This document shows, in pieces, positions 1 to 32,519 of a stretch of DNA of 32,519 bases. Source of the stretch: Ionaspis alba (taxonomy: Eukaryota); assembly GCA_964255285.1 (NCBI GenBank), contig CAXUUL010000103.1, positions 1 to 32,519 of the forward strand, written 5' to 3'. The first letter of the stretch is position 1, and the number at the start of each line of letters is the position of its first letter. The notes under the pieces are model-generated. The model was not told the origin of the DNA and ran no database searches. It was given only the letters and a program-made list of their open reading frames with translations. A program made the position numbers and the translations under genes.

Positions 1-89
1 TTAATTTTTCAACCGTTACTGGCACAATAGGTTTCGCCAATAATATTATCGGTAGTTGTATAGGTCGAATATATATCCTAACATATCTG

Positions 90-203
90 TGTAAGGCCGT
101 AGCTATAATAGGGACAATAGGGATAGTTACCCCTGTCAAGGGTAACTATAGTGGTCTTTTGGCCCAGTTGGCCCCGGGGGCCCTATTCCCCGTAGCGGTT
201 ACA
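90..203. mobile_element. Short solo-LTR/TRIM/MITE-like insertion (114 bp) with 5-bp target-site duplication
   Basis: Starts TGTAA (90-94) and ends TTACA (199-203), i.e. TG...CA with 5-bp inverted ends. ATCTG flanks both sides (85-89 and 204-208). Internal inverted repeats are ATAGTTACCC/GGGTAACTAT (123-132/140-149) and AATAGGG/CCCTATT. The flanks are AT- and TpA-rich. Confidence 0.75.
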
Positions 204-428
204 ATCTGATGATTATTTATTATCTAAAAATCAAAAGCATGCGTAACCTCCGAGTCATAAATCCCTATTCAATCCACCACAATATTAGTGCGAAAAAATC
301 CCGCGCTGATAAAATATAATCAGGTAATTTACCGTAACAACATTAACTGAATCAGACCAATCTAAATCTTATCCACGTCTGATGAACTCAATACACAAAT
401 CCTCTGCATATCAAAGTAAACCAACGCT

Positions 429-2207
429 ATGGGCAAAGGTACGGACCAGTCGACCGCAATAGAGACAACAGCTGACTCTCACAGGGACCGATAAATTGTA
501 TGTATGTACGTCGATCCTGTCTTCACAACTCTACTGACTCTATAGATCACACACTCGGAATGGGCCTCCGAGGATGCGTACTCGGCGAGCGCAGGCTCTG
601 GTATTAGACCAAAAGGCACCACTGCCGGCTCTTTCAAGCGACTTCCTTTCAATTTCTGCGCAGTATCCCTACAGCCATTCACACATCCGGTATGCACGGC
701 CGAAGGAACCACATTTGACCTAACCAATATACTACCATGGTTGGCAAAACATGGAACAAACCCTGTCACTGGCCAGCCTCTCAAGTCGAGCGACCTCATC
801 AAGCTCAATTACACAAAGAATGATGAAGGAGAACTGGTGGATCCTGTCACATACAAAGTCTTTACGGACAATACGCATATAGTGGCACTCAAGCCCACGG
901 GTAACGTCTTTGCGTATGACACCGTTGAGAGGCTTAACATCAAGGCGAAGATGTGGCGAGACCTGGTCAACGATGATGAGTTCACTAGGAAAGACATCAT
1001 CACGCTTCAAGATCCCCAGAACCTCGAATCGCGGGACCTCAGCACCTTCAAATATATTCAAGAAGGCGTGAGTACCTTGACCCCAGAACAAGAAGCAGCA
1101 CGGAACGATCCAAGTCGGAATGTCAATAAGGACGCATTGGGAAATGCTGCAAAGGTCCTCAAGGCTAAAGAAGCTGTTGCCCTAGCTCGCTCCAGACGCA
1201 CCTCCAATCCAAACCACAATATAGCGTCTCTTTCCACGAAAGCTACATTGCAATCCACTGGAACTCCAAGGCCCTCAAACATAAACGAGCCCGTCCCATA
1301 CAATGCTGCTCAGCATACTACTGGCAAAGCTGCAGCTTCTTTCACGTCTACCGGACTTACTCCACATACATCCGCCGAGCGAGCCCTGCTCACAGACGAG
1401 GAATACATGCTCAAACCACGTCGAGTAAAACAAAAGGGATACGCGAGGATCTCCACCTCCTTAGGGGAACTCAACGTTGAACTCCAGCCCGAATTCGCAC
1501 CACGGGCAGTCTGGAACTTCGTTCAACTCTCCAAAAAGGGCTACTATAATGGCATCGTTTTCCATAGGAACATTCGAAATTTCATGATCCAAGGCGGTGA
1601 TCCTACAGGCACTGGAAAAGGTGGTCAAAGCATATGGGGGAAGAACTTTCAAGATGAATTTGAAGGCCCGTCAACTCACGATGGAAGAGGAGTAGTAAGC
1701 ATGGCAAACAAGGGCAAGAATACCAATAGTTCTCAGTTCTTCATAACGTATCGTCCCGCAAAACATTTGGACAGGAAGCACACAATCTTTGGCAAGGTAG
1801 TTGGTGGTCTAGATACTCTAACTCGATTGGAGAATGCCGAAGTGACAGAGAATGAGAAGAGACCAGTTGAGGATATATTGATCAAGGAGATCTCTGTTTT
1901 TGTGGACCCATTCGAGGAATTCCAGAAGAAAAAGCATGAAATGGATCAAGTGGAGAAGCAAAAAGAAGAGGTAACACGGATGGGCGGTACTGAGGACGAC
2001 AAGACCACTTGGACAGGGAAAAGGATTAGAGGAGATGGCCAAGTCTTTGATGATGCTACTGAGCAGGGTGTTGGTAGATACCTGCAAGATAAATTGGTCG
2101 ATCGTGCTGGAGAGGACGAGATTGTGGGAGATTGGGAGGATGCTACAGATGAGCCAGTGAAGAAGAAGAACAAGTCTGGAGGTTTTGGAAACTTTGACAG
2201 CTGGTAG
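429..2207 (+). CDS. cyp8: Peptidyl-prolyl cis-trans isomerase-like 2 (U-box + cyclophilin, PPIL2/Cyp60/Cyp8 type), about 562 aa; exons 429-438, 485-501, 546-2207
   Basis: Splicing introns 439-484 and 502-545 (GT..CTGAC..AG) gives MGKGTDKLYITHSEW..PFNFCAVSLQPF (U-box). Cyclophilin motifs FHRNIRNFMIQGGDPTGTG, SMANKGKNTNSSQFFIT and HLDRKHTIFG are present. C-terminus is GGFGNFDSW. Confidence 0.93.
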
Positions 2208-2980
2208 TATGTGGATACCCCATGCCGTAAATGGGCATATTTTACATCCATGTGCAAGCTCGCCTTTATGTTCGCCTTACAATAGGCTTCTTTAATCTGC
2301 AGCATTCGTTGTCCACTCAATGCTTGATCATTTTCTCACGAAGCTCAATCGACTCGCCGATGCTGGGACAGGCGAGGTTTGAAGTAGATCCTCCTACATT
2401 CAAATCAGTGGTCATCCGCAGTCTATAATAACCACAGAATTAATTTGTAGGTGACACGGGAATCAGGACATGATTCAGGAAACTATGGCTAGACATCAAT
2501 TACGTTACAGGTTCTGGGGAGGCCGTGGTGAACAGGAGCACGAGAAAGACTATCAACTATCGAACGTGTTGCGGACGGCTACCATGATCTTGTGCTTATG
2601 CATGCGAAGACTATTGACCTCGTAGTTATGGTATTCGTGCCCCAATCTCACGAATAGGAGAATGTTTATCACATCCAAGTTCAGATTCGAGTTGGTGTCA
2701 GTGGACCAAAACGATTGACGCACACCTCCAGGGCCCGAAGGAAACGGTAACCAAACTTGGTGAAGGCTTAAGCCTAAGATCCCCATCGACACCTCAATCA
2801 ACACTAAGCAATGACCTCGTTTCGACCTGAAATCTGGGCAGTGTTGAAGATGTTCCAATCATGAATCCGTGACAATATAAGATACGTAGATCCGGCGCCG
2901 AAGCTCGGTACATTTGTTCCAGAACTCCGTCCTGGGTCCTATGCCCACCCAAAAAACCTCTCCACTACCACGAAATGCCG

Positions 2981-4682
2981 TCAAAGAACGCCTCCAGGCA
3001 ATTGTATAGAACTCTGATGACCTCTACTTCCACCCAACGACGCTCCTGTATCAAACCCCATACCTCCAATACCGCCACCCCCACTGGGACCAGAATGACC
3101 TTCTGTTGGTGCAGCATGTCGCCGAAGCATAAACATCGGTTTTCGACCCTCCTTATCCAATTGTTTAAACAGTATCAAAGGCTTCTCATCCAGACCCAAA
3201 CACCTCTCTTGATCTCCAAACACAATATACAGCGCATATTGTTTCCAGTCCGCATTGATGTTGTACTTCTTGAGGGCCGCAGGAAGAACTTTGTAACAAG
3301 GATCCTCCATGCTGACCCTAAAGGACTTGAAGATCTCCACTGAGGGTGCCTCTCTTCCTCCGGATTGTGGCGAATCATCTTGGTCCCGTGTATTTCCGCG
3401 GGTCCGTCCTGGCGTGGGGGTTGGATTAGTACGATCGTAACCACGCTCCCCATTCAAAGTCGACGCCGACGAGCTGTACGAAACGTGTGGAAGTTCTTCA
3501 CCGTACGAAGGTTGTGTCCGACCGGTACTTGGAGCACTTCCTTCCCTGCTACTGACGTCACGGGGATAACCCCGCGCAGCAACAGTAGGATGGTTGACAT
3601 ATGTATTGGGCGATGTCGGTGACGGCATATTGATCTGATTTGGAGAATAGGAAGGCAGCGACCCACCACCCATGGAGGCTGTCAGATGTGAGGAAGCCGC
3701 TACAGCAGCGGCAGAGGGATCGAGACTCGAATTATCGGACACTGTTCTGACTTCCGGTATAGTTTGTGGAAGATAGGTCGGAGAGTTGTTTTTCGGGGTA
3801 GAATTGAGCCAGAGGGCTTTGCCTTTTGACAATTTCCGGCTCAACCCACCCATCTTGTCCTGAGAAGGTTGCGCCGAGACCGGTGATGCCAACCCTTCGT
3901 GACTGTGAAAATCTGGACTATTGGCGGAAGGCTGATATGGCAGGGGCTGGAATCGCTCCTTGACTATTCGGAAAACTGGCAGGAGTTCCTCCCGAAGTTT
4001 CCTATAATCCTCCGTCACCTTTCTTAGCTCAGCTTCAGCTTGCAGTATACGTTCATCTCGCATCTTAATAGAATGAATGATCCGTGAGATATCTTCTTGA
4101 GTCGCCGTCTTGTCGTGGTTGCTAGCATCGGCAGCTTGGTAGAGGATTAGCCAAGTGGCACGACTGGGAGATATGGTAGTTATCTTACAAAGTGGGACGT
4201 AATGATCTGTATCCACTTGGATGTCTTGCTTCATCTTCACGTCGTATACGCTCTTCAAGATGGTCAAACGATGTCCCATACTCGTCACACCCATCTCCTT
4301 CAGTTCCTCATGCCGAAGTGCTACCAAGGCCTCACCAACGATTTCATTCTCTATGCACCCCAGATAAAGTCAGCACCGTGTTGAACTTATGCATGGTCCC
4401 CAGCAACCACATACCTAAGAATTTATCACAATACTGTGGTAGTCCCAGGCTTGTAATGTATTGTGCACATTCGTCCGTGGTCCATTCGCTGATAATCGTC
4501 CTCGGGGACGTCCTACCTTCTGCATTCTCGAAAGTCGTTGGGGTATGCTCAGTAGAAGGAAGGTCGGAGTTGGTGGGAGAAGTATCATCGTCGTCGTCGA
4601 CAGGAAGGTGGGGGGAGGTCATCTCGCTGCGTTCATATTCGTCGTCGGCATCGGAATCGGCATAAGCGTTTGGAAATGTCAT
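2981..4682 (-). CDS. STE50: MAPK adaptor Ste50 (N-terminal SAM domain, C-terminal Ras-association domain), about 527 aa; exons 4682-4415, 4350-4189, 4134-2981
   Basis: Removing intron 4414-4351 restores the SAM domain WTTDECAQYITSLGLPQYCDKFLENEIVGEALVALRHEELKEMGVTSMGHRLTILK. A second, in-frame intron 4188-4135 (GTAAGA..GCTAAT..AAG) is likely. RA domain: FKSFRVSMEDPCYKVLPAALKKYNINADWKQYALYIVFGDQERCL..KPMFMLR. Ends LPGGVL. Confidence 0.92.
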
Positions 4683-5682
4683 CTTCCAAAGATGGTCAAA
4701 TCATCGCCCGAGGTGGGAGCGATGACAATAGAGGAATTGCAACCAAGAGATAACTCGGCGGCTGCAGGCCGAGACCTGCCAGCACAGCGGTATCGATTCC
4801 AAGACTTTAAGAGGTTTGTCGTGAAATTGATGTCTCTTATTGCCTAATTTATCGCAGTTGTTTTTTCTAGACCTTGAGAGTCCAGCGACGGAGCACGAGA
4901 CGAGAGGGGAAGAGCTTGACGTTGTGGTGGGCCGTCACCAGACGAAGGAGCGGTTTGAAGAACAATAAAGATGGCAGGGCCGAGATAGTAAACTGTGCGT
5001 CAGACCAGATGATCGATTCTAATTAACGACAATAAAGGTGAGTAATTGAGTAGATAAGAATATCGAGTAACACGGTGACTGGAAGCCACAGTAGGGCGAG
5101 CCAGAATCAGTCTTCCGCCAACGGTCGAGTCGTTCTTGTTGGTTAGTGGTTGTTCCTCCTTCTCCGTCGGTGGTTGTCGTATCCTCGACTTCTGGCGCTA
5201 AATTTCGGCTCAAGGCCGCAAGCATTTTCTTGGCACATGCCCTTCTGAGGGACCTGCCTTCAAAAGCCCCCCTCCCAGGATCCCCTAATATCGTCCCTAA
5301 TATTATCCCTCTCCTCGTCCTAAGAGTCAGGCTGGCCTCCCAAATCCTTCCCTTGCCGCCCAGGGATCGTCAGGTCCAAATCGCCCCCAGATTCGTGCAA
5401 TCCCTACGTTGCGCAAAGTGGGCTGTGCGTCGATCAATGCAGTTCCTGCCCACGAAAGTGAGCCTTGCTCTTAATGCACGAGTTTTGTATCCTATACAGG
5501 ACTCTATGTGAGGTGAACATGTGGAAAGCTGATCGCATATCTCGATGCGGATTTGATAGAATTTTTCCGTCTCTAACTACAGTACCAGGTGTGACGAAGC
5601 TGCGGAGTATCCCTCTTTGATCTGTTACCCCAGGTACAGCCTCTCACAGACCAAGCCCCTGGCTTATGGTGGCAGGTAAGGA

Positions 5683-5982
5683 CTACCTCTCCAGAGATGC
5701 TTCCTTTCTCTCCAACTCCTTCTCTCTATCTTCTAATAGTCCTCGACGCTTCCCCTTCAACCGTTGTCTTCCAATCCGAAAAACATTAACAGCGATGCCA
5801 ACAACAGCGAAAAGTCTCAGCCAGACCAGCAACCTTATTAGCACGCTGGTGATGAATACTGTTGCGATCATCGCTGCCAAAAAAACCGCGTTGGAGTAAC
5901 CGCCGGAATTTCGAAGCACCGCTCGAGTGGGCGTCTGCAAACTGAAGATATTTGACGAGTCCATGTATGAAGAATATGTCAT
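5683..5982 (-). CDS. Possible small membrane protein (hydrophobic segment followed by charged coiled-coil-like tail); may be a gene fragment
   Basis: 99-aa ATG ORF with a long hydrophobic stretch AVFLAAMIATVFITSVLIRLLVWLRLFAVVGIAV, then KRRGLLEDREKELERKEASLER. No family recognised. Confidence 0.3.
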   Translation of the reverse strand: MTYSSYMDSSNIFSLQTPTRAVLRNSGGYSNAVFLAAMIATVFITSVLIRLLVWLRLFAVVGIAVNVFRIGRQRLKGKRRGLLEDREKELERKEASLER

Positions 5983-6362
5983 ACGCAGGACGACGAGGAC
6001 AGTGTATGGAAATGGGCGAAGTCGTGCTTTCGATCGACCACGTTTCTTTTAGTCCTTCTGATTCAGAAGTCATCGATATGTACATTACTTCCCAAATTGA
6101 ACCATGAGTCAGAAAAACCGATCAGTAGTGAAGTCCCAGAGTTCTCCAAAACCAACGCTTCCGAGCTTGCAGTTCCAGTGACTCCTTGTAACGCCTCACT
6201 GTGGTATGGTATCTTCTGTTGCAGAGCCCTCAGGATAATCCAAATATCACCCCTCCAAGAAGTATACAGAATCATCTAAAACAAGCACAGTAAATCTGCC
6301 ACCCCTCCGCGATCCAGTGGGGCAACCTCGAACATCATTCCAGCCGCTGGAATATGACAGTA

Positions 6363-7169
6363 TTAAATTCGTAAGACAGCCAGGAAAAGTACTAGCACGC
6401 TCGAGAAAGTGAGCCGTCCTCGCGGCACGAGTCGTAGACCGGAACTGATTTCGAAAGGGCTACCTCCACCACCGAAAGCTCCCGGACTTTGGCTCGTCGT
6501 TTGGTCGGCCTTGCTTGTGACGCCAGTAGCAGCGCCAGTGGAAGTGAAAGATGTGGCCGGAGATTTTGTGGTAGGGGAATTCAGCGACGAGCTCGGTGAA
6601 GATGTTGTTTTTGGATTGCTAACGACAGCAGCTGTGCTTGCAGATGTCTCGGTGGAGGAGGCGATCGTGCCCGTGGTCGAACTCATATCAGTCGCAGGAG
6701 AGGTAGAGTCCGCACTGGTGCTCATCGATTCGAGGGTAGTCACAGGAGTTGAGGTGCTGATCTGACCGCCCGAATCCGTCCCACTCGTGCTCCCACTTCC
6801 ACCGTCGACGGTTGAGGTTACCGAATAGGCAGAATTTGGACACAGCGTGACAGTCCCCTTGCCCTCCAAGAACAATTGAATCAGAGTGTTCGAGTCGGCT
6901 GAGGTACCGTGACAAGCTGCATTGATAAGAGCGGAGACGACTTGAAGACCGTTGATACAAGCGGGCGAGCACGGGCTATTGGGTGTGAAATCAGCTGCGG
7001 TGCAACCGGGTATGAAGGTCTCGTAAGCCTGGGTACAGGTGGCTGAAAACCCGGATATCGGTTGGAATTGTGGGAGGTTGATGACAGATGGTGATCTGGC
7101 GGAACAAAGAGATATACTAGGCAGGACCAGTAAACATCGTCCGAGGAGGCTTCTCTTGCGCAGGCGCAT
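6363..7169 (-). CDS. Secreted, probably GPI-anchored cell-surface protein (Cys-containing N-domain, Ser/Thr-rich stalk), 268 aa
   Basis: N-terminal signal-peptide-like MRLRKRSLLGRCLLVLPSISLCSA. Six Cys in the following ~85 aa, then a long S/T-rich linker. Small residues precede a hydrophobic C-terminus (SSGLRLVPRGRLTFSSVLVLFLAVLRI). Single exon. Confidence 0.82.
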   Translation of the reverse strand: MRLRKRSLLGRCLLVLPSISLCSARSPSVINLPQFQPISGFSATCTQAYETFIPGCTAADFTPNSPCSPACINGLQVVSALINAACHGTSADSNTLIQLFLEGKGTVTLCPNSAYSVTSTVDGGSGSTSGTDSGGQISTSTPVTTLESMSTSADSTSPATDMSSTTGTIASSTETSASTAAVVSNPKTTSSPSSSLNSPTTKSPATSFTSTGAATGVTSKADQTTSQSPGAFGGGGSPFEISSGLRLVPRGRLTFSSVLVLFLAVLRI

Positions 7170-8752
7170 GGCTTTTAGAATGCTGGCTGCGCAAGTTCAG
7201 AGGGTTCGTGTTGACAATGCTGAGTTTCGGCGGTCGCTACTCTTAATGAGCTGAGATTGAACGGAGAATTGCTGAGAGGTAATCCGACCATGCACAAGTT
7301 GGATCGAGGTCGCACAGTCCTGAAAGATACTAGAGTTATGCGGTGTTTTGTCAGCCGGCTGGATGTAACAACAGCCGTCGCAGGAGCTTTACGGATAGCC
7401 TGTTTTTCCCAATGAGCGCCTATAGGATCTTGGTACACTGTATATGATCAGTGCCGATTGTTCGTGTATGAATCCGATGAGATGGAAGAACAGTGGTGTT
7501 GATATGGGTGGGGGGGGATGAGTTGGAAGCGTCTCAAGCCCAAGCCGACGAGGACGCTGCCCTTCTGCCGAGCAAGCTAAGGATCGTAGGATTTGATCGT
7601 CGGCTTCGAAACACAACACCGTAACGGATCAATGTTTCCGGATTACGACAATGTAGTGTTCTGCCAGTGCGGAAAGTGCTCATAAGGCCAAAGATTGGGG
7701 TGAAAGACTATGCGCAGACTGCTTCGAGTCTACGAGTCGCGTTAGAAGTGGCGAATGGATTCCTCCTGTAAGCTTTCCTACAAGTACATCTTCATAACCG
7801 AAGCGCCCTGTTTAGCACCTTGCGAGGGAATACGTCGAGTATTATCTCACGTACTGTACAAGTATCTAGCTTGGAAATGTATGCTAAGTAGGACTACGTT
7901 TCGGCGTACATACTGTAAGCAGTGCAGTGCTGCATCGTCCATGATGCGGCACCGGGGGATTATTTGCTGCTACTGGAATGGCCGTAGTCAAAGCAAGACG
8001 GGAGATGAAACAATTCGAAACTGCGAGCTTTCTGGGTGACTGCATTGCTGCTTCTCGTTCTCATTGGAGCGATGTTGCTTCGGCGCTGCAGCTCCTAACA
8101 GCCTGGCGGCTATGCTATTTCTCGGTGCTCTCGGTTGGAATGTTATCATTCACGAAGTGCAGTGGATAGACAATTGACTGATACCAAGAGGAAGACCCTA
8201 TCTACTCTACATCCCAAAACTCTGCGAGGCGGTGCTGACTCCTTGATTGGACTATGTAGGATCCCTTCGGATATGGCCACCATGCGTAAGCACGGTAAGG
8301 TATACCCTCGAATACAGGCAGTGTTCTACACAAAATATATCCGGGGAAGAACGATGTCGAAGGCGTCGGAATCGGACTCGCTGCTAGTCTAACCCATCAC
8401 CACCCTGACCAAGTCAGAAAGACGCTGCTGTCCAGGCCATATAGGCCAAGCCCGACGAGCGAAGTAATAATAATGCAGCCTCGTAATGATTGTGGACGTG
8501 CCGAGTTCAATGCCAGCTGAAGCCCTCGCGAGCATTGCGCCCCCAAAAGCTAAACCCTTTGCAGGTCCCCGGGGATCGCCATCAGCCCTCTGGCAGCGTA
8601 ATACTGAATCGCTTGAGTGGCGGGGTCATAAGCTGGTCCTCGACTCACTTCTTCCTCATCGAGTTCACTGTAATCATTCTACTCACAAAACTACCCTTCA
8701 TCACTCTCTGTTTTTACGACTCATCCTTACCTCACCCTCTTCCTGCTTCGAA

Positions 8753-9511
8753 ATGTCGGATCCTTACAACCAGTATCCCCCGAATTATTCCTCGCCAGCG
8801 CCGGGAGCTCAAGGCTATCCCGCACCTGGTCAACAGTATGATCAGCACCAGGGTTATCAACAACACAGTGAAGGCTACGGTCAGCCGGGTTACGACCAGC
8901 ATAATTATCCCCAGCAGCAGCCTCATTATGGAGATGCCCCGGCCGGATTTGGGCCACCTCAACGAGTAGACAGCTATGGCCCTCCGCAGGCAGGAGGCTT
9001 TCAACACGGTCAGGAGGGCAATCAATATGGTGCCTATGACGCCAGCAATCCACAAGGACATGCCGGCTATTAGTAAGTGTGGCCTCTAAGACCATCGTCA
9101 AAGCGATCGCTCACTGGGTTCCACAGTGGACAGCCTGGTCAAGATACTCGTGGATACGATCCCTCGAACCAGTATCCACCACAGGGAGGTCACAACCAGC
9201 AGATGCAGCCATACCACGATCCAAACAATCCGCAGCAACAGTCCTACCCAGGCCAGAATCCCAATGCGCCACCGCACGACCCCAACGCGCCGTTCGATCC
9301 AAATGCCCCGGAAGGCGAGCGGGGACTGGGGACGGCTCTAGCTGGGGGAGCTGCCGGATATTTCATGGGTCACAAAGCTGGCCATGGCTTCCTAGGAGCG
9401 GTGGGAGGTGCCATCGCTGGCAATTTTCTGGGTGACAAATTCAAAGATCACAAGCACAATAAACATAGTGGCTCTCATGGCGGCGGAAGCAGCTGGGGGG
9501 GAAAATGGTAG
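8753..9511 (+). CDS. Gln/Pro/Gly/Tyr-rich low-complexity protein with C-terminal glycine-zipper segment, about 234 aa; exons 8753-9072, 9127-9511
   Basis: Starts [10 protein letters not shown] at ATG 8753. Intron 9073-9126 (GTAAGT..GCTCAC..CAG) joins the two ORFs in frame (TA|T GGA CAG). Contains [39 protein letters not shown] (glycine zipper) and a His/Gly-rich tail. Confidence 0.85.
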
Positions 9512-10119
9512 CTCACGGGGTGCTCTCGAAAAGCTCCCAGGATGTGTCTCTCTTTCTACTCGTAGCAGGTTTGTTTTTCGCTGGATATTGAGCCTTCACG
9601 GATGACAATGAGGCTCAAGGGACTGACCAAGAGGCTACTTTCTACGATCTTATTCTCTATAATGACTTTGCTTTGTAATGCCGCTGCTGCGATCATGCAG
9701 ACTCTCTCGTGATGATGGAAACCTTGACTTGGCAACGAGTCAATGCCTCTCACGGCTATTTAACGTTCTCTTTTTCAGTGGTACGATAGGCCTGACAATG
9801 AAGTGGTTCGACCACGAAAGAGATATACTCCTTTTCAATGAAAATGGCGGCGCCATGATTAGCCACAATCGAACAATAAGCCTCCGTCGCGGCTTCTAAC
9901 TCCTTGGTTCGAAATGTAGTCTTTATACCTAATGCTATTATTCGTACCATGGTTGATACAATACCGAGACGAAACGTCGCCTTGCCGTGTCCTTTATGAG
10001 CTCTGGAGCTATTTCGCTAGACCCCTAACCCATTCCGGTTTCTCTTTCGCACACGTCGTTTCTGACCGATCCAAGGAACAGCCAACGTTTTCCAACGTCA
10101 AGCCAAATACCTCCAATCT

Positions 10120-11409
10120 TCAAGAGTTGGTGGATAATCCACCATATGCCCTCTCCTCCGAATCCGCATCCACGGTCAAAAGCGCTCTATGCTCATTATC
10201 GTTGCTGACCTCTCCTGGCCACCAGCCTCTCATGTAGCCTGACACCTTCCTCCAATGACTTTTCCCTTGTCTATCACGGACTTCAACCACCCCCTTTTCT
10301 ACCTCGCCTTCCCCAAACATGAGAAATTGTGCACCAACGGCCGCATCCAATCCCAGAACTCCTGCCGCTCCCAGCCAAAATGGTGCCGCTAGACTCAGCC
10401 ACTCAGCACGATTGCTACCTTCAGCGCCCACCCAGCCATGTGCGCCGTATGGCGGATAAGAGGCCCAAGCAAGCGGATTTGTGAGGAGAGAAGTCGAGTA
10501 AAAAAGGTTGCCAAAGAACGCAGCGATGAACAATGACGCCGAAAGGCCAGACGTAGAGCGACGTGTATGGTTTTTGTAGAGTTGTGGAAGACGAGAGCCA
10601 AGGTAGAGGAGAGTCGAGGTCCACGAAAGCAGGCGTCCAATAAACTCGGTGCGGGTGGCAGTTTCGCTGGCTGTGATGTCAAACGGAGACATGGGCAATG
10701 GTGAAGCATTGCCGAGCACGGCACAAAGAATGGAGATCAGAAGGAGTGCCTTTGGCGATGGAGTCGCTACGGGACCGGAGCGTATGTGGATTGAATTGCA
10801 AGAACTTGGAGACCCTTTCTCCGTCGGAGTCGAGGATAAATAAGGGAAACGAAAAGAGCTGAAAGGTACAAGCCTTGGCTTGGAGGACTTGTCTGTGTCA
10901 TCTGCTGGTTTTCGTTGCGGTGAACCCTGGCCTGTGATCGATACGCCATCGAGAATAGCCCCGTCAGTTCCCTCCGAGCCGTCTCGTCCATTCTCGTGCA
11001 GGTGAGGTTTATCATTGCCCCATCCTCTGCGATATGTATACCAAAAGTATTGGCTGACTAAGGCGATATCAACACAGACATAGTATCCTGCAACCACAAT
11101 TTGCCAAGCGGCCTGCTTGGTCAAGATTGCTCCGAGGAGATTTGTAGTGTCCCCAAGGCACCACACAACAAGAAAATATATGGATAACCCTGCTGTGGAC
11201 TGTAGATTGTAGTTCTTGAAAATTTGTGGCAGTTGCGCAAAAAGCCAAGCAAGTATGCTCAGGCTTCCAAGTACTGTTGATAGAAAGGAGAGGGGAGTCG
11301 GCATACACGTATGAAAGTCGGAGGATATTCGAGTTAGGAATCCATTCTCAGGATAGCAATGATCAGGAAGAGCTGAAGTTAGAAACTCCTCCAGAGGTCG
11401 ATGTGGCAT
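10120..11409 (-). CDS. PQ-loop vacuolar/lysosomal membrane transporter (Ypq/PQLC2-like cationic amino acid exporter family), 429 aa
   Basis: Two PQ-loop repeats (WLFAQLPQIFKNY..STAGLSIYFL and YLGSRLPQLYKNH..STSGLS..F), several TM segments, and a C-terminal EHRALL dileucine-like sorting motif. Confidence 0.88.
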   Translation of the reverse strand: MPHRPLEEFLTSALPDHCYPENGFLTRISSDFHTCMPTPLSFLSTVLGSLSILAWLFAQLPQIFKNYNLQSTAGLSIYFLVVWCLGDTTNLLGAILTKQAAWQIVVAGYYVCVDIALVSQYFWYTYRRGWGNDKPHLHENGRDGSEGTDGAILDGVSITGQGSPQRKPADDTDKSSKPRLVPFSSFRFPYLSSTPTEKGSPSSCNSIHIRSGPVATPSPKALLLISILCAVLGNASPLPMSPFDITASETATRTEFIGRLLSWTSTLLYLGSRLPQLYKNHTRRSTSGLSASLFIAAFFGNLFYSTSLLTNPLAWASYPPYGAHGWVGAEGSNRAEWLSLAAPFWLGAAGVLGLDAAVGAQFLMFGEGEVEKGVVEVRDRQGKSHWRKVSGYMRGWWPGEVSNDNEHRALLTVDADSEERAYGGLSTNS

Positions 11410-11847
11410 GGTGATAGCGAATCAGAGCTTGTAGTGGATTTCACACTATCATGACTGCCAGTTCCAAGTTCGACCATCTACCAGGTCCTGTCCACAGCGC
11501 TCCGAGTCTAAATCGTCAAACACAGTGCTCCGGCGAGTTATGATGCGCTCTCTATTGCTATCGAGTCCGCCTCTTCCGTGTCTATCATCTCGCCTGGATG
11601 AAAGCCATTCTAGAAGGCCTCGAAATATATCGGCTTGGAGTAGGGCGAGTGCGTAGTGTCCGGGTGAGATGCTAGAAGTCCGATATTAACTTCGTGAGAG
11701 GTTGACGATATTGTATTCAGCCTCTCGGTTGCTCTAAGAATAATGAATCATTATCAACCAAGCTGACAGCGGTCTCCGTTCAGATAAGAAAGTGGTGCGG
11801 ATAGCTCTATTAAGGTGAAGCAGAGAAAGAAACAAAGGGACACGCCA

Positions 11848-11970
11848 TCACCAAGCTGAGAAGAAAGGAGGATTAATCAGGTGGGTGAGGGTGAGGCAAG
11901 GACGAGTGATCTTCTTACGTGCAGGCAGTAGAGGAACAGGAAGGGCCAGGCAACCCGAGAGGGCCCCCAT
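11848..11970 (-). promoter_or_regulatory. Predicted spliced upstream ORF (MGALSGCLALPVPLLPAPW*) in the leader of the PQ-loop gene; leader intron 11918-11856
   Basis: ATG at 11970 in the context GCCATCATGG. The intron has a GTAAGA donor, a CTGAT branch-like site, a polypyrimidine tract and a CAG acceptor. The spliced junction C|CT TGG TGA gives Pro-Trp-stop. Confidence 0.5.
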
Positions 11971-12405
11971 GATGGCACCTTGGGGAAGTGGCCTCGACCC
12001 AAGGACGGTCAGGCGGGAGGATTCGGTTGGATCCGATCGCTATCCGATATGGTGGCCGGCAGATCAGTGGGCTTCATATCTTGCATCTGTGGGTCACCCA
12101 CGAAAGCGATCATTTGCGTCTGACGGATGATGCAGGGTGGTGACTTCGGGGTGTGGACTGGCTTGGTGGGTATGGTAGGCTCGGCAGGTTTGTGGCTGCA
12201 GCGGCCTGCGGCACTATTTGTAGAACTGATAAGACTTCCCACTAATCAGGCTAAGTCAACAAGGGCTAGCTGATAAGGGCAGCACCGCTTGGCATACAAC
12301 CACACGTGCTTGACAGAATAAATGATACACCGAAAGGCGGTGTTCATATTTACGACTCGTACGCTCTCTAAATTACCCACCAAAAACTCATTGCTTTTAA
12401 GACAT

Positions 12406-13263
12406 TCAGAAGGCAAGTCCGCTAATCATCTCGTTTGATGTGTTATTTATTTTGTCAGGCGTGTGAGAAGTAGGGTGGCCGAACAGGCCTTCAATGCTAT
12501 ACCTGACCGATCTCAGGGCATTTCTTTGTTCAGACGACGAAGCATCAGGCAGTTCATGGTCATACCTCACCGCCGATACTCGTGATCGTCGCACCCCACC
12601 CACTACCTGTTTGATATTAGTCCTTACTGCATCCAAATCTAACTACCGAGAAGGTTCGATCAATAGATTGGGGTCCGAGGCTGGGTCACCGTTGAGTGAG
12701 AATAGCTTGGCACGATGTAAATGGTGGCCGGGTGCTGTTTCATGCTGCTAGGAATATCCAATACATGGGTATTCAAGAACGAAGTTGATCTTGAATTCAA
12801 AGTCAATTACATTCCAACCATTTGACCTATCAATATCTTGGTCCAGGGTGTCGAGTAGATTACACGCGGCACTCACAGAAGGCTCAATGCGCCATGCCGC
12901 AAGGGAGTTAAAATCTTTTGCTAAAAGACCCAGAACCGGATTCCAATCCAATTTGATATTACGAGGAGCGTTACGCCAGAATCTAAGCCAAGGCCGTGCC
13001 GTACGATTTGATACTCGGAGTTCCGTCAAAGAGGGCCCTATCACTGTATTAGGAATCCCGGTCTCCCCTCTTGGTCAGAAAACGGAATGAAACGTTTATG
13101 CAAGATCCAACAGATTTCGCCGTACATGATCGAAGGTACGTCTAGCAGAATAACCCGCGGCTGATGTGGATGGTATATCAACCACTTTGGACATCACAGC
13201 GCGTGCGTTAACAGACAATGCCAAAAACATCATGGTACAGAGCGCAATCGCGTCAGATCCCAT
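12406..13263 (-). pseudogene. Possible decayed or multi-intron gene for a secreted protein
   Basis: One frame runs from ATG 13263 (MGSDAIALCTMMFLALSVNARA, signal-peptide-like) to 12406 with only four internal stops. It includes the ORF-track entries 12748-13044 and 12406-12636. No family recognised. Confidence 0.25.
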
Positions 13264-13907
13264 TATTCGAATAGTTCATTGCAATCAGGAAAGGGTAAGA
13301 GTGAAGAAAAGTATTGACAAAGGTTGTAACAGACCTCGTTCGGCATGGCGCGACTCTAGAACCCAATAAATATCGTGAGTTGAGATGTCATCCTGCAAAT
13401 CACCAACTTACGCGAGCGAGCGTTTGATCTGGGATTCCGCATATATCCACGCGGTTTGCAAAATAGATGGAACGATTCAACCAGGCGGGCCCGTGCCCGT
13501 ACCATTCCACCTCCTTTCCTGCAAAACGCGTGACTCCCTAGTGACATAGTGTTACTAAATCTTTGTGACTTCCAAGTGGGGAAACAACAGCCACGAGTAG
13601 ATATCGAAGACATAGCCTAAATCTCAGGCTCTAGATTCGTTCAGCTTTGACCACAGTTCATTCCCTAGGCCACGCTGTCCAACAATCAGTGGTTTCGCCT
13701 CAAAGGTAGTGGCAGGTATTATATCGCCTAGAAAACCCCCTCAGCTCTAGGTCCCGGTTGATAGATGATTTCTAACCTCTGGCCTGCACAGTCACGATAG
13801 GTGCATCGAGGTCCGCGCCAGCGTGCTGGCAAACCTTTCAACGGACCTTCCAAAATACTCTGTGCATCAGGCCGAAGTCGGTCGACGGTAAGGACCACAT
13901 AAGGTTC

Positions 13908-16900
13908 TCAATCCTGTTTGTCCAAGTGCTTTTCGCTGGACCGTAAAAACCCGTCCGACGAACTTGTGGTCGAAATGACGTGGTACGAGAAATCCACAAC
14001 GCCGACGATCTCTTGCACAGTGCTGCAACCCATCAGTAAAAGTAAAGGATCCTCAGACATACCATAGCTAACGCAAGAAGCTTCGCTAGGGCTTCGCTCA
14101 TCAAAGTACTCGCGACCTGCATTACAGCCTTCCATAATATCAGCTTTTTTGTTTATCACGGCAGCGAGAGTAGCAGTCACATACGAAAGCGGCATAACCT
14201 GGCTCAGCAATGTGTCTTATTGCCAATATCCCTGGGTCAACATTCTCCAATTTAGCGCCAATTTCATATGGCGCAGGAACACGGAGATACGGTGGAAGAG
14301 CAGTCCCATCAGTTATGCTCGCCGACAAGAGGGCGAGCAATGACGTGACTTCTTGGGAGGTTACATCCACGGAAGACACCACTTTGCTGAACGCCGTGCT
14401 CCAGTCCTTTTTTTCAGAAGACTCATCTGCCGTCTGAAAGCTTTTGGCTGCGAAGGCAATGAGTGCCATATAGTTCAGAAGACTAGCTGGTCATCAAGCA
14501 GTGTCTTGCGGAGCTTAGGATATATTCCTTACTTTGAAACTAGCTGGATCATGGTGTCGTACTGCTCTTTAGGGAATTTCCCTCCGAATGTAGACTCGAA
14601 GATGGTAAATGCGGAGTGTTCACGAAGCTCTGTGAGCAACGCAAGCTCTTTCGCCATTATCTGAGTACGTGCCTTATCGAGCCGCTGCCCAGGACTGTCA
14701 TCGCCGCCAGAAAGACCTTCACCATTACCGAGCTGCATGGCAACAGTGGTGTGCACACAACTGTAGAAGTTTGCCAACAGATATAATGATGCTCCAAGCT
14801 GCTTCCGAAGTGTGCTCCTGGCAGTGATCGGAAAGGGGAACACGGTCCAGATGAACGCGACGAAGCACCCTGCCGCAACCGTTGCAAGCCGGTAGCTAAT
14901 TACGGTCAGCATGGATAAATTTTTCTCCATTGCTATAGGGTGAGAAGGGTACTCCGATTCGGATCTTGACATGGGAGCTAGCTACACATGTGCAGGAGAA
15001 AGCCTTCGAGAGACGTCTCTAGGGCTATCGTATATGGAATATACGTACGGAGTAAGTAAGTATACCGGATAATAAGGCTGGCCATTGGACGATGCAGCCG
15101 CCGGACCAATCTTTTCTACTTGCAACTCGTAGCCGAGGATGAGGACCTGTAATTCTCAGCTCCTTCGAAAATGTGATATGTCCATAGCAGCATCTACCTG
15201 GGTAATCATTGTAATCATTGTAATGACCACTATTTTTGGGAACTTGACAATCATATAGATCTGCATGGAAAGAAAGACGAACAGAAGTGGTATGACTCCA
15301 CCTGGAATACCTCGCCCACCAGCAATGTACCATATAACCAATGTGGTGCATGTGGCTATCAAGGTACCAAGCTATAGTTGTCAGCTGGGGTGCAAGAATC
15401 ATGAGTTGTGGTGGCTATTTACCACTCGTCCTATCAGTCCAAAAATACCGCTGCCGGAAGTCATTGTCATCCCTATGGCAACCATAATCATTGCCCACAC
15501 AAGCCGCTGTCTGACGAAGAACGTCTGAGTCGTCTCGAGATAAGCCAAGATTCCGATACTCATGGTAGCACATGCAACCCGGAACCCAAACGCGCACTCT
15601 GGCGATGCGAGGCGATGAGAAACCTTTCGGATGCCGTTCCCAAAGCGCTGCCACGAATCTGTGGCTCTTAGCTCAGCCCTTGGCAAATGAAATGCAAATC
15701 CGTATCGGAACTTACTGGCAGGTGGTAAATGCTCAGGATCCTTCCGCCTCCCATACGAATCTCCGAGGTGGATGTTCGAGAGACCTGCCTCACGTTGGTC
15801 CGGTGCGTGCTCAGCAGAAGAATCGGTATCCTCAAAGGTAGATATGAGCCACTTTTCAAGACGCCTTTTCCCGGGAAGTATTAGCCGTCCCTTTTCCATG
15901 ACACCAGCCTCTGTTTTGGAGTCTGCAAACCTGACCAGATCAAGTACTGCACTACCTATGGACCACATGAGGAATTCCATGTAGAGAACTAAGTACAACT
16001 GCTGTTTGTTTTTAAAGTGCGCGTCGTTATATATGTCATGATCGAGAATTGCAGCAGCAGAAACGGAGGAGTCTACTTTCTCCGGGAATGAAAGTCCCTT
16101 CTCTTCACACCAAGTCCCTAGGGTAACCTTCCTCTCGTCGTAAAATTTTGTGACCTTCCTTGCGAGATCCTGCTGGAAACGAGGGTCACCAGGAGAAACA
16201 ACGCCGACACGCGCCTCGCAATCGTTGTCGTCAGCTTTTGCTCTCTTCTTGCGGTGGAAAGCCAGAGCGAAGTGGTTGAGACCATCCACCATAGCACCAG
16301 CAAGTTCCTCGAACGACTCGTGTAATGCTCGCACCGTAGTGTTCCAGTGCTTTCTTGCTTTGAGCCTGGTGGCTTTGCGGGATTCATTCACAGTCTCCCC
16401 AGTTCGGAAATCATTTGAGGTTTGCCTTTCGCCAAGCATTTCAAGTATTTCGACCAAAGTGCCCATTCCCAACACGGGAAGAAGTATTCCACGCAAGAGC
16501 GCGAACACCTCATCGAGCTCCTTGGAATCAAGTTTGCCATATAAGGCGACCTCACGTTTGGCGAAAACAAGGTCACCGCGAATCTTAGCATGCAAAGCAG
16601 TCAGACCTGCTACTGAAGTCTTCAATTTTTGGCCTGCAATAACAGTTTTAGTTTCATTCCGTAAATTTTGGTCCTTGCAAGGTTCGACTTCGTCGTACTG
16701 CTCCAAGCTTCTCAGATAGCCTTTTTGGGCACCAATGACACCTTCGAGTGCCTTGAGATATCCTCCTAAATCATCGAAAACAACCTGTCTTGAGCTTCTT
16801 GGGAAAATTAGGAGATTCACGCCTGTCGCGATGGCGAAACCGGTAAGAAAAGCCTCCATCAGCTGCTTGATAAAAGCTTTACCCTGCGTCATTGTGGAAA

Positions 16901-17604
16901 AGGTTGGAGCATATGTGAAAGTTACGTTGGCAAAGATAGAATAAATAATGATTGGGAAGCCCAGCTGGGGTCTAGATATGCTCAGCACTGAAGGCAAGAA
17001 TGCGAGCTTGAACAACAGACCTGGAGAACCGCAGTGCATTGGCAAACAGTATATTCAGGAATAACCAGATTGCGCTGACCGCACTTGCGCTAGAGTTGTA
17101 GATAGGAATATCTGCTTCAGGCGGAGTGTTACCGGAAGCGGTAGATTTGTAGACACTGGTGTAAATCCTTGCCTGTACACTGCTGTACACGCCCAAGAGC
17201 GCAATTGATGCTCCTATGCAGAGGCCAATCACGTTAAGGAACATGGTCTGGAGGAATTTCGCACGAGGAAGAATTGGAAAGGATAGTATTGACATAATAG
17301 CGACCAGATAGCCAAGCGTAGCAAACTCCTGCGCAAACGAATCGGTCTGATACAATGCAACCGCAATGGTAGGAGCGCAAGCTCCCTTGACCATCGTGCA
17401 AAGTACACCGGTATCCAGACCCAGCTTCTTCCATATTCGCGTCGCCAACAAGAGCCTCTCAGCTCGATCTCCCCGTCCTTGTTCGTCTTCCTGTACTGCG
17501 ACTTGATGATTTGAATTTATGGATCTCAGCTGAGAGGGCGTCGCATGGTCTGCCGCATCTGACACCACGGGGAGTACTGGCCGGGAGGGGGTGGTAGCGG
17601 CCAT
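13908..17604 (-). CDS. Polytopic membrane protein of the ArAE/FUSC-like family (putative ER transporter 6TM N-domain + FUSC_2 + DUF2421 type), about 1059 aa, 9 exons
   Basis: Exons 17604-17021, 16971-15716, 15658-15423, 15371-15198, 15146-15049, 14895-14533, 14482-14185, 14128-14073, 14022-13908 total 3180 nt with all GT-AG introns and no internal stop. Family-like motifs: MVKGACAPTIAVALYQ, RKDPEHLPP, FGFRVACATMSIGI, LILGYELQV..G...SNGQPYYP, FGGKFP, EPGYAAFAVMQVAS, VGVVDFSY. Confidence 0.85.
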
Positions 17605-18652
17605 TCTTGTAGCATGGCATCACGATTTGATCGACGAGCTACCGACGCCTGTGAAGCCAGTGAGATGTCTGATATTGACTGTGAGTTACTGTCATTCATC
17701 CCAGCATCGGAGAAGGAGCGAAGGGCTCCGGAGCACTTGTGTCATGATCCGCATATCTGCGTGAGGTAAGCGTAAGATACGGCACACACCTTGGCTAGGT
17801 GGTAGTTCAGATAATTCGGATTTAACGGATTTAGATTGACACATAACCTTACTGACCTGCATCTGATCTCAATTCCTGGAGCCAACACACAACCCACAGA
17901 GGCTCCAGGCTTTGTAAGATGGCGTGGCTCCTTCATGACTGTCCCGCAATGACAGAAGAAGGCAACGACGATCCATTAATCCTTCAGATGCCTGTACTGT
18001 CCCCCAATGCGTCTTTGTTTATCTGTCGAAAGCTGGCAATGAATTCATTGAACGCTTCGTTTCCCCTGGTTTCTCCGAAGGACAGATAGCTTCATACAGC
18101 TGCGATATGCTCTTAAAATGGCTCCAAGACGTCAGTACCCAGAGTATATAGTTCAAGAATAAAATCTGGAGCAGCACCGTCAACAAAGACAACCTGTTAC
18201 AATGCTGCCATATTTTAGATGTTATGACATGGAATTCCTACAGTATCGTTGGCTCGCGCCTGCCATTCATTGAACGGATCGTGGCAAGATGGGTCTTCTT
18301 TCTCATGGTCGAGCGAGGCAAAGCCTGCCCACATCTTAATCATAATTTCTTATATACAAGATTTAGATGCCCTGGCCGTGTTCGGAAAAGCTTTAAAAGG
18401 GAACGTCAACAGGAACGTCAGAATGAAAATAAAGCCGCTGCAACGATAATAGGTCACCTAGCAGATTGGGCTATTAAAACTGGCGCTGAGAACACACTGG
18501 AGCAAACAACTTCGCCAATCGCGTTCTTCAACACACGTTTTGGCACGTCCAACCAATACGACAGGTCTGATATTGCTGCATCGACCCTGTGTAGCTCAAG
18601 ATAGTTTGTCTTGGCTTATAGCTCTCTCCTTGAGATAGTGGTGAAAGCAGCC

Positions 18653-19515
18653 ATGGCCCGAAAGAAGACCAAACTCTGGCTTTGCCGTCCTACTGCTTCT
18701 CGTGCAGTCACTCGCCATCAAACTGCGGCCCGAAAAGCTGTTTTTCCATTCCTTAAACTCCCTCCCGAGCTAAGGTAAGCATCTTCCTGTTCATGTTATA
18801 TATCTCAAACTAAGCAACTTGCAGGAAGGAAATCTATAAGCTGGTTCTACGGACAGATATACCAGTCAATATCAATAGTTCTTGCGCGGTCAAGCATATC
18901 ACCGCAATGGAGGAGGTTGGGCACGGCTGGATCACCAGGCAGATCGAGCAGAAATGCGTCAAGAAGCTTGGTGTATTACCAGCCATCATTCTATTGAACA
19001 AGCAAACCCATGAAGAGGCCATCGTCGTTCTCTATTCCACAGCGCAGTTCGTCGTCGCGAATGACCTGATGGAACCCGCCCTCAGCATTGAGAGCTTCAT
19101 CGACTCTACCAAAACTGCCAACTTCGCCCTCATCCGCAATGTCAGTCTCAGACTCACTGTATGCTGCGACGCCCACACTGAAAACTGGTCGCGGATTCTT
19201 CATACGTTGTTTGGATACCGGACTAATTGGCCAACACTGGATCTGTTGCAGATACTTGTCACTGATACAAGAAACAATGTCCTGTCCCCTACTGCCATTA
19301 ATCTTGGCTATCTGTCCTTTGTCGCTTCGACTGTGCGAACCGCAGTCACGTTGAGCCACGCTCAAAGAACAGTCCTTGTTGCTGGAGAGAGTACTTGGGA
19401 GCTTCAGCAAGGAAGGCATTCCATCGATTCCATGCTGGATGATTTTATTCCCGTGAAGAAGGAGGCTAACAAAGCTGAGGCCAGGGAACAGATGTTGGAA
19501 AGCAGCGTGCTCTAG
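18653..19515 (+). CDS. Hypothetical protein with N-terminal F-box/2EXR-like motif, about 270 aa; exons 18653-18774, 18825-19515
   Basis: Splicing intron 18775-18824 (GTAAGC..CTAAG..CAG) gives FPFLKLPPELRKEIYKLVL, then PAIILLNKQTHEEAIVVLYSTAQF, a pattern typical of fungal F-box-like proteins. It joins ORF 18907-19515 in frame. Confidence 0.75.
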
Positions 19516-20494
19516 ACTTGTATTGGTCGCGCAATTTGAGATGCTTTGACTGATTCGTTGGAGGCTGAGAGATCCGGATTTCTGCAGATTAAAAATGCCA
19601 AGATGGGTCATGCGATGGGGCCGGGGTTATCAGAGCTTTTTACGAGACATTGAAGGAACCAGGCATGTACATTACTGCGTTTGCGTTTACGTATAGAGTC
19701 TGTTTCCGTAATATCATTCCCGACAAGGCCACTAATTGATCCAAGGTGCTGTAGAAGCACGCTGGGAATGTACCAATGATTTGTGGGTTCCTGTCGTACT
19801 TATTATCTTGCTGCGCTTGTTCTCTCGTCTTAGTACACAGACGGTGTTCGGGTAGGATTATCAAGACTATCAACGGCTGCGCCGTCCCTGATAGATCAGT
19901 TTCACATTAAAGACGAAAGCTGGGGGCTTCGACGAAGGTATGAGCTCCGACTATTGTAAGATTGAGGCTCAGGAGGACCATGTGCCCATACCAGTCGCTC
20001 AGAACAACAAACATTCGCTTAGACTAGTAGTAAATCAACTTGGAATAACTACACTGCGGCAGTCCTTGGGTGCTTAGGCAATGATAGTGCCCGAAACCAT
20101 CGTCTCTCCATCGATCTTGGTGCTCTGCCATCTGTTAAGATGGTGTCGGAACGGTATAACCACGATCACAGCCAAAACGCATGTTTGGAAGTTGATTGTT
20201 TCTTTACTAGCAGTTCAGGGAAAGGACTAGAGGTTTCATTGGTTGTTCCAGGCTAGAACTGCTTCAGCTTTGTATGAATTGCGTATTCTAGATCAGATAC
20301 TGACGACATTGGATCAGAGTAGAAGGTAGAAGTTTAGTCCCTGATATATCTATGTAGGATATGTTGTCTATCCCTTCAAAGATCCAACCATCATTCTCAG
20401 TGTTCTCAACATGGCGAGACGCCGGCAAAACATGACCACATCAGATTTTTGGATAAGCCAATACACTGCCGTGGAGGAAACCACCCTTCTGCAA

Positions 20495-21921
20495 TTACGT
20501 CCCGTCGGTATTGAACCAGTCATCATCAAAGTCCTCCAGAACTTCTAAATTGGCATCAACCATAGTGCTGTCCTCCAAGCCCATATCCCCTGATCCGTAA
20601 AACAAATCATCAAAGCTAGATTCCATGGGCATAGTAGCAGCCGGGTGACTATCAGGTCCGGAGCTTGCATTGATCGCCTCTGCGCTTGTCAATTTCGTAG
20701 CGGGTCCTAGTGCTTTCTTATTTGTCTTCGACGAATTGAACTCGTTCGATGCATCAGTGAGGTCAATCATGGCAAAATCGTCCACAGAGCTAGCGTGGGC
20801 CTCTCCATTGACGTAGTTCTCCAGCCCTGGAAGTAGAGTATTAAGGTCCTCGTTAGAAGTGGTGGAGAAGTCAGCATTGGCGGTCAATTCGCCAAAAGGA
20901 TTATCGTCGAGGAGTTCTTGGGAGATCGAGGCATCAACGGAGAAGTCAAGTTCAAATGGCAGAGTATCGTTGGGATTAGCGGTTGAGGTATCTGCGAACA
21001 TGGAATCAAAGTCGGCGTCGTTGAGCTGCGTCGTATCGTGCTGATTAGATGGCGTGCCTTGGGCGAGGATTTGAGTAGGAGAGACTACCGATTTCGTAGA
21101 TGCTATTGTTTCTATATCCCGCGTTGGAGGCTCCTTACTGTTTGTTGAACCTTTGATGGAGTCTTCTAGGGGAGTATCACCTGGTTCGCTTTGGAGCTTT
21201 GGCTTGCGAGGCTGGCCGCTAGATCCTTTATCCTCCATGATCGCATCATGAGGCTTAAGAGACGCAGATTGCTCCTCTGGAAGGAAGCTCGAGTGGCCCG
21301 AATTGGTAAACATGAGGCCGCTATTGCTCGGAGCATCCGATTTGAGATTTGCTTGACCGGATTTCTTTAGCCTGGTGACTCCGGCAGCTCTTTCGCGCTC
21401 CGCTCGTTTTGCCCGAAGAGCCAAAAGGTCTCTCTCTAATACCGACTTGGCCTCCAACTAGAAGGAAATTAGTCAAGGTGTGCAATGAATAACCGAGCAA
21501 GAGCTGAGCTAATCAGGTACGCAAGCCGTCGAAATGCTAGTAAGACGATGAGATGTGTATACGCCGTGCTTAGAAGCTGGGAGACATTGGCCCAAGACTG
21601 CCAGACATGAAACATCACGGAGCACGTGGGAAAAGCGGTAGGCTGACATACCAAGCCGATCTCAATATCGTCGAGTGCCTCATGAAATTGGGAGTTAGCT
21701 TGCGGGATGGCCTGTTGGCTAGGACTTTTCATTCCATTCAAAGGCCCCGTCTTCGAATCCTGTGGAGGCACTCTGAACACCTTGCCAATCTGAATAAGCT
21801 ATTTGATCATCAGTACGAGCTTTCTGATAATGTTGTGTCTGATTGACACAGCGCGTACCACGGTGTTGAGAAGCACCGGGAGTTTCTCAAGAGACTCTCG
21901 GAGAGGTAGTGGCTCATCCAT
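20495..21921 (-). CDS. Conserved hypothetical protein, candidate Mediator tail subunit Med2/Med29-like, about 390 aa; exons 21921-21859, 21798-21652, 21457-20495
   Basis: Introns 21858-21799 and 21651-21458 (GTACGC/GTATGT donors, CTGAT/CTAAT branches, TAG acceptors) give MDEPLPLRESLEKLPVLLNTVLIQIGKVF..SQFHEALDDIEIGLLEAKSVLERDLLALRAKRAERE. A disordered region follows, then an acidic/hydrophobic tail (DFDSMF, FDDLF, DFDDDWF). The gene model is well supported; the function is inferred. Confidence 0.75.
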
Positions 21922-22499
21922 AAGCGTGTGCCTGGAGATCAGTCTTGTTGAATAGCTCCTTGAATCAATTGTTCGCCACGAGAAGAGAATGTTAGATATT
22001 AGACATGAGAATATTGATGGAGATAAAGTTCGAAATAGTAGAAATTTTCTAGTATAGGACTGTGTAGGTTAGGGATGCAATGAGGATAAGTTGCCAAGAC
22101 CAGTGCACGGTCCACTCCCATGTATTACAGCTTGCGATACAACGATACCGGTCCGAGCAGCTTCCGCTCCCCTTCTGGGCGTGCCTCAATTCACGGGTAT
22201 CTTTTCATTGCTCGAAAACTTGGTGTACAGTCTCACAGCCCGTTGCTATTATCTCAATTAGTGGTGCCATAGTTGAGGATCTCGAAACCCTCATAAACCA
22301 GGCCCACTCGTCCTCGAAGCGACACAGACCCAGGAAGCTACCTATCTGGGGAAGGGATCCCCGCTAGCTCTCAGTGCTGCTGGGCGGATTTACCCTGTCC
22401 TGACAGAAGCGTACTCGTAGTGGAACCGTGGGAGAACAGAGTTGGCCTAGCTCCTGGCCTAATTAGTGCGCTCAATGTGACGAACCTAATCGAGACAAG

Positions 22500-22997
22500 C
22501 TCCTTTCTTTCTCTCCCCGAAACCTACCTCGAACTTCTACTCTAGTCCCTTCTCCTTCGCCCTCTCTCCCATCGTTTCACTCTTCCTTCAGCCTGAATCT
22601 TGGGAACATCGGCGTCGGGTTGGAAGCGCCTCTCTTTCGAGTCCTTCTCTTCCTCTTCTCTCTTGTTCGTCTCCTTTTTCCTTCTTGTCGACTTCCGGTT
22701 CCTGTCAGTAGCCTGGTTCCGTCGCGGTTGCATCTAGCTTTCACTCGCGGCCGTCCTGCAACTTTTCCATAAGCCTTCGCGACTTTATCCTTTCGGCCTG
22801 TTCCTTTCGCTGAGATATTGCCATCTGCTCTTATTATTCCTAGCTCTTATTCTCTATCGCCGCGTCCGAAGCTCGCATCGGAGGTTCCCAGCGCTTAAGA
22901 GCTCGCAACCGCTCAACTTGATCTCAAATCTTTATCCACCAGGAAGAAACCAGTCTTTCCGCTTCCCCTTCCTCAAAACTCGACTCTGGCTCCCACG
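22500..22997 (+). promoter_or_regulatory. Pyrimidine-rich promoter/5' leader of PUB1
   Basis: About 500 nt strongly enriched in C/T tracts with no ATG seen, directly upstream of the PUB1 start. CT-rich leaders are typical of filamentous fungi. Confidence 0.5.
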
Positions 22998-24915
22998 ATG
23001 GCAGACACTCCACCTTCTTCTTCGGCCGCCTCTCTGCCTCCACTTCCTCAAACAGCTGCAGCCCCAGGCCAACAGGACTATTCCGGCTCAAATACCAATG
23101 GACAGAGCAATCCAGCGCACATGCCACCACCACCATTACCTCCTGTGGTGATTCCTCAGAACAACAATCCCATTCCAACTGCCATGACATCTCCCTTTTC
23201 CAGTGGTGGGATGATGTCGCCAACGAGTTCCGGGGGATCAGTTCGGCGTGCCGCACCAGAGCCAAACAAGCGGGCATTGTATGTTGGAGGACTAGACCCA
23301 CGAGTGTCCGAGGATGTGTTGAGGCAGATCTTTGAGACAACTGGTCATGTCCAGAATGTCAAAATCATTCCTGATAAGAATGTAGGTGCTGTCAGTATCA
23401 ATTTTATCTTTTAACAGCCGATGTTTATCATCCGAGTGCTTGCGCCCAGCTTAACGTCTTTCTCGGGAAGCTCATTAGCAAGTTCGCGGAAAATGGTCTA
23501 GCACGCGTGAAACCGCGTAGACCGCACAATCCCATTTTTGACTTTGGATTTCTTCCTCCTTCCCAATTACCAGGCACTCCATCAACACCCCTGTTGCAGG
23601 CACCTTGAACTTTCTTTGGCTGACAACTTTTGCGTCACAGGTGAAAGGTTTTAATTACGGCTTCATTGAGTACGACGACCCCGGTGCAGCGGAACGAGCT
23701 ATGCAGACCCTCAATGGCCGCAGAGTCCATCAGTCGGTAAGTGCAATCGGAAATATTCAAGAATCAACATATATCTAATGATTTCCCGGTCTACAGGAGA
23801 TCCGTGTCAATTGGGCATATCAATCCAATACCGCCAACAAGGAAGATACCTCCAATCACTTCCACATCTTCGTCGGCGATCTCAGCAATGAGGTCAACGA
23901 TGAGGTTCTGCTCCAAGCCTTCTCTGCGTTTGGTTCGGTTTCGGAAGCTCGTGTGATGTGGGACATGAAGACTGGTCGCTCCCGTGGCTATGGATTCGTT
24001 GCGTTCCGCGAGCGAACTGACGCGGAGAAAGCACTTAGTTCGATGGACGGAGAATGGCTTGGATCTCGCGCTATTCGATGCAACTGGGCAAACCAGAAGG
24101 GCCAGCCTTCGATTTCTCAACAACAAGCCATGGCTTCGATGGGCATGACACCCACCACACCATTCAGCGGTCATCATCATTTCCCTACCAACGGCGTCCA
24201 GAGCTACGAAATGATCGTTCAGCAGACTCCTCAGTGGCAGACTACTTGCTATGTCGGAAATTTGACCCCATATACTACACAAAACGATCTCGTACCTCTA
24301 TTTCAGAACTTCGGATTCGTAGTCGAGACAAGATTTCAATCCGATCGTGGATTTGCCTTCATCAAGATGGACACCCATGAAAATGCTGCGATGGCGATCT
24401 GTCAGCTGTCTGGCTACAATGTTAACGGTCGGCCACTAAAATGCAGCGTAGGTTAAATCTTCGGTATATCACCCCATAGTCATGCTGATCCGCTTTGCCG
24501 CTTCTAGTGGGGTAAAGATCGTCCTCCTACCGGTCAATTCGACGGGTATTCGCCCCAAGCGCCCCAAACCCCAAATTTCGCTCAACCTTCGCCGGGCTAC
24601 GGATTCCCTCAGTATGGTGGAGCTGGTCCCATGAGCCCCCAAGGTGGCCCACATTCCACCGCCGCCATGTCAGGATATCAACCAAGTCATCAATCTCCAG
24701 GCTCGGGTCCAAGTCCCGGCCGTGCTTACAATCCTGGGCAAGGAGGGTTTCCATCGGCCGGCTTCCCTCCCCAGGGCTATGGTCAGATGCCAGGCAGCGC
24801 TAGCGGGTATGGTCACGATCAGAATTCGGCAGGAGGCTGGGGGGGTCAGCCAAGTGCGTCTGGGTTTCCTAGGAATCCGCCGAACGGAGGCAACAACACT
24901 TTCGGAGGGTACTAA
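22998..24915 (+). CDS. PUB1: Nuclear and cytoplasmic polyadenylated RNA-binding protein Pub1 (TIA-1/TIAR family; 3 RRMs + low-complexity tail), about 512-515 aa; exons 22998-23381 (or 23390), 23641-23736, 23797-24447, 24508-24915
   Basis: RRM1 ALYVGGL..KGFNYGFIEY, RRM2 HIFVGDLSNEVND..SRGYGFVAF, RRM3 CYVGNL..RGFAFIKM..LKCSWGKDR. All introns are GT-AG and keep the frame. Confidence 0.94.
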
Positions 24916-25581
24916 GCTACATCCAATACCGCACCACAGCCGGCCCGCCCACGACTATGATGCTCCATGTCTCAGTCCTCACCACGACGATGTGCAGATG
25001 ACTTCTACCACACCTGGTCTGCATCTGGGTGGATTTACCAACAGACCGTTCGTCGGACATCTCCTCCCTTGTTGTTGAAAAAGTTCTTTTGTCTTTCGGC
25101 GACCTGGATAATCTTTCTTATTGGGTCCCCTGTGCGACATCGTACAAAAGTATTGTGGAACCACATGTGTGAGTCGAGTACCTCTACATAGCGATTGTGT
25201 TGGCCACTCTGTTTTCCCTTCGCCTTCCTTTCACGAGTCACGAATTCCATAAAGGTTTATTGCTCACTCTGTTGGACTTGGTCGTCGCTCCACAATACCC
25301 AAAATGTACTTTCCTCGGTCTTTCGAGTGTCCATCAATTCAAGAAGATGGAATAGTCTAGATTGCATAGGTTTTCGCCTTAATCAAGTACGCATGCTCCT
25401 TGTATTGTGAGCCCCCAAACCTTACGGGAACGTGCGGCATATGCGATGTAATTTATCCATGGCTCCGGCTTTCATTCGTAATTGCAAAGCATGTATTCCA
25501 CCTTCTCCACCTCCTCATCTGTTCCCATCACCTTACAATAGAAATGCAAACTCGATGACCGTATAAACAATGCTGTGCATC

Positions 25582-25672
25582 CACGTGCACGTGCGAACTC
25601 CATGAAGTCGTACGCCAAGGCGCTAGATAAGAAAGTCGCGATGAGAACGCGAGGCAAACAAACTTTATATAT
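25582..25672 (+). promoter_or_regulatory. Putative PIF1 promoter elements: tandem E-boxes, MCB-like site, TATA-like box
   Basis: CACGTGCACGTG at 25582-25593, ACGCGA at 25647-25652 (MCB-like, typical of S-phase/DNA-metabolism genes), and TATATAT near 25666-25672. These motifs are short, so a chance match is possible. Confidence 0.3.
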
Positions 25673-25933
25673 TTCAGCTTGTAACAGATGCATCGCTTCC
25701 GATCAACTCAATTGAAACTGCTCCGAGTCTCACTCCGGTAGCCCCAGGCGACTGCAAAGACGAATCCTCTTCGGGACATCAGGGTGGCAAGCTGCTCTAG
25801 GCTTGCAGCATTCTCAACATGCTTAGCACTCCGGCGGCGAATTAGGCTCTCATTACTCCTCGGTCAACAACCGAAATCAGCCACTCTTCTACGCAAATTT
25901 GGCTCATCTTGTACTCTTCAGACGACAGACACG

Positions 25934-28583
25934 ATGTTTCATCAAGCTGTGCAGCAGCATGATGCTGTAACGCCCCGAAAGACATTGGCGCAGCAACTTT
26001 TCCCCTCCAGCAGTCCTGGTGCCACGCACGGTAACATAGCTGGCAATGCTCGGGCCACACTGCAATCACAGAATACACTGCAGCCAAGTCCATCGTCGGC
26101 CATTAATATAAAATTAGGTTCTGTTATACCTATGAAGCGGACGGCGTCTCAATCACACAAATTCGAGCCAGTTTTGAGCAACCCAGCTTCGGTGCCGCGA
26201 ACGTCCACTATACAGGGCCATTCTAAAGTGCGGTTGGGTACCGGCGGTGGTATAGTTGGGAGACTACATGATGGGGTGTACTTCGACGAAAACGACTTTG
26301 TGAACGATGCCGAGCTAGACCTCGATGAAGACTCTGGTTTCGATCGTCAAATCTCTACTTCAAAGGCACCGGTACCACAGCCACCGGTACAGGATTCGCT
26401 GTCGCCTGTGGGCACCGTACCATCAAGCAACGTACCATTGGACTGGTCGTCTTCGCCACCGACTCACGAAAATCGACTCGACACGGACCGTTCTGAACCT
26501 CGGACCAAGAAGCAACTCGAAACGGCAGACAACGACCGCGGAGAAGCCAGCCCGAAATTAAAGATCGGTAGTGCTGCTCCACGCTCTCGAAAGCGTGGAA
26601 CATTACCATGGCTGAAAAACCAACAAGTCCAGGAGTCGATGAAAGGACCGCCAGCTCAGATACCACAAGCCTTTGACCGTAGCAGGAGAGGTCAGAGGAA
26701 AAGGTCGTCAACATCTACCGATTCATTCACACCTTTGCCAAAGGACAACGAAGACTCTCATTACCTCTGGAATAAGAGCGCCAGTGCATTGAAGGATGAG
26801 CAGAAGAAGAAGAAGCGTCAGCAAGCCCTTAATGGGGGGAACAGCATCAGCGTGGGCGAAGGCAACAGCGAAATGATCACAGCGTCGAAAAGGGTTCCAA
26901 GACGCAAGCCTGTAGCTAAGGTGTTTCTCAGCCAGGAGCAGCGAAAGGTGCTTGATCTTGTTGCAGAGGGGAAAAAGAGCGTCTTTTTTACTGGGTCTGC
27001 AGGGACGGGCAAGTCCGTTCTACTGCGAGAAATTATCAACGTCCTGAGACAAAAGCACAATAAGGAGCTCGACCGCGTTGCAGTCACAGCTTCAACCGGT
27101 CTGGCTGCATGTAACGTGGGCGGCATTACCTTACATAGCTTCGGTGGAATAGGCTTGGGAAAGGAATCAGTCCCGGAGCTGGTGAAGAAAATCAAGAGAA
27201 ACCAGAAGGCAAGGAACCGGTGGATTAGAACCAAGGTTTTGGTCATTGATGAGATATCCATGGTTGATGGCGACCTTTTCGACAAACTTGAAGGGATCGC
27301 TCGCATCATTAGGAACAACGGTAGACCCTTCGGAGGAATCCAGCTTGTGATCACTGGAGACTTCTTCCAATTACCCCCTGTGCCAGATTATGGCAAGGTC
27401 GCGAAATTTGCTTTCGACGCTGCCACATGGACCACTTCTATCGATCACACCATTGGCTTGACACAGGTTTTCCGCCAAAAAGATCCTGGTGAGCACGTAA
27501 CCTCCTTCAAGTGATGGCGGAAGTATTGACACGGACAGTTTTTGCCAATATGTTGAACGAGATGCGTCTCGGAAACTTATCACAGAAATCAATAGCCGCA
27601 TTCCACACTCTCAATCGTCCGTTGAATATCAACGACAACCTCGAAGCTACAGAGCTGTAAGTTGCGCATATGGCGATATTTCCTGATCAGAGTTGTCGTG
27701 CTGAAACTAGACCAGCTTCCCAACACGGACTGAAGTGGACAATGCCAATAACATTCGGATGAAAAACCTGAAAGGCCTGGCAATGGATTTCACCGCAACT
27801 GATGGTGGACTCATAACCGACACAGCACAACGTGACAAGCTGCTCTCCAACTGTATGGCGCCGCAGAAAATCACCCTGAAAGAAGGTGCTCAGGTTATGC
27901 TCATCAAGAACATGGATGAATCATTGGTCAATGGCTCCATTGGCAAGGTTGTACGATTCACGACTGCGAAAGCTTACGCAGACTACGTAGAGAACGAGGA
28001 CGACATCGAAGAAGCCGAAATGCTGGGCCTGAGTCATGAAGCTATGGAGAAGTCCAGGTCGAAGATCAAGTCCTTCATGGGTCAAGAACCCACTGGCAGC
28101 ACAAGTCCAAAATGGCCAATGGTAAAGTTCCTGGTTGCGGACGGTACGACACGGCAGATGTTATTACAGCCTGAATTATGGAAGATTGAGCTTCCTAATG
28201 GCGAGATTCAGGCTTCTCGCCTCCAAGTGCCGTTAATACTTTCGTGGGCTCTCTCGATCCACAAGGCCCAGGGACAAACGCTGGAAAGAGTGAAGGTAGA
28301 CTTGGGGAAGATTTTCGAGAAAGGCCAAGCCTACGTGGCTTTGAGCCGAGCCACATCCCAGGAAGGTTTACAGATCAGCAGATTTGACCCGAAAAAAGTA
28401 ATGGTTCATGAAAAGGTTCGCAACTTCTACAACAGCTTGTACAACATTGAACAAGCAGCCAAGCGATCGGATCACGCGTCTGAATCTGGAAGGAAGAAGG
28501 CAATGGACTATGATGAAGATCATCCGAGAGGAGGAATGGTGTTCGAGGAGGACGAAGAGGCTATGAGGGAGTTATTGGCTTGA
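25934..28583 (+). CDS. PIF1: ATP-dependent 5'-3' DNA helicase Pif1, about 846 aa from the first directly usable in-frame ATG; exons 25934-27488, 27539-27656, 27716-28583
   Basis: Helicase motifs FFTGSAGTGKS, VAVTASTGLAA, VIDEISM, PFGGIQLVITGDFFQLPPV, QVFRQKD, ELFPTR, QVPLILSWALSIHKAQGQTL and GQAYVALSRA. Introns 27489-27538 and 27657-27715 restore DPVFANMLNEMRLG and ELFPTR. Confidence 0.95.
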
Positions 28584-28923
28584 TTTGCATGTTCTGGAGG
28601 TGCATCAGTGCTTGGAGTTTCGTCGTGGTTGTGTTGTGCCCTGCATTCCATATGCCGACCTTCCCAGGCTTCCCGACACTTCTAGATATACGCTGTTAGT
28701 TAGAAAGCCCACAAGACGTTCAAGCAGCAGCCTGCATGGGTATGACCAAATTGAGAACATCGATCGAGGCAAACGTGGTCCTTCCTCGGCTGGATCCGTC
28801 ATCCTCGCATGGTAGTAAATATTATCGATTTTGACTCGATAATACTCAGTTCTGACTGTAAGATTGATCTCCTTGCCGCCATGAATTGTTCCTTCTATGC
28901 AGGACAGCGCACGCTCTAGCATG

Positions 28924-31478
28924 ATGGCTTCAGAATTTATTGGGTCTACTGTGCTAGTCACGCTCCGTTCACCTCCCGATGGGCAAGTCCGCGGGGTTGT
29001 TACGGCCATTGCTGGTCAACATCTGACACTCCACGAAGGTATTTCCTCTAGGACTCTAAGCTGTACCGGACGAGCATAACAATCCTCACTCTAGTCGTCT
29101 GGCTCACCTCGGGACGCCGCAGTTCCTCTTTCCACATTGACGCAAAAAACATCCTTGACCTCGAGGTGACCCCAGAGGTCAAGGCTCACAACTCTTCAAA
29201 AACGATTCTCGACCATCAGCACAATAGCCAGACAGACAGACATAATGACCAGCGACTACCTACCCACTCCCATTCATCGCCGGTACAGACGGGGTCTTCT
29301 CCTGCTCCCTCAACGCAAATGCATGATAGCGCCCTTATCGATCCAGCTATCATCAGCTTTGCGAAGCCACCAGGGAACTCCACCGCATCACTCCCAATTC
29401 GGTCACCAAAAGTGCATCGCCCTCCTATACCTCGACAGATGCTCGATGAAGCCGTAAAAGGAAGTCCTGCGCGAGCCACCCCTACGATTCCCACAGAGCC
29501 TGTGGTACCTACGACTACAAAGCCCCGCCCCGCTAAAGGAGCCTCTTCCAGAGTAGGCGGACATGACTTGCTAGCAACTGCTACTTTGTCTAGGCCGTTT
29601 GATGATCTTTCTGTGAACGCCGCTGGCAGTATCGATGAGGCTTTTGACCCTCAAACGGCAGAGTTGGGTACGCACGGAGGCAAAGGAGAGCAGGTTCAAT
29701 TAGACGCAGGTCCAACTGATGCTGGTAATTCTAGTAAACCCGTCACTAAAAGAACAAGGAGGGGCACGAAAGGCAAAGGCACGAGGAATGGATTCGCACA
29801 AGCACCTCCTGTGGCCTTGCAACAAATGGAAGATCTTGAATCATCTCCCCTCGCTGTGAGGCGCGAGAGAAGAGTGGCTCAGTCTAAAACGGCTACAAAG
29901 GCTGATATGCGCGGAGACGAGTTGTCTCCCGCTCGGAAGCATTTGCGGCCTGGAAGTCAGTCTAAGAAACATTTAGATCAGCGCACGCACACTGGGCGAC
30001 GACGGGTCGGGGAGGCTCTTAATGGCTGGGCCACGGAGGATGCTACAGACATCCAGGAAATGGGTGACTTTGACTTTGTTGGCAATCTGTCTAAATTTGA
30101 CAAGGGAGAGGTGTTCAGACAACTTCGAAGAGACGACACTACGGCAGACGAAGCACGACTTGTCAGTCATAATCGCCTACCGCCCAGAGCTGGGACTGCA
30201 GGCGGAAAGAACCTACACTGGACTGAAAATGTTCTCGATTCGCCCAAGACGAATGGACATACAAGGTGGACTAGTGAGGCAGATGAAAGTGAAGAAGGAG
30301 TCGGTGAGACAAGATTAAGCAGCGGACAAAGTTCAAGAAGGAACACCTCTCGGACTGCTGTTCGGAAACCTCCTTCTCGGAAAGGAAGCACCAAAGGAGG
30401 AGACAGTCAATCGTTCACAACCACAAAACTCCTGACGGCCTCCGTTGGGAGTGTGCGGTACTCTTCTCTCGATCAGACGGGCAGCCCGAGACCCAGGCGT
30501 AACTTGTCGAACTCGCCATTCACTGGAGCTTTGAACCCTTCCCGACCGTCGTTAAGAGTGATTGGATCTAACAAATTATGTCCATGTCTCAGCCCATTGC
30601 AGATGCTAGAATTCGAGCAGTTCGCTGTCACCGAGCTTGGTCTGACGGAAGACATAATGACCGAAAACGCTGGCAGAGGGATTGCCGAAGTCTCCTTGAG
30701 CGCTGTCCAAGGACTAGAAAAAGACTTTGGCCCACAAGCTAGTTTGCCAAATCCAACCATCCTCATAGTCGCCGGGAATCACAAAACTGGAGCACGATCA
30801 CTTGCAGCTGCTCGCCATCTGAGGAATCACGGTTTTCGGATATTTGCCACTGTTATGGGTCTAGAAAGGGAGGAGGATCTGCTAGACGTCGTTAAGCAGC
30901 AAGCGAACGCATACCGTAAGGCTGCCGGGAGCTTGCTCAAGCCGAATGAGCTTCTCGAGCGACTGAAAAATATGCAGCAACACCCGACTCTCCTGGTTGA
31001 TGCTCTACTTGCTACACATACATGTTTTGAAGATCTGCGACGAGAAGATCAAGCGTTTTACTTTCAACTTGTCCTCTGGGCAAATCGTACTGAGATTCAG
31101 ATTGTCTCTATTGATGTGCCTTCGGGTCTTGATGCTTCCACTGGTATGAAATCTCCGTGCTCTATGATCTATGACTATACCCTTCTGTCTCCTGGATTTC
31201 ATTGAATCCCACGCTGATCCTTTACAGGCGAGCTTACTACTATTGATGGTGAACCGCTCGCCTTCTTTCCCAAGTCCATACTCTCTCTAGGTGCACCAAA
31301 GCCGTTCCTCATGACCATGCTCAAGGAAGTGGGTGCCAAGGACACCACCCAACTCTACCTTGCCGATATCGGGATTAGCAATATTGCTTGGAAGCGGCTC
31401 GGTAACAGGCGCAGTCGTGGAATTGACTTTGGGGGCAGTTGGATCTTGAAATTAAGATATCAAGGCGGCGTTGAATGA
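28924..31478 (+). CDS. EDC3: Enhancer of mRNA decapping Edc3 (Lsm, DFDF/FDF and YjeF_N domains), about 804 aa; exons 28924-29038, 29095-31143, 31228-31478
   Basis: Lsm N-terminus MASEFIGSTVLVTL..GQVRGVV. GWATEDATDIQEMGDFDFVGNLSKFDK..RLVSHN (DFDF/FDF). YjeF_N motifs MTENAGRGIA, VAGNHKTGA, SIDVPSG, LGAPK, LADIGI. Alternative start ATG at 28921. Confidence 0.92.
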
Positions 31479-32017
31479 GCCTTTAAGTTGGCTGTCTTTG
31501 CTGTGTTCAGTACTCCAGGACGTGCTCCCGTTCATATCTTTGGCTTTTGTATGGCGTCCGGGAGTCCGAGGACTTATACGGTGGTATGTCTTACTCACGC
31601 CATCATTACTTTGGTAGACTATGGCGATCATGTAGATTGAAATGGGCCCGTAGCTGTGGGGTGATGGCATCTGGATTTACGATCGAACTGTTCCATTCGA
31701 AGCAAGATCGAACTATTCCGCATACTCCAGCTAGTCTGCCTGGCCCAGCCCAAGAGCTTTGTCTCCAGTATGGCGCTTCTAGCCTTTCAGAGTAATGTCC
31801 AATTCGTAGTCCCCTTCTTGAGGCCCATAGGTATGGACGCAGTAATTTTGGGACAAGAATTCTTATAAAGGCAAGACGCTCAGTATTGGAACAAGATCAC
31901 AAAGTCACCCATCAATGTTGTCCAGCTAGACCGTTGGAAATGTAGCAAACGACAACCATAGGCAAGCGTACAGGCCAATTTCGACTTTTAGGAATGGCAG
32001 CTTGCTTTCATGACCGT

Positions 32018-32430
32018 TCACTGGCGTTCAGAGCATTGAGCACTGGCGAGATCTTTACCCGGAAATAGGAACAATTTGATCTCGGTACCGACGACATTGT
32101 CTTTGTTAGAGTGAACGGCGCCGAGTCTCCCATGGTCATCAGTAAGAACACAACATTAGACCTACAGGCGTGATTCAAACAAGAAACTGTAGGCAAGATG
32201 GCCTTTCGCACTCCCGGGTTGTCGAGAGAGTGGTGGTTTCCTTTGAAGATTCCGGTGTCAGAGTGTATTCAGGGAATCGTTTTCCGGACAGAAGAAAGTC
32301 TATTATTTGTCCTCGGAGACTTTACAGAGCTCCACGCAGGAATGCTTCGACAAGAAGTGAGGAGGCGGTCAGATTAGCTGTGGAGCCTCCATGAGGACTC
32401 TATTTATGTTCTCCATTGAAGTGGCATCCA
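32018..32430 (-). pseudogene. Degenerate SET-domain (lysine methyltransferase-like) gene
   Basis: SET-like motifs occur in the right order but in different frames with stops: RVLMEAPQL (about 32401-32375), TGIFKGN..AILPTVSCLNHACRSN (32256-32155), DDHGRLGAVHSNKDNVVGTEI (about 32140-32078). Confidence 0.6.
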
Positions 32431-32519
32431 CCCTCTTTCTTTTGACTTGTACAAAAAATTCCATTCTGAATTAGTATGGAAAACGGGTCATGGGGCGGCC
32501 TTAGTAACGAGGACGATAT

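Follow-up and report, generated by a model that had tools for sequence, protein, structure and literature searches.

A two-isoform PIF1 helicase gene of Ionaspis alba whose first, mitochondrial start codon may not be AUG

The window analysed here, a stretch of 32,519 nucleotides, harbours a PIF1 gene that is best explained as one of the usual two-isoform kind, except that its first (mitochondrial) start would not be an AUG. PIF1 serves the maintenance of DNA in both the nucleus and the mitochondria, and which start codon is chosen sets the ratio of its isoforms. Production of the mitochondrial isoform by non-AUG initiation is the reading that we favour, as a moderately probable one, and the comparison with relatives gives the codon GTG 25784 slightly less than an even chance of being itself the start. 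An earlier sequence-only reading of this DNA had named GTG 25784 as a fallback; non-AUG initiation turned out to be the best fit to the comparative data, with regard to the strong context of this codon, its expected distance from the second start and the presence of CTG in relatives.

The gene is a PIF1 family helicase (SF1B). The PIF1 helicase domain PF05970 was found in exon 1 (Pfam, 3.6e-46), and the Pif1 2B domain PF21530 in exon 3 (Pfam, 1.3e-11). Counted from M2, the conserved second start codon, the protein has 846 amino acids, and the nearest relatives of the window protein (P0002-4) are 61% identical to it. The gene is organised in three exons:

25934 to 27488, forward strand: M2 (conserved second start codon, A at -3) and PIF1 exon 1; relatives conserve M2 as well as the residues that follow it, and Pfam assigns PIF1.
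27489 to 27538, forward strand: intron 1 (GTGAGC ... ACAG); the junction restores the DPVFANMLNEM stretch of the full-length relative P0151.
27539 to 27656, forward strand: PIF1 exon 2, from reading of the sequence and comparison with full-length relatives.
27657 to 27715, forward strand: intron 2 (GTAAGT ... CCAG); the junction restores the ATELFPTR stretch of P0123 and P0151.
27716 to 28583, forward strand: PIF1 exon 3 including the stop codon, with the Pif1 2B domain.

Upstream of M2 the PIF1 frame continues without a stop. The sequence-only reading had regarded this extension as the presequence of a two-isoform PIF1. Its composition is presequence-like, and an open extension is present in all 52 rows of the comparison set (51 related loci and the window, each with M2 located). 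The extension is probably a real mitochondrial presequence. Two features are placed here:

25742 to 25933, forward strand: 64-codon open extension of the PIF1 frame, presumed matrix-targeting presequence, basic and acid-poor.
25892 to 25909, forward strand: Arg-Lys-Phe-Gly-Ser-Ser, an R-3 processing-peptidase-like motif 14 codons before M2, with columns kept in relatives.

Direct reading confirmed that the frame is open for 64 codons from 25742 to the ATG at 25934, and that no in-frame ATG lies between TAG 25739 and M2; the in-frame AUG that forms the first start of a two-start PIF1 is missing in the window. The peptide and its scarcity of acidic residues also matched the earlier description (11 Arg/Lys, 2 Asp/Glu), and acidic residues are absent altogether from the first 40 positions counted from GTG 25784. 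When the 192 nt were subjected to 20,000 mononucleotide shuffles, 7.7% of the shuffles stayed open, and 1.2% were open and equally basic and acid-poor as the real extension. Arg at -14 (8/14) and Phe at -12 (10/14) are the best-kept columns in the tails of 14 relatives, and both are retained in the window. The Arg-x-Phe motif is also present at exactly -14 in L001/2, L004/5, L013, and L023. The predicted presequence would be imported and cleaved at the R-3-like motif. On the other hand, codon usage speaks against a coding extension: log-odds trained on the long ORFs of the window were -0.11 for the extension in frame, 0.19 for exon 1 and -0.25 for intergenic DNA, did not separate the extension from non-coding DNA, and gave no preference for any frame.

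A family-wide Arg-x-Phe/Tyr motif was considered as well and rejected. The strict pattern is present in only 15 of the 52 rows; in the controls it was found in 4 of 104 other-frame sequences and 83 of 1,040 shuffles.

In all 52 rows the PIF1 frame upstream of M2 is open for 32-143 codons, and an in-frame first ATG upstream of M2 was identified in 41 of them, usually 39-57 codons before M2. Of the 36 distinct sites of this first ATG, 33 carry U at -3 and 27 carry C at +4 (TGY-ATG-C). At M2, 45 of 48 loci have a purine at -3, and the A at -3 makes the M2 of the window a strong second AUG likewise. Read from these contexts, the weak-then-strong AUG pair is the known leaky-scanning design of Pif1. 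According to the available part of the source, two in-frame AUGs flank the targeting signal and are used by leaky scanning in S. cerevisiae PIF1 (AUG1/AUG40) and in S. pombe pfh1 (PMC11229318). Similar to yeast PIF1 and pfh1 as presented there, a weak first start would serve the mitochondrial isoform and a strong conserved second AUG the nuclear one, with the targeting signal between them; unlike in yeast PIF1, the first start would not be an AUG in the window and the related clade. For yeast Pif1, the same part of that article mentions non-AUG starts only as proposed minor back-up sources of isoforms (PMC11229318), and weak-then-strong leaky scanning is also described for fungal dual-targeted proteins in the available part of a second article (PMC7049704). 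Among the ORF-called relatives (n=120), 76 start at M2 and 12 carry an upstream extension; P0027, a protein starting at M2, is 99.2% identical to the ORF of the AUG-less locus L001. A protein search with residues 1-140 of the extended ORF brought up two relatives already known besides the protein of the window itself, and it added no further extension.

The rows that lack the first AUG belong together. A FastTree analysis of 75 rows resolved a 32-row clade (support 99) that contains the window and all 11 AUG-less locus rows, with all 41 ATG-type rows outside of it; this clade of the window probably represents the Lecanoromycetes. The 11 AUG-less rows with DNA belong to five lineages (L001-3, L004-8, L013, L019, and L024). 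The nearest relatives P0002-4 entered as proteins, and the DNA pattern comes from lineages of the sister subclade. All five lineages possess ANN-CTG-GCN, with A at -3 and G at +4, located 43-53 codons before M2, and in four of them an in-frame stop is found 2, 2, 4, and 5 codons upstream of the CTG. While CTG accounts for 12-18% of the Leu codons in AUG-less ORFs, it occupies the start site in 5/5. The full-length model P0151, a close relative, has Met exactly where L001-3 carry ATT before the CTG. Near-identical copies differ by indels only upstream of the CTG, the nearest 74-80 nt upstream. Among relatives the extension is clearly conserved as protein: the extensions of L004 and P0050 are identical in 25 of 48 residues (own count), and the Leu-Ala-Val motif of the relatives' extension is encoded with synonymous codon differences. 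At the level of the aligned loci, the comparison demonstrates a clade-wide swap of the first AUG for a putative CTG start in strong context. The codons left at the old AUG position are ATT, ATA, ACA, and ACT, and this variety suggests that the AUG was replaced more than once.

In the window, four sites of the leader are relevant to the position of the first start:

25760 to 25762, forward strand: ACG, alternative near-cognate start in frame, with A at -3 and A at +4.
25784 to 25786, forward strand: GTG, proposed start of the mitochondrial isoform, with A at -3 (25781) and G at +4 (25787), 50 codons before M2.
25802 to 25804, forward strand: CTT, alternative homolog of the relatives' CTG start, not near-cognate; paired by MAFFT on DNA, MAFFT on peptides and the 11-relative profile, with low posterior support.
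25819 to 25845, forward strand: out-of-frame AUG (A at -3) with an 8-codon uORF, which ends 88 nt before M2.

Both ACG 25760 and GTG 25784, proposed earlier as non-AUG starts, are indeed in the PIF1 frame on direct reading. GTG 25784 is the sole CTG, GTG or ACG in the 64-codon extension with a purine at -3 and G at +4, ACG 25760 being left out of the strong-context codons because its +4 is not G. The window thereby presents, with GTG 25784, the DualNCC-type combination of an open AUG-less extension and a strong-context near-cognate codon. In ATG-type extensions, near-cognate codons with A at -3 and G at +4 off the start number about 6 per roughly 3,400 codons, which corresponds to a chance of about 2% for such a codon in a 13-codon span. 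The position of GTG 25784 (-50) and its context match those of the relatives' CTG (-43 to -53), and tblastn paired it with the CTG codon of L004.

Under non-AUG initiation, scanning ribosomes would occasionally start at an in-frame near-cognate codon, most likely GUG 25784, whose flanks (A at -3, G at +4) represent the best possible context. From there they would translate a basic, nearly acid-free presequence of ~50 residues and continue through M2, giving the mitochondrial isoform, and most ribosomes would bypass this weak start and reach M2 (25934), giving the nuclear isoform. The out-of-frame ATG 25819 with its 8-codon uORF, also pointed out by the sequence-only reading, was found as described (context caacATGc, stop TAG 25843-25845), and it is the only ATG between 25691 and 25933. 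An AUG in good context at this place would intercept ribosomes bound for M2, which is awkward for simple leaky scanning. As an alternative path, ribosomes may translate the uORF at 25819 and then reinitiate at M2, a putative role for this uORF. RNA folding downstream of GTG and of the relatives' CTG gave no structure beyond shuffles (z -1.07 to 0.58), and Rfam gave no match at E up to 1 in 25300-26200.

The pairing of GTG 25784 with the CTG of relatives was not reproduced by all alignments. MAFFT on DNA, MAFFT on peptides and the profile of 11 relatives paired the relatives' CTG with CTT 25802, against homology of the GTG. If the pairing with CTT 25802 is right, GTG would be a replacement start and not the direct homolog. 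The same three alignments are in line with a loss of the presequence start by change of CTG to CTT 25802, so that the leader would be a 5' UTR with a uORF, and mitochondrial PIF1 would be made otherwise. Such a relic would also accommodate the out-of-frame AUG inside the extension, the codon usage that is not coding-like and the absence of significant similarity to the relatives' extensions. An extension-only profile of the 11 relatives gave the window frame 4.1 bits, a value reached by 85 of 1,000 shuffles (not significant). Built from the sister subclade only, the profile gave 3.4 bits, reached by 75 of 1,000 shuffles, and with an M2-anchored matrix of 20 residues, 3,281 of 20,000 shuffles were as high as the window. 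However, the true members P0003 and L061 score even worse with this matrix, so the M2-anchored test has little power. A lost start is moreover at odds with 64 open presequence-like codons, equalled by only 1.2% of shuffles, with Arg -14 and Phe -12 still being present, with a strong-context GTG at the expected distance, and with the open extension in all 52 rows, the five AUG-less lineages included. We consider such a loss unlikely.

Further upstream, three features bear on an AUG start of the extension:

25647 to 25660, forward strand: conserved upstream DNA word of the ACGCGAGGCAAA type, with a MluI-box-like ACGCG core, aligned in the window, L004, L013, L019, L024, and L061.
25664 to 25674, forward strand: TATA-like run (tttatatattt), found by eye.
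25688 to 25741, forward strand: in-frame upstream ATG with 17 codons, ending at TAG 25739-25741, in poor context (C at -3, C at +4).

Of 51 rows, 12 carry the CGCGAGG word no more than 700 nt upstream of M2, and nearly every row has a cluster of ACGCG/CGCGT cores between -200 and -390. Since the upstream word lies in different reading frames in different loci, it is conserved as DNA, and it is probably a promoter element. If tttatatattt is a TATA box, the transcription start may be near or after ATG 25688. This ATG lies 28 nt past the conserved word and about 14 nt past the TATA-like run, and because of this closeness it may not be transcribed. As the sequence-only reading had noted, ATG 25688 is in frame and cut off by a single TAG (25739-25741) followed by C. 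Its ORF is not conserved in relatives, and the ATG would be either an upstream ORF or outside the mRNA.

A start at AUG 25688 followed by readthrough of TAG 25739, or by A-to-I editing of UAG to UGG, had been suggested. This route could make use of an ATG in frame, of 17 residues that are basic and amphipathic (maximum hydrophobic moment 0.49), and of a stop followed by C. Nevertheless, the poor context of AUG 25688 (C at -3, C at +4) and its possible position outside the transcript argue against it, and no relative carries a conserved upstream ORF with a single stop: in L001, L004, L019, and L024 stops immediately precede the CTG, and further upstream no AUG could be used. Readthrough or editing is thus not borne out, and appears extremely improbable.

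Ordinary two-AUG isoforms would be obtained if a small 5' intron removed the stop and joined an upstream AUG (25688, 25602 or other) to the extension. In total, 100 in-frame stop-free GT..AG models are possible, including the 63-nt intron 25738-25800 proposed earlier, and models from ATG 25602 with the donor GTACGC can be drawn as well. However, none of the 100 models has all five signals, and the best 25 of the 100 all lack a YTRAY branch site 8-45 nt from the acceptor. The intron 25738-25800 itself could not be upheld, having the donor GTAGCC (C at +5), no YTRAY and 3 of 5 signals, and models from ATG 25602 would put the conserved upstream DNA word in the intron. Also the relatives disagree with a 5' intron, as P0151 begins with Met at the CTG-adjacent site and has no upstream exon, and in L001-3 the interval from the stop to the CTG contains no AG. 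We regard spliced two-AUG isoforms as quite improbable.

A one-base assembly error, as the cause of either the frame offset of ATG 25819 or the stop TAG 25739, had been raised too; nothing in its favour was found. The Logan contig of run X1, possibly the source run of the window, is identical to 25300-28700 (3,401 nt, 0 differences, 0 gaps, depth 118), and run X2, from a further sample in the same study, yields a 133-nt contig identical to 25697-25829 (0 differences, depth 5.4), both being contigs and not raw reads. With this span the X2 contig covers the TAG, the GTG and ATG-CTT-AGC. The agreement of two independent contig assemblies with the window, with no indels listed, makes a one-base assembly error unlikely, and we assign it an almost negligible probability.

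Known +1 shift sites of yeast are CUU-AGG-C in Ty1 and ABP140, and CUU-AGU-U in EST3. The sequence-only reading had proposed recoding by a programmed +1 frameshift: translation would begin at AUG 25819, and the ribosome would slip into the PIF1 frame at CUU-A of codon 2. If true, a filamentous or lichen-forming fungus would use a novel shift site to target a protein to an organelle. Similar to the yeast sites, CUU is followed by a codon starting with A, and the downstream frame is open in +1. AUG 25819 has A at -3 and is located 38.3 codons before M2, near the short end of the 39-57 of relatives, and many relatives have Leu as second and Ala as third residue. However, the heptamer is CUU-AGC-A and neither of the two yeast forms; unlike in the yeast sites, the A-site codon is AGC, and the slip would occur at codon 2 of a uORF that is not conserved in relatives. 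To our knowledge AGC has not been described as a slow codon, and we know of no slippery tRNA-Leu of budding yeast in the fungal group of the window. The flanks of AUG 25819 differ from the ancestral TGY-ATG-C, and where the weak alignments pair it, it falls 6-12 codons downstream of the relatives' start; there is also no Rfam match and no notable RNA structure at hand for a shift. The relatives were checked for a conserved out-of-frame ATG-CTT-A, and in L001, L004, L013, L019, and L024 no out-of-frame ATG is present at the matching site. With a different heptamer and no such ATG in the five AUG-less lineages, a +1 shift at ATG-CTT-A is not supported, and we take it to be very improbable.

Initiation of the mitochondrial isoform at a near-cognate codon has parallels among fungi. 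In the available part of the source, DualNCC is described for Cryptococcus ArgRS (AUU) and LeuRS (ACG/AUU), and AlaRS switches between AUG and near-cognate starts between species (PMC7049704). Similar to these, as far as they are presented there, the PIF1 gene would combine a strong-context near-cognate start of a mitochondrial extension upstream of the main AUG with turnover between AUG and near-cognate starts among lineages. Unlike the DualNCC synthetases, the protein of the window is a DNA helicase. Yeast ALA1 and GRS1 are further examples of dual targeting with near-cognate starts. Conserved near-cognate-initiated extensions with A at -3 and G at +4 are described, in the available part of the article, for Neurospora crassa cpc-1 and its Pezizomycotina homologs (PMC5487733). 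The likeness to cpc-1 in that part includes the occurrence in Pezizomycotina, an AUG-less extension, conserved CUG/AUU/ACG in optimal context, and uORFs in the leader. In contrast, the cpc-1 extension is not a targeting signal there, and cpc-1 was tested in vitro and by ribosome profiling, whereas the reading of the window comes from sequence comparison. Among the titles and abstracts listed by literature searches on Pif1 with non-AUG or near-cognate starts, none concerned Pif1 of filamentous or lichen fungi.

ORF callers begin the protein at the second AUG, and so does at least one deposited gene model, that of Xanthoria parietina; the predicted targeting signal is thereby missed, and localisation predictions for such genomes would wrongly call PIF1 nuclear only. 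An AUG-less presequence together with a tempting out-of-frame AUG is by itself no evidence for recoding. If non-AUG initiation is true, a clade of probably lichen-forming fungi would have swapped a weak-context AUG for a strong-context CUG or GUG, and PIF1 would clearly illustrate, in nature, how start codons can turn over while the start stays weak.

Direct reading of 25200-26400 shows 64 stop-free codons in the PIF1 frame of the window, beginning at 25742 and running up to ATG 25934 (M2, the conserved second in-frame AUG). Its product is a PIF1 helicase (PF05970 at 3.6e-46), with the Pif1 2B domain found by Pfam in the last exon, and it has 846 residues counted from ATG 25934. The open frame, the in-frame ATG 25688 closed by TAG 25739 and the out-of-frame 8-codon ORF at 25819 were all as the sequence-only reading had described them.

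25688, + strand: upstream in-frame ATG, closed by the TAG at 25739-25741 after 17 codons
25819, + strand: out-of-frame ATG with an 8-codon ORF to 25845, the only other ATG before 25934
27489-27538 and 27657-27715, + strand: PIF1 introns, both junctions matching stretches of full-length relatives

The extension before M2, presumed to be a mitochondrial presequence, contains 11 Arg/Lys and 2 Asp/Glu residues. When these 192 nt were shuffled 20,000 times, the frame stayed free of stops in 7.7% of cases, and 1.2% were open and equally basic and acid-poor. Codon-usage scoring did not mark the extension as coding. The PIF1 gene is preceded by a Gln/Gly/Pro-rich ORF without Pfam match (24508-24915, +), and followed by a gene with FDF and YjeF_N domains (29052-31205, +), which we take to be of the Edc3 decapping-enhancer type.

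The sequence was checked on assembled contigs, not on raw reads. The Logan assembly of sequencing run X1, which has a share of words with the window of 1.00 and is possibly its own source, showed 0 differences and 0 gaps against 25300-28700 at a depth of 118. A contig (133 nt, depth 5.4) of run X2, from a second sample within the same study, was identical to 25697-25829, spanning the TAG, the GTG at 25784 and ATG-CTT-AGC. The one-base assembly error that had been considered is therefore unlikely at the contig level. Longer contigs of X2 and of a further run, X3 (11,700 and 9,312 nt), carry 33-35 differences in ~170 nt of the helicase core (window 27221-27474), and represent PIF1 genes of additional fungi from that study.

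The protein search recovered 120 ORF-called first exons, with a top identity to the window of 61%. In a profile of 34 sequences M2 is followed by Phe/Leu-x-Lys-Ala-Val-Gln, and it is the first residue in 76 of the 120 proteins; 12 possess an upstream extension and 32 start downstream of M2. Scanning metagenome contigs with the relatives' alignment gave 78 loci with DNA, and M2 could be placed in 51 distinct loci and the window. Upstream of M2 the frame is open for 32-143 codons in all 52 rows, and 41 harbour an in-frame ATG, mostly 39-57 codons before M2. The context of this first (mitochondrial) ATG is conserved and weak, TGY-ATG-C, with 33 of 36 distinct sites carrying U at -3 and 27 carrying C at +4, so that a Cys codon seemingly precedes the first Met in these ATG-type loci (L011-L078). 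In 45 of 48 cases the -3 position of M2 is a purine. Out-of-frame ATGs between both starts are depleted about twofold (23 observed, 44 expected from shuffles), and 28 of 48 loci have none. These features are those of a leaky-scanning design, with a weak first and a strong second start. Leaky scanning has been shown for budding-yeast Pif1 (PMC11229318), and is described for dual-targeted fungal proteins (PMC7049704).

Ten ATG-type loci (L015, L016, L018, L020, L021, L023, L031, L033, L073 and L077) and protein P0057 possess an extra in-frame ATG ~20-30 codons before the first AUG. It is followed by ~20 hydrophobic, membrane-span-like residues ending at the first AUG, a feature not present in the window, and could give a third, longer PIF1 isoform.

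In a FastTree phylogeny of 75 first-exon proteins, the window belongs to a 32-row clade (support 99) together with all 11 ATG-lacking locus rows and 20 added database proteins, and all 41 ATG-type rows fall outside. Members of the P0074 protein cluster bear the NCBI names Xanthoria parietina and X. calcicola, both Lecanoromycetes; the clade therefore probably consists of lichen-forming fungi. Protein P0027, whose first residue is M2, shares 99.2% identity with the L001 ORF, so a database start at M2 means, at least for P0027, that there is no upstream ATG. Likewise, the deposited model P0123 (NCBI CAL8574044.1, Xanthoria parietina, 822 residues) takes the M2 position as its start and lacks a presequence, as would be expected if annotation pipelines overlook leaders without an AUG in these fungi.

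Five AUG-less lineages are represented by DNA (L001-3, L004-8, L013, L019 and L024). At 43-53 codons before M2, all five carry an in-frame ANN-CTG-GCN, in the versions ATT-CTG-GCT, ACA-CTG-GCT, ATA-CTG-GCT, ACT-CTG-GCT and ACA-CTG-GCG. CTG makes up 12-18% of the Leu codons in AUG-less ORFs, yet it occupies this site in 5/5. In L001, L004, L019 and L024 the CTG is preceded by an in-frame stop at a distance of just 2, 2, 4 and 5 codons, respectively, leaving scarcely any alternative start position. Among near-identical copies, indels occur upstream of the CTG only, the nearest at 74 nt (L004 group) and 80 nt (L001 group). In ATG-type extensions, near-cognates with -3 A and +4 G away from the start number ~6 per ~3,400 codons by our own tally; the chance of such a codon is ~2% per 13-codon span and ~11% over the whole extension.

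An out-of-frame ATG recurs 23 nt before M2 in four AUG-less lineages (L001, L002, L013, L019, L024). It arises from His/Asn and Ala/Val codons, and may be a selected upstream AUG or a by-product of the peptide. These relatives have no out-of-frame ATG at the place of ATG 25819, which argues against the headline of the sequence-only reading, a +1 frameshift from ATG 25819 into the PIF1 frame. At 38.3 codons, the distance of this ATG from M2 comes close to the lower limit for first AUGs, and the next codon encodes Leu, which is also the case in many relatives. However, its flanks differ from TGY-ATG-C, the heptamer reads CUU-AGC-A, and where alignments pair it, it is offset from the relatives' start by 6-12 codons in the downstream direction. 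We consider this frameshift very improbable.

Initiation at a non-AUG codon, one of the fallbacks of that reading, gains from the clade-wide CTG pattern. GTG 25784 is the sole CTG, GTG or ACG codon of the window with a purine (A) at -3 and G at +4, and lies 50 codons before M2. A tblastn alignment reaching into the extension places its Val opposite the start Leu of L004, and P0003, the nearest relative with an extension, and P0015 share Val-Ala-Ser with the window at the aligned start. In contrast, MAFFT on DNA, MAFFT on peptides and an 11-relative profile place the relatives' start Leu opposite CTT 25802, six codons past the GTG. CTT cannot initiate translation. With CTT where three alignments expect CTG, a relic of a lost start is kept as the main rival, at a rather low probability. 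Since the registers disagree, GTG 25784 may be the direct homolog of the relatives' CTG or a replacement start. Window 25781-25816 consists of adjacent 18-nt stretches, each starting AGG-NTN-GCA and alike at 11/18 positions by our own count; they may derive from an ancient tandem duplication of six codons, which, if real, would account for the two registers.

Homology of the extension to the relatives was not significant by profile (85 of 1,000 shuffles as high) or by anchored matrix (3,281 of 20,000), the latter having low power, as the true members P0003 and L061 score lower than the window. The window retains the two residues most conserved among 14 relatives, Arg at -14 (8/14) and Phe at -12 (10/14); this coincidence has a chance of ~0.4% at the window's composition by our own arithmetic, the columns having been picked after viewing the relatives. 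We infer a resemblance to an R-3 processing site, as that motif is commonly defined. RNA folding revealed no hairpin after the proposed start. Overall, a two-isoform PIF1 with a near-cognate mitochondrial start appears moderately likely, and GUG 25784, the most likely candidate for that start codon, is put at slightly below even.

Conserved DNA elements were found further upstream. A word of ACGCGAGGCAAA type is present at window 25647-25660, and ~210-310 nt before M2 in L004, L013, L019, L024 and L061. Nearly all loci possess one to three ACGCG/CGCGT cores, similar to the MluI cell-cycle box, 200-390 nt before M2, which points to a possible G1/S-type regulation of the PIF1 promoter throughout Pezizomycotina. 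Proteins P0050 and P0059 have far-upstream ATGs at or before the ACGCGAGGCAAA-type word, and these are probably spurious ORF extensions. ATG 25688 lies 28 nt past this word, next to a TATA-like run, and may escape transcription. Readthrough or editing from this ATG past TAG 25739 is very improbable; its AUG context is poor and nothing similar is conserved in the relatives. The proposed intron at 25738-25800 is improbable too, as a 63-nt model with C at +5 and without a YTRAY branch; among 100 in-frame GT..AG models for a 5' intron, none had all signals.

For the near-cognate start of the AUG-less clade, the simplest reading is that ATG-CTG-G would be the ancestral start, that the ATG would have been lost, probably more than once, and that the adjacent CUG would now start the presequence, its flanks being G at +4 and, at -3, the A that remains of the former ATG. 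Protein P0151 (full-length, 864 residues), close kin of L001-3, has Met at their ATT position followed by the identical Leu-Ala-Gly-His, and L061 also retains ATG-CTG-GCT. The Leu codon following the ATG in ATG-type loci is mixed (CTG 7, CTC 4, CTT 3). In Pezizomycotina, cpc-1 is a documented case of near-cognate starts flanked in exactly this way, by -3 A and +4 G (PMC5487733). Among the titles and abstracts listed for Pif1 with non-AUG or near-cognate terms, none dealt with Pif1 of filamentous or lichen fungi. PMC7049704 describes dual targeting that relies on a near-cognate start further upstream, with AUG and near-cognate codons replacing each other across fungi, and the window PIF1 would be of this kind.
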